Origin: Patescibacteria group bacterium
GTDB lineage: Bacteria; Patescibacteriota; Minisyncoccia; Minisyncoccales; UBA5738
NCBI GenBank assembly: GCA_022710775.1
Contig: JAKLGH010000001.1
Coordinates: forward strand, 201,746-265,745
Direction: 5' to 3'
DNA: 64,000 nucleotides
Part shown: in pieces, positions 1 to 64,000 of the stretch
Layout: the number at the start of each line of letters is the position of its first letter
How positions within the stretch are numbered: the first letter of the stretch is position 1
Notes under the pieces: generated by a model
Database searches by the model: none
What the model saw: only the letters and a program-made list of their open reading frames with translations
What the model was told of the DNA's origin: nothing
Translations under genes and position numbers: made by a program

Positions 1-1342
1 TGATGCCGCGGATGGTCCGCAGGTCTTCGGCAATAAGAGCCTCGTCGGCGGGTTCGTCGGCGGCGTTTTGCCACGGCTTAACCGACAGATCGAAGGCCGG
101 TTTTTTAGTTAGCCTGGATTCAATGGTTCGCGCCGCGCGATGGCCGAATACCAATCCCTCCAGCAAAGATGTGCTGGCCAGCCGGTTGGCACCGTGCAAG
201 CCGTTGCAGGCAACTTCGCCAATCGCGTAAAGGTTCTTAAGGCTTGTTTCCGCGGTTTCGGGTTTGGCCAGCACGCCGCCGCACGAATAATGGGCGGCCG
301 GCACCACCGGCACCAAATCGGTTAAAATATCGACGCCGTAATCCAGCAGCATTTCCCGGATCGTGGGAAAATAGTCCAAAATTTTCTCGCGCGGAATATA
401 GTCCCGGAAATTCAAATACAGGCTTGGTACCCGGGTGGAAATCATTTCCCGCCACATCGCGCGAGCCACAATGTCGCGCGTAGCCAGATCGGCCCGCTCG
501 TCATATTTCTTTAAGACCGGATTCCCGCTCGCGTCAACAACCTTGGCTCCGGCACCCCGGCAGGCCTCGCTGATCAGTTTCCGCGGCGCGCCGATGCGGT
601 AAAATGCCGTCGGATGGAACTGCACGAATTGCAAGTTCGCGACCCGCGCTTCGGCGCGGTGAGCCATGGCTATGCCGTCGCCGCGCGCGCCCTCGGGATT
701 GGTGGTATGCTCGTATATCTGCCCCAAACCGCCCGTGGCCAAAACCGTCTGCTTGGCCAGGCACCGGACAATGTCTCCGGTTTGCCGGTTTAAAAGATAC
801 GCGCCAACCACCGTTAACGGGCGGTAAACTGCCAGCCGGTCGGCGGAATGGTGCGACGGCGTCAAAAGGTCAACCGCGGTCGCGTTAAGCAAAACCCGGA
901 TGTTTGGGTGCTCCAGCATGGCTTTCGCGAACTTTGACTGGATGGCTTGGCCGGTAGCGTCGGCGCGATGCACGATCCGCGCCACGCTGTGGCCTCCTTC
1001 CTTGACCCGTTCCAAAACGCCGCTCTTTAAGTCGAACTCAACGTCCAGCCGGTGGATCAATGTGTGGTTTACCCGATCCGGGCCTTCTTTGGCCAAGATC
1101 CTGACCGCGGCCGGATTGTTCAAATAACAGCCCGCGGCCATGATCTCTTTGGCCAGGCCGCGAGAATCGTAAACAATGCCGCCTTGGGCCAGCTGGGTGT
1201 TTGATTCCATCAAATCGTCCGCCCTGGTCGCGACCAGCACTTCGAATCCCGCGTCAGCCAGATCCAGGGCCGCGGTTCCGCCGGCGATGCCGCCGCCGAT
1301 CACCAAAACCTCGGTTCTGATCGGTTCTTCAAAATCTCCCAT
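1..1342 (-). CDS. nadB: L-aspartate oxidase, C-terminal end cut by window edge
   Basis: Not in ORF track because it runs off the left edge. Minus-strand translation from ATG 1342 (GGAGG 4 nt upstream) is open to position 2. Motifs: MGDFEEPIRTEVLVIGGGIAGGTAAL (FAD fold), ATGGLGQIYEHTTNPEGARGDGIAMAHRA, HYSCGGV, GLHGANRLASTSLLEGLVFG. Confidence 0.85.
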   Translation of the reverse strand, partial: MGDFEEPIRTEVLVIGGGIAGGTAALDLADAGFEVLVATRADDLMESNTQLAQGGIVYDSRGLAKEIMAAGCYLNNPAAVRILAKEGPDRVNHTLIHRLDVEFDLKSGVLERVKEGGHSVARIVHRADATGQAIQSKFAKAMLEHPNIRVLLNATAVDLLTPSHHSADRLAVYRPLTVVGAYLLNRQTGDIVRCLAKQTVLATGGLGQIYEHTTNPEGARGDGIAMAHRAEARVANLQFVQFHPTAFYRIGAPRKLISEACRGAGAKVVDASGNPVLKKYDERADLATRDIVARAMWREMISTRVPSLYLNFRDYIPREKILDYFPTIREMLLDYGVDILTDLVPVVPAAHYSCGGVLAKPETAETSLKNLYAIGEVACNGLHGANRLASTSLLEGLVFGHRAARTIESRLTKKPAFDLSVKPWQNAADEPADEALIAEDLRTIRGI

Positions 1343-1477
1343 AGTTCCTCCCGTCGTTCTTTGATTGCCGTTATAAATGAGCTGGCAAACTTTCTAAATT
1401 ATAAATAAAATAACTAAAAAGTCAAGATTTGTAACCAAAAAGGAGGGTTGCGTTTCCCTCCTTGCCGCGGTCTTGAG

Positions 1478-2032
1478 CTATGGCTCAAAGACCTCGACCT
1501 TGCTCATATTCAGACTGAAATCCAGCCCGTCTTCGATATCTACGAGGCAATGAGTGAAGTTGATTGCATCGAAGGTCAAGACAAAGGTTTCCTCTTCGCC
1601 TTCATTGGATATGTAATATCCAATTGCTTTGTTCTTATATACCGGATCCCGGTACATCTCAAACAAGGTCTTTTTTGGCGCGCCATACCAGGTCAGGTTA
1701 AACATCCCGTCCGGACCTGGATGAAGGATCACTTGGGCTGCCGGATACCTTTTCAAGAATACCTGCTCGACCTGCGTCTCGTTCAGAGACAGAACAGGTG
1801 TGCAGTTACATTCCTGCTTGTCTGGTGTCAAAAACCACACCAAACTGCCATTCAACCACTCGAAGGTTGGATCATTTTCATCGGGCATATAGCCCGGCAC
1901 TGTGCAGTTCCACTGCGTAGTAACAACCGTGAGGTTGTACTTCGTAAACTGCTCTTCTTCCTGCGCCGCCGCAAAGCAGGCGCAAAACAATACAATGGCC
2001 AAGCTCAGCCAAACTAATTTTTTTATTTGCAC
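1478..2032 (-). CDS. secreted hypothetical protein
   Basis: GTG start with AGAGGGAG RBS. Signal-like N-terminus MQIKKLVWLSLAIVLFCACFAAAQ. Driven by promoter 2149-2177 via a ~110-nt leader. Weak similarity to 42540..43121. Confidence 0.6.
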   Translation of the reverse strand: MQIKKLVWLSLAIVLFCACFAAAQEEEQFTKYNLTVVTTQWNCTVPGYMPDENDPTFEWLNGSLVWFLTPDKQECNCTPVLSLNETQVEQVFLKRYPAAQVILHPGPDGMFNLTWYGAPKKTLFEMYRDPVYKNKAIGYYISNEGEEETFVLTFDAINFTHCLVDIEDGLDFSLNMSKVEVFEP

Positions 2033-2148
2033 GTGGCTCCCTCTTTACTTTTTAAGGATCAGATAAACGATCCCGGCTTTATGCGCCATCAACGCACAAA
2101 GCCGGAGCCGTTTTAAAACAAAACTCAACATACCTTTCTTTTTTTATT

Positions 2149-2177
2149 ATTATAGCATAAAATACTAATTATGTCAA
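2149..2177 (-). promoter_or_regulatory. sigma70-type promoter (TTGACA-17-TGcTATAAT)
   Basis: Reverse complement reads TTGACA (2177-2172), 17-nt spacer, TGC then TATAAT (2154-2149). Confidence 0.6.
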
Positions 2178-2266
2178 TGTATAAAAAGCGCGTGGCTCCA
2201 TAAAAAAGAGTAGTGGGCGTTCAATGTTGAACGCCCCTTTATTTGGAGAAGATTCGAGACCTTCTC

Positions 2267-2368
2267 CTAGATAGCCCCGATTCCGGAGCTAAGATACATG
2301 GTCATCACTGCCAGCATGGCTATGATGCCCATTACTATCTGGCCGTGGCCACTACTTTTTCCACTCAT
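2267..2368 (-). CDS. 33-aa small hydrophobic peptide
   Basis: Below track cutoff. AAGGAGGTGA RBS 9 nt before ATG 2368. Translation MSGKSSGHGQIVMGIIAMLAVMTMYLSSGIGAI with one TM-like stretch. Own promoter (2418-2446) and downstream hairpin GGGCGTTCAACATTGAACGCCC plus T-run. Confidence 0.45.
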   Translation of the reverse strand: MSGKSSGHGQIVMGIIAMLAVMTMYLSSGIGAI

Positions 2369-2417
2369 TCTCATTCACCTCCTTATATTAATCTAATGAG
2401 CTTGTTTCTATACTTTA

Positions 2418-2446
2418 ATTATAGCATAAAATTCAAATTTAGTCAA
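2418..2446 (-). promoter_or_regulatory. sigma70-type promoter (TTGACT-17-TGcTATAAT)
   Basis: Reverse complement: TTGACT 2446-2441, 17-nt spacer, TGC, TATAAT 2423-2418. Confidence 0.6.
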
Positions 2447-2475
2447 GAAAAAACCGGGGTAATTTTCCCGGTCAA

Positions 2476-2919
2476 TTAACTGGTTTTTGCGGAGCTTTTC
2501 TCCCCTCCTCTTTTGGCGTCAAGCTTCTTCTTAATCAAGGCCGCGATGCGGTCGGCCTCTTCGAGGCGCGAGAATGGGTCCTTTTTCTTATCCAGAACCG
2601 CCAAACCAAACCGGCCGAAAGCCGAAGCCAATTCCAATAATTCATACCTCATGCATTCTTCTTCGTTATCGTCTATGGTTATGCCCGCTTGCGACAACCA
2701 AGCGTCAACACAAGTGGCGATGAAGAAAATCCGGTCGCCCCGCTCTTCATATGTCTCCTTGGTTATGATCCTACCGAAACTGTCATCTTCGATCAGGCCC
2801 GGATCTTTGGCCGCCATTTTCTTCATCAGCGCCCTTAATTCGATTTCCCTTGGCTCTGGTTTGCTCTTCAAGTCCAATCCTCCGCGTTGCATAATAAACA
2901 AAAAGTTTATTTGTGTCAA
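2476..2919 (-). CDS. hypothetical protein
   Basis: ORF in track. A TTGACA-17-TATTAT promoter overlaps codons 1-10, so the true start is probably internal (M32 at 2826). No recognisable motif. Confidence 0.5.
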   Translation of the reverse strand: MTQINFLFIMQRGGLDLKSKPEPREIELRALMKKMAAKDPGLIEDDSFGRIITKETYEERGDRIFFIATCVDAWLSQAGITIDDNEEECMRYELLELASAFGRFGLAVLDKKKDPFSRLEEADRIAALIKKKLDAKRGGEKSSAKTS

Positions 2920-2951
2920 ATCAAGCCTTCGTCTACAACGTCTTTTTTGGC

Positions 2952-2979
2952 TTGCTTAAATATTCTTTTATGTTATAAT
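2952..2979 (+). promoter_or_regulatory. sigma70-type promoter of the helicase gene
   Basis: TTGCTT 2952-2957, 16-nt spacer ending TGT, TATAAT 2974-2979. Leaves a ~180-nt leader. Confidence 0.55.
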
Positions 2980-3168
2980 GAATGTAGCGAAAAAATTGTT
3001 CTATAGATTTCCGAATGCGGAGCAGCATCATGTTCCGGCGATCAATTATTCGATGTTCTATAGAAAGCCGCAAACCGTATTTCTGCGGCGACAATACTAA
3101 GAATATCAATCATTAATCGCGCTGGCCATTCTATCCATTCTTGCTATTTCGCGGCAGCCAAAATATCT

Positions 3169-4410
3169 ATGAACAGTTACCCTCGTTTTGCGCGCGGCGC
3201 AAAACAAAGACCATCGGGCGCTCGAAGCGCCAGAAGCGGAGGTTTTTTCAATCCCCGCAATTCATACAACAACCGGAACCGGCGGGCTGGAAGCGGCGGA
3301 GGATACCGCGAACACATCGACATCTCAAGGTTTGTGAAACAAGCGGCGGGCGAGATCCAATCAACACCGGTTTCGATCACCAACCGTTTTGAGGATTTCG
3401 ACCTTTCCCCGATCCTGAAAAGTAATATCAAAAAACTCGGGTTTTCAATACCGACTCCGATCCAGGATCAGGCTATGCCGCTGGTCCTTAAAGGCTCAGA
3501 CGTTATCGGCCTGGCCAACACCGGAACCGGCAAAACGGCCGCCTATCTTCTGCCGATTATCGAAAAAATTTTAAAAGACAACCGCAGCGAAGCGGTCATT
3601 ATCGCGCCGACGCGCGAACTGGCCTTGCAAATCGATAACGATTTTAAAAATTTGTCCCGCCTAACAGGAATCAGTTCCGCCGTCCTGGTGGGAGGAATGC
3701 CTTCACGTCCGCAAATGCAGCAGCTAAGATACCGGCCCAACGTTGTTATCGGAACACCCGGCAGGCTCAAGGATTTCCAACAGCGACGCCTGGTTAATTT
3801 TTCCCATTTTGCCACGGTTGTCCTTGACGAAGTCGACCGCATGCTGGATATGGGCTTCATCAACGATATTAAAGAAATAATCGGCCAGCTTCCAAAAAAC
3901 CGGCAATCGCTGTTTTTTTCGGCAACCATGCCCGATCGCATCCGGACTTTATCCGAACAGTTCCTCAAAGAACCGGTGATCGTTTCGATAGGATCCAACC
4001 AAACCGCGGATCACGTTGAACAAAACGTCATTAAAACCAGCAGCGCCTACGAAAAAATCGACGAACTGAAAAAATTACTGTCCCAGCCCGGAGCCGATAA
4101 AGTTCTTATCTTTTCCGATACCAAGCGGAGCGTTGAAAAGCTTAGCGAGGAATTGAAACGGGAAGGTTTTAAAACCGAATCGATCCACGGGAACAAACGG
4201 CAGAGCCAGCGGCAAAAAGCGCTGGATGAATTCCGCCAAAACAAGATCAACGTCCTGGTTGCTACCGATGTCGCCGCGCGGGGCCTGGATATTAAAAACG
4301 TTACTCACGTTATCAACTTTACTGTCCCGCATACCTATGATGATTATATCCACCGCATAGGAAGAACCGGCCGGGCAAATTGCAAAGGAATCGCTTATAC
4401 TTTTGCTTAA
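3169..4410 (+). CDS. DEAD-box ATP-dependent RNA helicase with RG-rich N-terminus
   Basis: Q-motif region PTPIQ, motif I ANTGTGKTAAYLLP, PTRELA, motif II DEVD, SAT, HRIGRTGRA. Confidence 0.9.
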   Translation: MNSYPRFARGAKQRPSGARSARSGGFFNPRNSYNNRNRRAGSGGGYREHIDISRFVKQAAGEIQSTPVSITNRFEDFDLSPILKSNIKKLGFSIPTPIQDQAMPLVLKGSDVIGLANTGTGKTAAYLLPIIEKILKDNRSEAVIIAPTRELALQIDNDFKNLSRLTGISSAVLVGGMPSRPQMQQLRYRPNVVIGTPGRLKDFQQRRLVNFSHFATVVLDEVDRMLDMGFINDIKEIIGQLPKNRQSLFFSATMPDRIRTLSEQFLKEPVIVSIGSNQTADHVEQNVIKTSSAYEKIDELKKLLSQPGADKVLIFSDTKRSVEKLSEELKREGFKTESIHGNKRQSQRQKALDEFRQNKINVLVATDVAARGLDIKNVTHVINFTVPHTYDDYIHRIGRTGRANCKGIAYTFA

Positions 4411-4548
4411 AAAAACTGCCAAACAAAACACAGCCCTTAAGGCTGTTTTTTGTTTGGTTCCGGTATTTGCTATTTTAAAAATTAAACGCGCCAAAACAAA
4501 GCCTCGATATATTCCGCCGGATCAATAAAAAAAGGAAGCTGCCTTCCT

Positions 4549-4908
4549 TTACACGGGTACGATATCGTCGGGCAGCCACGGCGCCTTGATAATTAAGGCC
4601 TGCGCGTCATCGCTCGCCCAGACGATTTGCGATACCGAACCCGGCTTCTTAAATAAAAATTCGCCGGGCGCAAGATAAATCTCCTCGCCTTCTATTTCGA
4701 TCTTTAAAACTCCTTTGAGTCCCAGTATCACTTCATCGGTATCCTGGTGGAAATGCCTTTTGGATGGTAAGTCATCCACTCCGGATTTCCACACCCCGAG
4801 GAACAATTCATTCGAATCAAACAGCCGATCAAAACCCGGTTGGCCCGGTAGACTCCCTATCAGGCGTCCACCCGGACCGGGTTTGTCTATATCGCCTACG
4901 GCAAACAT
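4549..4908 (-). CDS. cupin-domain protein
   Basis: HFHQDTDEVILGLKGVLKIEIEGEEIYLAPGEF resembles the cupin two-motif core. Start moved to ATG 4908 (GGAGGGG 8 nt upstream). Confidence 0.55.
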   Translation of the reverse strand: MFAVGDIDKPGPGGRLIGSLPGQPGFDRLFDSNELFLGVWKSGVDDLPSKRHFHQDTDEVILGLKGVLKIEIEGEEIYLAPGEFLFKKPGSVSQIVWASDDAQALIIKAPWLPDDIVPV

Positions 4909-4909
4909 T

Positions 4910-5389
4910 TTATTCCCCTCCGGCTTGCGCCCCAAAGATCATCGGGCGGCCGTCTTTCCAATCAATCCAAGGTTTTTGAATCAAGGATTGGATGTGGTCC
5001 ATGATAGCGATCAATAAAAGGCCTTTATAATTCTTTCCTCTGGGGTCAGGCCAGTACGTTGAACTTTCTTCCCATAGTGTTCGGCGATAAAACCAATGCT
5101 TTTCTGTTCCTTCTTTATACGATCCCTTGCGGAAAATCACGGTATTGTAGCCAGCTTCCTTGGGAAAATCCTGAGCCATGATCTCTTCGGCATAATGCCG
5201 TTTGTAAAGGTTCTGCACGGAAAACGCGCAATAGCTCGCGATCATTCCAAGCTCCTCGTCCGTCGGCATCGTCGAATCCCAGTCTAATGATACGATCCAA
5301 TAAGTCCCCGGCCAGGCCGATTCAACGGGTATCCGGAACACTTCCTGGATACGCTCTATTTCCTCCTTGCTTAACGCGTGTTCAGCCAT
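4910..5389 (-). CDS. hypothetical protein
   Basis: ORF in track. Start moved to ATG 5389 (CAGGAGGTCAAA upstream) instead of TTG 5461. Confidence 0.55.
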   Translation of the reverse strand: MAEHALSKEEIERIQEVFRIPVESAWPGTYWIVSLDWDSTMPTDEELGMIASYCAFSVQNLYKRHYAEEIMAQDFPKEAGYNTVIFRKGSYKEGTEKHWFYRRTLWEESSTYWPDPRGKNYKGLLLIAIMDHIQSLIQKPWIDWKDGRPMIFGAQAGGE

Positions 5390-5457
5390 TTTGACCTCCT
5401 GTCTAAATTTGGCTGGAAGCATTTTTACATTGAGAAATGCTTTTGTCAACCTAAACT

Positions 5458-7116
5458 TCAATTTTTATCCTGCTGATCAAAAAAAAGGCGGACAACGCGC
5501 AACTCTTCATAAGTCGCTTTTTCCTTCAATAGTTCTTTGGCGCGCGCGAGCGGATAATCTCCGGCGCCGGTTTTAAAGCGCGAAATCGCCTTTTTCATCA
5601 TTCCGACTCTCTTGATACCGATCTTGTCTTGCAAATAACCGATATCGGGCAGCCGCCCCTGTTTTTTCATTTTTTCCAGATGCGATATTATTGTATCCGT
5701 CTTTAATTTTCTAATTGACGCGATATCGTTAAGCGGAATTTTTTGTTCGATCATCAGCCGCGTTTGTTCAATCGTCGGAACATCGTATTTTTTATGCGAG
5801 CGGCGAAGATCCGGCGTTTTATCCGCTCCGCCGCCGTATAAAAACGCTTTTTCCCGCGCTTCGCGAAGCTCTTTAGCGTGCTTTTCGGAATCTTTTCTTA
5901 ATTCCGCGTCGAATTCCAAAACCTCCTCGTCAACCCGCAAAGCGTTCTCATTGAAGCCTACCAGAGTCAAGCCGTCCAAGGTTCGAACGCGCGACAATGC
6001 CACATAGCCCATTCCGCGCTCAAACGACCGGGTCAGATCGATCTTGGCCGCGTCCAGACTCATTCCTTGGCTCTTATGAACCGTGATCGCCCAGGCCAAG
6101 CGCAACGGATACTGCATTATCTCGGCCTTGACCTTTCCGTTTTCCTCGATGATCCAGCTGGCCATCCCAACGTAAAACCGCCGGCCGTTATCCGCCATAA
6201 CAGTGATCCGATTATCGTCCAGATCTTCCACTACGCCCATTGTCCCGTTCACATAGCCTTCCTCGAAATTGTTTTTTACAAACATCACCCGCGCCCCAAC
6301 CTTCAGCTTTAACACGTCGGGGGCAAGACAGCCCCGCTTGATCATTTCAATCAGGTTATTCCCGCCCCGCGCTTCCATTTTATATTCGCAAGGCTTGCCG
6401 GCAATCTTCATCAGCTCCAGCGAATTCTCCAGATCGACATCGCAATTCAGGCAATAAAGCTTGGTTGGTTTTAGTTCTTTTTTTATGCCGCTGCCGATGC
6501 GGCTTTCCAAATGCTTCCGTTCGCGGCTTGTCACAGCGTTGCCCCTGATCGCGTTCAAAACGTCGATGAAATCGCTGTCGTTCTGCCGGTGTTGTTCGTC
6601 TAAATAGCAGATCTTCAGATCGAGCAGCTGCCAGGCCAGTGAATGGTAAACGAACCGCGCCGGCGGCTCGTCTTGCCTGGCTACCGGCGGAAGCTGGAAA
6701 AAATCTCCACACAGCACCACTTGCACGCCGCCAAACGGCAGATTGTTGCCTTTGAACTCCTTAAAGATCCGGTCAAGCAGATCCAGCCGGTAATGGTGAA
6801 GCATCGATATCTCGTCGATCACCAAGACCTCGGTTTTTTTATACCGGCTCTTCAGATAATATCTTTCCTTGAGATCCTTTACGGTTTTTCCGTCCAGGCT
6901 ATCCCGGACGCCCAGCCCGGACCAGGAATGGATCGTCATCCCATTAATGTGGGTGGCTGCGATTCCGGTCGAAGCGGTTATCGCTATGCCAATATTGCGT
7001 TGCTTGAGATATTCAATATAACGGTTTAACAAAAAGGTTTTGCCGCTTCCCGCGGCTCCCGTAATGAAAACATTATTGCCCCTTTTGAGGATTTCGAGCG
7101 CTTCATTCTGTTTCAT
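5458..7116 (-). CDS. PIF1/RecD-family ATP-dependent DNA helicase
   Basis: Walker A GAAGSGKTF, DEISML, the Pif1-type stretch FGGVQVVLCGDFFQLPPV, and C-terminal HKSQG. Confidence 0.85.
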   Translation of the reverse strand: MKQNEALEILKRGNNVFITGAAGSGKTFLLNRYIEYLKQRNIGIAITASTGIAATHINGMTIHSWSGLGVRDSLDGKTVKDLKERYYLKSRYKKTEVLVIDEISMLHHYRLDLLDRIFKEFKGNNLPFGGVQVVLCGDFFQLPPVARQDEPPARFVYHSLAWQLLDLKICYLDEQHRQNDSDFIDVLNAIRGNAVTSRERKHLESRIGSGIKKELKPTKLYCLNCDVDLENSLELMKIAGKPCEYKMEARGGNNLIEMIKRGCLAPDVLKLKVGARVMFVKNNFEEGYVNGTMGVVEDLDDNRITVMADNGRRFYVGMASWIIEENGKVKAEIMQYPLRLAWAITVHKSQGMSLDAAKIDLTRSFERGMGYVALSRVRTLDGLTLVGFNENALRVDEEVLEFDAELRKDSEKHAKELREAREKAFLYGGGADKTPDLRRSHKKYDVPTIEQTRLMIEQKIPLNDIASIRKLKTDTIISHLEKMKKQGRLPDIGYLQDKIGIKRVGMMKKAISRFKTGAGDYPLARAKELLKEKATYEELRVVRLFFDQQDKN

Positions 7117-7225
7117 TTTTCGACTTAAAGTAATAGCTTTATTCTATCCCTTGGAATAATAAGCCGCAAGTAAAAAAAGCTGCTGGGTTGGAGCAGCTGT
7201 TTTCCGCCGTTAAGGTTATTTTTTG

Positions 7226-7765
7226 CTAATCCGGCACTTCGGCAGCGCCGGTGTTTTTGCAGGGGCAATCCGGATCCCCGAATCCTTTCATTCCGGGGCC
7301 GGGACGCCCGCCCATGCCGCGTCCGCCGATCATCATATATCCTTTTGGAATATTGTTGTCTTCTGCCCATTGCTTCAAATCAGCCATTTGAGCTTTAACC
7401 GCAGTGCGGATTTCTTCTTTTGTCTTTCCCCGCATTTCTGTCCTTAACTTTTCCATATCTGACTGCTTGGCCCTGATTCCGTCCGCTTGCGCCTGGGTAA
7501 GTTTTCCGGCGGCAACCGCGTTGTTCAGGCGGTCCTCGAAATTTTTCACCCTCTGGGCCGCCATTCTGGTTTTTTGCTCGTCAAAAACTGATTGCACCTC
7601 TTGTGCGTCAAGATTGAATTTTGAAGCAATTGCCGTTGCTAGCCGGTTGATCGGATTTGTTTTTTCCGCTGTTTCCGTTGCGGCATAAGCCGAACCGATT
7701 CCTGCGGCTGACAGCGCCAATACGGCTGACAGCGCCATAATTGTCTGTTTTTTGGTAATTGTCAT
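7226..7765 (-). CDS. secreted coiled-coil protein
   Basis: Signal-like MTITKKQTIMALSAVLALSAAGIGSAYA from ATG 7765. Gly-rich C-terminus. Terminator hairpin at 7178-7205. Confidence 0.55.
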   Translation of the reverse strand: MTITKKQTIMALSAVLALSAAGIGSAYAATETAEKTNPINRLATAIASKFNLDAQEVQSVFDEQKTRMAAQRVKNFEDRLNNAVAAGKLTQAQADGIRAKQSDMEKLRTEMRGKTKEEIRTAVKAQMADLKQWAEDNNIPKGYMMIGGRGMGGRPGPGMKGFGDPDCPCKNTGAAEVPD

Positions 7766-7967
7766 ATATTTTACTGCTATTATCGCCATCGGGCCTGCGC
7801 CGCCTGATGGCTTTTGGAAAAACCCGGGTATCCATAACATTACTACAAGCCGGAAACTATATTATTTCATCAAGCATCCGCCTGAAATCAGCCAACAAAA
7901 AAATTCTCGCTAAGAACCAAAAAGGGCGCGGTTTTTCGATCGCGCCCTTGCTTTACTTAAAAACCGG

Positions 7968-8678
7968 TTAGTTGCCCGCCGGACAGTTTTGTTTTTTACA
8001 CATTTCCCTCGTTTCCGCCGAAGGGAACATTTCGCAGGCTTCGCACGCGTTTGCCGGAGCGTTTTTCAGCATATTATTGGTCTGGTTCGTAAAATCATCA
8101 AACTCGATACCGGCGGGAAGATCGAATAGCGAAGCGTTAACCGTCCAAGGCAAACAGGAGAATTTCATTGATCTTTCCATATTAATGCCCCCGTTTTCTT
8201 TAAATGCCGGCTGGTCAGACTGTTTGGGCTTATCCAATTCCGTAAATTTTATCTTCATTCCGGTTACCGGAACCGACATTCCCGGCACATTGCTTTCGTT
8301 CCAAATATATTCCCAATCGTCTTTTACGATCACAAAAACCTTATTCTCGTTTCCGGCGATCTTCGCGTTTACTTCCATTCTCATGTTTTTACCGTCCGAA
8401 TATATCGTTTGGCTTTGCTTTTCCCCCTCTAAATCATATTCGGCCGTGCATTTCATCGCCGTTTTTTTGGTTAACAGGTCTTTAATGGTTCCGCTAAACG
8501 AATTTTCCCCGTTTTTCTCATTTTTACCGCCTCCGTTCTCATTTTCGCCTTTAACGTTCAAATCGCCCTTGAGATTGGCAGAATCGTTTTCCCGGTCATC
8601 GTTATTACTCATGAACACCAGCCAAATACCAGCGATCACGACTATACCGGCGATTGTTGCGATTAATACTTTTTTCAT
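7968..8678 (-). CDS. membrane-anchored exported protein (family with 14678..15259)
   Basis: N-terminal TM KKVLIATIAGIVVIAGIWLVF. Shares blocks with 14678..15259: IKDLL..KC.AEY and VFVIVKDDWEYIWNE versus VHVIIDNGIEYVWPE. Confidence 0.65.
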   Translation of the reverse strand: MKKVLIATIAGIVVIAGIWLVFMSNNDDRENDSANLKGDLNVKGENENGGGKNEKNGENSFSGTIKDLLTKKTAMKCTAEYDLEGEKQSQTIYSDGKNMRMEVNAKIAGNENKVFVIVKDDWEYIWNESNVPGMSVPVTGMKIKFTELDKPKQSDQPAFKENGGINMERSMKFSCLPWTVNASLFDLPAGIEFDDFTNQTNNMLKNAPANACEACEMFPSAETREMCKKQNCPAGN

Positions 8679-8919
8679 TTTTTTATTTATTTTTAAACTT
8701 AATTTATTTTATCATTTCCTGCCTTAACCGCAAACTTTCTAAAATTTTTTAATGATTAAGTTTAAAGGTCAAAATATTTTTTTCCATTTAAAACGCCTAA
8801 TTCCCCTTTCTTTCCATTCCTATGAAAACGGGAACCAAACCATAGTCTTTCTTCTTAGCCTTGCCTCTATTAAAAAAAATAAAACCCCTATTTGGGGTTT
8901 GTTTTTTCTCAACTGGCGT

Positions 8920-9474
8920 CTATTGCATTGTTTCCTTAACCATATCTTGCCAGGCCTTTTCATCGTTAATATTCCATTTAAGGCGGTTAATGATCAGCGA
9001 TTCATTGACGATAAAATGAATATTTTGCCCTTGATTTAAGCCTAAGTCTTTGAATCTTGCCCTCAATTCACCGTTATAAGGGCTGGGAACTTCACTATCG
9101 CCGATGATATGGCATATTGCTTCGAAAGCCGGATCCGGCAAGGTTTCGTGTTCGCGTGCCCGGCAACCCAAAGCATCGTCAACCATAAGAACAAGCTCTG
9201 AAAGCGTCATACCTTTTTCGCCCGGCAGCGTTTCTTTCGTTGTCGATGAGACGATGAAATTATGCTTTGCCCACAATCCGGTTCCCAAGCCGCCGCTGGC
9301 CTTTAAAATGTTTTCTTCGCTGGCGATAAGATTTGTTTGCTGTTCCTTGGTTAATTTTAAAAGATTTAAACGCCGGAATAGTTCTTTTTTGTTCGCGGTT
9401 CCGCCCAAAAAGATCAGTTCCGAAGTCAAGCGATCGTCGGGATCGTTTTCCTTTACAATCAAAGATTGCATCAT
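8920..9474 (-). CDS. hypothetical protein
   Basis: ORF in track; no recognisable motif. Confidence 0.5.
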   Translation of the reverse strand: MMQSLIVKENDPDDRLTSELIFLGGTANKKELFRRLNLLKLTKEQQTNLIASEENILKASGGLGTGLWAKHNFIVSSTTKETLPGEKGMTLSELVLMVDDALGCRAREHETLPDPAFEAICHIIGDSEVPSPYNGELRARFKDLGLNQGQNIHFIVNESLIINRLKWNINDEKAWQDMVKETMQ

Positions 9475-9597
9475 TTAACCTCCGAAAACGATGCTAGCAT
9501 GTCAAAAGCGATCTTTCAAGCTCTTTTGGCAAAAAATTAATTAAACGGCTTGGCCGGCGTGGTAAAAAAAATGAGACTGGTAATTTTATCTCATTTC

Positions 9598-9807
9598 TCA
9601 TTGGTAGCCGTCGATAACTTCATTTATGATGTGAAATTTCACGGCGGCTTCCTGAAGCATTGCTATCATCTGGAACGCGGCCTGCGCCGCGTCCTCGGGC
9701 TTCAGGACGATTTTAGTTTGCTCGCTTCCTCTTTCCGCCAAAATTACCATATTGGGCCCTTCCATTGCGAACCCAATCCGGTCGGCCGTATCTTGCATTT
9801 TCTTCAC
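9598..9807 (-). CDS. hypothetical small protein
   Basis: AGGGAGGTGAAGAAA RBS before ATG 9807. Consensus promoter TTGACA 9851-9846, 17 nt, TGT-TATAAT 9828-9823. Confidence 0.55.
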   Translation of the reverse strand: MKKMQDTADRIGFAMEGPNMVILAERGSEQTKIVLKPEDAAQAAFQMIAMLQEAAVKFHIINEVIDGYQ

Positions 9808-9917
9808 CTCCCTTATTTTTTTATTATAACATCTTTGTTTTTATTTGTCAAAAAAAAATGGGTAATGCGCAAGAACATAGGCCGCGTAACAAAAAAACGC
9901 CTTAGGCGGAAAAGCTG

Positions 9918-10458
9918 AAAGATAATACCCTGGATCGCGCTGGATACCAGGGTCTGTTTGTTTAAGCGGCCAAACTTTGGCATCGCGGAGCAGTCAATTC
10001 ATCGCCAGTAGGGCTTTTTGTTCCCTCACTCAAAGAAATCACAAGCGAATCGAATGTCCATGTTTCGGGGCTTCATTCGCCGCATACCATATCGTTGCGC
10101 CACATCGTTTGGTGTACTCAATGGCATCTCAGCCCCATCCTTGTCGCTTCTCGCAAAGCACATCGTTTTGGCGTTATCCGCAACTTTCAAAGACTTTCCC
10201 GCAGGCCAGAAATGCCGCCCGGCCTATCTGGTGTGTTTCGTGTCCGGAGTATCCCTTTGGGGGACTTCTATCGTCCAATACCGGCAGGTTTTAAAAGCTG
10301 CCAAACCGGGATTGCGACATCTTCTTCCCTTGTTATCAATGACACCAGCGATTATCGGTTGCTAGGATTAAATCATCCCAACCTACGGTTCCGTTTTTGC
10401 CGCTTTTTCCTTTTTAACGGGCTAGGAAAAGAGTTTACGTTCCCACTCCCTCTCTTCC
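9918..10458 (-). ncRNA. unclassified ~540-nt non-coding RNA (candidate)
   Basis: Bounded by a perfect promoter (10465-10493) and a hairpin/U-tract terminator (9927-9953). Stops in all minus frames. Three overlapping open frames on the plus strand with no RBS. Predicted 5' stem GGAAGAGAG/CUCUUUUCC. Confidence 0.5.
9927..9953 (-). terminator. intrinsic terminator of the candidate ncRNA
   Basis: Minus strand ACCCUGG-UAUCCAGCGCGAU-CCAGGGU followed by AUUAUCUUUCAGCUUUU. Confidence 0.5.
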
Positions 10459-10464
10459 ATTATT

Positions 10465-10493
10465 ATTATAACATAAAATAAGCAAAATGTCAA
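10465..10493 (-). promoter_or_regulatory. consensus extended -10 promoter
   Basis: Reverse complement: TTGACA 10493-10488, 17-nt spacer, TGT, TATAAT 10470-10465. Confidence 0.65.
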
Positions 10494-10576
10494 TCAAAAG
10501 CGGCGCATAAAAACGGACGTTTTACCGTCCGTCGTTCTTCTAAATTTTGCTTTTAACCGGCCAGCCGCCTTTTGGT

Positions 10577-10861
10577 TTAAATATCGCAGCAAGGCGCTTC
10601 CAGCCTGTCGTCTACCAGCTTTAGATTATCGCCCCAAAATGCGGGACGATGATTCGGACAGCCTTCGTTTGGACATTCCGGCAAGGGGAATTCTTTTACT
10701 TCGCCATTCCCAACATGCTTTCCGCCGAATGCCGTAAAACCGTCGTGGACGGAAAAAAACGTTTTTCTGGCCATGATGGTTTGGCCGCAACGTTTGCACC
10801 GGTATTCGTCCCTGCCGCGGGCCGCTTCCTGCTTTAACCAATGCTGAACAAGATCTTGCAT
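10577..10861 (-). CDS. zinc-ribbon-like small protein
   Basis: CKRCGQ ... ECPNEGCPNH cysteine pairs. Terminator hairpin at 10511-10535. Confidence 0.5.
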   Translation of the reverse strand: MQDLVQHWLKQEAARGRDEYRCKRCGQTIMARKTFFSVHDGFTAFGGKHVGNGEVKEFPLPECPNEGCPNHRPAFWGDNLKLVDDRLEAPCCDI

Positions 10862-11005
10862 CTCGGCATACCATTTTTCCCAGTCTTTTTTAAGCCTTTA
10901 CTTCCTCCGCTTGTGCCGGGAAAAATATAACTTTAAAATTGCCTTAAATCAAGGTTATTGAAAAACAAAGCCTTTGGTTTCCCAAAGGCGTTCAATAATA
11001 CGGCG

Positions 11006-11323
11006 TTAATCAAGGTAGGCAAATCTTTTCTTTTGCCAATTTCCGGTTTTCAGATCGGCAAGGACGGCCCGCAAAAATCCGGCAAAATCAGTCCCTTTGT
11101 AAGAAGCGGTCCATACGCTGCCGCCGTGGGCAGTAATTTCAAAAAACCAAAATACCGGGCCGCCGGCATAACCAATTCTCCATTTCAGATCTTTGCATGA
11201 AGCTGGTTGGCCAACAGGCTGGAAACATTGATGGCAATCACGTTTTCTCACGTTTTGACCAATATATGCGGCAATCTGTTCCATTATTAGCATTATCTCG
11301 TTCGGTTCTTTCGCAATTTCCAT
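11006..11323 (-). CDS. hypothetical protein
   Basis: ORF in track; GGTGGAG RBS-like sequence before the ATG. Confidence 0.5.
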   Translation of the reverse strand: MEIAKEPNEIMLIMEQIAAYIGQNVRKRDCHQCFQPVGQPASCKDLKWRIGYAGGPVFWFFEITAHGGSVWTASYKGTDFAGFLRAVLADLKTGNWQKKRFAYLD

Positions 11324-11427
11324 CTACTCCACCTCTTAAGAACTTTTTTTCTAATATCATAAAAAAACTATAATATCAATTAAGAAATCGCGGGAAAACT
11401 CCATAAAAAACTTTTTGGCCAACTGCG

Positions 11428-11793
11428 TCAAGCTATCTTAGCCCAAGCTATGACTTCATAAAGATCGTCTGGTGATTTTGGGAAAAAAACCGGCAAACCT
11501 ATGCTTTTGGCGTATTCTATTTCCGCGCGCGCACCGCTTGAGATTTCCCAGCCGGGTATCGCTAAAACCGCGTCGGCGGTCTTTCGCAAAAAAACCATAT
11601 CCAGCTCGCGATAGAAATTTTCGTCCGCGCTGGCTTTTGCCTCAAAATGCTCCGTGTGGTTGTGGGGACAGAAAAAGCCCATTCCCGCGTTCGCCAGAGC
11701 GATCTGGTATTTTTCGGCATGACGGATATTGTCGTAGATCATCGACCTGTCTCCATTGCCAAAATAGGGCCCCGCGATAAATATGATTTTCAT
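11428..11793 (-). CDS. DUF4406 / nucleoside 2-deoxyribosyltransferase-like protein
   Basis: MKIIFIAGPYFG ... LAIPGWEISSGARAEIEYAKSIGLPVFF matches the NDT-like pattern (IAGP, GW..S.G...E). Confidence 0.55.
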   Translation of the reverse strand: MKIIFIAGPYFGNGDRSMIYDNIRHAEKYQIALANAGMGFFCPHNHTEHFEAKASADENFYRELDMVFLRKTADAVLAIPGWEISSGARAEIEYAKSIGLPVFFPKSPDDLYEVIAWAKIA

Positions 11794-11964
11794 ATTGCCA
11801 TAATTAGCTTTTCTGGCTTAAGCGTTGATAGAATTTTATGCTTTCTTTTTAAACTTATTATGTTCCGGCCAAAATTACAATATCGCCGCTTTATCAATCG
11901 CAAAAAACGATTTTAAACAAAAAACTGGCCGTTTTCGGCCAGCTATAATGACGCCTTTTTTCAG

Positions 11965-12324
11965 CTATTTTCCCCGGTATTGGATCCGGTCGCCGCTCCT
12001 ATTGGCGGCAACCATCAAGGTTTCCAGCTTTTCAAGAAATCCAGCCGGAATTTCTCCCTCGACGTAGCCGCCGGACAAATATCCCACCTTTCTGGGCAGG
12101 CCTTTTGTCTGCGCGCGTTCTGATCCGATCACCGTTTGGTTCATCACGTCTTCAATGAACTCAAGCGGCGGCCTGAATCCGTGATCCGCGATATAATGCA
12201 GGATCATATCCGGCATTTCCCACGTGTTTCCCGAATCAAACCGCAAGGTCACGTCGCCACTGCTCAAATTACTGTACTGCCCAGTATCTCCGGGTTTACA
12301 ATACTCGCATACATGAAATCCCAT
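11965..12324 (-). CDS. hypothetical protein
   Basis: CAGGAGGCGCAACG RBS before ATG 12324. Promoter TTGACA-17-TATATA at 12345-12378. Confidence 0.55.
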   Translation of the reverse strand: MGFHVCEYCKPGDTGQYSNLSSGDVTLRFDSGNTWEMPDMILHYIADHGFRPPLEFIEDVMNQTVIGSERAQTKGLPRKVGYLSGGYVEGEIPAGFLEKLETLMVAANRSGDRIQYRGK

Positions 12325-12406
12325 CGTTGCGCCTCCTGATTTTTACTTTTATATATATGATATTATTCTTATTTTGTCAAAAAAAGCGGCCGGTTTGCTT
12401 CTTTCC

Positions 12407-12508
12407 GCTGTCTTCGCTTTTCTAGCTTTTCTCGCTGTTTTAGCTGTTTTAGCTTTTTTCGCTGTTCTTGCTGTTTTAGTTTTTCTCGCTGTTTTAGCTT
12501 GCCTGCTG
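12407..12508. repeat. 11 tandem copies of a degenerate 9-bp unit GCTKTTYTM
   Basis: Read directly: gctgtcttc gcttttcta gcttttctc gctgtttta gctgtttta gcttttttc gctgttctt gctgtttta gtttttctc gctgtttta gcttgcctg. Spans the stop codon of 12494..13948. Confidence 0.8.
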
Positions 12509-13948
12509 GCTTATCCTCACGCGCGGACGGAACCCGGCGTTTTGCACGGCTCGCTTCCAATCGGCGATCTTCATTAAGAAATTAAGCGAATTCACCTCCG
12601 ACAAGCGGCCAATCGTTTTTGATTTTTCCGAGGCCAGCCATAAACCGATCTTCTGCACGTCAAGCGTCTGGTTGGCCAGCTCGATCTGGCCGCGCCCGGC
12701 CTGTAAATATTTTGTCACGCCGATTGCCTGGTCCAAGGCATAGTTAACCGATTCGGGAGAACCGGTTTTTACAAAATAAAGCGTACCGTCTTTGAAAAGG
12801 TCGAGTTTGTTAACCCGGAACTTCTCGTTTATGGACGCAATACCCAGGCGGCAATCGGTGAAACCCGCTTTCACCTGGTTTTCGATAAATTCATCCTGGT
12901 CGCCTTTGAATTCCCCGTTGTCTTTTTCAATTGCCACCGTATCGGCTTCGCGGCGCAAAAAATTCAAAAACGATTGGTTGTAGCGGTACCATTTTCCATC
13001 GATCAGGCAAATCCGGTTTTCTTCATCCAAATAATCTATCATCGCTTTGAAATTCCTGGACCGTTCCCGCCCTTCCGGATCGTAAACCCTCACCTTTATA
13101 TCGTTTATCTGTTCAACCAGATTGACGCTTTGAGAATCTAAAAAATTCCGGAACGCGAATTTGTCCAGCATGCCTTTCTCCGACTGGCTGCCATATCCTC
13201 CCTGCATGTATATCCCGTACTGGCAATTATCGTTAACGATCAGCGATGCCTTATCCGATCCGGCCGTCAGAGCCTGCGCCAGCGCTCCGTCCAAATCTTT
13301 CAATTTGGCTGCGTCGCGGATTAAAACAACTTTAGGCAAACCCATTCGCGCCGGCTGATTTAATACTTCTTCCACTCTTTTAATGAACGGCGGAAGCTGA
13401 TCCGGAGCGATATCCAGGGAAAATTGAACGGCCGTGCCAAAATTAGCTTCCGCTCCCCATAAAGCCGGATCGATAGTCGCGGCCCGGATCATGTCCAGCG
13501 ATTCTCCGCTGTCAAATTCGATCCGGTTCCCCGCCTGGTAGGTAGAAGCTACCCGGTTGCGGCGCGACTTATAAAATTTGGAATTCTTGATTTTCACGTG
13601 ATCGCTGGCAATACGCTCGGCCATATTGATACCGAAATCCGGGTCGCAATAGTTCTTGATCTGGATGAAAGTCTTGCCCAAAGCCGCCGCGTAGCAAAAG
13701 GTATCGCTGTAAATGAAGAACGCCGCGCAGTGAACCACGTTCTTGGGCGGTTCCACGCCCTCAAAAAAATCTTTATAGGTTTTCGTCCACCATATATCAC
13801 TGCCTTCCGGTTCCCGCGAATACATGAATTCCAGCACGCAATCTCCCGCTTCAACCTTCTTGGCCGATTCCAGCCCGGCAGCCCGTAATTTACCGACTAA
13901 TTCAAACCTTCGTTCCGGCATCAGCCGGTATAGATTATACTTTGCCAT
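12494..13948 (-). CDS. DUF6119 / TIGR04141-like sporadically distributed protein (tentative)
   Basis: About 485 aa from ATG 13948 (MAKYNLYRLMPE...). Length and N-terminal pattern recalled from the family; not verifiable here. Confidence 0.45.
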   Translation of the reverse strand: MAKYNLYRLMPERRFELVGKLRAAGLESAKKVEAGDCVLEFMYSREPEGSDIWWTKTYKDFFEGVEPPKNVVHCAAFFIYSDTFCYAAALGKTFIQIKNYCDPDFGINMAERIASDHVKIKNSKFYKSRRNRVASTYQAGNRIEFDSGESLDMIRAATIDPALWGAEANFGTAVQFSLDIAPDQLPPFIKRVEEVLNQPARMGLPKVVLIRDAAKLKDLDGALAQALTAGSDKASLIVNDNCQYGIYMQGGYGSQSEKGMLDKFAFRNFLDSQSVNLVEQINDIKVRVYDPEGRERSRNFKAMIDYLDEENRICLIDGKWYRYNQSFLNFLRREADTVAIEKDNGEFKGDQDEFIENQVKAGFTDCRLGIASINEKFRVNKLDLFKDGTLYFVKTGSPESVNYALDQAIGVTKYLQAGRGQIELANQTLDVQKIGLWLASEKSKTIGRLSEVNSLNFLMKIADWKRAVQNAGFRPRVRISQQAS

Positions 13949-14153
13949 ATAATATATTAATTGCCCTATAAAATCCCTTTTTAAGCGATATTTCCGCTTC
14001 AAAAAAAAGAAAAACGGGTTTACAACCCGTTTTCATTTTAAACTATTTCCTAAATCCAATCAAAACCGCCGGCAATCATTTGCTCAAAGGTTGCTGGCAG
14101 ACATAATCATAGTCTTATAACAAACAGCATAACACCTATCAATGATTTGTCTT

Positions 14154-14570
14154 TCAGCTTTTACGTTCCTTGCCTTTAATAACATAAGACGCGAATTTTA
14201 TCGGTGCCTGGCTGCCCCATTCCCAATAAGAGGCAACGGACCGGCCGACATACTTTTCCCGCAATTCAAGCGGCGCTGGCTCCCCATCAAAACTATAGCT
14301 GCTCCAAAAATGAGGTTTCGACCACCCGGAAACAATATAAACTTCTTTGATGAATCCGTGATATGCGGCGCAAACAAGCCGGATTTTCTTCGCGCGCTTG
14401 CCGTTTACTTTTAAAAGCGATTTCGTTATTTCGTACATAGACCGCGGATCAATGTTTGGCTGGTAAAGCGAACCGAGATTGACCAGTATTGCCGGCTCAT
14501 TGAAAACTGCCATTTTCAGATGGCTTTTTTCTACTTCTTTGTTGCGTTTTTCGCTGAATTGATGGTTCAT
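14154..14570 (-). CDS. hypothetical protein
   Basis: ORF in track; terminator hairpin at 14012-14035 downstream. Confidence 0.5.
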   Translation of the reverse strand: MNHQFSEKRNKEVEKSHLKMAVFNEPAILVNLGSLYQPNIDPRSMYEITKSLLKVNGKRAKKIRLVCAAYHGFIKEVYIVSGWSKPHFWSSYSFDGEPAPLELREKYVGRSVASYWEWGSQAPIKFASYVIKGKERKS

Positions 14571-14677
14571 TTTGCCGGCAGATCGGTAAAACCGCTTTTA
14601 TTTATTTGTATTCTACCGCGACAGGAATTTGTTCTCGGCGGATCCATACGCTCGAGGCTGCCTTGATAGTCCATAAA

Positions 14678-15259
14678 CTAAAGCTCCGCTTCTCCGATCG
14701 CTGGATATTCGATAAATAAAACCTCCGAAGGAACCGTTAAAACCGATTCATCGGCTGTCCAAAAAACACATTCCAAATCCCGCTCCTGTTCAACAATAAC
14801 TATTTTTCCGGGTTCCGGAGCGGCAAGATCTCCGTTGCTTATTCTAACCAGATCATACATCATGCCGGATTCCTTGTTTCCGTCAGTTTCCGGCCAAACA
14901 TATTCAATTCCGTTATCGATGATCACATGAACCGACGAACCGCTTGCGGCCGCGCCGGAAGCTTCGTTCAAATCCATATCAAGGCGGACTTTCCCGCCGG
15001 CCGCGTAAAATGATACGTCGCCGTTATCCAGCATCCCTCTTGGGCCGCTTCCCCTTAAATACTCGCACTTGAGCGGCGAATCACTTTCAATTAATTCCTT
15101 TATCGAGTGAATACTGATTTTTAACTCGCTTTTTGTTTCCTCTTTAACCGGACCGGCTACGCCGCTTTTGTTTAAGAACAATCCGGCATAAGCAACCGCC
15201 GCCATAACCGCAATGGCCAGCGCCGCAAAAATTAATTTCTTATTCATTTTTTTTAACAC
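14678..15259 (-). CDS. membrane-anchored exported protein (family with 7968..8678)
   Basis: N-terminal TM KKLIFAALAIAVMAAVAYAGLF. Shared blocks with 7968..8678. Confidence 0.65.
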   Translation of the reverse strand: MLKKMNKKLIFAALAIAVMAAVAYAGLFLNKSGVAGPVKEETKSELKISIHSIKELIESDSPLKCEYLRGSGPRGMLDNGDVSFYAAGGKVRLDMDLNEASGAAASGSSVHVIIDNGIEYVWPETDGNKESGMMYDLVRISNGDLAAPEPGKIVIVEQERDLECVFWTADESVLTVPSEVLFIEYPAIGEAEL

Positions 15260-15320
15260 TTAAAACGAAACCCCGTTTTAATTATATCTATTAGAAAAAA
15301 ACCGGCAAATCGGCTTATCG

Positions 15321-16789
15321 TCAAATTTTCTTCAGAAATTCCAGAATCTCAACCATAGCCAGGGTATCCAGACGGCAATAGTCATACATATCTTTGGCTA
15401 GTTTCTCTTTTTCTTTTAGATCGAGCTTCGGATCAATTACTTTCAGCCAGCTGGCCGAAGCGGCGCCGCCTTCATGGATGTTCAAATCCCGGTAAGACAG
15501 CTTTGGCACGAGAACCGGCAGGATTTTTTTAATGGAAGCGCTGTTTTTGAAGCCTTTATGAACGTAATAACCTTTCTTAAAACATTGCATCAGGTCGTAC
15601 ATCCGGTCATTCAGGGATTTAAAAAACAGAGCGTATTGCTTTTTCTTTCCCTCATTTCACGGTTGCAACCCATCTCAAAACTTTTGTTCCAGGCGATAAC
15701 GCTCCCCTTATCGCCGATTATTCCAGACAATGATCCCGCTAATTCGGCGGTCGGATCCGAAATCTTAGTGCTCAAATATTGATAATGTTCCAATGGCGAG
15801 TTCGGCGACTTCTTAACGTGCAGCGAATACTGGAAAATGATGCGCTGATAGGGTTTATACCCGTCAAAAAGCGGAACGGCCGGTCCATAGGTTTCGTAAT
15901 CCAAAAAGTATAAAGGGTATTCCAGTTGCGCCAGCTCTTCCTTTATCGCTTTGGCATCGATAAATACTTGGCCGGTTTTAACCGCTTTAATGTGGTTTAT
16001 ACTGTTTTTATGGGTAATTATTCCGTCGGGAACATCTTTTAAGTCGATAATTCCCCGGTCAAGCAGCGCCTCTAATTTTTCCCCGCTCAATGATCCGGCT
16101 ATATCATAAATTGAATCTTCCGGTAAGCTTTTCCGGCAATGATCCGCGAACTCGCAACCGTAAGGGGAATGGCACTGCTTCAGCATTTTAACCTTCGGCT
16201 CCGCTTTGTTACCCAGGATCTTATGGGCCGTTTCTATATTCAAACCGACGTTTTTGATCAAAACATCCACTGCGCGAGTAACATCTTCAATCTTTAAAAA
16301 TTTTTTATGGTCTATCGCTCCCTGGCGTATATAGTCTTTGTTAACGTAAACCACGAAAAGCTTCCCGATTTTAAACCAGTTATCCTCGAAACAGATCTTC
16401 TGGAAAGCCAGGTCGATTAAATGGATATCTTTGACCTCGGTCGAGCTTTTCACCTCATAAATATCCCAATTCCCGTATTTCGAATATAGCTTAATGATAT
16501 CCGCCCGGCAGAATACCTTCCAATTGGAAATAGTCGGCTGGAAAATCGTTTTTTGACGCGTTTTGACAAGTTTTTTAGTATTGGCAACAGCCGTAGGAAT
16601 ATCTGCATCGTACGCGCTCTTGCCGTCCTGAAAAATTTTATACGCGATATTCTCTACCTCATAACCCTCGTCAAAAATCCGCTTCATCGCGGCTAACGCG
16701 TCCGGCTCTGCCAGATCCTGCCGGTATTTATGCAGCCATAGGTATTTGCAACACTGCGTATATTTAAGAAAATCCGATTTTGTAAGCAT
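15321..16789 (-). pseudogene. DUF2779-family (PD-(D/E)XK/Cas4-like) gene split by a frameshift
   Basis: ORFs 15611..16789 and 15321..15602 are colinear halves. Shifting to the -1 frame within GAAAGAAAAAG (about 15640-15650) gives ...FEMGCNREMRE-KKQYALFFKSLNDRMYDL...GFKNSASIKKILP. Confidence 0.6.
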
Positions 16790-16964
16790 ATTGTTTCATT
16801 TTTCATGCCATTGGCCGTTCCCAATCTTATCACTTTGATGTAATTCCGTAAATCGGCAAGCTTTCGATCTAACAAAAACGGGCTCCAGCCCGTAACATCC
16901 ATCTTCCGATCTTTACGCATTAATGAAATTAGCCACACAATAAAATCAATAGGATTAGCCCTCC

Positions 16965-17504
16965 TTAATTCATCATCCAGATCGCGTAGTTTAAATAACC
17001 GGCAAATGTCACCCAGAGGATATAAGGTATCAGCAGATAACCAGCGAGTTTGGATACCCGGTAGAAATTGACGATCGTATACAGTATCGCGAACCAAAGC
17101 ATTATAAGTTCAAAAAACGCCAAACCCGGCAATTGAAAATAGAAAAAACATACCGACCAAAATATATTTAATCCCAGCTGGATGCCAAAGATAAGAACAA
17201 TATTCTCTTCACGCCAGGTTCCCGTCAAAAGCTTCTGGGAAAAACGGTTCCAGGCTTTTGAAGCCCGCCCATGCAAGGGGAGTTCTGGCTGCCATCTTTT
17301 CAACCAAACAAGATATAACGCAACACCCATTAAAAGAAACAAAATCGTCCAAACCGGAGCAAATACGGAACTGGGCGGATTAAACGAGGGTTTATTCAAC
17401 GTTGGATACCATTCGCTTAACCCCGGCATCGTAAAAAAAGCGCCGACAATGCCGGCAAACTGGCAAATGGCGATTGAGATTATGAGCTTTGATACTTTTT
17501 TCAT
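16965..17504 (-). CDS. tspO: TspO/MBR tryptophan-rich sensory protein
   Basis: Five TM segments. WY..L.KP.F.PP..VFAPVWTILFLLMG and the C-terminal W-rich pattern. Start at ATG 17504. Confidence 0.75.
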   Translation of the reverse strand: MKKVSKLIISIAICQFAGIVGAFFTMPGLSEWYPTLNKPSFNPPSSVFAPVWTILFLLMGVALYLVWLKRWQPELPLHGRASKAWNRFSQKLLTGTWREENIVLIFGIQLGLNIFWSVCFFYFQLPGLAFFELIMLWFAILYTIVNFYRVSKLAGYLLIPYILWVTFAGYLNYAIWMMN

Positions 17505-17634
17505 TTTATTGCCCGCCCGGCTTGGCAAAAAGACCGCGTGGATGTATTTATTTTATCCCAATCGCCAACCCAATGCCAGGATTTTTTTAAAAACAAGCCA
17601 GCTAATAAAAAATAACCGGTTCACGGTTATTGAA

Positions 17635-18078
17635 TTATAATCGAGGTTTTAGCTCCGCACTTGCTATCCTTTCTTCGATTGAGGCAATGATATGCTCGAC
17701 AATTCCGATTCGGCTATAAAGCATTGCAACCTGAAGGCGCACCTCGTGCAACTCGCCAAGCAAGGCATCGGGATCGTCTCTCGGATATTTCCGCTCCGCG
17801 AGCGAACAGCTCAACCGCGTTATCCGTCTCTCGACGCCAAACGCGATCAATTCGCGCGCCAGCTGGCAGCTATCTAGCGAAAAACTATCTTTGACAATGA
17901 ATTTGAGGTAATCGGCGGTCTCGCCCGAAAAAGGATAGATTAAAAATCCTTGCTTCGACCTGGCCTGACTTTCAAAACCGGCAACCAAGCTTTGCGCCGC
18001 GCCCAACTTGATTTTGATCTCGTTTAATTCAATAAAGGGAAAATCTATTCGAGGATTCAACTCTCGATTCGAATTCAT
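17635..18078 (-). CDS. hypothetical protein
   Basis: ORF in track; GGAGG RBS before ATG 18078. Confidence 0.55.
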   Translation of the reverse strand: MNSNRELNPRIDFPFIELNEIKIKLGAAQSLVAGFESQARSKQGFLIYPFSGETADYLKFIVKDSFSLDSCQLARELIAFGVERRITRLSCSLAERKYPRDDPDALLGELHEVRLQVAMLYSRIGIVEHIIASIEERIASAELKPRL

Positions 18079-18216
18079 TTACCAAGCCTCCTTGATTTTA
18101 TGAACTGGATGGATGATAAAATATCCGAATCTTTAAGTCAAACCCGATAACAAAGCAGCCAAACAGCAAAAAACCGCCGTCCGGCGGTTTTTTTGATCTG
18201 TATTATTTTATTATAG

Positions 18217-18921
18217 TTATTCGCATTCCCCCTCCGTATAGTTTTTTGTTTCCTGATTCATGCACGCTTGGCAAGCGTTGGAAAAAGTCTGCTTGATCGG
18301 AGGACAAGGCGCCTTCACGCATTTAACTTCGACGGTCGCGCAAACCGGGGCGAGAATTTCGGCGCAAACATCAATTTTCCGCGACTCTTCGGAACAAGTC
18401 ATAACTTTTTTGATTTGTTCAACAAAATTTTTACCATCGGCGCTGCATTGCCTGGGATAAGTTTCCATAACCGCATTTCCCGCCGCGACGCATTCATCAA
18501 AATCAGTGATTTCGCCCTTTGAATCCGGAGGGATAGCGCCGGTGCAACGCCAGTTTATTTCCACCGTCTTTGTTTTCTCGTCAACCACGCAAGCGGGATT
18601 ACATCCTTCCTTAACCGTATTCAGATTGGCATCGAACCACCAAGTATGAGTATTTTCATTATAAGTTCCAGGACCTAAAGCCTCGCCGCCTTTAATGCAT
18701 TCCGACTCGGCAATATTTTTAGCCTCTTCCTCGCTTAAACGCGCCGGCACCAAATCGATTGGCTGGTTCGAATCAACCGGTATTTCCGGCTTTGACGCCT
18801 TATATGGATCATACAATTCTCTACCTTTTTTTTGGTGCGCTTCATCAACATACCAAGCAGCAGCAACAGCCGTTATCGCAAAAACGATTATCAGCGAAAA
18901 AAACGTTATTTTTTTTGACAT
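18217..18921 (-). CDS. secreted Cys-rich protein with Kazal-like C-terminal domain
   Basis: TM/signal MSKKITFFSLIIVFAITAVAAAWY. C-terminus CAEILAPVCATVEVKCVKAPCPPIKQTFSNACQAC resembles Kazal spacing (C..PVC...N.C.AC). Confidence 0.5.
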   Translation of the reverse strand: MSKKITFFSLIIVFAITAVAAAWYVDEAHQKKGRELYDPYKASKPEIPVDSNQPIDLVPARLSEEEAKNIAESECIKGGEALGPGTYNENTHTWWFDANLNTVKEGCNPACVVDEKTKTVEINWRCTGAIPPDSKGEITDFDECVAAGNAVMETYPRQCSADGKNFVEQIKKVMTCSEESRKIDVCAEILAPVCATVEVKCVKAPCPPIKQTFSNACQACMNQETKNYTEGECE

Positions 18922-19038
18922 ATATAATGGTTTTACTAATAGTAATTTATCATTATTCAATTATCCAAACAATGTCTTCCGGACAGACCATTCCAAGATT
19001 CCGTTTAGGCAAAATAAAACCGCTACTGAATTAGCGGT

Positions 19039-19764
19039 CTATAACAGCGCGATCCGTCCAACCATTTCGGTTATTTGGGCAAAAGAACTTCCGGCATCAA
19101 GCAAGCAGCTGTAGCCGGCTCGTTCAAACAAGGCTCTTTCTTCAAAACGACAAAAGCCAAACGACGCGGCGACAGGATTTATTTTCGGATCAAGTAGCGA
19201 TGCCATTTCAATGTCTCCTGGAGCGTCTCCGGCCAAGATTACGTTTGCGCCACAAAGAATTATTCCGAGGGGGATTTTCTTTTTCTCCGGCGTAATCAGT
19301 CGCTTAAAATCCGACAATATTCCGTTTTTCCAAACCGGAACCGTGGCGATAATCCGGTGGTTCGGCATTCTTTTCGGCAAAAATAAGTTGATCCAATCCG
19401 CGCCAAATGGATTCAGGGTAAGAATGATTAACGTTCCGCCGACCTTCCTGATCTGTGAAAAAAGTTGATTAGCTCCCGGTCTAAGACCGAAGCCCCCGGC
19501 GATTTCCTTTAGCGCGTCCCGCCGGATCTTACTGTTTTTCAAAATACCGATCAAGTCGTCAAACGTCATCGCGTCCATCCGCTCCGGCATAGCTGGCACT
19601 GATAAATCGATGTGTTGCGAAAATTCCGCCCACAATCGTTTAAAGGGCGGACCGCCCGGCACTAAAAGGGCTGTTCCGTCAAAATCAAGGGCAACCGCGA
19701 CATCCAATTTAAACCACCTTTCGGGTTTTAAAATATTCCAACAAAAGCTAAATGTCAAATACAA
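19039..19764 (-). CDS. HAD-superfamily hydrolase-like protein
   Basis: Motif I VALDFDGTAL (DxDxT). Late GDAPGD resembles HAD motif IV. Start uncertain. Confidence 0.5.
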   Translation of the reverse strand: MYLTFSFCWNILKPERWFKLDVAVALDFDGTALLVPGGPPFKRLWAEFSQHIDLSVPAMPERMDAMTFDDLIGILKNSKIRRDALKEIAGGFGLRPGANQLFSQIRKVGGTLIILTLNPFGADWINLFLPKRMPNHRIIATVPVWKNGILSDFKRLITPEKKKIPLGIILCGANVILAGDAPGDIEMASLLDPKINPVAASFGFCRFEERALFERAGYSCLLDAGSSFAQITEMVGRIALL

Positions 19765-19781
19765 GCCAAAGCACCGATCGA

Positions 19782-21224
19782 TTATTTGATAACGCGGTTG
19801 ATAATTTTTACAATGCCCGTAAAGCTGTCTATTTCAACCATATCGCCGTCTTTCAACATTTTTGTCGCGATCTTTGTGCCCGCGACGCAGGGGATTTTCA
19901 TTTCCCGCGCTACTATTGCCGCATGGGACATAACCCCGCCCTCATTGGCGACAATGGCGGAAATTTTGTCCGCCAAAACGGCAAAATCCGGAGAAAAATC
20001 TCCGCAAACAACAATATCTCCCGATTCAACTTTGAAAAAATCCCTCGGAGACCTCACAACCTTAACCCGGCCGCAAACCCTCCCTTGGAAAATCGGCGTG
20101 CCGGAAATAATGTTTCCCGCTTCATTGTTAATTTTTACTTTTTTTTGCTCAAAACTCTCGGCCGCGGCGCCAAAAAAGATTTTTACGCGGCTGTTTTTAA
20201 CCCATATGGCGGCTTTTTCTCTTTTTTTCAAGGATTCCGATAAATTATCGGGAATTGCTTTTAAGCGGCTATAAGAAATTATCTCTTCGGGTCGCAAACG
20301 ATAAAGATAATTTTTATCGATACCCCATTTTTTCGATAATATTTCAATCGCATCCGCGATCGCGGCAACAATAAACACTGAATCAGTGATTCGAGCCTTT
20401 ATTTTTGAAGCCAATTCCAAAGTTTTTATCAATTCCCGCTCTTGGTTTGAGAAACGATGCTTACCGCGTATTTTTTTCTTTTCTGTTTTGGTTTTGATCG
20501 GAGCGTTTATCAGCGTTTGAAGCTCTTTTTTGATCTCACATTTCGGTTTTGAAGATACCTCGTCAAGCCGTTTTTTAAAGTGATCATAAGGCTGCCGGCC
20601 GTCTGTTGTTCCGTGCATGATGTAGGCGGAATATTTTTTAGCATGCCTCTCCATCGATTCTACGAAAGCAGCGCTGACAGTTTTTCCGTAATATTTTAAA
20701 GCTATTCCCAATAGGCCGATTCTCTCCCTGTAAAGCAGGCTAATATAGCTATCAGCGGAAACAACCGATGCCAATTCTTTTTTTGATATGGGCTCGCCCC
20801 GGCCGATAAGCGATCTTTCAAGGTTAGGGACGGCGGCCGCCTCGTAATAACGTAAAGCCGCAATATAAGGCAAAACCAATGATAGCGCGCTAACCGCGCC
20901 TTCGGCCCTTTTCGCGGCGCTCTTGCCGGATGCCGACGATTTTTTAGCTTTGGCAAAATCTTTGGTAAATTGTTTTTTTAATCTTTTCCGGTAAGCCTCC
21001 GGGACAGCAAGAGTTCCGCGCTCAATGCAATTGGAAAGTTTTTTTAATCCGGATACGGAAAAATAAGAAGCGTATTGTCCGCCGGCAAGGACCAAAACCA
21101 CTTCAGGATGTTCGCAACCCAAAATCTCGCTAAACCTTTCATACCCTTTAGCGATCGCGTACGCGGTCAAAAAATTTACCTGCGCCCTTTCTTGGCCAAT
21201 TTCGAAGTTGCATTTGTCTGCCAT
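19782..21224 (-). CDS. PEP-utilising enzyme mobile-domain protein
   Basis: C-terminus GDIVVCGDFSPDF...IVANEGGVMSHAAIVAREMKIPCVAG is the swivelling phospho-His domain signature. Confidence 0.75.
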   Translation of the reverse strand: MADKCNFEIGQERAQVNFLTAYAIAKGYERFSEILGCEHPEVVLVLAGGQYASYFSVSGLKKLSNCIERGTLAVPEAYRKRLKKQFTKDFAKAKKSSASGKSAAKRAEGAVSALSLVLPYIAALRYYEAAAVPNLERSLIGRGEPISKKELASVVSADSYISLLYRERIGLLGIALKYYGKTVSAAFVESMERHAKKYSAYIMHGTTDGRQPYDHFKKRLDEVSSKPKCEIKKELQTLINAPIKTKTEKKKIRGKHRFSNQERELIKTLELASKIKARITDSVFIVAAIADAIEILSKKWGIDKNYLYRLRPEEIISYSRLKAIPDNLSESLKKREKAAIWVKNSRVKIFFGAAAESFEQKKVKINNEAGNIISGTPIFQGRVCGRVKVVRSPRDFFKVESGDIVVCGDFSPDFAVLADKISAIVANEGGVMSHAAIVAREMKIPCVAGTKIATKMLKDGDMVEIDSFTGIVKIINRVIK

Positions 21225-21334
21225 TTAAGCGTGATATTTCATCAGTTAATTTATAGATCTATTAAAATAAGCCAACATTTTCATAAAAAACCGGCCAAAC
21301 GCGGCCGGCTGGTAAAAAAGAAAAATAAAGCCGG

Positions 21335-21868
21335 TCAGGAATAAGATTCCCGAAGTTCATGTATCAGGTTATGCAGCTTGTCGTGCAATTCCTTGCCGAT
21401 AACTTCCCTTTCTATTTGTAAAAAACCTTCTTCCAGTTCTTTTTGTTCTTCGTTATTTAACGCCCTCTCCGCCATGGGAAATAGGACGGTATTCTCTTTG
21501 AAGATGTGCTGGTCAAGAAGTTTAACGTAATCCAAGGAATTTCTTTTGAATTTCTCCATATCACCGGCCTTAAGCGCGTCGGCCATATTTTTGACGAACC
21601 CTCTGCCACTTTCATGCTCTTTGATCAAATCGTCCACTAATCCGTTATCTCTGATATTGCTGTTCCTTTTTATAACGGCGAAAAGCTGGCCTTCTTCCTT
21701 TCCGTGATGGCATTTGTCGACAAACTCGCGGATGAAATAAACCACTTGATCCGCTTCTTCTTTATTGACCTCCTCGCCATTGTCAATTTTCTCGCAAATT
21801 TTTTCCAGAACGCGAAGAGCCATTTTAGCGGGACCGTGATCCTGGATTAATTCGGCTATTGGTCTCAT
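21335..21868 (-). CDS. hemerythrin-like (HHE) domain protein
   Basis: DHGPA...FVDKCHHGKEEGQLF...HESGR...ENTVLFP His/Glu pattern. Confidence 0.6.
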   Translation of the reverse strand: MRPIAELIQDHGPAKMALRVLEKICEKIDNGEEVNKEEADQVVYFIREFVDKCHHGKEEGQLFAVIKRNSNIRDNGLVDDLIKEHESGRGFVKNMADALKAGDMEKFKRNSLDYVKLLDQHIFKENTVLFPMAERALNNEEQKELEEGFLQIEREVIGKELHDKLHNLIHELRESYS

Positions 21869-22089
21869 ATTTTTTGTTATCGAATAATATTTTTATCGGA
21901 TTAATCCATTTTAACATAACCTCTGCCATCCGCTAAGTTTTTTTCCGGATCGCGGCGTTGATCCGAAAAATTTTAAATATATTCTTAAACCAACCCCGTC
22001 TTGATTCCGGCTTTGCCGGCAATAAGCAATCCTTGATAAAAAAGCCCGGTTAAAACCAAGCTTTTTTACGCCGATTTGCGCCTGCTTCC

Positions 22090-22710
22090 TTACTTAACGA
22101 ACAGATTGCAGAGGCAATGTCCGTCTTTCTCGATCTCTTCTTTATGGTATGCGCAAGGGCAGATATTTTTTACGTCTTCTTCGGTTTTTCCGCTCACGCG
22201 GCGGCACGGGCAATATTTTTTCCCGTATTTCTTTTCGTTCGCAAAAAGCCCGCTGACGATTCTTTTCACGGATTCCGGGTTCGGGTTTAGCTTAAATCCG
22301 TTCTTTTCGGCATATTCGGCATACTCCTTGATAAGCCGGTCCTCATTATCCGGGAAACCGTCGCACATCGCCGTAACTTTTTTCTCGGCTTCTTTTAAGA
22401 ATTGATCCAGCCATTCCCTGATTATTCCCTCGGGCCGTAAACCGACAAACCCGCTTATGGGCGACCCGCCGCCGAACAAAACGACTGTCGGAATCTGGTT
22501 AATACCCAGCGTCTGGGCCGTTAAAGGGATATCGTCAAGATTTGCCTTGGCAAAAACCAGCTTTTCTGCGTAATCATTGGCAACCTTTTCCAGTATAGGG
22601 GCTAATTCGGAACACGGCTCGCACCAGGAAGCGAAAAAATCCACTAAAACCGGCTTGTCTTTATGTTTGATCTCTGTTTCGAAATTAGCGTCAGTGATTA
22701 TAATTGCCAT
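22090..22710 (-). CDS. thioredoxin fused to ferredoxin-thioredoxin-reductase catalytic-subunit-like domain
   Basis: N-terminal half VLVDFFASWCEPCSELAP (Trx fold, WCEPC). C-terminal half KKYCPCRRV...NICPCAYH...GHCLCNLF (FTR-beta-like CPC..CPC..C.C). Start at ATG 22710. Confidence 0.7.
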   Translation of the reverse strand: MAIIITDANFETEIKHKDKPVLVDFFASWCEPCSELAPILEKVANDYAEKLVFAKANLDDIPLTAQTLGINQIPTVVLFGGGSPISGFVGLRPEGIIREWLDQFLKEAEKKVTAMCDGFPDNEDRLIKEYAEYAEKNGFKLNPNPESVKRIVSGLFANEKKYGKKYCPCRRVSGKTEEDVKNICPCAYHKEEIEKDGHCLCNLFVK

Positions 22711-22893
22711 TTTTTTGTTAAATTTATCATCCAATAGAACTATTCTGGCTTTTTTGGATAAATTTTGCAAACTTGGCCCGATAACGTTGCTTTTATTGTT
22801 TATGTTGTTTGTGCTGTTTGCGCGGGTTTCTAATATTCAGCAATATTGATACAATATTAACGTCGGATAAATGACCGGCTAACGCCCAAATAT

Positions 22894-23445
22894 ATGATCA
22901 AATTTTCACGGTTTTCTTTAATTTTGTTTGCCTGCTCCTGCTTTTTTATCCCATCCCTGGCGCTCGCGCAAGAAGACATTCAAACGATCCTTGATAAAAT
23001 AGAAAGCTTAAAATCCTCCATCAGCCTTTTGCAGCAACAGCTTGATAGCTCAGAAATCTATCCCATTGAAGCGAGGAATTATACCGACGAAGCTATTGCT
23101 TCATGCACTAATTATGCCGGAAAAAAATACCCGACAACCGGCCGGTCAGGCGGATATTTCGCCAATTGGTTTGCCTGGGGCGGCTGCGCTGAAAATAAAA
23201 TATATGACGTTCCCGCCGGTAAGAGGATTTTGCTGAAAGTCTATACCGATTCTTGCGAAAGCTGCGTTTGCGACAATCCGAATTTCTGCATCCACGAATA
23301 TCTTAACGGACAATGGAAAGAATACGGCTGTATCGCTTTTCCCGAACAAAAAGGCATAAGCCGCGAATTTTATTTTGTTCCAAATTCCCAAAGGATAAAG
23401 ATATCCGCAACCAGCTGTTTTTATTTGAACATTTATTCTCTATAA
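22894..23445 (+). CDS. secreted Cys-rich hypothetical protein
   Basis: Signal peptide MIKFSRFSLILFACSCFFIPSLALAQ. Confidence 0.6.
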   Translation: MIKFSRFSLILFACSCFFIPSLALAQEDIQTILDKIESLKSSISLLQQQLDSSEIYPIEARNYTDEAIASCTNYAGKKYPTTGRSGGYFANWFAWGGCAENKIYDVPAGKRILLKVYTDSCESCVCDNPNFCIHEYLNGQWKEYGCIAFPEQKGISREFYFVPNSQRIKISATSCFYLNIYSL

Positions 23446-23513
23446 GTCGCCCTGGAGCATTCTCTTTGGGATTAAAAAGCCCGGGCTCATGAAATTTAAA
23501 AGAAAATAAACAG

Positions 23514-24230
23514 CTATAAAACCCGGTGTTTAGCGCACAAATTAACGGTTGGCGAATCAATTCGTTTATCGGATAATATTTTGCCATCCTTCATTTCTAC
23601 TATCCGATGAGTCATATTGGCCAAATCAGCCTCGTGGGTAACCAATACTATTGTTTGCCCGTTTCGGTTTAAACGTAAAAAGATTTCCATTATCTCGCAA
23701 GCCCGCAAAGAATCAAGGTTCGCGGTCGGCTCATCGGCGAAAAGAATCTTCGGGTTGCCGGCAATCGCCCGGGCTATGGCGACGCGCTGCTGTTCTCCGC
23801 CCGAAAGCGTTGACGGGAGATTTTTAATTTTTTTCTCCAAGCCGACTTGCGATAAGGCTTCTTCCGCTTTAAGATAAGCATTTTTGCTTGCCACGCCTCT
23901 CATTAAAAAAGGTAAAACGACATTTTCAACGGCTGTAAGTTCGGGCAAAAGGGCATATTCCTGAAAGATGAATCCCAAATTATTTAACCGGTATTCCACG
24001 CGTTTTCGGTCAGCAAGCCCCGAAACTTTGACACCGTCAATATATACATCGCCTTGAAAATCCGGATCCAGAAGGCTGGCGGCATAAAGCAAGGTGCTTT
24101 TTCCGGCACCCGATCTGCCGATTATCGATAAGAATTCCCCGCTTTCAACAGTCAAAGTTACGCTGTCCAATATTGCCAGTTTTGATGCTCCGGATCGCAC
24201 TATTTTTGTTAAATTTTTAATATCAATCAT
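23514..24230 (-). CDS. ABC transporter ATP-binding protein (MacB/LolD/FtsE type)
   Basis: Walker [10 protein letters not shown], signature LSGGEQQR, Walker [10 protein letters not shown]-loop VTHE. Confidence 0.9.
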
Positions 24231-24234
24231 AAAT

Positions 24235-25482
24235 TTATTCCCGCCCTAAGATCAAATTCAGCGTATTTTTTCGGACAATCAGCAGCGTCGGCAAGATCCC
24301 TGCCGCCAAGGTTGCCATAATCAAGATGGCCGCTCTTAAAAGCGTACCCGAAACGGTGACCGCGAGAATGCCGTCACTAAAAGGAAAGTTGATCGGATTA
24401 GCGTCAAAATACGGCTTGATCAAGCCGTAAAGAACGGTCAAACCGGCCATAATGCCGACTGCCGAATAAAACAGGGCTTGAACCAAATAGGAAATTATGA
24501 TTACCGAATCCTGGATGCCGATAGCTTTAAGTATTCCGATATATTTTTTCCGCGTAAGGGCATTGATGAATATCACAATAAAGATCGTAATTGATGAAAC
24601 CAAAAGCGCGATGCCGCCGATAACTCCGCCAAGCAATGAAAACGTCATCATGATGTCTTTTAAAAAACTTCCCTGGGATTCTTCTCCGGTCTGGACCAAA
24701 GCGCCGCTCCCGGCAGACGATTCAAGCGATTTTTTAATCGGTCCGACAGCGGCTTCCGGATTGATCCTTATCGCTATTTCATTGGGGTTATTGAAAGAAC
24801 GTTCGTAAAGTTGGAGAAAAAAATCGCGGTCTATGTAAATTCTGCGGTTTACCTCGCCAACCTTGCTTTTTACGACACCTTTGATCTTTAAATCGATAAA
24901 TCCTTCATTTAATAAAAGCCTTATTTTGGAACCGGCTCTTACGTTTTCCAGCGTTTCGCCTAAAATAGCGTTTGGATTATATTGAGACAAAATACCGCTT
25001 CCGATCACGGCGGAATTATACTGGCTATTTGCGAAATATTGTCCGTCTACGATAAGTTTTGACAATTCCGTAACATTATCCTCCCTGACAGGATCGATCC
25101 CGACGATCGAAGCCGCGGCTTGGGGAATTTTCTCGTTAGGCTTGACGTTCTTGGAAATATCGGACTGGACAACTCCGCCCTCAATGTATCGAACGCTTAC
25201 CGCCTCAACTCCGGGGATAACGCGAGCCATCGCCGAAATGCTGTTACCATCGGAAATATACCTGGTAAAAGGCGGTTCTTTGATAAGAATATCGCTGGAA
25301 TATTGCCGCTGGTAGGAATCACTGGATCCCTGGACCAAACCGATTAAAATTCCGCTCACAACCACCAGATTTAAAAAGGTGAGCGTCATTACAAAAATTA
25401 TCAAAAGGGTCGTCCAGATATTCGTCCTTTTAAGTTGCCATAACCCAAGCAGGAATCCGATTTTTATTGTGTTAAAAACCAT
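24235..25482 (-). CDS. ABC transporter permease, FtsX/MacB family
   Basis: One N-terminal TM, a large periplasmic loop and three C-terminal TMs. Adjacent to its ATPase (4-nt gap). Confidence 0.8.
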   Translation of the reverse strand: MVFNTIKIGFLLGLWQLKRTNIWTTLLIIFVMTLTFLNLVVVSGILIGLVQGSSDSYQRQYSSDILIKEPPFTRYISDGNSISAMARVIPGVEAVSVRYIEGGVVQSDISKNVKPNEKIPQAAASIVGIDPVREDNVTELSKLIVDGQYFANSQYNSAVIGSGILSQYNPNAILGETLENVRAGSKIRLLLNEGFIDLKIKGVVKSKVGEVNRRIYIDRDFFLQLYERSFNNPNEIAIRINPEAAVGPIKKSLESSAGSGALVQTGEESQGSFLKDIMMTFSLLGGVIGGIALLVSSITIFIVIFINALTRKKYIGILKAIGIQDSVIIISYLVQALFYSAVGIMAGLTVLYGLIKPYFDANPINFPFSDGILAVTVSGTLLRAAILIMATLAAGILPTLLIVRKNTLNLILGRE

Positions 25483-25645
25483 TGGTCATAATTATAATTG
25501 TTGAATCAACCGAACTATGGTTTGCAATTTTTCCTTAACAGGACATAACCGGTTGCACATACGTAAAATATAGCCAATATAGCATTTTTTATGTTATAAT
25601 CAATATACGACAAAAGGTCGAAGAAAATATGAAATTATCATCTTT

Positions 25646-25852
25646 ATGAATAAATTAAATATTTACGACTGGATCGCTTTGATCTTGGTAATTGTCGGAG
25701 GTTTAAACTGGGGATTGGTGGGAATTTTTAATTTTGACCTGGTCGGCGCTATTTTTGGAGACATGACCGACATCTCAAGGGTAGTTTACGCGCTAGTCGG
25801 CCTTGGAGCGGTATATATTGCCGCCATATGCAAGAAGCTTGCCAAGGAGTAA
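25646..25852 (+). CDS. DUF378 small membrane protein
   Basis: IALILVIVGGLNWGLVGIFNFDLV hallmark. Terminator hairpin GCGGTCCGGAAGGACCGC plus T-run at about 25884-25915. Confidence 0.75.
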   Translation: MNKLNIYDWIALILVIVGGLNWGLVGIFNFDLVGAIFGDMTDISRVVYALVGLGAVYIAAICKKLAKE

Positions 25853-26011
25853 GCTTTTATATCCCGCAAGAATCTGCTTTCGCCAGCGGTCCGGAAGGAC
25901 CGCGTTGGTTTTTTTGGTAAAAAAAATAACAGCGGACATTAATGGCTTAGAGAATTTTGCGCAAAGGCGGGACCAAGTCCCGCCTTTATTGCCAATAACG
26001 GTTATTAAAAT

Positions 26012-26188
26012 TCAAAACGGCCTCTTTTGGACCAAAACTATGGCTGCCAGGTTCGCCAGCGGAACAACGCCAAGTATTATGAAAAGCGGCGCGTTGTCAG
26101 TCGAATATTCCGTTAAAAAATAGATGACAAAAATTATTTGGACTATATTCAAAATTACCGTGAGCAGCATGAATGGTTTTTTTATCAT
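26012..26188 (-). CDS. 58-aa small membrane protein (candidate)
   Basis: Below track cutoff. MIKKPFMLLTVILNIVQIIFVIYFL...PLFIILGVVPLANLAAIVLV gives two TM-like segments. TGTTATAAT -10 upstream. No clear RBS. Confidence 0.35.
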   Translation of the reverse strand: MIKKPFMLLTVILNIVQIIFVIYFLTEYSTDNAPLFIILGVVPLANLAAIVLVQKRPF

Positions 26189-26400
26189 AATTTTCGGCTA
26201 GATTCTTATTCAATTTTATTATAACAAATCAATTTCTTATTTTAAAATTCTTTTTTTTCAAATTTTTATTTTTGAAATTTTTTTGAAATTTTTTTAAATT
26301 CTTTTTTTCAAATATTATTATCCTTTGGCCCGAAAAACCGCCCGGCGCGGACCCGAATACAAAAACGCCCCCGCAAAACGGGGGCGTTTCCTGTTCCCGG

Positions 26401-26598
26401 CTAGACGCGCGAAACGTTGACTGCCGAAAGACCTTTTTCACCGCTAACGATCTCAAAGGAGACGGTGTCGCCAACCTTCAATTCGTCATAGGTAACGCCC
26501 TTCAGCTCTTTTGAGTGGAAAAACAAGTCTTTGGCTTCCCCCTCGCGGGAAATGAATCCAAAGCCCCTGTCCGTAAGTGTTTTGATAGTACCTTCCAT
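26401..26598 (-). CDS. cold-shock protein (CspA family)
   Basis: RNP motifs GFGFI and DLFFH. Promoter TTGCAA-16-TATAAT at 26663-26690. Terminator AAACGCCCCCGTTTTGCGGGGGCGTTTTT at about 26366-26392. Confidence 0.9.
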   Translation of the reverse strand: MEGTIKTLTDRGFGFISREGEAKDLFFHSKELKGVTYDELKVGDTVSFEIVSGEKGLSAVNVSRV

Positions 26599-26762
26599 TT
26601 TTTTGTTTTGATTATTTGCTGCGATAAACGACTCTTTTAAACGCTTTTATCCTTGTAAAATGATTATATACGATAAATGGCATTTTGCAAGCCCCTCTTT
26701 CAAAAAACCATTAAAAAAACACCGCTTGCGCGATGCTTTTTTTGCAAGTAGTTTTATAAAAA

Positions 26763-27401
26763 TTATTTTTTTAATTTCTTGACCGCCTTTTTCGCCGCTT
26801 TTTTGGCCGCCTTTTTGGCCGCCTTTTTGGCCGCCTTTTCAGCTTCCTTGGCCGATTTTTTGGCCGCTTTTTCAGCTTCCTTGGCCGATTTTTTTCTCTC
26901 CCGGATATCTTTTTCGCCCGGAATAGCGTTAGCGGCAACCGCCTCAACGTCTTTAACGGTCTTAACTTCCGCTCCAACCGGCTTGTGGCTTCTCATGGCC
27001 TCCATCGCGTTTATGAGCCGGTCCATCTTCGAGTTTAATATTTCAAGCTGCCTTTTTATATCGCCGTCGTTTCTTTGCCCGCTTGGCGAAAACTCCGGTT
27101 TAAAAAATTGACTGTTGCCGCCAAAATCGCTTTTTTGAAACCGTTCCGGCCGCCCGAAATTTCCGCCTTCTCTCTTGTTTTGGAAACAATCGTTACAATA
27201 AACCGGCCGGCCCTCGATCGGCCGGAAAGGAACTTCACAGGACTTTCCGCATTGGGCGCAAATGGTCCTATGCATGCCGCGATTCCTATCGCCGCTTCCC
27301 CAGCTTGGTCTTTCAAAATTCCGCCCGCCGCCGTCGCGCCTGTCAAAACCTCCCCCATGGCTTCCTCCGAAACCTTTGTGCTTTTTTTTAAAATCTCCCA
27401 T
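26763..27401 (-). CDS. CxxC-x17-CxxC zinc-ribbon protein with RGG-rich N-terminus and Lys/Ala-rich tail
   Basis: CAQCGKSCEVPFRPIEGRPVYCNDC. The tail AKKSAKEAEKAAKK x2 then AAKK repeats is encoded by 12-bp and 33-bp DNA repeats at 26779-26900. Confidence 0.7.
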   Translation of the reverse strand: MGDFKKKHKGFGGSHGGGFDRRDGGGRNFERPSWGSGDRNRGMHRTICAQCGKSCEVPFRPIEGRPVYCNDCFQNKREGGNFGRPERFQKSDFGGNSQFFKPEFSPSGQRNDGDIKRQLEILNSKMDRLINAMEAMRSHKPVGAEVKTVKDVEAVAANAIPGEKDIRERKKSAKEAEKAAKKSAKEAEKAAKKAAKKAAKKAAKKAVKKLKK

Positions 27402-27517
27402 ATTTTTTACTGCTTGTTAGTTATCGTGCAAGTAATTAAGTATGCACTATTTTGTTTTGAAAAGCAAAAAAAATGCTTTAAAAGCATTTTTCATTTTTGT
27501 TCCTCCGCCGGTACCGG

Positions 27518-27946
27518 CTATTCTTCCTCCACGATATTATAATAGCGGAGCTTGTACTTCTCGTATTCCAAATCGGCCTCAAAATCAATCTCGTTGGTTA
27601 GCTTGTCTCTGAAGCTGATCAGCTTATCGTCATCCGACGCGTCCAGATAGAACCTAATCGTTTCGCATTGGCCGAATTGATGACAAAGCATGCCGTTGAT
27701 CCAGATCGTAAAATTCCAGTTATCGTTAACGATCTGGAGGCTCGTTATCGTTCCCGGGCTGTCAACTTTCTCTATGCTGTATTTTAAACCGATCGTATCG
27801 TAAGCATAAAGCGAAAATTCCATCTCTTCGCCCGAAAAGTTAAAATTAAAACTTTCCACGGGACCGGTCAGATCCCGGTATTCGGAGCCGGCGGCGCATG
27901 CTGGCAGCAAAGCCAAAAGAACTAAGGGCAGCAAACAATTATCCAT
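27518..27946 (-). CDS. lipoprotein
   Basis: From ATG 27946: MDNCLLPLVLLALLPACAAG with lipobox LPAC. Confidence 0.6.
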   Translation of the reverse strand: MDNCLLPLVLLALLPACAAGSEYRDLTGPVESFNFNFSGEEMEFSLYAYDTIGLKYSIEKVDSPGTITSLQIVNDNWNFTIWINGMLCHQFGQCETIRFYLDASDDDKLISFRDKLTNEIDFEADLEYEKYKLRYYNIVEEE

Positions 27947-28219
27947 TTTTTTCACCCGCCAAAAATCTATCATAAATTCCTATCATGTCAACAGTTACGC
28001 CCCAAAAGGCAGTAAAAACACTTTGTATAATAATAAGCGAAGCGTTTTAAAGCCGCTTTGGACTTTTAGCCGGTTAAGCTTGTCTAATCCGATCATTTTC
28101 ACCCCGCATCTGCTTCTTTTAAATATTTCACAAAAAACACAACTGGAGATTACTGCTTTCTTGTTCTGTTCGACCACTCAAATGAGCTTTTTTCCCTTGA
28201 AAATGAGCTTTTTTTATCC

Positions 28220-28248
28220 TTGACAAATTTTATAAATTATGATAATAA
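28220..28248 (+). promoter_or_regulatory. promoter of the 28.3-32.9 kb operon
   Basis: TTGACA 28220-28225, 17-nt spacer ending TGa, TAATAA 28243-28248. Confidence 0.5.
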
Positions 28249-28327
28249 CTGAACACCTGTCCTTTAACAATTTACAGCTGATTAGGATAACTCGGACAGA
28301 AACCAAACAAAACCGAATGGAGGCAGT

Positions 28328-29152
28328 ATGGAAATAATTTCGGGACCGAATATTTATGAGGTTAAGGAGCTAGTGGCCAAATCAGACCGTTTCCGCCTTT
28401 ACGCGTGTACGCAAAAAGGCGTTGCCGGCCGGCGCTTGCTGCAGATCGCGGCAACGGTTGAAGACAATCCGTTACTCCAACGATCGGCCCTCCATTTAAA
28501 AGAACTGGAGGGAAAAGCTTACGAGATCGAAGAAGAGTTCGCGCTCGTCAAAGAAAAACCTGACGACCGCCTGGACTACCAGCTTGGCATCCCAGAACTG
28601 ATCGACAGCTTTGAATGCCTTGAGCAAGGGAGGCGCGTCATCAATATTTTGGGCTTCCGCAACGTGGAAGACATCAGCCAGGTGATTCCCCTCGCCAATA
28701 TCGCTCAAAAGGACAAAAGGCGGATCGATGCCAAAACCAGCGCGTGGATCATGGGCAAACTGCTTAAATTGCTCGTGTTCGCCCACGGCGAAGGGTTTAC
28801 GCCCGAAACACTGGATGCCGGCAATATTTTGATCGAACCGGTCCAGCATTACGTGATGATTTTTAACTGGGCGCGAAGCGATATTACTCCGGCTAAACGC
28901 CGCGAGGATATTTCGAACGCAGCCAAAACCGTCATCACAGCCATGGGAGGAAACCCGCGAACCGGATACTTGCCCGACGACGGCGTTGAGAATTTCGCGC
29001 AGTACCGCGAAATCCTGTTTCGCCTTGCCAGCCAGGAATTTACGAGCGCCAAAAATGCCCACGAGGCATTTTACGGCGTGGTCTATGTTATCTGGCCCCG
29101 CAAATACCATGATTTTGGCGTAAGACCGATCAACCAAAGGGAGGAAGAATAA
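28328..29152 (+). CDS. protein-kinase-like fold protein, probably catalytically inactive
   Basis: GGAGG RBS. AWIMGKLLKLLVFAHGEGFTPETLDAGNILIEP...MIFNWARS mirrors the kinase catalytic-loop/DFG region (HRDLKPxNILI...DFGxA), but the HRD Asp, DFG Asp and VAIK Lys are not evident. Confidence 0.5.
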   Translation: MEIISGPNIYEVKELVAKSDRFRLYACTQKGVAGRRLLQIAATVEDNPLLQRSALHLKELEGKAYEIEEEFALVKEKPDDRLDYQLGIPELIDSFECLEQGRRVINILGFRNVEDISQVIPLANIAQKDKRRIDAKTSAWIMGKLLKLLVFAHGEGFTPETLDAGNILIEPVQHYVMIFNWARSDITPAKRREDISNAAKTVITAMGGNPRTGYLPDDGVENFAQYREILFRLASQEFTSAKNAHEAFYGVVYVIWPRKYHDFGVRPINQREEE

Positions 29153-30315
29153 TGACTAAAGGAAGAAAGTTCTCAACAACCACCTACGAAAGTACGAAAG
29201 AAAAGGCCACTGACGGTGGCAAACAAACCTTGACCCAAAAAGCCGAAGAACGGTACCAGCAGGATGGAACGCTTGATCCGCTGATCGACCCCAAAGGCCC
29301 TCCCCACTTGGGACCGGTGCGATATGCCTGGTCCCGGTTTGAACAAAAGAAAAATCTGTGGCACCTGCCTTGCGGCATCGCCATGGCAGTGGAGCGGCTA
29401 ATCGATACAACCGGCTCGATGCAAAACAACATTGCTCTGGCCTTTGAAAGCGCTCCCATTTTATACCAAATGCTGGGTGGCGGAAAAACGCCGGTTTTGG
29501 GCCGGTACGATCCGCAATTGGCCACGGCGATCTTTGGCGACGTGTATGACTGGATAAGAGAAAGAAAGCCGCCTTTATGCCGAACCCAATTCGAGTTCGA
29601 CGAACGAATGGCCACTCAAATGGCCAACATGATTCCCAGCCGGCTTGGCTGGGGCAACGGCAAGGAAGACCCGCAATACGGCCTGTTTGCCGCCCAGTTT
29701 TTAACCAACTGCTCGGCGGAACGGTACGGTTTAAAAACCTACCATTTCACCGCGTCTGACGAGCCAACGGCAATGGATCTGAACATGCGGTGCCTTAACC
29801 TTATTTTCGGAAACGACGTTGTGGCGCGCGTCCAGGAAAATGGATATAACATTGATCCGCGCCGCCTGCCCGATACCGCCGAGATCGTAGCCGCTCTTCA
29901 AAAGAAAAGGCACGCGTTCTTCTTGCAGGTGCCGGGCGGCGAGGATTCAAGGGTCAGAAACCAGTGGACCGAACTTTATGGAAAAGATCACGTTGTCTTC
30001 CTGACCGAAGGCACGCGTTACCTTTCCCAGGTCCAAGCGCTGATCATCGGCCTCACCGAGGGCACCCTTAGCCTGCTGACCGCCAAGGAATTCCTGAAAG
30101 AATGGAAAGTGCCAAAACAGGACGCAACGGAGATCATCGCGTCCGTCGAACACATTCCGATCGGGGCGCAAAGATTATGCCCCAACTTCAACAGAATTCC
30201 CTTGGCTGGAGCGATGTTTGAGAATAAGGGCGACTTGTGGCCGATAGATCCCGCGTTAGCGGCCGGCAAAGACCCGGCCGCGGATAGCCGCGAAAAAGCG
30301 ACCGAATGGCTTTAG
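29152..30315 (+). CDS. von Willebrand factor A (vWA) domain protein
   Basis: ATG overlaps the upstream TAA (TAATG). MIDAS-like LIDTTGSM (DxTxS), later FTASDEPT. About 150-aa C-terminal extension. Confidence 0.65.
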   Translation: MTKGRKFSTTTYESTKEKATDGGKQTLTQKAEERYQQDGTLDPLIDPKGPPHLGPVRYAWSRFEQKKNLWHLPCGIAMAVERLIDTTGSMQNNIALAFESAPILYQMLGGGKTPVLGRYDPQLATAIFGDVYDWIRERKPPLCRTQFEFDERMATQMANMIPSRLGWGNGKEDPQYGLFAAQFLTNCSAERYGLKTYHFTASDEPTAMDLNMRCLNLIFGNDVVARVQENGYNIDPRRLPDTAEIVAALQKKRHAFFLQVPGGEDSRVRNQWTELYGKDHVVFLTEGTRYLSQVQALIIGLTEGTLSLLTAKEFLKEWKVPKQDATEIIASVEHIPIGAQRLCPNFNRIPLAGAMFENKGDLWPIDPALAAGKDPAADSREKATEWL

Positions 30316-30323
30316 GAGGCACC

Positions 30324-31715
30324 ATGCCTCCAAAGGTTTATCTGATCACCGACCTTGGCATCGGCGACGGCGGAAAAGGAACCGTTGTCCATAAAGTGGC
30401 AACCATGACAGAAGCCTCTTGGGTCTTCAAGGCCGGAGGTTTCCAGGGAAGCCACGGCATGCAAACGGTCATAAACGGCCGAAAGATCGGTTTCGCGTTC
30501 AGCCAATTCGGCTGCGCCACTTTGGAGGGCATAAGGACTTTCATCACTCCCCTCATGGTGGCCTCGCCCGAAGGCTGGCTTAACGAAGCCGCGGCGCTGG
30601 CCAATTTCGGCATATACCGACCGTTGGATCTGCTGTGGGTGGACGCTGGCGCGATCTGCGGCACGCCATACCATGGAATATCCTCGCGCCTTAAGGAACT
30701 GGCGCGGGGCAACAATCCACGAGGAACCATCGGCACGGGAGCCGGCGAAACGTACCGCTACAGCCTAAGCCATCCGGATCTTGTGATCCGGGCCGGCGAT
30801 CTGATATCGAAGGGTTTGGCGCAAAAGCTGAAAGCCGTTCGCGACCAGATCCGCCAGGATCTGGAACCGGTCATGGCCAAAGATTTTTTAGCCGCCGACG
30901 ACAAGAGAGTAAAAACAGAGATCTCCCTGCTCAATGATGACGGTTTTCTGGAACACATCGCTAGCCGGTTTTTGGAAGCCGGAAGAAAAACCAACATCGT
31001 TGACGGCCAATACCTTGAGGAGATCATGGGCAATCTGGAAAGCGCAATCGTCTTTGAATGTTCGCACGGGGTGTTAGGGGATCCGTTCATCGGGTTCCAC
31101 CCCCACACGAACGCCGCCCCGACCCTGCCAAGTCATAAGCACGCCTTGTTAAGGAAAGCGGGTTATGCTGGGCCGATAATTGATATCGGAGTCACCCGGG
31201 CTTACGCGATCCGGCATGGCGCCGGACCGCTGCCAACCGCCGATCCGAATCTGGCCAAGGTTTTATTGCCCGGGAGCCACAAACCCGCTGACCGCTACCA
31301 AGGCGAAGTACGGGTGGGACCGCTTGATATGGTCTTGCTCCGCTACGCCATCGCGGCCTGCGGCGGACCAGAGGCTTTTAACGGCCTGGCCGTTACCTGG
31401 TTCGACCAGATCCAGGCCAACGGCCAATGGCAGATCTGCCGCGGCTACGATAACGCCGATGATGGCACATATTTTCTTCCCGGAGGCGAAATCATAGTTA
31501 GCGGAAAAACCGGAAATGAAAAGTTGCAGCACCAGGAGGAACTGGGAAAAAAGCTGATGAAGGTTAAACCGGTGATCGAAACCCTTAACCTGCCGGCCAA
31601 CGCCAACCGCGACGAACTGTTCGCGTTTTGCGCCCGGGGGTTTGAAAGGGAAATGAACGTGCCGGTCCGCATGGTGTCATTCGGACCGTCGGAACAAGAC
31701 AAGATCTGCAAATAA
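30324..31715 (+). CDS. highly divergent adenylosuccinate-synthetase (PurA) family protein
   Basis: Colinear with PurA. GIGDGGKGTVV matches GDEGKGK. GGFQGSHG matches QGGHNAGH. GTIGTGAGETY matches GTTGRGIGPAY. FECSHGVLGD matches FEGAQGTLLD. RAYAIRHGAGPLPT matches KAYSTRVGAGPFPT. GGAGG 4 nt before ATG 30324; the track start 30306 has no RBS. Confidence 0.75.
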   Translation: MPPKVYLITDLGIGDGGKGTVVHKVATMTEASWVFKAGGFQGSHGMQTVINGRKIGFAFSQFGCATLEGIRTFITPLMVASPEGWLNEAAALANFGIYRPLDLLWVDAGAICGTPYHGISSRLKELARGNNPRGTIGTGAGETYRYSLSHPDLVIRAGDLISKGLAQKLKAVRDQIRQDLEPVMAKDFLAADDKRVKTEISLLNDDGFLEHIASRFLEAGRKTNIVDGQYLEEIMGNLESAIVFECSHGVLGDPFIGFHPHTNAAPTLPSHKHALLRKAGYAGPIIDIGVTRAYAIRHGAGPLPTADPNLAKVLLPGSHKPADRYQGEVRVGPLDMVLLRYAIAACGGPEAFNGLAVTWFDQIQANGQWQICRGYDNADDGTYFLPGGEIIVSGKTGNEKLQHQEELGKKLMKVKPVIETLNLPANANRDELFAFCARGFEREMNVPVRMVSFGPSEQDKICK

Positions 31716-31737
31716 AAAGAATTGGAGGATGAAGTTT

Positions 31738-32931
31738 ATGGAAGGAGATGGAACAACTGAGATGAAGAGCGAACAGACAGCAAACGTTGAGCCAGAATTG
31801 CCTGCCGAGGTCGTATCCGAACTTCAAAACGCAGGAATCACAAATCCTGAGATAATTCGGAAGCTTATCATTGACCAGGAATTGAAAGAGAAAGGAGATA
31901 TCGCCTATCTTTCCCAGGAAGCTCTAGCCGCAGCCGGCATGAAAGGCGTACCCCTGCAAAGAGTGTTGGAAAAATTAGGCTTAAGAACTCCCGTAGGCGT
32001 TCTAGCTTCAACAGCACCACCAGGAGTAAATCCGCTAGACATTCTTCCGCTAGTTCCCCCCGATGAATCAATCACTGAAGCATTAAAGGCAGGCGGAGTT
32101 CTCAAATTTGAAATAGCTACAGTAATCTCCGGCATTAGGGTTGCCTTGGCCTATAGGGCGGGACTATTCAATATTCCAAGCCGCCTGGTAACGTTGATGG
32201 AGGCTTTTGCTGACAGCAACGATGATCCAGTCGGACCAGAATTCTTTAGGCTGCGCAAACAAGTCACTAAACATGAATATGGTGATCTTTTCTCCGCCAT
32301 CGAAGGACTAGACACTGCTTATGTCACCGAAACCAGAAAAAAACAGCTTTTAGAACGGATTGAAACATTCCTTTGGCCAGCAATCAGGGAATTCAATCTT
32401 CAGCTGATAAACTGGACCGATGAATATTCGAAACAACTGCAAAACCCTACTTTATTTATGGCGCAGTTGTTCGGGGGAAGGGCAGGAGTAGTGCCACCTA
32501 ACGTATTCAACACGCCTTCTACGGCCACCCTGCGCGATAGCGCAAAAGCAGTCAATGACGCAATCAACAGGGTGTTTAGAGGATCGGTTGCTCCAATCGC
32601 AGCCGCCATGGCCTCAGATGCTAAAAACATCAAAAGCACTTTAAACGATCCCAGAATTCCTTCTATGATCGGAGCGGCTAACCGGGACCAAATGCTTAAA
32701 ATGCTTGAAGCTGCTGTATCCCCCAATTACCCAAGGCTCGAGCAAAATCTTGTTGCTTATGTTTTGGCGGTAATGCAAATCGAGCAACAACCAAGCGGAG
32801 ACGCAGAAATAAGGTATTTCTTCGCGCTCCAAAGCGTAGGCTCCCAAATACCATTCGATCATTTGACCAGCACTACACCCGATATTGCAGGAATTGGATC
32901 AGAAAAACGTCAAAAAAACCGAACTCTTTAA
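31738..32931 (+). CDS. hypothetical protein, last gene of operon
   Basis: GGAGG 9 nt before ATG 31738. No recognisable catalytic motif. The N-terminus has two helix-hairpin-like segments (ELQNAGITNPEIIRKL, AAAGMKGVPLQRVLEKLGL). Confidence 0.6.
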   Translation: MEGDGTTEMKSEQTANVEPELPAEVVSELQNAGITNPEIIRKLIIDQELKEKGDIAYLSQEALAAAGMKGVPLQRVLEKLGLRTPVGVLASTAPPGVNPLDILPLVPPDESITEALKAGGVLKFEIATVISGIRVALAYRAGLFNIPSRLVTLMEAFADSNDDPVGPEFFRLRKQVTKHEYGDLFSAIEGLDTAYVTETRKKQLLERIETFLWPAIREFNLQLINWTDEYSKQLQNPTLFMAQLFGGRAGVVPPNVFNTPSTATLRDSAKAVNDAINRVFRGSVAPIAAAMASDAKNIKSTLNDPRIPSMIGAANRDQMLKMLEAAVSPNYPRLEQNLVAYVLAVMQIEQQPSGDAEIRYFFALQSVGSQIPFDHLTSTTPDIAGIGSEKRQKNRTL

Positions 32932-32951
32932 GCTCTTTGTAAGCACAGTAT

Positions 32952-32978
32952 AACCAAGCGAAAACGCTTGGTTTTTTC
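32952..32978 (+). terminator. intrinsic terminator of the operon
   Basis: AACCAAGCG-AAAA-CGCTTGGTT followed by TTTTT. Confidence 0.7.
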
Positions 32979-32982
32979 TTGC

Positions 32983-33008
32983 AAAAAAACCGCAAGTTTT
33001 GCTTGCGG
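32983..33008 (-). terminator. intrinsic terminator of 33015..34901
   Basis: Minus strand CCGCAAG-CAAAA-CTTGCGG followed by TTTTTTT. Confidence 0.65.
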
Positions 33009-33014
33009 CTCATA

Positions 33015-34901
33015 TTACGCGTCCAATTCCGGCAAAAACACATTGGCAAGGTAAAGCCGGGTTGCCAGGCGGCGGTAACCGGCGTCCCAAAAGGCGCTGT
33101 CGCCATCGAGTTCCCGAAAAAATTCACTGTCTTGGCCGGCCGGCGGATAAAATTCGTAATATCCCCGGTGCGCCAAACGGTATAGCAAGCAATCGCGCTC
33201 CAGCTCTTCCAAATATATTCGCCGAACGTAGCAACCGTCTATCCGAACATCGGTTGGCCAAAGATACGGAATTAAAAGCCTTTGCCTAAGTTCTCCCACG
33301 GCTTCCTCTTGCCCCAACCAGGCGGCGCCAAACAGGATGTGGACCCACCAGCTTTCGCCCAAATACGCATCGGACTCTTGGAAATCAATGACCTCCAGCT
33401 TCCTTTTACCGGCCTTCAGCCAAAACTCCACGGGCCGGCTGTTGATGCCGTTATCCTTGAGCTTTCTTTCCAGAAGCTCTTGTATCAGCGGACGCAGGGT
33501 ATAATCGGCCTCCGGTTTCACAAATATTGCCAAGTCAATATCGGCATTCTGCGCTCCATAGCGTTTTAGGCGCGATCCGTAAGCCATGATCACCGGATAA
33601 ACCGATTTGAAAAGCGTTTCGTCGGCGGCAATTGACGCCAGCGCGGCTTCCAATTTGGCAACTTCTTCGGCTATCTGGCTCAAATTCTTTGAAAACGGAC
33701 CGCCAAGGTCGGCGTAAGGTATGCCGAATTTTTTAAGCGCCTCTCCATCGACAACTCCCAAATTAGCGAGCCGCCGCAAAGCTTTGAATATTGCCTTGGC
33801 TTCTTCCGGATTATTCTTATCCCAGAGGGATTCAAGCACAGGCTCCAAGCAGGCGAATATCTGCCGTGCCCGGTCAGTGTCGGTTCGGGCTTGAAATTCG
33901 ATCGCTTCCCGGATGCCCTCGATCAAAACCACTCTAACCACCCCTGAAGCATAAGCCCGCAACACGCCCAATTCTAAGTGTTCGCTAAGAAGAGCCTCTT
34001 TTACCTGAAGCGCCGCTTTTTTATTACACTCCTGCTTTTTTTGGCCGATCAGCCAAGCCTTGCGCTTTGCCGTTACGTTGCCAAAATCTTCCTGCTCGAT
34101 CAAGCGATATTCCCGCTCCAAATCTGGACCCAAATTTTTCAGATCAAAGCAAGGAACTTTCCGTTTTGCTTTTTGGATGTGGCGGCTTTGCTTAAGCTGA
34201 AGAGCAAAAGCAACGCTTTGCGTAAACCGATCGCCGGACTTTTCCATGGCCTTAATTTCTTCAGCAAAAATCAATCCCATAGTGTTTGCGATCATCAATG
34301 CCTCAACCAGGCTGTTTTTCAAAACCGTGTCTTGGCTTTGTTCTAGGATCGAAACCAAATCCTTGGTTGAAATCATTCCGGCTTTAATGAGCATTGGCGC
34401 CAGATGGGCGGCTTTGACCACGCGCTCCGGCTCGCTCGTCCTTGTTGAAACCTCGACAATATCTCCGTCGCGAAAATTGGCCGCAACATCATGCAGTGAA
34501 AGCAGGTAGCTCCAAGCTTCAAGATAAGCCTGCCGGAATTCTTTGCAAGCGCGCCCCAATCCGTTACCCGGCCGCCAGCTGTTAGCCGGCAGCAGCTCAA
34601 ATGGCAGATAAAGCACCAACCTTTGGTAATCATTATCCGCGAGCAATTCGGCGAAAAGCAAATAGATCTTTTCGGCGTCTTTTGCGCCTAGCATTCCTTT
34701 TTGGACCGATTCCTCGACAGACATGCCGCAAGGAACCGATTGCAAAAACCTTTCAAAACGTTCGCGCAATTCCTGGCGAGATTTGATCTTTGCCAAGAAC
34801 GCGTCGCTGGCGGCAATATCCTTTGGCCAAGCCTCGGCGAGATTCGCCGGACTCAAAAACCATTCGGCAGCCGGAACATACAGGTTTATTTTCCCGATCA
34901 T
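33015..34901 (-). CDS. large helical protein with C-terminal pol-beta-type nucleotidyltransferase domain
   Basis: AYGSRLKRYGAQNADIDLAIFV fits the GS-x9-12-DxD NTase motif. The ~430 aa upstream are helical-repeat-like. Confidence 0.6.
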   Translation of the reverse strand: MIGKINLYVPAAEWFLSPANLAEAWPKDIAASDAFLAKIKSRQELRERFERFLQSVPCGMSVEESVQKGMLGAKDAEKIYLLFAELLADNDYQRLVLYLPFELLPANSWRPGNGLGRACKEFRQAYLEAWSYLLSLHDVAANFRDGDIVEVSTRTSEPERVVKAAHLAPMLIKAGMISTKDLVSILEQSQDTVLKNSLVEALMIANTMGLIFAEEIKAMEKSGDRFTQSVAFALQLKQSRHIQKAKRKVPCFDLKNLGPDLEREYRLIEQEDFGNVTAKRKAWLIGQKKQECNKKAALQVKEALLSEHLELGVLRAYASGVVRVVLIEGIREAIEFQARTDTDRARQIFACLEPVLESLWDKNNPEEAKAIFKALRRLANLGVVDGEALKKFGIPYADLGGPFSKNLSQIAEEVAKLEAALASIAADETLFKSVYPVIMAYGSRLKRYGAQNADIDLAIFVKPEADYTLRPLIQELLERKLKDNGINSRPVEFWLKAGKRKLEVIDFQESDAYLGESWWVHILFGAAWLGQEEAVGELRQRLLIPYLWPTDVRIDGCYVRRIYLEELERDCLLYRLAHRGYYEFYPPAGQDSEFFRELDGDSAFWDAGYRRLATRLYLANVFLPELDA

Positions 34902-35107
34902 CGATAGACCTCCTTAATATGTATTCTTGTTGCCAGCTATCTTTATGAATTATAAAAGAACCTTGATACTTTCCGTTTTCCCCAATTCGGGAAAACATTC
35001 TTATCATAAAACAAATCAAAAAAAAGTCAATGTTTGGCACTCTTTTTGGCTTAAACAAAAAGGGGGCCTGGCTATCCCCTTTTTTCCAACGCTAATTTTT
35101 TAAAGCA

Positions 35108-36076
35108 TTAGTCAAAAAAGGATATGAGGTACTTGTCGATCTCCCACTGGTCGAGATCGTAAAAATTCCGGCCATCCTCGTGCAGTTTGGCGGCCAAATT
35201 CCGGCCCACGAACCGCCAGTGCCAAGGTTCGAACTGATAGTATTGGTTATTTGCCGGATAAGATTGGATAAAGCCGTATTCGTAAGCGTTATCCAGCAGC
35301 CATTGGTAAGCCGGCGTTTTGTCGAAGCCGAAAAAACCGAACCCGTTTTCGGAAACGGCAAAGTCTACGGTAGTTCCCAGCTGGTGTTCCGAATAGCCCT
35401 GGTCGGCCGAGAACCGGTTGGCTCCCGAGCCATACATCATTTTGTAGTTTGATTTCAGATCGTTTTGGGCGTTAAACGACCGGTAAGCCGACGCTATTTT
35501 CAGCTCAATCTTATCGTCCGCGGCTTGCGCCAGCATATCTTCCAAAAAAGGCCAGACCTCGGAGTTGATCAAATAATCGTTCTTCGGATTGACGGTATAG
35601 CGGGAGTCGATTTTTGAAAACGAAGCGGGAAAGTAATTTTCGTTTAAAAAATAAACTTTTGAGTATTTTTTAAGGAGCTCCGGATCGGTTTCGCTTAATT
35701 TCTTCAAGGTGCCTACCGTGCCCTGGATATCTCCTATCTGTTCGCTAAAATCATCCATCCGTCTCTTTTCGTGCCGGTATTTTTCCCGGTATGCGTCCCT
35801 TTCGGCCGTGGTTGTGGCAAGGTCATCCTTAGCGGAATCAAGCAGGTAACTCAAGTCTTTGATCTCGCCGTTCAAACCGCTGATCTCGCTGTTTAATTTT
35901 TTTATGTCTTCGCCCAGCTTTTCCGACGTGGCGGAAAGATCGCTTTCCGTTTGCGCAACCTCGTTTTCAAGCGCCAGCTTGTTTTCTTTCAACAAAGTAT
36001 TTTCGTAACCCAAATAAGCAATAACGCCTCCGCCCGCCGCTAAAAGCAGTGCAAAAGATAAAAGGGATTTATTCAT
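35108..36076 (-). CDS. M15B (VanY-type) D-alanyl-D-alanine carboxypeptidase with coiled-coil N-terminus
   Basis: SAYRSFNAQ, SEHQLGTTVDF, EPWHWRFVG zinc-peptidase motifs. N-terminal TM. Confidence 0.8.
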   Translation of the reverse strand: MNKSLLSFALLLAAGGGVIAYLGYENTLLKENKLALENEVAQTESDLSATSEKLGEDIKKLNSEISGLNGEIKDLSYLLDSAKDDLATTTAERDAYREKYRHEKRRMDDFSEQIGDIQGTVGTLKKLSETDPELLKKYSKVYFLNENYFPASFSKIDSRYTVNPKNDYLINSEVWPFLEDMLAQAADDKIELKIASAYRSFNAQNDLKSNYKMMYGSGANRFSADQGYSEHQLGTTVDFAVSENGFGFFGFDKTPAYQWLLDNAYEYGFIQSYPANNQYYQFEPWHWRFVGRNLAAKLHEDGRNFYDLDQWEIDKYLISFFD

Positions 36077-36629
36077 CGTTTGCCGGCAATTTTTTATTTA
36101 ACTTGGCAAAACCAACGTCCCCTTCGCGAGGTTCAGAAGAACCATTGTGCAACCTTTCGATCGCTTTAGAAGCGACTGGCTGGTTAACCAGCCTATTTAA
36201 TTTTTCCCGGTCGTTGTTTTTGGCGGCCGCGCGCGCTGCCGTCGAAGACATCTTTTCGAATTCTTTTGAAGCGATCATGTAATGGTAATGGGTGATGCCG
36301 AAATTGTCGCGGTTATAGATCATCACGTTATTTTCGTAAACAATGTCGTTGTTATCGCGAATACCCCTGATCATGATAACCAGGTCTTTTTGGCCGCGGA
36401 CTTTTAAAAATTCTTCGAGCGTAGTTACTTTGATCTTTTCGCCAAGATTGTAAGTTCGCCACATGGCTTCGCACTCTTTGGGAGTAAAAACGGCTTTTTC
36501 GTTTTTGACCGGATTAACCGAGCACACCACGGTGATCTCGCCAAAGACCTTGGCAGCCTCTTTGGCGAGGGCGACGTGGCCGTAATGAGGCGGGCAAAAC
36601 GTCCCCGGATAGATATATGTTTTTTTCAT
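36069..36629 (-). CDS. coaD: phosphopantetheine adenylyltransferase-like cytidylyltransferase
   Basis: From ATG 36629: YPGTFCPPHYGH (T/HxGH), IRGIRDNNDIVYE, MSSTAAR. 8-nt overlap with the downstream gene. About 25-aa C-terminal extension. Confidence 0.7.
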   Translation of the reverse strand: MKKTYIYPGTFCPPHYGHVALAKEAAKVFGEITVVCSVNPVKNEKAVFTPKECEAMWRTYNLGEKIKVTTLEEFLKVRGQKDLVIMIRGIRDNNDIVYENNVMIYNRDNFGITHYHYMIASKEFEKMSSTAARAAAKNNDREKLNRLVNQPVASKAIERLHNGSSEPREGDVGFAKLNKKLPANDE

Positions 36630-36833
36630 ATGGCCGGTTTCAAGCGATACAAACAGCTTAGCACATAGCCGCCTTGCCAAGAAAGCGCGCAATGGCGTTC
36701 GCAAAAAACCGCTTCATTTACGGTTTTTTTGATTCAGATATGCATCCGTTGGTCAGATTGCTACCCGTTTTCCAACATCTTGATTATCGCAATTTTGATA
36801 AAGGAAAAAGTAATGAATTAAAGGATTTTATTT

Positions 36834-37268
36834 CTATTGTTTGCTTGGCACAACGCAGCCGGTGTAATCCTTTTCCACGCCGTTTTCCAAAACGATCGCG
36901 GCATCCCCCTTGCTCCAGAAAACAAACGACTCGTCGGCGTTAGCGTACCTGCCTCCGTTGGCGGAAATAGTTTGGGGCAAATCATAATTCCGCCCGTCGC
37001 TTAAAACGATCTTCACGCTTCCGGTCGGAACAGGCGGTTCGCCCGGCTTGACCTCTATGGTTTCCCCCTTGTAAAAAGAAGCTTTAATGGTTTTATCTCC
37101 GTCGCACGAATAAGAAGCTTCCGCGATCAAAGACACTGTTTGGACAGGCTCCGCGTCCGGCGAAAACGCCTTGTTTTCATAAACATCCCCGCCGGGTCGC
37201 CGCAAGCCTGCCGCGTAAACAACCGCCGCCAATATAAAAATCAAAGCCAGGTAAATTTTTTTATTCAT
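36834..37268 (-). CDS. MliC-like lysozyme-inhibitor family lipoprotein/secreted protein
   Basis: Signal/TM N-terminus. YSCDGDKTIKASFY ... ISANGGRYANADESFVFWSKGDAAIV ... C matches the MliC pattern. Confidence 0.5.
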   Translation of the reverse strand: MNKKIYLALIFILAAVVYAAGLRRPGGDVYENKAFSPDAEPVQTVSLIAEASYSCDGDKTIKASFYKGETIEVKPGEPPVPTGSVKIVLSDGRNYDLPQTISANGGRYANADESFVFWSKGDAAIVLENGVEKDYTGCVVPSKQ

Positions 37269-37439
37269 TTTTTATTTGTATTTAAGTTTATTAAAATGTA
37301 CCATTTCTTAGCATAATTATGCAAAAAATCTTATCGCATCCGTTAATCTTTATTTAATTCGCGGCCGGCAGTAAAATACACTGTTTGCGTAAAAAAAACC
37401 GCTTGCTGAAGCATTTGCTTGTTCGCAAGCGGTATCTCG

Positions 37440-37760
37440 CTAATATCTGCGCCTTTTGGCGGTGAAAGTGAAGGTTGCAGGATAAGATTCGTTATAACCC
37501 GGAGAGTCGTAATCAACCTCCCAGCCGGCTTTCTCGTAAACATCCTCTATGTCCATCCAGCCCTTCTTGTATATGTCGGTCCGGCCAAGGCCTTTAGCAA
37601 CCATCAGCTTTTCGGCTTCCGCCTGCGTAAAACGAGCGCTGCTGCCTCCGAAATTCTCCGCGATGAGCTCGTTGAAAGCTTCAAACACCGCGTCGGGAAA
37701 ATCATTGATCTTCTTTTTCGCGACCTCGCCCGGTTTTATCGGCTTCACTTTATTCGCCAT
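37440..37760 (-). CDS. hypothetical protein (106 aa)
   Basis: AAAAGGAGGTAAGCAAA RBS before ATG 37760. The longer track ORF is unlikely. T8 terminator at 37388-37430. Confidence 0.6.
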   Translation of the reverse strand: MANKVKPIKPGEVAKKKINDFPDAVFEAFNELIAENFGGSSARFTQAEAEKLMVAKGLGRTDIYKKGWMDIEDVYEKAGWEVDYDSPGYNESYPATFTFTAKRRRY

Positions 37761-37911
37761 TTTGCTTACCTCCTTTTTGCTATTGATTTTGCTGTTAATG
37801 TGCTGACGGCCAAAGCATAACCCCCTTTTAAAAAACCCGCCGAAACTCTTGACAAAATGTATCAAAAAAAGTACACTTATCGCAAAGCGCGAACTGCTTA
37901 ATTGACGCATT

Positions 37912-38664
37912 ATGGACACAAAAGAAATTTTTGAACGCCTTGGACTGCCAAAACATTCCGGCACGGTTTATGAAACGCTGCGGCGTATTGGACCAATGAC
38001 CGCCACGGATATTTGCCGTGAGGCCCGCCTTCACCGGCCGGCGGTTTACCGCGTTCTCTCCCCCCTTGGCGTGCGGGGCTTTGTTTTTTTTACCAGCAAA
38101 AAACGGCGCAAGCTTTACCACGCGTCCAATCCCCGCCTCATCGCGGCCGCTTTTGCCAAGACTAGCGCGGCCGTGGAATCCGCGATGGCCAAAAAAATTG
38201 TGGCCGACAGCCTTTACCGGCAAAAAGAAATCCGCTTTTTAAGCGGATTTAAAGGCATCCAAGCCGCCTTTGACGACGTGATCAGCCACATGGAACGCGG
38301 CGGCACGTTTTACCGCTACACTTCCGAAAAAGACCTGGACGCCGTGAACGAATACCTGGCAAAAGACTATCGGGCGCGCCGCGATAAAAAAAAGCTGGAA
38401 CGCATGGTAATCAGCAACCCGGTTTCAGGCAAACGAAAAAAACCGCGCTTGGAACGGTTCGTGAAATATATACCGCCGGAAGCCGATTTGTTTGACCAAA
38501 ACATCATCCAGCTGGTCTACGGCAACCGCCTGTCGTTCATCGATCTTAACACCGAGCGGGTTTTGATCATCGAAAACAAAGCAATGGCTGATTTTCAAAA
38601 AGTGATCTTTAAACAGCTTTATAACAAACTGCCTCTGCCTTTTTCCCCGGCCTCAAACCGGTAG
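37912..38664 (+). CDS. TrmB-family transcriptional regulator
   Basis: N-terminal wHTH LGLPKHSGTVYETLRRIGPMTATDICREARLHRPAVYRVLSPL. Promoter TTGACA at 37849-37854. Confidence 0.6.
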   Translation: MDTKEIFERLGLPKHSGTVYETLRRIGPMTATDICREARLHRPAVYRVLSPLGVRGFVFFTSKKRRKLYHASNPRLIAAAFAKTSAAVESAMAKKIVADSLYRQKEIRFLSGFKGIQAAFDDVISHMERGGTFYRYTSEKDLDAVNEYLAKDYRARRDKKKLERMVISNPVSGKRKKPRLERFVKYIPPEADLFDQNIIQLVYGNRLSFIDLNTERVLIIENKAMADFQKVIFKQLYNKLPLPFSPASNR

Positions 38665-38712
38665 CTTCTTTTTTTTGGCGTTCGTTTAAAACAAAAGGTT
38701 AAGCGGTTCCAC

Positions 38713-39948
38713 TTAACCCATTTCCACATATGCTTCTTGTATGCCGTTGGCCGGATCAAGCCCCAGCCTTGCCAGTACCTCCGCGATCTGCGGCTCAACC
38801 GTCCCTTTCTTCATCGCTCTTATTTCGACAAACGTTCCAAGGTTGGTCCTGGCCCCGTTTTTAATGCTGATAACCTTGTCCACCGAAAAGATCAACCCGT
38901 CCAAATGATACAATACCCTTAGCTTCTCGATAACCTTTACCTGCTTGCCGTATATGGCTATGAAGTTCCGCATGGTTTTGGCGTTGATCTCAAATTCGAT
39001 CTTCTGACGCTCGCGGTAATCCGATCCCAGTTTCCTCGGTCCTTTATAGGTGATACTGCGGGAACCAAGCTCTTCCCTGATCCTTAGGGATTCACCCGTC
39101 CTGCTCAAATCTCGGTCAAACGGATTGAAATAAGTGTCCCTTTGCCTTATCGCTCCAAGCCGTTCGCCGCCGATCCGGCGCAAGGTTTCGGGATCGAATT
39201 TTACCCGGAATTTCAACTGAACCTCGCTTAGCCCGGCGCGTTCAGCTTCGATGTCGGGTTGGTATTCGTTTTGGATGATGATATGGGCGTTTTTGGTTTG
39301 TTTTTCGACCCACTTTTCGTGCATCGGCTGGACCACGGAAGCGAAATAATCTAAGATCTGCGCGGGAGTCATATCGGTGCGGTCAACATCGCGCACAATC
39401 CGTCTGATCAGCCGTCCATGGGTGCCGATTTGAACAAACACCCTAACCCTGGTAAATTCCATCAGGTCGTCATGGATCGCAAACAACCCTTCAGGAATGA
39501 TCAATTTACAGGGTAAAAACTGCTCCTGGCCAACTCGTTCTCCGGTTTTAAAACTGTAAATGGGTTTCATTACCGGCTGACCTTGCGTTAAATTAGCCAG
39601 ATGTTGGGCGATCAGTTTCATATCATAGGCCTTTGGGTGATCAAAGTTTGGAACGCTATTTAAGGCCATCAGTCTTTTCCCGATTAGGTAGTCATCTATC
39701 GACAAAATTGCCGACGATGGCGCGAATTCATCGCGCAATTTTTTGGACACTCCGGTTGTCTTGCCCGAAGCCGAGCCGCCGGCAATTGCCGCGATACCCA
39801 CTTCTTCGTCGCCAACAAGCAGGGTAGCCATTTCAAACAGGATTTCCAGTCCGGGCTCCAAACCGTAATCCATTACTTTCCATTCGGCCCTATCCCAGGG
39901 ATATAAGCACTTCACGATCCTCACCTCAAAATTTTCTTTGGTAAACAA
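38713..39948 (-). CDS. uridine-kinase/PRK-family P-loop kinase fused to CYTH domain
   Basis: P-loop GGSASGKTT in the N-terminal half. The C-terminal half has EVQLKFRV ... RIREE ... YKG ... FVEIR, a CYTH-like beta-barrel pattern. Confidence 0.65.
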   Translation of the reverse strand: MFTKENFEVRIVKCLYPWDRAEWKVMDYGLEPGLEILFEMATLLVGDEEVGIAAIAGGSASGKTTGVSKKLRDEFAPSSAILSIDDYLIGKRLMALNSVPNFDHPKAYDMKLIAQHLANLTQGQPVMKPIYSFKTGERVGQEQFLPCKLIIPEGLFAIHDDLMEFTRVRVFVQIGTHGRLIRRIVRDVDRTDMTPAQILDYFASVVQPMHEKWVEKQTKNAHIIIQNEYQPDIEAERAGLSEVQLKFRVKFDPETLRRIGGERLGAIRQRDTYFNPFDRDLSRTGESLRIREELGSRSITYKGPRKLGSDYRERQKIEFEINAKTMRNFIAIYGKQVKVIEKLRVLYHLDGLIFSVDKVISIKNGARTNLGTFVEIRAMKKGTVEPQIAEVLARLGLDPANGIQEAYVEMG

Positions 39949-40129
39949 CTTCCATGATTAAGCCATAAAATAAAAATTTTGTAAAGATTTAGCGGCAAAA
40001 AAATATTTAAATAAGGGTGCTTTCCGCCAGCAAGCTCGACGGCAAAAACAATTGCTTAAATTATCTGCCAGCTGTATAAAAAAACATGGAGATCGGTCCA
40101 TGACACGTCTCCATTTGCTGGTTCCGCTT

Positions 40130-40459
40130 TTACTCTTCTGCCAGCGGAATGCGTTCCGGCACTTCCGTGAGCATTTCCGACAGCATCCATCCCGCCACCG
40201 ACTTCTTATCCTGATGCTTGATATCCATTGAGCCGATCAATCCGTAAAAACAATTTAGCTGGTGTTTGCGTATCGCCAGATCCGGCGATTTCCATTTCCA
40301 ATTACTGATTCTCGCGCCCTGATAAAAAATTCCCATTGCCAGGCTTGACCACGGATTGCCGTTCTTAAATTCGGCCGGGCACTCTTTAACCAGCTCTTCT
40401 TCGTTTGAAAGACCGCCCAAGGGCAAAGGCTTGCCCGCGAATAACTTACTTTCCGCCAT
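40130..40459 (-). CDS. hypothetical protein
   Basis: GGAGGGTAAGA RBS. Terminator ATGGAGA..TCTCCAT plus T7 at 40083-40115. Confidence 0.55.
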   Translation of the reverse strand: MAESKLFAGKPLPLGGLSNEEELVKECPAEFKNGNPWSSLAMGIFYQGARISNWKWKSPDLAIRKHQLNCFYGLIGSMDIKHQDKKSVAGWMLSEMLTEVPERIPLAEE

Positions 40460-40555
40460 TCTTACCCTCCGTATTTATTTTTTTATTACGCTCAAAAGTT
40501 CCCATATTTGAGAAAATTAGTCAAGAATAAAAAGGCGGGACAATCATTCCCGGCC

Positions 40556-40858
40556 CTATAGATCGAAAATTTCGGCAATGATCCGCCAGGTTTTCAGCAC
40601 CTCGGCGCGGTCACTGTCTTTTTCCCCTTCCGTAAGTCCGCTGTAATCCGTTTTTATCTGGCGTTCCAAATGCTCTACGTAATTCGCGGGTATGACCAGA
40701 TTCCCTTTGCCATCTTGCATGCACTTGCCGTGCAGATGCCTTTGCCAGCCTGCCCATCTTGCGTGTTCAAGCGCCGCCAATCGCTCAAAAATTTCCCTTT
40801 CCCGCGGCGTCAGTTTTTCCAGCTCGTCCAATGACTCAATCCCGGTCAATTTGTCCAT
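40556..40858 (-). CDS. hypothetical protein
   Basis: ORF in track. LAALEHARWAGW segment. No firm family call. Confidence 0.5.
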   Translation of the reverse strand: MDKLTGIESLDELEKLTPREREIFERLAALEHARWAGWQRHLHGKCMQDGKGNLVIPANYVEHLERQIKTDYSGLTEGEKDSDRAEVLKTWRIIAEIFDL

Positions 40859-40965
40859 ATCTTCACCTTTTTAGCGCGTAAGCCGTCGGCAAAAATGTCC
40901 AACAGCTACAACAATAATACATTTCAATATTATTATCAACTTGCGAAGGAAGGAATTTTACCTGC

Positions 40966-41370
40966 CTATTTTTTCAGTTCCCACAGGCCGTGAACGTTGC
41001 AATAAGCCCGAACGCTCGCGATATCCATCCGGGTATAAAAATCGGATTCCGGCTTTTCTCCGGGCTTCAAAAACTTTTTCCCGGACTTGCCGTCAACGGT
41101 ATTGATCTCGATCCATTCAATAAAGTGTTCGGCAACCATGGGGTGCTCCGCTTCTCCAACCTTTATTTTGATGCCGTCCTTCACCTGGCAGGCGCTAGGC
41201 GGAAGATCCACCGCAACCGGCACGTGTTTTTCCGCACCCTGGTCTTGGGTTTTAGCCGCCATTGAATCCATAGGCTGGCCGCAACATACCAGCGTCCCGC
41301 CGCCGGCATGCAAAACTTCAACGATGTTGCCGCAAATCGAACACTTATAAACCTCTTTGAATTGAGCCAT
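40966..41370 (-). CDS. dfx: desulfoferrodoxin (class I superoxide reductase)
   Basis: Desulforedoxin N-terminus YKCSICGNIVEVLHAGGGTLVCCGQPM. KHVPV, HPM, and C-terminal YCNVHGLW. Confidence 0.85.
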   Translation of the reverse strand: MAQFKEVYKCSICGNIVEVLHAGGGTLVCCGQPMDSMAAKTQDQGAEKHVPVAVDLPPSACQVKDGIKIKVGEAEHPMVAEHFIEWIEINTVDGKSGKKFLKPGEKPESDFYTRMDIASVRAYCNVHGLWELKK

Positions 41371-41467
41371 ATTTTTTCTTTGTTTTATTTGTTTTAGCTT
41401 AGCATAAAAACGGGAATTTAGAACTGACCGAGAAATAAATATAAAGGCCGCTTTAAGGCGGCCTTGG

Positions 41468-41788
41468 CTAAAACCGGGGCTTTACGACTTTCCTTTCTTC
41501 CGTTTTATCCGTTATCTGGACCAAATCGCAAATCTCGCATTGGCGGGTCCAGCGGGGGGTTTCTTTTCGGGAAACATAAACCGGCCCCTGCCAATCGACA
41601 CCATGGGTACCGGGTTTATCCCCCGGTAATGTGTGGGCTTCAACAACGATCGGATCATAACGAATCGGGCCCCATTTATGAAAGCAGCTTCTTTGAATCA
41701 CATTGAGCCGCTCTTTGGCTGATTCCAGGTTGCGGCTCAACTCTTCGATCTCTCGATTTAATTTTTGGACTTCTGTGCTCGCCATCAT
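41468..41788 (-). CDS. hypothetical protein
   Basis: AGGAGGTGG RBS before ATGATG at 41788/41785. Lies immediately downstream of the IS end. Confidence 0.55.
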   Translation of the reverse strand: MMASTEVQKLNREIEELSRNLESAKERLNVIQRSCFHKWGPIRYDPIVVEAHTLPGDKPGTHGVDWQGPVYVSRKETPRWTRQCEICDLVQITDKTEERKVVKPRF

Positions 41789-41831
41789 CCACCTCCTGAT
41801 TCTACTATTTATAAATAACATATTTTCTTAA

Positions 41832-42420
41832 TTTGTCAACAACCCCGGCCTGAAGGCCGGGGCTTGTTAGAGGTTCTCTTGGTTCCTTTGATTTTTGAGG
41901 TACTCTCGCATGGCTTTCTCATTGAGGCGCCCCACAGATTCAACAAAATAGCCATCCTGCCAGAAACTGTCGCCCCACAAAAATTCCTGCAATTCGGGAA
42001 ACTCCTTGCGCAGCACCTTCGAAGAGCCGCCCTTGAAAAAATTCACTGCTTTCGCTGGAGTTACGTTAGCCGGAAGTTTGATCAGCATGTGCAAGTGGTC
42101 AGGCATAGCTTCAACATCATGGACAAACCAACGATTCGTTTCCGCACACTGGAATAAGAGCTCCCGGATGCGCAACGCAAGCTTCCCCTGCAATACCCGG
42201 TTCCGATACTTTGGCGCGCAAACAATGTGATACGTAAGCCGATGGAAGGAGTGGGCGCCTTTCCAAAAAAATATCTTTTCGATTTTCATTCACTCATTTT
42301 ACCCTCAAAAATCAAAGGAACCAAGATAAAGGCACCCTCCATCCCGCTCTGTTCGGCGGGATTCCGGGGCGGGCCTTTTCCCCGGCCTGAAGGCCGGGGC
42401 TTGCGGCCCGGTTAAGTCAA
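41832..42420 (-). mobile_element. IS200/IS605-family element (tnpA only), 589 bp
   Basis: Limits come from identity with the 44917..45078 copy. Identical subterminal hairpins CCCCGGCCTGAAGGCCGGGG at 41843-41862 and 42381-42400. No terminal inverted repeats, as expected for this family. Confidence 0.75.
41867..42289 (-). CDS. tnpA: IS200/IS605 Y1 (HUH) transposase TnpA / RAYT-like
   Basis: 140 aa. HUH motif DHLHMLIK. C-terminal catalytic Tyr context REYLKNQ (YxxxQ). LTYHIVCAPKYR N-terminus typical of the family. Confidence 0.85.
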   Translation of the reverse strand: MKIEKIFFWKGAHSFHRLTYHIVCAPKYRNRVLQGKLALRIRELLFQCAETNRWFVHDVEAMPDHLHMLIKLPANVTPAKAVNFFKGGSSKVLRKEFPELQEFLWGDSFWQDGYFVESVGRLNEKAMREYLKNQRNQENL

Positions 42421-42539
42421 ATAAACGCCGAGGCAATGCCTTGGCTTTCATATGTTTTTTGTTTATCTGTCTATCATACCTTGTCAGCCTAGCAAAGATC
42501 CATTAAGGGATAAAGAAAAAAGGAAGGTTTTACCTTCCC

Positions 42540-43121
42540 TTAAGCCTCGTATACAACCACGGTCTCTGTGGCGTTAAATTGTTCTCTGCCGTTCAGATCC
42601 AGAATGTCAATATCAATGGTTTCCGGACCCAAAACCCTATACCATAACGTGAAATCGTGGCGCTTTTCTCCTTCCATTATATAACCAACCGCCTTGTCCG
42701 GAATCCCATCAAAATCGCTGGCTATCATAAGCGCCTCATCGCTTCCGTCGCTGAGCTCCTCCTTTCTGAAGGTAAAAGCTTCTCCATGGGAAGCAATTTC
42801 AATCATACCGTCTTTGCCCGGGACAATTCTTATGCACGTTGCTCCTTCGAATTGCGACCTCAAATATTCTGATAGATCGTCAATTCTTATCTTAACGCTA
42901 TCGGGTTCGCACCAACAATTCTCGATTGCGCCGGTGCTGGCGTTCTGCGTGGCCGCCCAAACCATGTTGTCCGGAGCCGGCGTGAAGGTTTCTCTTTCCA
43001 GAGAATTATTAAAGTCACAATCTTCCGTACATCCGAATGCTATAACGGCTTTAACTTCCATGCCTGTGCCGATTCCAAACAGGCAGGCCAGGAGCAGTAA
43101 GCTCCACAATAATTTGCTCAT
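42540..43121 (-). CDS. secreted hypothetical protein
   Basis: Signal MSKLLWSLLLLACLFGIGTG. Weak similarity to 1478..2032 (PGKDGMIEI/PGPDGMFNL, AVGYIMEGE/AIGYYISNEGE). Confidence 0.6.
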   Translation of the reverse strand: MSKLLWSLLLLACLFGIGTGMEVKAVIAFGCTEDCDFNNSLERETFTPAPDNMVWAATQNASTGAIENCWCEPDSVKIRIDDLSEYLRSQFEGATCIRIVPGKDGMIEIASHGEAFTFRKEELSDGSDEALMIASDFDGIPDKAVGYIMEGEKRHDFTLWYRVLGPETIDIDILDLNGREQFNATETVVVYEA

Positions 43122-43309
43122 CTCGTTTCACTCCTTTTTGGCTAATAGTTTGTTATATATTTAATTAATTATTTGTCAAGTATATTGAAGTACGTTATTT
43201 CAAAAAAGTTTAAAAAAGCAACCAGAGCCTTGGTTTGTAATTAAAAACGGCAAATTTATTGCCGCCTATTGTATAAAAAAACACTATCCGGTTTTTGATC
43301 CGCTAAATT

Positions 43310-43585
43310 TCAAAATACGCGCGGTTGGATAATGACATGCCAGCTGCCCAGATCGAACGGTTCGGTTGGTCTTTCTTTTACCCAATTCCTGTCAGGACCG
43401 ACCCACCGGGTTTTTTTGGTTTTTTCGCCGTTTCCGTCATACCCGAAGGATTCGCCGTTTAGGATTCCCTCGCATTTTGGACAGCGCAATTCCGCATTCA
43501 TCGCGTCGGCCGGAAGATCCTCTATCGACAATAACAATCCGCAATGTTCGCACAAGCCCAAGCAATCCAGCAAATATGTTCTCAA
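43310..43585 (-). CDS. zinc-ribbon small protein
   Basis: CEHCG ... CPKCEG cysteine pairs. Confidence 0.5.
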   Translation of the reverse strand: MRTYLLDCLGLCEHCGLLLSIEDLPADAMNAELRCPKCEGILNGESFGYDGNGEKTKKTRWVGPDRNWVKERPTEPFDLGSWHVIIQPRVF

Positions 43586-43679
43586 AACATCACCTCGATT
43601 TTCTTGACACCCAAAATTTATCGCCCTTTAACCAAAACAATACCGGCTAAATTCAACTACTTTGGCAAAAATGAAGTGT

Positions 43680-44153
43680 TTAGCCCACTATATAGCCGCA
43701 CCGCTTCCTGGCCAGGGTCCTTGTTATTTTTCGCCAGGCTTCGATTGCGCAAAACGGGTCCAGCGCGCCTTTCCATAAATTACTAACCGTGAGTTCTGTC
43801 CACTGATTTGCACCGCACATTTTCTCCGGCGGGTTCCCCGAACGCCGTGCTTTTAAAACCAAACAGCATTCTTTGGCGCCGTTAGCGGCTACATACGCGC
43901 CTACTTTCACCCTTGAACGGGCGGTAGCTTTCTTGGCGGTTTTAACCTCAAGGTTTTCGGGTTCGGGCGGAAATCCCAACGGTATCACATGGATCGCCCG
44001 CTGTTCAGTAAAATGGCCAAAATGTCCGGGCTGGCCAATTTCTTCTACCGTGAAAAGCGTAAAATACCGGGGATTTTTTGCCGTTGCTTTAGTCTCGCGC
44101 GCTTCAGACATTTCAATCACTTCAGCGCCAAGTTCCACATAAGCTCCTTTCAT
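43680..44153 (-). CDS. hypothetical protein
   Basis: ORF in track; RBS-like GGAGATGAGACGCA upstream. Confidence 0.5.
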   Translation of the reverse strand: MKGAYVELGAEVIEMSEARETKATAKNPRYFTLFTVEEIGQPGHFGHFTEQRAIHVIPLGFPPEPENLEVKTAKKATARSRVKVGAYVAANGAKECCLVLKARRSGNPPEKMCGANQWTELTVSNLWKGALDPFCAIEAWRKITRTLARKRCGYIVG

Positions 44154-44174
44154 TGCGTCTCATCTCCTGAATTA

Positions 44175-44855
44175 TTACGGTTGGGGGCTGGGCAGCGGCT
44201 TGTACGCCGAAGCAATACCGTCATCCACGTCCGCACCGGGGTGGACAAAACGAATGTTTATGACATCCATTTCATATTCTTCACCATGGCAGTTGATTCT
44301 GGTTTCGGGCGCGGTGTGAATGCCAATAGTATGGCTGTTGCTGGCCGTCCTGATAGACCGGTAGCCGAAATTTTCCCAATGTTCGCTGTACCGCCCAGCC
44401 ACAAACAGCAAGTTCACTATCTCCCGCGCGGCCGGCACATACCGGTATTGGGAAAACAGCTTCAGCTGGCTTTGTAAATCATGCCGCCAGTTGATCTTTT
44501 TTGAAGTAAATAGCGGTTTGGCGCGAATCAGGCGCCACGCCGGTATTGCCGTTTCGTGCAAATACGGCTCATCGCAGCTCCACGTAAAATTCCCATATTG
44601 GTTTGGCTGGAACAAATCAGGTTTCAATCCACGCATCATAATGATCGACAGCCCGAAATCCGGCACCAATATGTAGGTATTTCTGGTTCTTCTAAGCAGT
44701 TCCTCCGAAAAAGGTATGAATTCAAACCAACCCTTCTTTCTTTGGTCGGCAAATACTTGGCCGAGTTCCCGTTCGGCATGGTAGATATTGACGATATTAT
44801 CGTCCATTATCTGGTGCGCTTCGCTACGCGTTACCCAAAATTTTTTAGCTAACAT
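44175..44855 (-). CDS. hypothetical protein
   Basis: TTAGGAGGCAATAGA RBS before ATG 44855. Confidence 0.6.
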   Translation of the reverse strand: MLAKKFWVTRSEAHQIMDDNIVNIYHAERELGQVFADQRKKGWFEFIPFSEELLRRTRNTYILVPDFGLSIIMMRGLKPDLFQPNQYGNFTWSCDEPYLHETAIPAWRLIRAKPLFTSKKINWRHDLQSQLKLFSQYRYVPAAREIVNLLFVAGRYSEHWENFGYRSIRTASNSHTIGIHTAPETRINCHGEEYEMDVINIRFVHPGADVDDGIASAYKPLPSPQP

Positions 44856-44916
44856 TCTATTGCCTCCTAAGGCCGATTTTTAAACGTTCTGCGATGATAT
44901 TAAAACAACGGCAGAT

Positions 44917-45078
44917 TTTGTCAACAACCCCGGCCTGAAGGCCGGGGCTTGTTAGAGGTTCTCTTGGTTCCTTCGAAACCAAGCTAAAGGCGCCCTCCAT
45001 CCCGCTCTGTTCGGCGGGATTCCGGGGCGGGCCTTTTCCCCGGCCTGAAGGCCGGGGCTTGCGGCCCGGTTAAGTCAA
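44917..45078 (-). mobile_element. 162-bp non-autonomous derivative (MITE/PATE-like) of the IS200-type element
   Basis: Both ends match 41832..42420 nearly base for base, including both CCCCGGCCTGAAGGCCGGGG hairpins and the ATCCCGC..GCGGGAT hairpin. tnpA is replaced by the short hairpin CTTGGTTCCTTCGAAACCAAG. Confidence 0.8.
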
Positions 45079-45125
45079 TAAAACAAAAGCCTATCTCATA
45101 ATAGGCTTCATTAGATTTAACCGTT

Positions 45126-45467
45126 TCACATTAAATCTGTGACGGTTCCGTCTTTTGCTATAACTCCCTGCGTGGTCACCTTCAAAAGGTATGTTCCCAC
45201 CTTGATGATGCTGCCTTGAGGAGACCGCGACCAAAGATCCACGGCCGCGTAATGCAGCGAAACCGGCACGGGCGACAAATAAGTATAGGGGTTTGCCATC
45301 GTGCCATCCCCCTGCATTAAAATGCCATCGGCGTAATGTGGTCCATTGATATATTCCCAATCTTTCTTATTTGGTTCCAGCATCGCTTGTCCGATTTGCT
45401 CGCCAAAATCTCCGCCAACGGAGACATATATCGGCCCCGCCTTTCTTAATATATCTTTAAAAGACAT
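45126..45467 (-). CDS. hypothetical protein
   Basis: GGAGGATCAGG RBS. Promoter TTGACA-17-TATAAG at about 45490-45520. Confidence 0.55.
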   Translation of the reverse strand: MSFKDILRKAGPIYVSVGGDFGEQIGQAMLEPNKKDWEYINGPHYADGILMQGDGTMANPYTYLSPVPVSLHYAAVDLWSRSPQGSIIKVGTYLLKVTTQGVIAKDGTVTDLM

Positions 45468-45720
45468 CCTGATCCTCCATAGATAATAACCATCTTATAA
45501 TATATATTTATTATTTTGTCAATCATTGATCGGAATAATCGCAGTCGGTAGATAACCGCGCCGCAAGAAACCCGGCAAGGGCTTCTTTTTTGTTTTGAAA
45601 CCAAAAAACCAGCTTCCCAGAGTCCCGGTCTCTGTGGAATGGGGGGTCTTTGATACACGCGCGCAAAAAAACTCCATCAATATAGATGGAGAATAAATTA
45701 CGCCTTTCATTTGGCCTGCG

Positions 45721-46209
45721 TCAGCTTGTGTTATTAACTATGGCCATTGGCTGCATCACAAGCAATTTTCCAATGGTCATGCGGCCCTTTAGGTATTTCG
45801 CTTTCACCTCTTCATTTAGACCAAATTCTGGACTGAACAGGAAATCTTTTTCCGTTAAGCCGGTCCTTGCCAAAAACTGAAATGAATCTTTCGCGATGTC
45901 CTTTAATGTTGGTAGCAGTATATCTTTCAGTTTTGCCGTCATCATGCCTAGCAACGACCCAAGCTCCTTGTTGGGCATCGACTTTACAAGAGCCTCGATA
46001 ACTCCGTTGTCAAGAGTGTATTCGATAACTCTTACCTTGGCATCCGTAAAGCTGGATACGGTGAGAGGCTTATCGACCAAGTCCGATAAAATTTCCGGCA
46101 GTTTCTCCACTGTTGGCCTGATCACCTCAAGCATTGATCCGGGAAACTCATCCGCCCTTGGATCTTTCTCAAAGGCGCTCCATACAGCTTCTCTTGATAT
46201 TTCCGCCAT
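45721..46209 (-). CDS. hypothetical protein
   Basis: AAGGAGGCAGTGATAA RBS. Promoter TTGACA-16-TATCAT at about 46240-46270. Terminator CTCCATC..GATGGAG plus T7. Confidence 0.6.
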   Translation of the reverse strand: MAEISREAVWSAFEKDPRADEFPGSMLEVIRPTVEKLPEILSDLVDKPLTVSSFTDAKVRVIEYTLDNGVIEALVKSMPNKELGSLLGMMTAKLKDILLPTLKDIAKDSFQFLARTGLTEKDFLFSPEFGLNEEVKAKYLKGRMTIGKLLVMQPMAIVNNTS

Positions 46210-46267
46210 TTATCACTGCCTCCTTTTTTTGTTAACAAAAAAAATGATATCACATTACTCTATATTG

Positions 46268-46591
46268 TCAAATTAGAAAGCGGTCCGCTTTAAACCGCAA
46301 ATAGCGCGAAAAGACCCAGCCGGCAACATGGCAGAAATTTGTAGATCGCACCATAGAATTACAGAGTCCCGGTCTCTGGAACGCCGTTAATTTGGTTGTA
46401 GTCAGTTTATCTAATTTAGTATGTAAAACCCAATTACAATAAAATCTTAATGTTTTGTATCGATTAGATCCGTCTAAATCCAATATTTTTCGAATTCGAA
46501 CTAATAAATAAACCACTTCATTCCTTTGAGTAAGTTTCGATTTATTTTCTAAAAAAACTTTCAGATCGTTTATGAAATTGTTTTTATTCAT
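46268..46591 (-). pseudogene. 5' fragment of an AT-rich island gene fused to unrelated sequence
   Basis: The first ~70 codons are AT-rich and protein-like (MNKNNFINDLKVFLENKSKL...). The last ~35 codons lie in GC-richer DNA left of about 46380 and read as an arbitrary extension. Confidence 0.4.
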
Positions 46592-46599
46592 AAAGAAAT

Positions 46600-47706
46600 T
46601 TATTTCCCAGATTTAGTACGGTTATCTTGCCTGCATAACATTTGGCAATTCTCTGCGATTGTTTTTCCGCCTTCATGCCAAGGCGTTATGTGATCAGCTT
46701 CCATTTCTTCAATTTCCCATTTCTTTTTCTTATTTTCACCTTTGCAATGCGGACAAATTCCTTTTTGCCTCTCATACGCTTCCCGCTTCATCTTGTCGGT
46801 AAAAGCGCGGATATTCAAAAACTTTTCATTTCTAGTCAAGACATACTCATAAATGCCGGATTTTTTGGAAACATCTTCATCCTGCATCAATTCGGTTATT
46901 TCCTTTTCCAGTTTTTTTGAATCAAACTTTTTGTTTTTGAATTGGTTATACAATACGCCCCACGGTACATTACACATTTCCCTGCGATAATTTGGAAAAA
47001 CCTCTCGCACCCAAGAAATTACATCTTGAAAATAATCCCATAATTCATTAGCGTTTTTATTATGTTGGTGTTTAGCCATATAATCTTCAATTCTGCCATC
47101 ATTGATCCACGAAAGCGCAGTTTCTAAGTATTCTTGACGAACTGTATCCCCGCTAACTAATTGACCTCCGTCATTTGCAAGCAAATAAGCAACACAGTTT
47201 CTTTTACTAAATTTTAACTTGGCATCAGAAAGCCACTGACCAGTGTAAACAGCGTTGCGAATTTCTTGCGCATTTACTTTTTCCCCGTAAGTATTTATAA
47301 CCGTAAACCATTCAATTCGTTCCTTATCAGTTCCTTCGCAAAGATAAATCATCAGTTCGTAATCCAAAATTTTATCCTGTTCCTCTTTGGTCAAATTATG
47401 GAAAAAGCGGTTATTTAGAGAAAAATCGCCATTCACATATTGCCCAATGCTGATGGTGCGCTGTTGTCCGTCCAAAACTTCATAGCCACCATCTTCTCTA
47501 ATCATCCAATACATCACATTCAACGGAAAACCTTTTTTAACGGTTTCTATAACAGCATCACGTTGTTTTTCTTTGTACACAAATTCACGCTGATATTTTG
47601 GGCGAATATCAAGTTTTCCGCCATAAGCTACAACACCTTCTTCCGCGCTATCTTTGTAGCCATCAATAACTTTTCGGATTTTAATTTTTTGTAAATCTAT
47701 TTTCAT
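46600..47706 (-). CDS. DUF262 (ParB-like NTPase/nuclease) protein with C-terminal HNH endonuclease domain
   Basis: IRPKYQREFVY ... VLDGQQRTISI (DUF262 DGQQR motif). C-terminus CPHC...ADHITPWHEGGKT..NCQMLCRQDNRTK (HNH). Confidence 0.8.
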   Translation of the reverse strand: MKIDLQKIKIRKVIDGYKDSAEEGVVAYGGKLDIRPKYQREFVYKEKQRDAVIETVKKGFPLNVMYWMIREDGGYEVLDGQQRTISIGQYVNGDFSLNNRFFHNLTKEEQDKILDYELMIYLCEGTDKERIEWFTVINTYGEKVNAQEIRNAVYTGQWLSDAKLKFSKRNCVAYLLANDGGQLVSGDTVRQEYLETALSWINDGRIEDYMAKHQHNKNANELWDYFQDVISWVREVFPNYRREMCNVPWGVLYNQFKNKKFDSKKLEKEITELMQDEDVSKKSGIYEYVLTRNEKFLNIRAFTDKMKREAYERQKGICPHCKGENKKKKWEIEEMEADHITPWHEGGKTIAENCQMLCRQDNRTKSGK

Positions 47707-47707
47707 A

Positions 47708-48742
47708 TTATTTTTTCTTTCTTATTAATAAACGCCGAAACAATAATTTTCCATTAATAGTGAAGTCTTTGTCACCATTTTTACCTGTATATCTATCTAA
47801 CCCAATAATTTCAAACTGATCGGGGTTGTGTTTATCCAGAAAAGTTATTGGCACTCCCATCACCCCGTTGTAATCCCTCGGAATATCAATAAATCTGTTT
47901 ACATTGATGGCATTATAGTTATCATATTTTGAATATTCTTTTGTAGAGTACTTTTTATACAAAGTAAATTCAGTATGACGCTTGGAAACATAAAGATTTG
48001 TATACCAATTAACACTACCCATACTAAAATATTTCACACCATTTACAATTTTTTTTCTTGACTCTGTTGGAATGTCATAATCCATTGGGACTTGAAACCA
48101 TTTTGTGCCACCGTTATCGTACCCAAGCCAAACTTCATTGTCTTTTATTAAAGGAAAAAATTCTTTATAAATAATTGCTCCCTGTTGTCCCAAAATTAAA
48201 AATTTCTTTTTATACTCAATTAGCTGAGCTACATATTCTCGAAACAGAGAAAAGGGAGGGTTGGTTACGACGATGTCAGCTTGTTTAAGTAATTCTATAC
48301 ATTCATCACTTCTAAAATCACCATTACCTTTTAAAGGTGTGGCTGTGTTTTTATTATGTTTTAATAAATGCTCCACGTCATCAAGATTTATAGCGCCATC
48401 TTTGTCTGCATCCGGTACTTCTGTTATTTCTATTTTAAACGGCTCTTTTCCTGATGGCTTCAGCCCTTCTACTTCAAACAATGGCAACTGTCCGCCGACA
48501 ATCGGTGATTTTACATAACTTGTTGTGATGAGCCTTTTTAATTTAAGCGCATTAAAATTAGAAGCGAAGTATTTAAAAAAATTGCTCTCAAATGGATCGT
48601 CGCAATTACAATAAACCACCTTGTCCCGAAACTGTTCCTTATAATGTTTTAGTTCTTTTTCAATATCAACAAGCTGAGTATAAAACTCATCTTTTCCGGC
48701 ACCCTTCGCTCTGTGTAAATTTCTATTTAAAGATTTAGCCAT
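47708..48742 (-). CDS. EcoRI-family N6-adenine DNA methyltransferase
   Basis: KDEFYTQLVDIEKELKHYKEQFRDKVVYCNCDDP N-terminus typical of the family. Catalytic NPPF in IVVTNPPFSLF. Confidence 0.7.
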   Translation of the reverse strand: MAKSLNRNLHRAKGAGKDEFYTQLVDIEKELKHYKEQFRDKVVYCNCDDPFESNFFKYFASNFNALKLKRLITTSYVKSPIVGGQLPLFEVEGLKPSGKEPFKIEITEVPDADKDGAINLDDVEHLLKHNKNTATPLKGNGDFRSDECIELLKQADIVVTNPPFSLFREYVAQLIEYKKKFLILGQQGAIIYKEFFPLIKDNEVWLGYDNGGTKWFQVPMDYDIPTESRKKIVNGVKYFSMGSVNWYTNLYVSKRHTEFTLYKKYSTKEYSKYDNYNAINVNRFIDIPRDYNGVMGVPITFLDKHNPDQFEIIGLDRYTGKNGDKDFTINGKLLFRRLLIRKKK

Positions 48743-48746
48743 AAAA

Positions 48747-49079
48747 TTATCTTCCCTTTAAAATTTTATCTAAAATTGCTTGTATTCCATCGGCTAAATT
48801 TTTTGATATAACACAAAGATGGCCGAATATTCCTAATATAAAAATGAAAAATAAGACAATATCAATAGCATTCATACTATCACCATTTAGAAATGGCAAT
48901 CTGATAAATATAAAATAGTAACCAATCAATCCGGAAATAAAATAATTAAAAAAATCATTCCACATTTCAGAAAATTTTGATTGCCACTTTTTTCCAACAT
49001 ATTGATCGGAAATTGATTTATATTTTATTAAGCCAAGAATTAAGCTCGCTACGATTATAGTAATTAAAAAAATTGCCAT
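48747..49079 (-). CDS. small multi-pass membrane protein
   Basis: Three hydrophobic segments; 4-nt gap to the methylase gene. Confidence 0.55.
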   Translation of the reverse strand: MAIFLITIIVASLILGLIKYKSISDQYVGKKWQSKFSEMWNDFFNYFISGLIGYYFIFIRLPFLNGDSMNAIDIVLFFIFILGIFGHLCVISKNLADGIQAILDKILKGR

Positions 49080-49083
49080 ATTT

Positions 49084-49285
49084 TTATTTAAACAATTCCG
49101 CCACCGGCACGCCGAGGGCTTTAGCTATTTTTTCTAATGTATCCACAGTAGGATTCGGACTTTCTCCAGCTTCTATCTTTACAACGGTATTTAACGCCAA
49201 ATCAGCGTCTTTTGAGAGGCAATCTTGTGAAATTCCTTTTTTTGATTCGTAATTTGCTTATTTTTCGCCAACGAAATTTTTTCAC
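49084..49285 (-). pseudogene. XRE-family HTH regulator interrupted by a +1 A in an A7 run
   Basis: Frame 1 reads (GTG)KKFRWRKISKLRIKK. After the A7 tract (plus T7 at 49237-49243) the next frame reads GISQDCLSKDADLALNTVVKIEAGESPNPTVDTLEKIAKALGVPVAELFK. Together they form a canonical Cro/C1 HTH. Confidence 0.5.
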
Positions 49286-49340
49286 GTGGATGTTAATTTA
49301 CTTAATACAATGGTATCAAAAACAAATGAATTTTCCCAGC

Positions 49341-49363
49341 AAAAAAGCGGGTTTTACCCCGCT
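49341..49363 (-). terminator. orphaned terminator of the original tRNA-Asn locus
   Basis: Minus strand AGCGGG-GTAAAA-CCCGCT followed by TTTTTT, about 35 nt downstream of the displaced tRNA 3' fragment. Confidence 0.6.
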
Positions 49364-49395
49364 TCCTGCTGAAACTGGTTTGTATTCAACTTCTG

Positions 49396-49413
49396 GGCTC
49401 CGGTGGTAGGATT
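49396..49413. repeat. att-type direct repeat (copy of tRNA-Asn 3' end), distal junction
   Basis: GGCTCCGGTGGTAGGATT is identical to 63902-63919. Confidence 0.8.
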
Positions 49414-49457
49414 TGCTTCGGCTTCGCTCAGCATAAATGCTTCGGCTTCGCTCAGCA
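49414..49457. repeat. two 20-bp direct repeats TGCTTCGGCTTCGCTCAGCA (24-bp period)
   Basis: Copies at 49414-49433 and 49438-49457, starting immediately inside the att repeat. Confidence 0.8.
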
Positions 49458-49480
49458 CTAGCTCAATTCTTGCATTCTAC

Positions 49481-49762
49481 TCAACGAAGCGATTCGACAA
49501 TCTCGGGACAGGCGTTTATTCCAATGTTTCCATCGACCAGCATTTGCTTCTTTGCGTGATTCCAGCCTTTTATTTGTTTTTCCCTTTTCGCCGCCTCACT
49601 AACTGTTGAATATTTCTCACAATAAACGATCTCAACACAAAAGAACTTTCTTGTATAGAATGATTCTTTATTACGGTGTTCGTTTAATCTTTTTGCAAGG
49701 TCATTTGAAATCCCTACGTAAAAAGTTTTCTTGTCGCAAAGAAGTAAATATAAGTACCACAT
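49481..49762 (-). CDS. GIY-YIG nuclease family protein
   Basis: WYLYLLLCDKKTFYVGISNDLAKRLNEH ... REKQIKGW matches the GIY-(x10)-YVG, R and E pattern. Confidence 0.8.
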   Translation of the reverse strand: MWYLYLLLCDKKTFYVGISNDLAKRLNEHRNKESFYTRKFFCVEIVYCEKYSTVSEAAKREKQIKGWNHAKKQMLVDGNIGINACPEIVESLR

Positions 49763-49946
49763 ATTTCTAGGCTGCTCATGGAAGGGCTTGCCCTGAGCTT
49801 GCCGAAGGGCTCAGAGCCGTGCGTGAACTTAGAACCGTAATTATGAACGGCTGGCACTCCTACGAAATGGACGCGGCCGTCAAAATGCTCCGCCGGGAGT
49901 CGCCGTTCGATTGGATTGAATGATTCAGCAACACTGCAAAAGTGTC

Positions 49947-50459
49947 TTATTTCTGAAACAAATGTTTATTCTTAAAAATCAAATAGATCATACTTAATAT
50001 TAGAGCAATGCCAACCGGCGGAATGGCGTATAAAACCAAATTGGCAATGTTAAACAAAACAGAGATGCTAGTATTAAGAACTTTGAAAAGCCAGGGAACG
50101 AGAAAGGCATACGAAATCCACATTAAAAATATCCAGAGTATCGCCTTTATCGCATTATAGAGCTCCCACATGCCAAATGCCTTAACAACGATATCATGAA
50201 GCACTTTATAAAATTTGATCAGGTACAGAAAAAAACCAAGCGTGCAAAAAGTAAAAGCACTATAAAACACCCTGACGAAAATACTTGGCGCGGATAATGG
50301 GCTGATATTTTGCCATTGAAATTTAATACCAAAAGCAAAATGCCAGAGCAGAAGTACAAGAACTAAAATAATATAAGTTATTCCAGAACTTACTATCTCT
50401 TTTGTGTTTTTTATTATTACTTTTTTATACCAATCACTACTTTTCATTTTATTATTCAA
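49947..50459 (-). CDS. four-TM membrane protein, gene 4 of the unknown operon
   Basis: Four long hydrophobic segments; 4-nt overlap with the upstream gene. Confidence 0.6.
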   Translation of the reverse strand: MNNKMKSSDWYKKVIIKNTKEIVSSGITYIILVLVLLLWHFAFGIKFQWQNISPLSAPSIFVRVFYSAFTFCTLGFFLYLIKFYKVLHDIVVKAFGMWELYNAIKAILWIFLMWISYAFLVPWLFKVLNTSISVLFNIANLVLYAIPPVGIALILSMIYLIFKNKHLFQK

Positions 50460-51811
50460 TAACCCAGTTTAAATTTATCAAAAATTTCTAATTGTTTTAA
50501 AAAATCCTTATGCGAATCAGAACTATTACCCTCCTTAAGTTTTTTGCTTAGCACTGGCATTGTTTTAAGGTATCCGTCAAAACCTAACAAATTAAGGTAT
50601 TCATCCACAAAAATAATAAGTTTTTCAGCTGCCATCTTAACAAACCTATACGGCTCCAGAAAATACTCGTTATCTAATTTGTAATGCCCCCATTCGCCTA
50701 ATTTACTTCCGTTTTCTTTAGATAAGGCCACGATATGGTTAAAAAAATCTTGCGGAACTCTAATCATATTAAAATAGAAATTATCGTTTCTATTATCAAA
50801 ACGCAGCGCCTTAAGTCTTGCCCTGTGAATAATAAGGTCTCTAGGACTATACGTTAAATTGATCAAAGAGGAATTTTGGGAAAGGAAATCTTTAATTTTA
50901 CCGTTCTCTTGGTACAAGAGCTTCATGAAATCTTTTTGTCTATCCTTTCTTAATCCGATTCTTTCAAATTGATCAAATTTAATTTGATAGCGGTATTTGG
51001 ATATCCAAGCAAGTGAATCAAAAACCCCAGTGAATAGGGTGATTAGGTAATTAAAGTGGTAGATAGTAGCGTCCTGGGTATCATTATTAACACCGGAATA
51101 GTAATTTATACCTATCTCATCTATTGCTGTAAGCAGATCAATAATTCTGTCTCCAAGCGAAGCTGTAATATCCATTAAATCATCTCCCCGAGGAATATGC
51201 TTTTGCCCATAGACAATGATTGACCAAACTTTTTGGTAATTTTTAACTTTTGTCTTCAAAGAATAAAGATACCAAAGACCTCTATTAACGTAATAATTGG
51301 GAGCAATTAAAAATTTATTTTTATTTTTACAATATAAATCAATAAAAATTATCGCCTCTTCTGGGCTCAAGATACTTTGCGCTGGCAACTCCGGGAAGCC
51401 ATTCCTTGCCCAGTTTAGCCGGCTTAACAACTTTTTTCTCTCTGTAACTAAGATAACTTTTTTATCCTCTGACACCCCTAACAATGTCTTAAGAATAAAA
51501 GTTAAAATAAAGTCGTCATACTTGATATCAAGAGACTCGGCAATTATTTTTATGTCGGATATTTTATATCCGAACATGGTGCTTTCTTTGTAGCCATGTA
51601 ATTTGTCGCCTAATTTATCAATGACAATCCCGCTAATATCATTTTTGTCACTGAGAGACAATTGAACTACTGTATGCGTCTTTGAGCTGCCCAAAGAAAC
51701 AAACTCAAAAAGTTCATTATCAAAATAATTAAGCAGCCTCTTAGCGACATCAGATTTTAAAGAGTCTGAATCTAGTAAAATTCTTAGTGGCTTTTTGTAT
51801 TTATTATCCAT
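50456..51811 (-). CDS. hypothetical protein with HEPN-like Rx4H motif, gene 3 of the unknown operon
   Basis: 451 aa. C-terminal half has YSPRDLIIHRARL (R-x4-H). The N-terminus RILLDSDSL ... VILVTERKKL is faintly PIN-like. Both calls are tentative. Confidence 0.55.
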   Translation of the reverse strand: MDNKYKKPLRILLDSDSLKSDVAKRLLNYFDNELFEFVSLGSSKTHTVVQLSLSDKNDISGIVIDKLGDKLHGYKESTMFGYKISDIKIIAESLDIKYDDFILTFILKTLLGVSEDKKVILVTERKKLLSRLNWARNGFPELPAQSILSPEEAIIFIDLYCKNKNKFLIAPNYYVNRGLWYLYSLKTKVKNYQKVWSIIVYGQKHIPRGDDLMDITASLGDRIIDLLTAIDEIGINYYSGVNNDTQDATIYHFNYLITLFTGVFDSLAWISKYRYQIKFDQFERIGLRKDRQKDFMKLLYQENGKIKDFLSQNSSLINLTYSPRDLIIHRARLKALRFDNRNDNFYFNMIRVPQDFFNHIVALSKENGSKLGEWGHYKLDNEYFLEPYRFVKMAAEKLIIFVDEYLNLLGFDGYLKTMPVLSKKLKEGNSSDSHKDFLKQLEIFDKFKLGY

Positions 51812-51814
51812 ACC

Positions 51815-52918
51815 TTATGATTTTTTAATTATCTGCTCAACTATCTGGTCAAACGTCATAGTCCCATCACTGTAGTTCTTTAACGCTTCGTCTAACTCCG
51901 CATTGGAGAGGAAGCCATTGTAGACAAGCTTAGGAGCTAAAGCAAAACTGTTCTTTTTTGCGACTACAGCCAGCACCTGCTCATTAAATTCATGTACTAA
52001 ATAATCCCTAAAATCATTCAGATATTTTTTATAACGAATCACTGTATAAATATCATAATACTGAGTCATCTGGGGACCGTTCGTATCCATTAAATAATTA
52101 AAAATAGTTCTGACTTTTGCGCGCGCAATGTCATACTTACGCTTTTCACTTGCGTAAGTTGTATACCGCGCTCGTTCTAAGGGCAAATAATGACTCTCAA
52201 CCTCAACACCGCTTCGAGACTGATCAATACCAAACTGCCAAAACTTTTTAATAGGTCTTAAATATTTAAAACTCTGCGCGGTTGGTGATTTTTTGGCGAA
52301 AGGATATTGGCAATATATAACCTCGTCTTTTTCAAATTCAAACGAACGAGGCTTTTCTTTTTCTTCCCAATTTTTAAATCGTTTTTCTTTAAGATAAGTA
52401 AAAAGACTATATTTTTGGCTATAACCAATAATCTCACCTCGCTTACGTCTAACTTTCATCGTTTCATTTCGAAGATACTCAAAATCAACAGGAAAATGGT
52501 ACTTCTTATTTTTAATATCTATTTCGTCCCACTCAATCATGTAAAACTCGTCTCCCGTAATCAATAACTGCCAAGCAATATCCTCTAAGAAACCGCCCAC
52601 TGAATCCCCCTGGCCATATAAGTCATCCCTATAGAACGAATGCTCGTCAGTAAAATACCTCTCAAGGTCTTGCTTAAGGGCTGGGTCATCGCATTCAATA
52701 CCGAAATAATTTCTCTCATGCGTAACATAGCCAGGCCTATCAGGGACTGGCACATCCCTAAGTGGAAAAAGTGCATATCGAATTGCGTCAACTTCTATGC
52801 TTAACTCCATTCCATTTCTTGATGCCATTTCCAGTTGATCATATCCCTTAATGTACCCGAGTAATGGATCATCAAAAACATATCCTTTTTCTCTTTGTTT
52901 GTAAGGTCGTCGTCTCAT
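51815..52918 (-). CDS. hypothetical protein, gene 2 of the unknown operon
   Basis: 367 aa, soluble, no motif recognised; 3-nt gap to gene 3. Confidence 0.55.
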   Translation of the reverse strand: MRRRPYKQREKGYVFDDPLLGYIKGYDQLEMASRNGMELSIEVDAIRYALFPLRDVPVPDRPGYVTHERNYFGIECDDPALKQDLERYFTDEHSFYRDDLYGQGDSVGGFLEDIAWQLLITGDEFYMIEWDEIDIKNKKYHFPVDFEYLRNETMKVRRKRGEIIGYSQKYSLFTYLKEKRFKNWEEKEKPRSFEFEKDEVIYCQYPFAKKSPTAQSFKYLRPIKKFWQFGIDQSRSGVEVESHYLPLERARYTTYASEKRKYDIARAKVRTIFNYLMDTNGPQMTQYYDIYTVIRYKKYLNDFRDYLVHEFNEQVLAVVAKKNSFALAPKLVYNGFLSNAELDEALKNYSDGTMTFDQIVEQIIKKS

Positions 52919-55395
52919 ATTTTTTTACCTTGAATTTTTTTAAGGGTTTCGACAAACTGCCGGACGGCTTCTCTCTTCTTTGCCCACTCAACAAATGCTT
53001 CGGCACACTCCTCCTCTGGCTGATATGCTCGATAACTTAATTCGCGTATGAATCTGCTTGGATGATTAGCTACTTCTTGTAACCCCGAATAAAACCGAAC
53101 ATCGTCATAAGTCTTTGGCAATTGATCTATTTTCCACAAAATTTGGCCGAACCAATGATGGTAGCGAGTTGTCTCCCAATTTATAAGTTTGAGTGTAAGG
53201 TCAAGACCGCCGACGTCCTTCGGTTTTGACAGAACCTCCATGGCCTTAATGAATTGACCTGGCTGATATGCCGCCCCGATCGTCTGCACGTACTCAATAA
53301 GCAAATGGTAATTTTGCCGGAATTCGCACACCAGAAACACGAAACCCCCGAGAATAAGGCTGAGACGGTTGCGGTACATGATATTGTCGACATTCTTCTC
53401 ATCAGCATTGATGACCGGTAACATTAGCGTGAGTAGGCCAGCCAAAACCTTAAACAGTTTCTCACAATTCTCAATGACTGATGGGAAAAGCATCTTTTCT
53501 AGTTCTTCCCAAAATTCCGAATCGACCAGGATTTGCTTTGGAAGAAATGGCAGATATACTCCAGCTCCAGCGATCTTTGCACCATATTCGTCAGCCAATG
53601 CAACCTTGTCGATATAGAGCAACCGACTGATCCATTCGAAGCGAGCCTTAATAAATATCGCAAGTTCTTTGTGTTTTCCTTTCTGATAGAGGTCTTTGAG
53701 GATTATATTATGATGTGTAATCAACTTTTCTAAAAATTTATCGAGGTATTGCTTCTCCTTTGCCCGTGCATCGTCAAGCGTTTCTTTTTCAAGACGAATT
53801 TGCGGCGTTATGACGCGACCCTCACACTGAACTTCAAGATAGAGGCGATCCCAATAGTCAAGAACCTGGTTATAGAAAACTCCGGGTAGATCGAGCCTCG
53901 CCAACTCTTCGCGTGTGTGCGCAAGCTGTCCGTTTGCATCTACTAGTGATTTTATAATCTCCTGATACTTGGTATAGTCAAAACCATCGACGAGGGTTAG
54001 CCCAATCGCAAAATAAGCATTGAGATATGCGCCAAGCTCGTCTTCGGTCTGGACTTTCGCATAGAGCGCGAAAAAACCATCGAGATACTTTTCGAACGCA
54101 TCAGTCTCCTGATTTTCGTAAAGACCGGCAACTGTTTTTTGATAACGACCGTGCCCGTCCTTTTCGTAATCACCGGCGAGTGCGGTCTGGTAAAAATCAA
54201 TAACGTACTTGAGCAAATGAGTATCCTGCGGCGCTGTTCCAACGCGAGACTCCACAGCTTTAACAATATCAAAAACCCTGTCCTCAAACCAAAGATAATC
54301 CGGGCTACCGATGCGCAGAGGTCCTTTTCCCTGAAGTTCAAAATTGAGCTTCAGAGTTAGCGTCGACATACTATTCGCTTTAACCTCCACCTGCGTTTGT
54401 GGAAACCACCAACCGCGTTCTCTGTCGATATGTTTTTTTCGCTTGGCATACTCAGTGATCAAATTTGCAAGTACCATCGGCGTATAAATCACATCGTTCC
54501 AATTCTCCGCATGCCAGAGGTCTTCGAAAAGAGTCTTGAGTAGAGAAAGATGGTTCTGCGTTCTCATGCGTGAAGTTTGTATGATACTCCAACTCTTATA
54601 TGAATACCGGCTTCGGTCAGAGGCAAGTCGCATGCCTTCCTTCATGTCCGACTGTAACCTCTCAAAGAGATTCTTTGGCTTTATAGTGAAAATATAATGG
54701 TTCTTAAAAACGATAATCCCGAGTAAACAGATAGCTACCAAAATAACGACGGCAATAAAGCTAACCGACGACGGAAGTGTTAGAAGTTGAATACGTAGCA
54801 AGACTGCAATCGCAAAGATATCAGTGAATACAAGAAGTTTGAAAAAGAAATTACCGACGGTTTCCTGGTTAACGTAATCAGATACGGCAGATGAGTACTT
54901 ATCAGTAGTGAGCTGGAGGCCGACTGCATATAGAGCAAATAAAAGTCCCAGAATAGCGGAGATTGCGCCGATAGAAATCTCGAGCACAAGCTTTAAAAAC
55001 TCACTGTCCGGGAGAGTAAAAAAATCAAAGTGAGCTATAAATGCTTGGAACCAGCCAGTTTGAATGTGAGATAGTGACGTTGCGAGACCTTCAACACCCC
55101 AATCGGCAGAGATTACTACTACGAGTGATATTATTAGTACTACTATCGTACCCATAGAATTCCGGATAATTTGCATTGGTATCGTATATTCCGTTTTCCT
55201 ACGTTCCTGATTTCTGTACAGAATCCTTAATGATTCCCTTCGTCTCTGAAAAATGCTGTAAAAGAAACCGGTAAATGTGCCCAAGACGAGAATAAGCTTA
55301 TTTGGTTTTTTGTCTGCATCATAAGAAAAAGAAGAAACCTTTGGTTTCCATAAGATTCGTCGAAGAAAAAATTGTACTGCTCTTAAAAATTTCAT
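52915..55395 (-). CDS. large membrane protein (5 TM N-terminus plus ~590-aa helical domain), gene 1 of the unknown operon
   Basis: 826 aa. TM segments within residues 33-232. LQLTTDKYSSAVSDYV after TM3 is reminiscent of DUF2254-type proteins (weak). 4-nt overlap with gene 2. Confidence 0.6.
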   Translation of the reverse strand: MKFLRAVQFFLRRILWKPKVSSFSYDADKKPNKLILVLGTFTGFFYSIFQRRRESLRILYRNQERRKTEYTIPMQIIRNSMGTIVVLIISLVVVISADWGVEGLATSLSHIQTGWFQAFIAHFDFFTLPDSEFLKLVLEISIGAISAILGLLFALYAVGLQLTTDKYSSAVSDYVNQETVGNFFFKLLVFTDIFAIAVLLRIQLLTLPSSVSFIAVVILVAICLLGIIVFKNHYIFTIKPKNLFERLQSDMKEGMRLASDRSRYSYKSWSIIQTSRMRTQNHLSLLKTLFEDLWHAENWNDVIYTPMVLANLITEYAKRKKHIDRERGWWFPQTQVEVKANSMSTLTLKLNFELQGKGPLRIGSPDYLWFEDRVFDIVKAVESRVGTAPQDTHLLKYVIDFYQTALAGDYEKDGHGRYQKTVAGLYENQETDAFEKYLDGFFALYAKVQTEDELGAYLNAYFAIGLTLVDGFDYTKYQEIIKSLVDANGQLAHTREELARLDLPGVFYNQVLDYWDRLYLEVQCEGRVITPQIRLEKETLDDARAKEKQYLDKFLEKLITHHNIILKDLYQKGKHKELAIFIKARFEWISRLLYIDKVALADEYGAKIAGAGVYLPFLPKQILVDSEFWEELEKMLFPSVIENCEKLFKVLAGLLTLMLPVINADEKNVDNIMYRNRLSLILGGFVFLVCEFRQNYHLLIEYVQTIGAAYQPGQFIKAMEVLSKPKDVGGLDLTLKLINWETTRYHHWFGQILWKIDQLPKTYDDVRFYSGLQEVANHPSRFIRELSYRAYQPEEECAEAFVEWAKKREAVRQFVETLKKIQGKKI

Positions 55396-55503
55396 ATCCC
55401 TTCTTGCTTATTAAGTAATCCACAATCTACCTACTTCCATTTTCGTAAGATTTTCGGTATACTATAAATATATCACTTTGAGTTAAAAACATCAATCACG
55501 CTT

Positions 55504-56967
55504 ATGGCCATTCCGATAACAAAAAGACAAAAAGAAGTCCTAGATTTCATAAAGAAGTTTATAAAGAAGAAAAAATACCCTCCAACACTGGAGGAAATAT
55601 GTGTCGGGCTTAAACTCTCGGCCGTTTCCACTGTTCACCAGCATATAGAAGCGCTGGCCGAAAAAGGCTATTTAAAAAAAGTTGGAAATAACGCCAGAGC
55701 GATTGATATTAATGAACCAGAGGCAATGGTTAGGGTCCCACTCCTCGGAACAATCGCGGCCGGAGAACCTATAGAAGCGGTCCAACAAAAAGAATTTATT
55801 GCTGTGCCTAAAACAAAATTACCTGTAAACGGTGAAATTTATGCTCTTCGTGTTATTGGAAACAGCATGATAGACGAAAATATTAATGAGGGAGATGTCG
55901 TTCTGATAAAACATCAAAGCACTGCTGATAACGGCCAAAAGATTGTGGCTTTAATTGATAATCACGAAGCGACTTTAAAGAAATTCTATAAGAGCCGTGG
56001 ACTTGTTCGACTTGAGCCGGCAAATAAAAACTACAAACCAATTATCATCCAAAAAGATCAGGAGCTCTCAATACAGGGTATTGTTTTGGATGTTATAAAA
56101 AGCGGTGGGGAGATAAAAGAAAATCCAACACTATTTAATGACGAAATAGAAAAGGACGATAATTTACCAATAAACAAAATTATTTGCGGCGACGCATTGC
56201 ACCACTTGCAAAAACTGCCAGATCAATCAATCGACTTGATAATAGCTGACCCTCCCTACAACCTATCAAAAGGAAATCATATCCATTTTAATAACAACGG
56301 CTTAAAAGGCTTCGGCGGTGAGTGGAATAAGGTGATGGAAAATTGGGACAATCTTCCCTTGGTTGATTATTTCAAATTTACTGCTAAGTGGCTAAAAGAA
56401 GTTAAAAGAATCTTAAAACCTACAGGTTCAATATGGGTTTTTGGAACTTATCACAATACTGGAATTATTAATTTGATATTCCAGACGCTTGGGATTGAAA
56501 TAATTAACGAAGTGGTTTGGTACAAGCGCAATGCCTTCCCAAATCTTGCCGGCCGGCGTTTTACTGCGAGCCATGAAACCCTGCTATGGGGACACGCCGG
56601 GGAGAAAAGAAAATATTATTTCGACTATAAGCAATCGAAAGAATTCCATGATCCGTCCGACCTATTAAAATCTCAGGGCAAGCAGATGAGAACGGTTTGG
56701 GATATCCCGAACAATAAAGAATCGAGGGAGATAGAATTCGGCAAACATCCAACCCAAAAACCTCTGAGCGTTTGTAAAAGAATTATTTCCTTATGTTCAA
56801 AGCCAGATGATATTGTCTTGTCTCCTTTTGCTGGAGCTGGGAGCGAATGTTTAGCCGCAAAAGAATTGGGGAGAAAATATATTGGCATAGAGCTCGATGA
56901 AAAATACGTGGATATTGCAAACAAAAGACTGAAATACTCCAAAAATCAACAACCTTTATTTAACTAG
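55504..56967 (+). CDS. LexA-like repressor (wHTH + S24 peptidase) fused to a beta-class N4/N6 DNA methyltransferase
   Basis: Residues 1-205 form a complete LexA: PPTLEEI...STVHQHIEAL, cleavage site IAAGEPI, Ser in GNSM, Lys in ATLKKF. Residues 215-487 carry IIADPPYN (motif IV), then SPFAGAGSE (motif I). Confidence 0.8.
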   Translation: MAIPITKRQKEVLDFIKKFIKKKKYPPTLEEICVGLKLSAVSTVHQHIEALAEKGYLKKVGNNARAIDINEPEAMVRVPLLGTIAAGEPIEAVQQKEFIAVPKTKLPVNGEIYALRVIGNSMIDENINEGDVVLIKHQSTADNGQKIVALIDNHEATLKKFYKSRGLVRLEPANKNYKPIIIQKDQELSIQGIVLDVIKSGGEIKENPTLFNDEIEKDDNLPINKIICGDALHHLQKLPDQSIDLIIADPPYNLSKGNHIHFNNNGLKGFGGEWNKVMENWDNLPLVDYFKFTAKWLKEVKRILKPTGSIWVFGTYHNTGIINLIFQTLGIEIINEVVWYKRNAFPNLAGRRFTASHETLLWGHAGEKRKYYFDYKQSKEFHDPSDLLKSQGKQMRTVWDIPNNKESREIEFGKHPTQKPLSVCKRIISLCSKPDDIVLSPFAGAGSECLAAKELGRKYIGIELDEKYVDIANKRLKYSKNQQPLFN

Positions 56968-56969
56968 AT

Positions 56970-57776
56970 ATGAATCGTTTATTACCTTTTATAAAATGGA
57001 GTGGCAGTAAAGGATCGCAAGCAAAAGCGATATCCGCTTATTTGCCCGACAACTTTAATACGTACTATGAGCCGTTCTTGGGAAGCGGTGCAGTTTTAGG
57101 GTGGCTAAGACCTGAGAATGCAGTATGCGCTGATATAAATAAGGCATTGATCGATCTTTGGCGGCTTATCCAAAAAGACCCGAATAAAGTTATAAACGAA
57201 TATAAAAATAACTGGGAGAAGCTTCAAAAAAGCTACAAATTTTTTTACAAAATCCGCGACAAATTTAATAAAGAAAAATCTCCTCATCACTTATTATTTT
57301 TATCTAGAACCTGCGTTAATGGATTGATAAGATACAACAAACAGGGTGAGTTTAATAATTCGTTACACTATACCAGAAAAGGAATTCACCCGGATCGTTT
57401 GAAAAAAATTATATTCGATTGGTCCGATAGGATACAAAATTGTAATTTTATGGCTCAAGACTATAGGCGGGCGACAAAAAAAGCACGAAAGGGAGATTTC
57501 GTGTATCTGGACCCGCCCTATTTCAATACAAAAGGACGCTATTTTGGTACGATTAATTTTGCCGAGTTCGTGGAATATTTAAGTGATCTCAATAAACGCG
57601 GTATAAAATACGCGCTTTCTTACGACGGACTACGCGCAGAGAATAGCTACATCGTAGAAATTCCAAAAGAATTATACAAAAGACATCTGCTTCTACCTTC
57701 CGGAAACTCAACATTTAAAAAAGTTCAAGATAAAAAGGTAGAAAAAGTCTTCGAATCTTTATATTTAAATTACTAG
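56970..57776 (+). CDS. Dam-family (alpha-class) N6-adenine DNA methyltransferase
   Basis: FIKWSGSK, YYEPFLGSGAV (motif I), VYLDPPY (motif IV); 2-nt gap after the fusion gene. Confidence 0.85.
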   Translation: MNRLLPFIKWSGSKGSQAKAISAYLPDNFNTYYEPFLGSGAVLGWLRPENAVCADINKALIDLWRLIQKDPNKVINEYKNNWEKLQKSYKFFYKIRDKFNKEKSPHHLLFLSRTCVNGLIRYNKQGEFNNSLHYTRKGIHPDRLKKIIFDWSDRIQNCNFMAQDYRRATKKARKGDFVYLDPPYFNTKGRYFGTINFAEFVEYLSDLNKRGIKYALSYDGLRAENSYIVEIPKELYKRHLLLPSGNSTFKKVQDKKVEKVFESLYLNY

Positions 57777-59773
57777 GATTCAATTTTTACCTCTAATATT
57801 TTGGGGTATTTTGTAGCTAACTTTTTGATAACTTGTCCGAAGTGTTTTGCTTGCTCCGTATGCATTACATGGATAATGGTTTTATAGCTGCCGCTTACAA
57901 ATTCAACGCCAATCGCAACATCAGCTTTACATTTTTTTAAAGCCAGTTTTAGCTCTTCTACTTTTTGGAATCGAAACGCAACCGCTGACAAAATCTTCAG
58001 GTCTCTATCGCGGTTTTCGTTTTTATAAGACTGCCATTGCTGGCCATTACTTCTTATCGATATTGGATTACTTGATAAGAGCTGATGAACATACTTAACC
58101 AATCTAATGCCCACCTTATCTTCTAACCGCGCCTGAACGTCTTTTGACTCGATTGGGACTAAATATGCTCCGGAGCTAATCTGTACGAGATGATCTGGTC
58201 TTTTTGAATCAGCTCCAGAAACTCTCGGCAATGAGGTCCAGCGAAATTCAATCTTGTTTTGAAAATCAATTATATTTATTCCGCTCCAATCGCCGCCAGG
58301 AGGATTACAAAGCGATTCGTAAATCCCTTCTGAAATCGCGTTGGAAAACAGCAGGTGCAAAACTGAATCAACATCGTGCTCACCAAAGGTAGGACTAACC
58401 GCAGCGGCCGCTAATGGAATCTTTTTAATTTTCTCCTCCGGTTTATTTGTAACAAATCCAACGTTTTTTATCTTTTTCGAGGTAATACTATCAATGATAA
58501 TTCCATCGCTTAAATTAACAATTGCCTCCCATAAACCATTTATTGAAGCTAGTCTGTGCATGTCTTTAGCTAATTGAGCCCAAACGGTAGGATGGGCCGG
58601 ACCATAAACCACTGAGAGTAGATCGGCGTGATCCATTCCAAAAATCATGCGCGCTAAAGGAACTAAACCTCTATCGGGCCGAGAGTCATCGCCCCTAGGC
58701 TTGAAGCCGGCAATCCAGACACATAATAAATGCTTGTCTGATTTTGACAGCCATTCTAAAAACTCTTCACTGACTCTATTCTTGTATAACTTTTTAATGT
58801 CGGCGGCTAAAGCGACCCGTTTATTTTTGGGAATAAGACAAATAGGAATCTCCTTTGATCCGATAGCTACCGCTTTATTTTTATTAGCTAATTTTAATAA
58901 TCCTAAAAATGTTCTCGTGAGAGATTTAATTCCCAACTTTTTATTCCACGGAAATTTACGTTCTACGAGCCAATCGGCTTTTTGCGTACCAGTATTTTTT
59001 GAATAAAGTTCTTTCCACTCTGCGGCACTTAATGTGTCTTTTTTCTTCCTGTTGTCTGACAAAGTGCCAATTAAATTTAAAAGTTTTGCTTCAAGTGCTT
59101 TCTGTGAATTACTGGTACTGCTTTCTAAAATTATCGACTTAACCAGTTCGGATGCCTCTTTAAATCCAAAACTCTTAATAAATTCGGCTGGGATGCTTCC
59201 GCTTAACGAGGGACTCGGAATATAGACCGGCATCGAGATGGTGCCGCTTTCGGGGCCGAGCGTTGAATAAGCAAATGGTACTAAGGGATTTGGAAACCTG
59301 GCCGCTTTTAATGATCTATCTGATCCAAGTTCATATCCTCCCAATTCTGTAAAATACAGATAAGGAATTCCCGCGTAAGCCAATGCCAGAGCCCGGCCTG
59401 TTCTTTGCCAGGCATTATTACCAGCCGGCAAAGCTCCGCTGAATTCTAATGACAGGATCGGTATCTCTATATTTTTATCTTCTTCAAATTTCGTGATAAT
59501 CGCATCGGTGGCCTCTCTTACTGGTGCGCCACGAGCTGCCAAATAATCGGTAATCGAAAAACTCCACCTGCCATAACCGGGAAATAACTGTATTAAAAAA
59601 TCTCTTGAGCTGGACTCAAGTTTGTAAATAGGAGCGTAAGCAGGGCCATCTTCAACTATTTTGCAATCTTTGTATTCTCCGTTAAGAGATACTGCTAAAA
59701 GCTTAAGCGCATTTTCACACTCCAAAATATTGTCTCCATGTATTCGGAGTTTAAATACAGGCTTGTTTGCCAT
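57773..59773 (-). CDS. putative restriction endonuclease (C-terminal PD-ExK)
   Basis: 666 aa, convergent, overlaps the Dam gene stop by 4 nt. KRPDHLVQISSGAYLVPIESKD fits PD-x14-ExK. Confidence 0.6.
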   Translation of the reverse strand: MANKPVFKLRIHGDNILECENALKLLAVSLNGEYKDCKIVEDGPAYAPIYKLESSSRDFLIQLFPGYGRWSFSITDYLAARGAPVREATDAIITKFEEDKNIEIPILSLEFSGALPAGNNAWQRTGRALALAYAGIPYLYFTELGGYELGSDRSLKAARFPNPLVPFAYSTLGPESGTISMPVYIPSPSLSGSIPAEFIKSFGFKEASELVKSIILESSTSNSQKALEAKLLNLIGTLSDNRKKKDTLSAAEWKELYSKNTGTQKADWLVERKFPWNKKLGIKSLTRTFLGLLKLANKNKAVAIGSKEIPICLIPKNKRVALAADIKKLYKNRVSEEFLEWLSKSDKHLLCVWIAGFKPRGDDSRPDRGLVPLARMIFGMDHADLLSVVYGPAHPTVWAQLAKDMHRLASINGLWEAIVNLSDGIIIDSITSKKIKNVGFVTNKPEEKIKKIPLAAAAVSPTFGEHDVDSVLHLLFSNAISEGIYESLCNPPGGDWSGINIIDFQNKIEFRWTSLPRVSGADSKRPDHLVQISSGAYLVPIESKDVQARLEDKVGIRLVKYVHQLLSSNPISIRSNGQQWQSYKNENRDRDLKILSAVAFRFQKVEELKLALKKCKADVAIGVEFVSGSYKTIIHVMHTEQAKHFGQVIKKLATKYPKILEVKIES

Positions 59774-59890
59774 AAAAATAAAGTAGCTTTTCTACTTAAA
59801 GGGTATCACGAAATAAGATTTTTTTCTACCGCTGATTTCCGTCAACTTCTTGTCAGCTTTTGTCAGAAAAGTTTTCCACAGACGGACCTG

Positions 59891-59920
59891 TTGACGGTCC
59901 GTGTTCCGGCCCGCTATTAT
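59891..59920 (+). promoter_or_regulatory. promoter of the small RNA/leader
   Basis: TTGACG 59891-59896, 18-nt spacer, TATTAT 59915-59920. Confidence 0.45.
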
Positions 59921-59926
59921 AAAAGC

Positions 59927-60058
59927 ATAAGAGATATGAGTTTGCCTGACGGCGTTCCGATTAATCGGAACTAAGCGAGACGGGGCTACGACTTCTGTTA
60001 TCAAGCAGCGATTGCTATTTTTGCTTGATGACTGGAAGTGGTAGCCCTTTTTGTTTTT
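59927..60058 (+). ncRNA. ~130-nt small RNA or terminator-type leader (candidate)
   Basis: Hairpin GUUCCGAUUAAUCGGAAC, then a long stem GGGCUAC(59983-59989)...AUCAAGCA/UGCUUGAU...GUAGCCC(60041-60047) followed by UUUUUGUUUUU. Confidence 0.4.
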
Positions 60059-60162
60059 AAGTCAAAAGTAATTTTCCCTCTGAGGCTAAGGTGCCTCGAT
60101 GTGATCCGAAAAAGTATTTGAATTGATAGATAAAGGCTAGTCCCCGGTGGGGCCAGCCTTTT

Positions 60163-60363
60163 ATGTTGCCCCCAGAAGCTACACAAGAATTCAAAGAATT
60201 ATATGAAAAACGCTACGGCGTAAAACTCTCCGACGAGGAGGCGTCTTTGCGCGCCAACAATCTTTTTAAACTCTACAAAATCACCTACATGGGTGAGCCG
60301 TCAATAGACGACTTCAAAGATAAAGTAGTGAAAAGTCATGACTTACAACCAAACCACAATTAG
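60163..60363 (+). CDS. hypothetical small protein
   Basis: ORF in track, preceded by hairpin GGCTAGTCCCCGGTGGGGCCAGCC. Confidence 0.4.
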   Translation: MLPPEATQEFKELYEKRYGVKLSDEEASLRANNLFKLYKITYMGEPSIDDFKDKVVKSHDLQPNHN

Positions 60364-60649
60364 CGAAATCCAATTTTATCCGGTCAAACCCAAGGACGGC
60401 CTCCTCGGGTTCGTTTCGTTTGTCCTGGACAATAAGTTTTGGATGGGATCGGTAGCCGTGTTCAGCCGGCCGGACGGCCGATACCGCCTGGTTTATCCTA
60501 CGCGCAAAGTGGGAGGCCAGAACATCAATATTTTTCATCCCATAACTCAAAAAGCTGGCCAGGAGGTCGAAACAGCCGTCAGTGAAAAAGTAGCTGAATT
60601 ACTTAGTGAAAATTATGAACCAGACGAATCAACCCAAACCACGTGGTAA
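60338..60649 (+). CDS. spoVG: SpoVG-family protein
   Basis: ISEIQFYPVKPKDGLLGFVSFVLDNKFWMGSVAVFSRPDG..RLVYPTRKVGGQNINIFHPIT aligns with SpoVG (VTDVRL..DGRMRAIASITLD..F.V.DIRVI...G.FVAMPS.....F.DIAHPI). Confidence 0.7.
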   Translation: MTYNQTTISEIQFYPVKPKDGLLGFVSFVLDNKFWMGSVAVFSRPDGRYRLVYPTRKVGGQNINIFHPITQKAGQEVETAVSEKVAELLSENYEPDESTQTTW

Positions 60650-61049
60650 AAGCTTAAATTTCTTTCCTGCACCACACATCATCTACGACGATGAAAAAAT
60701 ACGTCGCGCTTTGACTCATGCCGAACGCGATTTTTTAATGGCCTTAAGCCATCTCACTAATCGCTATGGCGATGCCGACGGCTGGTTCTGGCATATCGAT
60801 AATATCTTCATCGGTCGCGATGACAAAGAGAAAGGGTTTGCTTCTCTGGGCTTCGGCCGGTCAACCTGCCGGCGCGTCAGGAAAAAACTACTCGATCTCG
60901 GGCTGATAGAAATGAAGCCGGGAACATTAGAACGCGGCCGCTGGGCCGGCACGATGTATCGCCTTAATCCGCGATTGCTAAAAACGACGGGGGTTCAAAA
61001 TGGAGCACGGTCAGGCACCATAGAGAACCCCGGCCCGGGTCCACCATGA
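60606..61049 (+). CDS. winged-helix DNA-binding protein, replication-initiator-like (tentative)
   Basis: LTHAERDFLMALSHL ... RSTCRRVRKKLLDLGLIEMKPG wHTH-like. Sits next to the iteron-like repeats. Confidence 0.4.
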   Translation: MKIMNQTNQPKPRGKSLNFFPAPHIIYDDEKIRRALTHAERDFLMALSHLTNRYGDADGWFWHIDNIFIGRDDKEKGFASLGFGRSTCRRVRKKLLDLGLIEMKPGTLERGRWAGTMYRLNPRLLKTTGVQNGARSGTIENPGPGPP

Positions 61050-61136
61050 AGCACTTAGTAATAAAGATTGAGTAAGAAATAATAATTAATAAAAAAGCTT
61101 AAATAAAGCAAGCAAGCTTGCTGAAAATTAAAAAAT

Positions 61137-61332
61137 AGGGGTTGGGCAAAGCTTGGGTGAAACTGGGGCAGATTTCAGGGACTAAAGGCGACTGAAAGGC
61201 GACCAAAATTCAGTAGTTAGGGGTTGGATAAAACTTGGACAAAACTTGGATGGATTTTGCCGAAAATCTGTTTAAACCAGAGAAAAATAGACAAAAACAG
61301 ATTGGGGCAAAACTGGGGTGAAACTGGGGCAG
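61137..61332. repeat. iteron-like direct repeats (AAACTGGGG / AAACTTGG units in three clusters)
   Basis: Clusters at 61137-61171, 61220-61253 and 61303-61332. The identical 17-mer GGGTGAAACTGGGGCAG occurs at 61155-61171 and 61316-61332. AAGGCGAC x2 at about 61185-61203. Confidence 0.7.
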
Positions 61333-61457
61333 CTTTTGACCCCTCCCATCTCCCTAAAAAACCGAAAAAACGGTAAAATAGAAATATACGTTTGACTTCC
61401 TTCGGCCTTAGGACCATGTTGTGTGTAGAAAGGCCGAAAACAAAATTAAAATAATTA

Positions 61458-62330
61458 ATGAACAAAACTATGACTAAAAACGCCAAAATTTACGCCGTAA
61501 TCGCCGTTGTAGCGGTTCTTGGGGCCGGTTACGGAGTTTATCACCTCTTAAGCAGCAATGCACCGCGTGGGGCCGAAACAACAGATCTGGCCTCCATTAC
61601 GAACTTCGACCAGTGCGTCGAAGCGGGATTCGCAATTATGAAATCCAATCCCGAACAATGCATGACTTCCGACGGCCGGATTTTCGTCAACGAAAAACCG
61701 CCGGCTCAAAGCGAACTGGATAAAGCCGAGCAAGCCATCAGAACGTTCATGGGGGAACCGAACTTGGAATTGAAATATACCGGCCAGAATAATCATCCCT
61801 CTAACTTCGCGATCCTAAGCAACGTCAAACAAAACGACGGTGGGTTTACGGCCGACAATCCTAAAGAATGGGATCGGCCGGTTTACATCTTCCAGCAGAC
61901 GGATTATATCAACGACCGCTGCGAAGTTTATCAATACCAGGTAACGCAAAAAACGAATCAGGTCGTGGAAATCGGAATCGTCTACCCGATCGAACGCAGC
62001 GCCACCGTACCGGGAAATTGTCCTGGCAACGGCTCGCTGGACTGGCCTTTAATGAGCAAAGACGAAATCGAACAGGCCGCGTTCGCGTATCTCGGCCATG
62101 ATCCAGAACATACCAAATTCATGATAAGGTCGGACATTCAGCTACAATATATCCCAAGTAAACCTGGAGCAGAAAATCCGGCGGCCAACGAATGGCGCTG
62201 GGAGGATAAAAGCTACAAACTTCCGGAGGGGCTCATGGGCGATCCCTGGCCTTATCCGACCATGAGAATAATAATGTCGGCCGGTGGCAAACTGGTTTAC
62301 TACCTAAACACCACCGAACTCTTTGACTAA
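61458..62330 (+). CDS. membrane-anchored/secreted hypothetical protein
   Basis: N-terminal TM AKIYAVIAVVAVLGAGYGVYHLL. Confidence 0.6.
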   Translation: MNKTMTKNAKIYAVIAVVAVLGAGYGVYHLLSSNAPRGAETTDLASITNFDQCVEAGFAIMKSNPEQCMTSDGRIFVNEKPPAQSELDKAEQAIRTFMGEPNLELKYTGQNNHPSNFAILSNVKQNDGGFTADNPKEWDRPVYIFQQTDYINDRCEVYQYQVTQKTNQVVEIGIVYPIERSATVPGNCPGNGSLDWPLMSKDEIEQAAFAYLGHDPEHTKFMIRSDIQLQYIPSKPGAENPAANEWRWEDKSYKLPEGLMGDPWPYPTMRIIMSAGGKLVYYLNTTELFD

Positions 62331-63915
62331 TATGAACCAGGAAGTACAACCCAGACTCAAGTACTTCCTCTACGCTCGAAAATCTTCGGAACAGGAAGAC
62401 AGACAGGTCCTTTCAATCGATTCGCAAAAGAGCGAGCTGGAAGCGCTTGCAAAAAGAGAAAAGCTCCTCATCGTGGAGCGCCTGGAAGAATCATATTCGG
62501 CCAAAGCGCCGGGACGCGAAATTTTCAACGCGATGATCAAACGGATAGAGAAAGGCGAAGCCGAGGGCATCATCGCCTGGCACCCAAACCGCCTTTCCCG
62601 AAATTCCGTGGACACCGGCTACCTGGTTTATCTCATGGACCAGAACCGGCTTTTGGAAATCCACACGCCCGGCCAGACATTCAAAAGCACTCCCAATGAT
62701 AAATTTTTACTTAACCTACTTTGCAGTCAGGCCAAGCTGGAAAACGACAACAAAGGCATAGACGTTAAACGCGGACTAAGGCGTAAGGTAGAAATGGGAT
62801 GGCATCCCGGACCGGCGCCCGTAGGCTACAAAAATACGCCGGACAAAGAAAAAGGATTCCGCACCATTCGCAAAGACCCGCGCATGTTTCCGATTATCCG
62901 GAAAATGTTCGACATGCTTTTAAGCGGCGACTTTACCGCTCCGCGGGTGCATGAAATCGCGGTGCAAAAATGGGGACTGAAAAATTTGGCGCGTAGCGGC
63001 TACTACCGCCTGCTTTATAATCCCTTTTATTACGGCTGGTTCGAATGGCCCAGAGGCTCGGGCAACTGGCATAAAGGCAAGCACGAACCGATGATCACGC
63101 GCGACGAATACGACAGGGTTCAAAAAATGCTTGGCCACGGCAGTAAACCCAAACCGGAAACGCACACCTTCGCTTATACCGGCATGATCCGCTGTGGCGA
63201 GTGCGGCTGTATGGTAACGGCCGAAAACAAGATCAAGAAAAACAAAAACGGCAACGTCCATCACTACACGTATTATCACTGCACCAAACGCAAAGGCCCG
63301 TGCAGCCAGAAGTGCATCGAAGTTAACGAACTGGAAAAGCAAATCAAAAAGACGCTGGCCAGAGTCAGACCGCCGGAAGAATTCCACGGCTGGGCCATGA
63401 AGTGGCTGAGAAACGAAAACGAACGCGAGGCCGGCGACAGAAACGCCATACTTTCCAATCAACAGAAAAATTACGAGGCCTGCGTGAGAAAACTGGACGC
63501 TTTGATCGACATGAGAGCGTCGGGAGAAATCAGCGAAGAAGAATTCAAGAAAAAGAAATCGGAAATCGGCCAGGAAAAAATCAGACTGCACGAATTATTG
63601 AACGACACGGACAACCGCGTGGACAGCTGGCTGCAGACGGCCGACAACGTCTTGACCTTCGCCGGCGACGCCAATGAAGCGTTCACCGAAAGGGGTCAAC
63701 ACGCCCGAAAAGTGATTCTCTCCGCCTTAGGTTCGAACCTCATCTTAAAAGACAAAAACATAAGAATTGACACGGATTCCGCGCTTCTACCGATGATTCT
63801 TGTCTCATCCGGGTCAAATCGAAAAAACGGACGGTTAGAACCCGCCGAAACAGGCTCTAATAAAGAGAAAAGCCGAGCTTTTAACTCGGCAAATCCCATG
63901 TGGCTCCGGTGGTAG
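62323..63915 (+). CDS. large serine recombinase (integrase)
   Basis: Resolvase catalytic domain YARKSSEQEDRQVLSIDSQ ... GIIAWHPNRLSRN, recombinase domain, zinc ribbon CGECGC...YYHCTKRKGPC, coiled-coil tail. The last 14 nt lie inside the att repeat/tRNA. Confidence 0.9.
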   Translation: MTNMNQEVQPRLKYFLYARKSSEQEDRQVLSIDSQKSELEALAKREKLLIVERLEESYSAKAPGREIFNAMIKRIEKGEAEGIIAWHPNRLSRNSVDTGYLVYLMDQNRLLEIHTPGQTFKSTPNDKFLLNLLCSQAKLENDNKGIDVKRGLRRKVEMGWHPGPAPVGYKNTPDKEKGFRTIRKDPRMFPIIRKMFDMLLSGDFTAPRVHEIAVQKWGLKNLARSGYYRLLYNPFYYGWFEWPRGSGNWHKGKHEPMITRDEYDRVQKMLGHGSKPKPETHTFAYTGMIRCGECGCMVTAENKIKKNKNGNVHHYTYYHCTKRKGPCSQKCIEVNELEKQIKKTLARVRPPEEFHGWAMKWLRNENEREAGDRNAILSNQQKNYEACVRKLDALIDMRASGEISEEEFKKKKSEIGQEKIRLHELLNDTDNRVDSWLQTADNVLTFAGDANEAFTERGQHARKVILSALGSNLILKDKNIRIDTDSALLPMILVSSGSNRKNGRLEPAETGSNKEKSRAFNSANPMWLRW

Positions 63916-63975
63916 GATTCGAACCTACAACCTTCTCGTTAACAGCGAGCCGCGCTACCGTTGCGCCACACCGGA
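63901..63975 (-). tRNA. tRNA-Asn (anticodon GTT), CCA encoded
   Basis: Folded by hand. Acceptor TCCGGTG/CACCGGA, D stem GCGC/GCGC, anticodon stem CTCG/CGAG with loop CTGTTAA, T arm GTAGG-TTCGAAT-CCTAC, discriminator G, CCA. Confidence 0.9.
63902..63919. repeat. att-type direct repeat, tRNA-proximal junction
   Basis: GGCTCCGGTGGTAGGATT is identical to 49396-49413. Confidence 0.8.
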
Positions 63976-64000
63976 ATATAACGCTGACTTAAACATAATA

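Follow-up and report, generated by a model that had tools for sequence, protein, structure and literature searches.

The gene under study encodes a complete LexA repressor fused in frame to a DNA methyltransferase (MTase), and it stands first in a BsmI-type IIS restriction-modification (R-M) cassette made up of the fusion (LexA-M1), a D12-class MTase (M2) and a convergently transcribed homologue of the BsmI restriction endonuclease (REase). On the most likely reading, to which we give a probability of roughly 0.6, the methylase operon would be autorepressed and relieved by RecA-stimulated self-cleavage of the LexA head, leading to an SOS-triggered boost of methylation. We infer DNA binding, repression, SOS induction and the physiological outcome from sequence comparison, and RecA*-stimulated cleavage from residues that are invariant across the family. 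Table 1 gives the positions of all features in the window, by which we mean the whole 64 kb stretch of DNA analysed.

Table 1 Features of the LexA-M1 cassette, its regulatory region and the island that carries it (window coordinates)
Feature	Position	Strand	Details
Left att-like repeat, copy of tRNA-Asn 3' end	49396..49413	+	18-nt exact repeat GGCTCCGGTGGTAGGATT
DnaA-box-like 9-mer	55416..55424	+	TAATCCACA, differing from TTATCCACA at one position; the upstream part of the regulatory region
Putative LexA operator	55441..55458	+	Direct repeat TTTCGTA-N4-TTTCGGT, period 11; abuts the -10 hexamer
-10 hexamer of M1-M2 promoter	55458..55463	+	TATACT, read from the sequence; -35 degenerate in this copy
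LexA-M1 methyltransferase fusion gene	55504..56967	+	Single uninterrupted frame, 487 codons / 487 aa
LexA winged-helix (wHTH) DNA-binding domain	55513..55701 (residues 4-66)	+	Pfam PF01726 LexA_DNA_bind, 64 bits
S24 self-cleaving peptidase/dimerisation domain	55738..56085 (residues 79-194)	+	Pfam PF00717 Peptidase_S24, 97 bits
Predicted scissile Ala86-Gly87	55759-55764	+	Within the S24 domain
S24 catalytic dyad codons	Ser121, 55864-55866; Lys159, 55978-55980	+	
Variable disordered linker	56101..56166 (residues 200-221)	+	AF2 model, alignment
Beta-class N6-adenine DNA MTase domain	56167..56943 (residues 222-480)	+	Pfam PF01555 N6_N4_Mtase, 188 bits
DPPY motif of MTase	56248-56259 (residues 249-252)	+	
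M2, D12-class (Dam-family) m6A MTase	56970..57776	+	268 aa; PF02086, 130 bits; TIGR00571, 166 bits
Type IIS REase, BsmI homologue	57773..59773	-	666 aa; convergent with M2; PDB 9f38
Promoter-like site for REase gene	59818..59845	-	TTGACG-16-AAAAAT; without LexA operator
Large serine recombinase, right end of island	62323..63915	+	Pfam Resolvase + Recombinase + Zn_ribbon_recom
tRNA-Asn, integration target	63901..63975	-	ARAGORN
Right att repeat	63902-63919		Exact 18-nt match to left copy

An earlier note made from the sequence alone had described the protein as a complete LexA continuing without a stop into a beta-class MTase, and this description was borne out by profile searches and structure alignments. 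The fusion scored 182.3 bits against the NCBIfam equivalog TIGR00498 'lexA' (cut-off 110.95), and its LexA part aligned along its whole length with LexA repressors of known structure (PDB 3k2z, E=1.6e-32; E. coli LexA 1jhh, 5e-28), the wHTH aligning in addition with the LexA N-terminal domain structure 1lea. The motifs quoted in the note were all located where it had placed them, with IAAGEPI at residues 84-90, GNSM at 119-122, ATLKKF at 156-161, DPPY at 249-252 and FAGAGSE at 442-448. Ser121, Lys159 and the Ala86-Gly87 bond are in register with S119, K156 and A84-G85 of E. coli LexA, and with the corresponding residues of T. maritima LexA. In the MTase part, the Pfam match (residues 243-474) covered the N6_N4_Mtase profile over its full length (positions 1-221 of 221), and motif IV (DPPY) precedes motif I (FAGAGSE, of the form FxGxG), placing the domain in the beta class; it is predicted to be an intact enzyme. 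Foldseek matched the domain best with CcrM (6pbd, 3.5e-24), followed by M.BceJIV, M.MboIIA and M.RsrI. Orthology with CcrM was rejected, since the fusion scored 227 bits against an equivalog cut-off of 830 (NF050803) and matched only positions 2-251 of the 350 in this profile, with the C-terminal CcrM domain left unmatched; the location of the gene in an R-M cassette whose REase is intact likewise speaks against an orphan cell-cycle methylase. An AF2 model of the fusion (pTM 0.53) contained two folded modules with a disordered linker between them (pLDDT < 50 for residues 201-213), suggesting that cleavage would merely untether the wHTH. In alignment the linker was poorly conserved; it stays in frame and differs in length across the family.

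A stop or frameshift hidden between the two halves, a concern raised in the earlier note, was not found. The identical protein was recovered from 20 contigs in assemblies of four independent origins (JGI, NCBI, ENA and Logan), the architecture was shared by 100 of the top 120 cluster representatives at identities down to 47%, and in all more than 140 cluster representatives carried a LexA-MTase architecture, so that an assembly artefact was rejected. What had been treated as a one-off belongs to a large family. The LexA modules most closely related to this one make up a clade, always fused to an MTase of N6_N4, D12, C5 or gamma type and separate from LexAs of ~200 aa, which appeared only at identities of ~47% or below. 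The hosts were mostly CPR/Patescibacteria, together with at least one Omnitrophota MAG. Members of the fusion clade adjoin at least eight unrelated type II REase families (those beside other fusions being TaqI, MvaI/BcnI, BsaWI, NgoFVII, Bsp6I, AlwI and MutH), which points to the LexA head as a general R-M regulator. One distant relative (L007) pairs its fusion with a nuclease of the MutH/Sau3AI family, and two others (L008 and L096) also carry a C gene. A phage origin was considered and rejected, as none of 50,697 GenBank phage records contained a fusion, the only related arrangement there being an unfused pair in Marinitoga phage MPV1; a single fusion occurred among the top IMG/VR hits.

The assignment of the gene to an R-M system, as the earlier note had supposed, could be made specific. 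The start of M2 lies 2 nt past the stop codon of M1 in the same operon, and the M1-M2 pair matched both halves of PADLOC profile PDLC03302; the operon contains two separate MTases, N6_N4 (M1) and D12 (M2), as in BsmI-type systems. The REase aligned with BsmI (PDB 9f38) at E=6e-92 over residues 9-600, all of the BsmI metal ligands (D9, D91, E109, E470 and D528) were aligned to identical residues, and PADLOC identified it as REase_II (422 bits). All three enzymes of the cassette are predicted to be intact. A DpnII/MboI-type (GATC) system, suggested by the combination of D12 and N6_N4 MTases, was rejected for the window, where the REase is homologous to BsmI. BsmI recognises GAATGC (structure PDB 9f38; PMC11889245). 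Avoidance of GAATGC was tried as evidence of specificity and discounted as a composition effect, because an apparent two-fold depletion vanished under order-2 and order-4 Markov models. No ORF for a small HTH_3 C gene was called upstream of the REase gene (59773) in the window. The cassette is carried on a low-GC island of ~14.5 kb at tRNA-Asn in a genome of Ca. Paceibacterota (CPR), where the R-M system sits among other defence genes. In other genomes its flanks are unrelated, and by computation the cassette is mobile. One cassette was found in three forms, with a full LexA head, with a wHTH-only head and headless, and the MTase domain is 72-82% identical to the standalone MTases of the headless orthologues.

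The stretch from 55396 to 55503, proposed previously as the regulatory region, includes, at its core promoter, a direct repeat that is conserved and resembles an operator. An exact TTTCG-N6-TTTCG occurs within the 64 kb only at this putative operator. Using a leave-one-out position weight matrix (PWM), the equivalent site ranked first in the whole locus for 18 of 22 loci, and such sites were always located between -26 and -64 relative to the start codon; the sites that went into the PWM had initially been chosen by eye, a selection addressed by the leave-one-out and held-out tests. Independent checks found the operator in L014 and L096 and in the wHTH-only variants; it was absent from L015, a version of the cassette lacking the LexA head. 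The operator co-varied with the recognition helix (SAVSTVHQHIEAL in the fusion studied here), helices of the form STAH[FH]H occurring with TTTC[TG]AT and those of the form ST[VI]H[QE]H with [TG]TTCGGT. In silico, the operator-like repeat tracks the wHTH, as would be anticipated for autoregulation. The same type of repeat was present upstream of bona fide SOS-type lexA genes, namely L094, which adjoins a Y-family polymerase, and L075, and LexA of Patescibacteria has been reported to recognise a direct repeat (PMC7739468).

A simple sigma-70 scan did not call the M1-M2 promoter on the + strand. Relatives have TATAAT or TATACT at the same position as the -10 hexamer and TTGAC ahead of it. The degenerate -35 of the M1-M2 promoter in the window and the negative scan count against the proposed mechanism. 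A second operator, which could co-regulate the REase or excision of the island, was sought at the REase and recombinase promoters and none was found above background, so that the coupling to element induction suggested in the earlier note was not supported. The only other operator-like site above background in the 64 kb is a strong one at 46535-46552, inside a 107-aa ORF of a neighbouring module. A conserved divergent operon under a shared operator was also rejected, as the window and L007 have just one protein of ~170 aa in common. Upstream of the operator, a DnaA-like box (at most one mismatch) was found 45-93 nt ahead of 17 of 20 LexA-MTase genes, as against 2 of the 15 standalone lexA genes and a background frequency of 3.6% of windows (binomial P ~3e-22 for the enrichment at LexA-MTase genes). 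DnaA, or replication, may possibly provide a further input at these promoters.

In the mechanism that we favour, a complete LexA repressor would have been added to the N terminus of M1 to serve as its regulatory head. The fusion would dimerise via S24, allowing two winged helices to bind the period-11 repeat at its own promoter, and occupation of this operator would repress the M1-M2 operon and keep the methylase low and self-limiting. DNA damage would then generate RecA-ssDNA filaments, for example where the endonuclease of the system itself breaks under-methylated DNA or where repair synthesis creates unmethylated sites. The filaments would stimulate self-cleavage at Ala86-Gly87 and free a DNA-binding domain whose end, ...IAA, resembles the ClpX signal of E. 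coli LexA. Cleavage would derepress the operon, and both strand-specific methylases would rise; the convergent endonuclease gene, with an operator-less promoter of its own, would be unaffected. The net effect would be a damage-triggered tilt to methylation, equivalent to 'restriction alleviation' but hard-wired into a type II system. On arrival of the cassette in a new cell without repressor, this circuit would also let methylase expression come first, an establishment function that would be compromised by a host LexA reading the same operator.

It is possible, if unlikely, that the head acts as an autoregulator only, that is, as a non-responsive autorepressor like the HTH of M.SsoII or M.EcoRII, with S24 as a dimerisation device and without input from RecA or the SOS response. 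The wHTH-only variants of the cassette (P0066 and P0067) retain the operator and promoter design, indicating that the circuit can work without S24, which would be dispensable for autoregulation and could serve mainly in dimerisation. Dimerisation alone, however, would place no constraint on the scissile bond or the Ser-Lys dyad, and Ala-Gly, Ser and Lys showed no variation among 101 N6_N4 fusions or among 45 more divergent ones to MTases of other families (146 sequences with overall identity down to ~30%), implying selection for cleavage. The position matching Glu152 of E. coli LexA and the GxIAAGxPI strand are also conserved.

We regard it as quite unlikely that the fusion serves as the housekeeping, global SOS repressor of its host with a methylase attached, SOS control being its main job and methylation secondary. 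Its score above the TIGR00498 cut-off, an operator type resembling that of bona fide CPR lexA genes, the small size of CPR genomes and the lack of a second visible lexA within the 64 kb would all fit such a role. Against it, the tRNA-Asn island that carries the gene is low in GC and encodes a serine recombinase, the cassette recurs in unrelated flanks and exists in a headless version, and the fused modules form their own clade whose partners are always R-M methylases beside REases. A regulon is likewise not suggested by the one additional operator-like site of the window, given its position inside an ORF.

A suicide switch, in which cleavage would destabilise or inactivate the methylase, for example by proteolysis of the S24-MTase part, so that SOS would lower methylation and the endonuclease would kill the cell by abortive-infection logic, appears very unlikely. 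SOS signals in such a scheme could come, for example, from phage replication. The endonuclease is predicted to be intact and independently transcribed, the system is located among other defence genes, and the cleavage fragments of E. coli LexA are protease substrates. Cleavage would, however, also derepress new M1 and M2, the latter without a LexA head, and existing methylation is lost only through replication. The S24-MTase fragment should moreover stay active, judging from the disordered linker, the autonomous MTase fold of the model and the headless orthologues. Finally, the joining of separate lexA and methylase genes by a sequencing or assembly error, for which no supporting evidence was found, is already refuted by the recurrence of the ORF and by the variable yet in-frame linker.

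The fusion under the favoured reading, a self-cleaving autorepressor of its own operon, combines features of several known regulators. With the SOS repressor LexA of E. coli and T. maritima it shares full-length homology, the wHTH, the Ala-Gly bond, the Ser-Lys dyad and an operator at its own promoter, and the operator is of the direct-repeat kind reported for Patescibacteria, a likeness of repeat type. It differs from LexA in being covalently joined to a DNA methylase, on a mobile R-M cassette and in a separate MTase-fused clade, and apparently in having a single local operator in place of a demonstrated regulon. M.SsoII, M.Ecl18kI, M.EcoRII, M.MspI and M.ScrFIA likewise have an N-terminal DNA-binding region on a methylase which acts at its own promoter and sets R-M expression, and the wHTH-only variants are direct analogues of such N-terminal-HTH autoregulatory MTases. 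This likeness is one of function, as the heads have no sequence homology. The SsoII-type enzymes are C5 MTases with a short HTH and without a sensor, whereas the head here is a complete LexA, predicted to be self-cleaving, which would add a DNA-damage input, and LexA heads occur on N6_N4, D12, C5 and gamma-type MTases alike. C proteins and C-REase fusions also represent a dedicated regulator inside the R-M unit that times M versus R, the latter being a precedent for fusing a regulator to an enzyme in type II R-M (Liang & Blumenthal 2013, PMC3850674). C proteins, however, are small HTH_3 activator-repressors of the C/R promoter without a cleavage domain, whereas the LexA head is predicted to act on the M promoter.

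Restriction alleviation in type I systems has the same proposed outcome, tipping the balance away from restriction once unmodified sites appear in the chromosome, and after DNA damage is due to ClpXP degradation of HsdR (PMC4231737, PMC12707154). It is post-translational, relies on a host protease and acts on the nuclease, whereas alleviation by the fusion would be transcriptional and intrinsic to the R-M system, raising the methylases. Lambda CI and SetR of ICEs are likewise S24 self-cleaving repressors on mobile elements that link element genes to SOS, and Marinitoga phage MPV1 has the unfused order of a CI-like repressor followed by an MTase gene. Repressors of the CI/SetR type have HTH_3 heads and control lysogeny or transfer, whereas in the present case a LexA-type head is fused to the enzyme that it is predicted to regulate. 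With the BsmI system the cassette shares an endonuclease, homologous along ~590 residues and retaining both active sites, and a pair of strand-specific m6A MTases, the difference being the LexA head of M1. No description of LexA together with a methyltransferase in Patescibacteria/CPR was found in the literature searched, and LexA control of, or fusion to, R-M systems was absent from the major R-M reviews and from a survey of regulator fusions. A LexA-headed methylase of an R-M system is a variation on known kinds of R-M regulator, without a description in this literature.

To our knowledge, type II R-M systems have classically been thought to be regulated for establishment only, by C proteins, HTH-MTases or antisense RNA, and we know of damage-responsive restriction alleviation for type I systems only, via host proteases. 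A self-cleaving LexA within a methylase would constitute an intrinsic transcriptional link between SOS and the balance of a type II R-M system, with a direct bearing on how cells undergoing DNA repair escape autoimmunity caused by their own restriction enzymes. Fusions of this design involve four MTase families and neighbour at least eight REase families, with CPR bacteria as the main hosts; the design offers a natural series on one cassette (full head, wHTH-only and no head) and many new pairs of operator and recognition helix for studying how LexA reads direct repeats, and a possible DnaA input at LexA-MTase promoters is flagged. Tentatively, and at somewhat less than even odds, we propose that LexA-MTase heads make up a widespread class of R-M controller that has gone unrecognised until now, found in CPR/Patescibacteria (and at least one Omnitrophota MAG), namely a portable unit of promoter, direct-repeat operator, DnaA-like element and self-cleaving LexA that would be swapped between unrelated type II systems and would tie R-M expression to RecA/SOS and possibly to DnaA/replication. 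If this is true, type II systems would gain an intrinsic damage-triggered switch for restriction alleviation (or suicide) in lineages relying largely on R-M. The recurrence of the LexA head across unrelated R-M systems suggests that, in these tiny uncultured bacteria, defence may be wired to the DNA-damage alarm.

The earlier note had described a complete LexA joined in frame to a DNA methyltransferase (MTase), and this was confirmed by Pfam domains, by the NCBIfam curated lexA equivalog TIGR00498 (score 182 bits, cut-off 111) and by an unbroken ORF; each sequence motif that it quoted was found in its place. Along its full length, the LexA part of the fusion (LexA-M1) could be aligned with LexA repressors of known structure, AAGEP, G-x-SM and T-[LV]-K-[KR] falling at matching positions, and by sequence criteria the protein belongs to the LexA family. 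The possibility of a stop hidden between the two halves fails because the identical protein was called on 20 contigs (JGI, NCBI, ENA and Logan; the NCBI source GCA_035452865.1 is named Candidatus Paceibacterota) and the three-domain architecture recurred in 100 of the 120 best cluster representatives, down to 47% identity; we give an artefact almost no weight. In the AF2 model (pLDDT 78, pTM 0.53), the LexA and MTase parts were confidently folded and connected by a disordered linker (residues 201-213), and Foldseek matched one part to CcrM, M.BceJIV, M.MboIIA and M.RsrI and the other to LexA structures. Given two folded parts and such a linker, cleavage at Ala86-Gly87 would simply untether the winged-helix DNA-binding domain (wHTH) from an autonomous S24-MTase. 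Orthology of the MTase domain with CcrM was rejected (227 bits against a cut-off of 830). Database records name such proteins merely 'transcriptional repressor LexA' or 'modification methylase'.

Coordinates of the fusion gene, its cassette and the surrounding island
Feature	Position	Strand	Remarks
Left att-like repeat	49396-49413		18-nt exact repeat of tRNA-Asn 3' end
Divergent four-gene operon	49947-55395	-	826-aa DUF2254-like membrane protein, then 367, 451 and 170 aa
DnaA-box-like 9-mer, window copy	55416-55424		TAATCCACA
Putative operator	55441-55458		TTTCGTAAGATTTTCGGT, then TATACT
LexA-M1 fusion gene	55504-56967	+	single open frame, 487 codons, no interruption
LexA_DNA_bind	residues 4-66 of fusion		Pfam
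Peptidase_S24	residues 79-194 of fusion		Pfam
N6_N4_Mtase	residues 243-474 of fusion		Pfam
M2, D12/Dam-family m6A MTase	56970-57776	+	begins 2 nt past fusion stop
REase, 666 aa	57773-59773	-	convergent with M2; BsmI homologue
Large serine recombinase	62323-63915		adjoins tRNA
tRNA-Asn	63901-63975		
Right copy of 18-nt repeat	63902-63919		

The cassette of M1, M2 and the restriction endonuclease (REase) has the BsmI-type layout of two strand-specific MTases and a monomeric two-site nuclease, and the PADLOC profile of a fused M1-M2 enzyme spans both MTases. The REase ORF had no match in Pfam; it is clearly homologous to the type IIS endonuclease BsmI (PDB 9f38, E=6e-92 across ~590 residues) and scored 422 bits against PADLOC REase_II. 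At the two active sites, the residues aligned with BsmI's metal ligands (D9, D91, E109, E470 and D528; PMC11889245) are identical to them, and the nuclease therefore looks functional. Apparent avoidance of GAATGC in the window was a composition artefact. Window-wide, the palindromes GTGCAC and ACATGT were absent (9.1 and 6.6 expected, respectively, under an order-4 Markov model), which may mean that sites recognised by other R-M systems are avoided. Unlike C-protein systems, the cassette is without a C gene. In two BsmI-type cassettes of relatives with a LexA or wHTH head, the REase gene is preceded by a small gene resembling those of C proteins, of the HTH_3/HTH_31 type (L008:12273-12497 and L096:5213-5434; L-numbers denote comparison loci), so that two layers of regulation can occur together.

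The cassette occupies a stretch of low GC content within an integrated island of ~14.5 kb between the 18-nt repeats that also holds the serine recombinase and the divergent operon. No family match was found for the 367-, 451- and 170-aa proteins of this operon, and in the equivalent L007 operon only the 170-aa protein had a homologue (43% identity). Operon and fusion have a 108-bp intergenic region in common, where a promoter-like site on the - strand (55495 to 55467) would direct transcription through the LexA operator. Just outside the island, a second defence-type module (46600-48742, -) encodes a 344-aa EcoRI-like adenine MTase and a 368-aa GmrSD_N + HNH nuclease, near a tiny HTH_3 ORF and a GIY-YIG ORF, with a GC content of only 34-36%. 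Just downstream of the GmrSD/HNH gene, within a 107-aa ORF (46268-46591, -), a strong operator-like direct repeat of the STAH[FH]H type, TTTCGATTTATTTTCTAA (46535-46552, +), had a PWM score of 21.4, exceeding all shuffles; another LexA, perhaps that of the host, might bind there, or the match may have arisen by chance.

An exhaustive HMMER search of 1.84 billion cluster representatives, with the 205-residue LexA module as query, revealed ~45 closest relatives, almost all of 390-890 aa with the module N-terminal; ordinary ~200-aa LexAs predominated only at or below ~47% identity. All 45 long relatives contained LexA_DNA_bind and S24, and in every one the C-terminal partner was a DNA MTase (31 N6_N4, 7 Eco57I/N6_Mtase/MmeI-type, 5 D12 and 2 C5), the partner types being confirmed on genome loci. 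Genes abutting the fusions encode unrelated type II REases (TaqI, MvaI/BcnI, BsaWI, NgoFVII-like, Bsp6I, AlwI, MutH/Sau3AI and BsmI). By record title, the family falls overwhelmingly within Patescibacteria/CPR, with a single Omnitrophota MAG besides. In unrelated flanks, the three-gene cassette of the window is found with a full head (window, L008, L010), with the wHTH only (L014, L096; a degenerate cleavage-strand remnant persists in the variant protein P0066) or without a head (L015), and the MTase domains of the three forms are 62-82% identical; the LexA head is a portable module that a cassette may have or lack. Compared with L022 (D12 MTase and AlwI REase), the window promoter was identical at 78 of 105 positions, the wHTH 74% and S24 45% identical and the MTases unrelated; compared with L010, which has the same BsmI cassette, the values were 52% for wHTH, 64% for S24 and 73% for the MTase. 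Promoter, operator and wHTH are closest to L022, and S24 and MTase to other BsmI-type cassettes, a mosaic that implies recombination near the wHTH/S24 boundary; on these alignments, promoter, operator and wHTH travel together. At L040:5004-9418, which adjoins a SMODS (CBASS-like) gene, an unfused 197-aa LexA has an operator of the TTTCTAT type, and its neighbours are an AlwI-family REase and a double D12 MTase; this LexA may represent the R-M controller in stand-alone form. The temperate Marinitoga phage MPV1 (L177; OZ018341.1 39444-41699) has a CI-like S24 repressor gene directly upstream of a 519-aa DNA MTase gene, an unfused analogue of the window arrangement.

Whichever MTase family they carry, fusion genes are preceded by a period-11 direct repeat, [TG]TTC[GT][GA]T-N4-[TG]TTC[GT][GA]T, which lies immediately next to the -10 hexamer and, at many loci, behind a TTGAC -35. 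The window copy is the sole exact TTTCG-N6-TTTCG within 64 kb. With a leave-one-out matrix, no position in the entire locus (1.5-21 kb) scored higher than the promoter site for 18 of 22 loci, and the promoter site was always 26-64 nt from the start codon. Held-out tests placed the operator at the promoter in both wHTH-only loci (in L014 it had been masked by an over-long start call) and found none in the head-less cassette or at any REase promoter. Recognition helix and repeat unit vary together (STAH[FH]H paired with TTTC[TG]AT; ST[VI]H[QE]H with [TG]TTCGGT) across fusions to different MTases and unfused lexA genes, and bona fide SOS-type lexA genes in L094, adjoining a Y-family polymerase, and L075 also have this type of repeat upstream. 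A review passage citing a Patescibacteria SOS study states that LexA of Patescibacteria evolved direct-repeat recognition (PMC7739468). A second, unexpected element, a DnaA-box-like 9-mer (TTATCCACA, at most one mismatch, either orientation), was present 45-93 nt upstream of 17/20 fusion genes (window, L007, L008, L010, L012, L014, L016-L022, L029, L037, L056 and L096; P about 3e-22), compared with 2/15 for lexA genes standing alone and 3.6% for background windows; the box may link expression of the methylase with DnaA and replication.

We infer binding, cleavage and induction alike, and put at roughly 0.6 the probability that the M1-M2 operon is autorepressed and that this is relieved by RecA-stimulated self-cleavage. 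A fusion dimer would bind the direct repeat, RecA filaments would stimulate self-cleavage, and the freed wHTH would depart from the operator, ending in -IAA, similar to the -VAA that is reportedly the ClpX signal of E. coli LexA. Both methylases would then increase, and the operator-less REase promoter (59845-59818) would not be affected. A pure autoregulator, with S24 as a dimeriser, would accord with the wHTH-only forms; it is rather unlikely given that the scissile Ala-Gly and the Ser and Lys of the dyad are invariant in 101 N6_N4 fusions and 45 diverse fusions. That the fusion is the organism's housekeeping LexA is improbable, since it lies on an island, the cassette is sporadic, and the fused modules form a clade of their own and associate exclusively with R-M. 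A suicide switch, in which the methylase is lost after cleavage, is highly doubtful.

Literature searches on LexA and methyltransferase with Patescibacteria or CPR found nothing, and R-M reviews of 2013 and 2025 and a regulator-fusion survey described no LexA control of, or fusion to, R-M systems. The fusion would act like SsoII/EcoRII-type autoregulatory MTases, but a self-cleaving, signal-sensing LexA head replaces their plain HTH; LexA-MTases are an uncharacterised family, not a categorically new mechanism. Restriction alleviation has so far been described for type I systems only, via proteolysis or assembly (PMC4231737; PMC12707154), and autorepression relieved by self-cleavage would be its type II counterpart. 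Unmethylated sites arising from repair or after self-restriction would thereby be protected, and the same circuit would give methylase-first expression upon entry into a naive cell.
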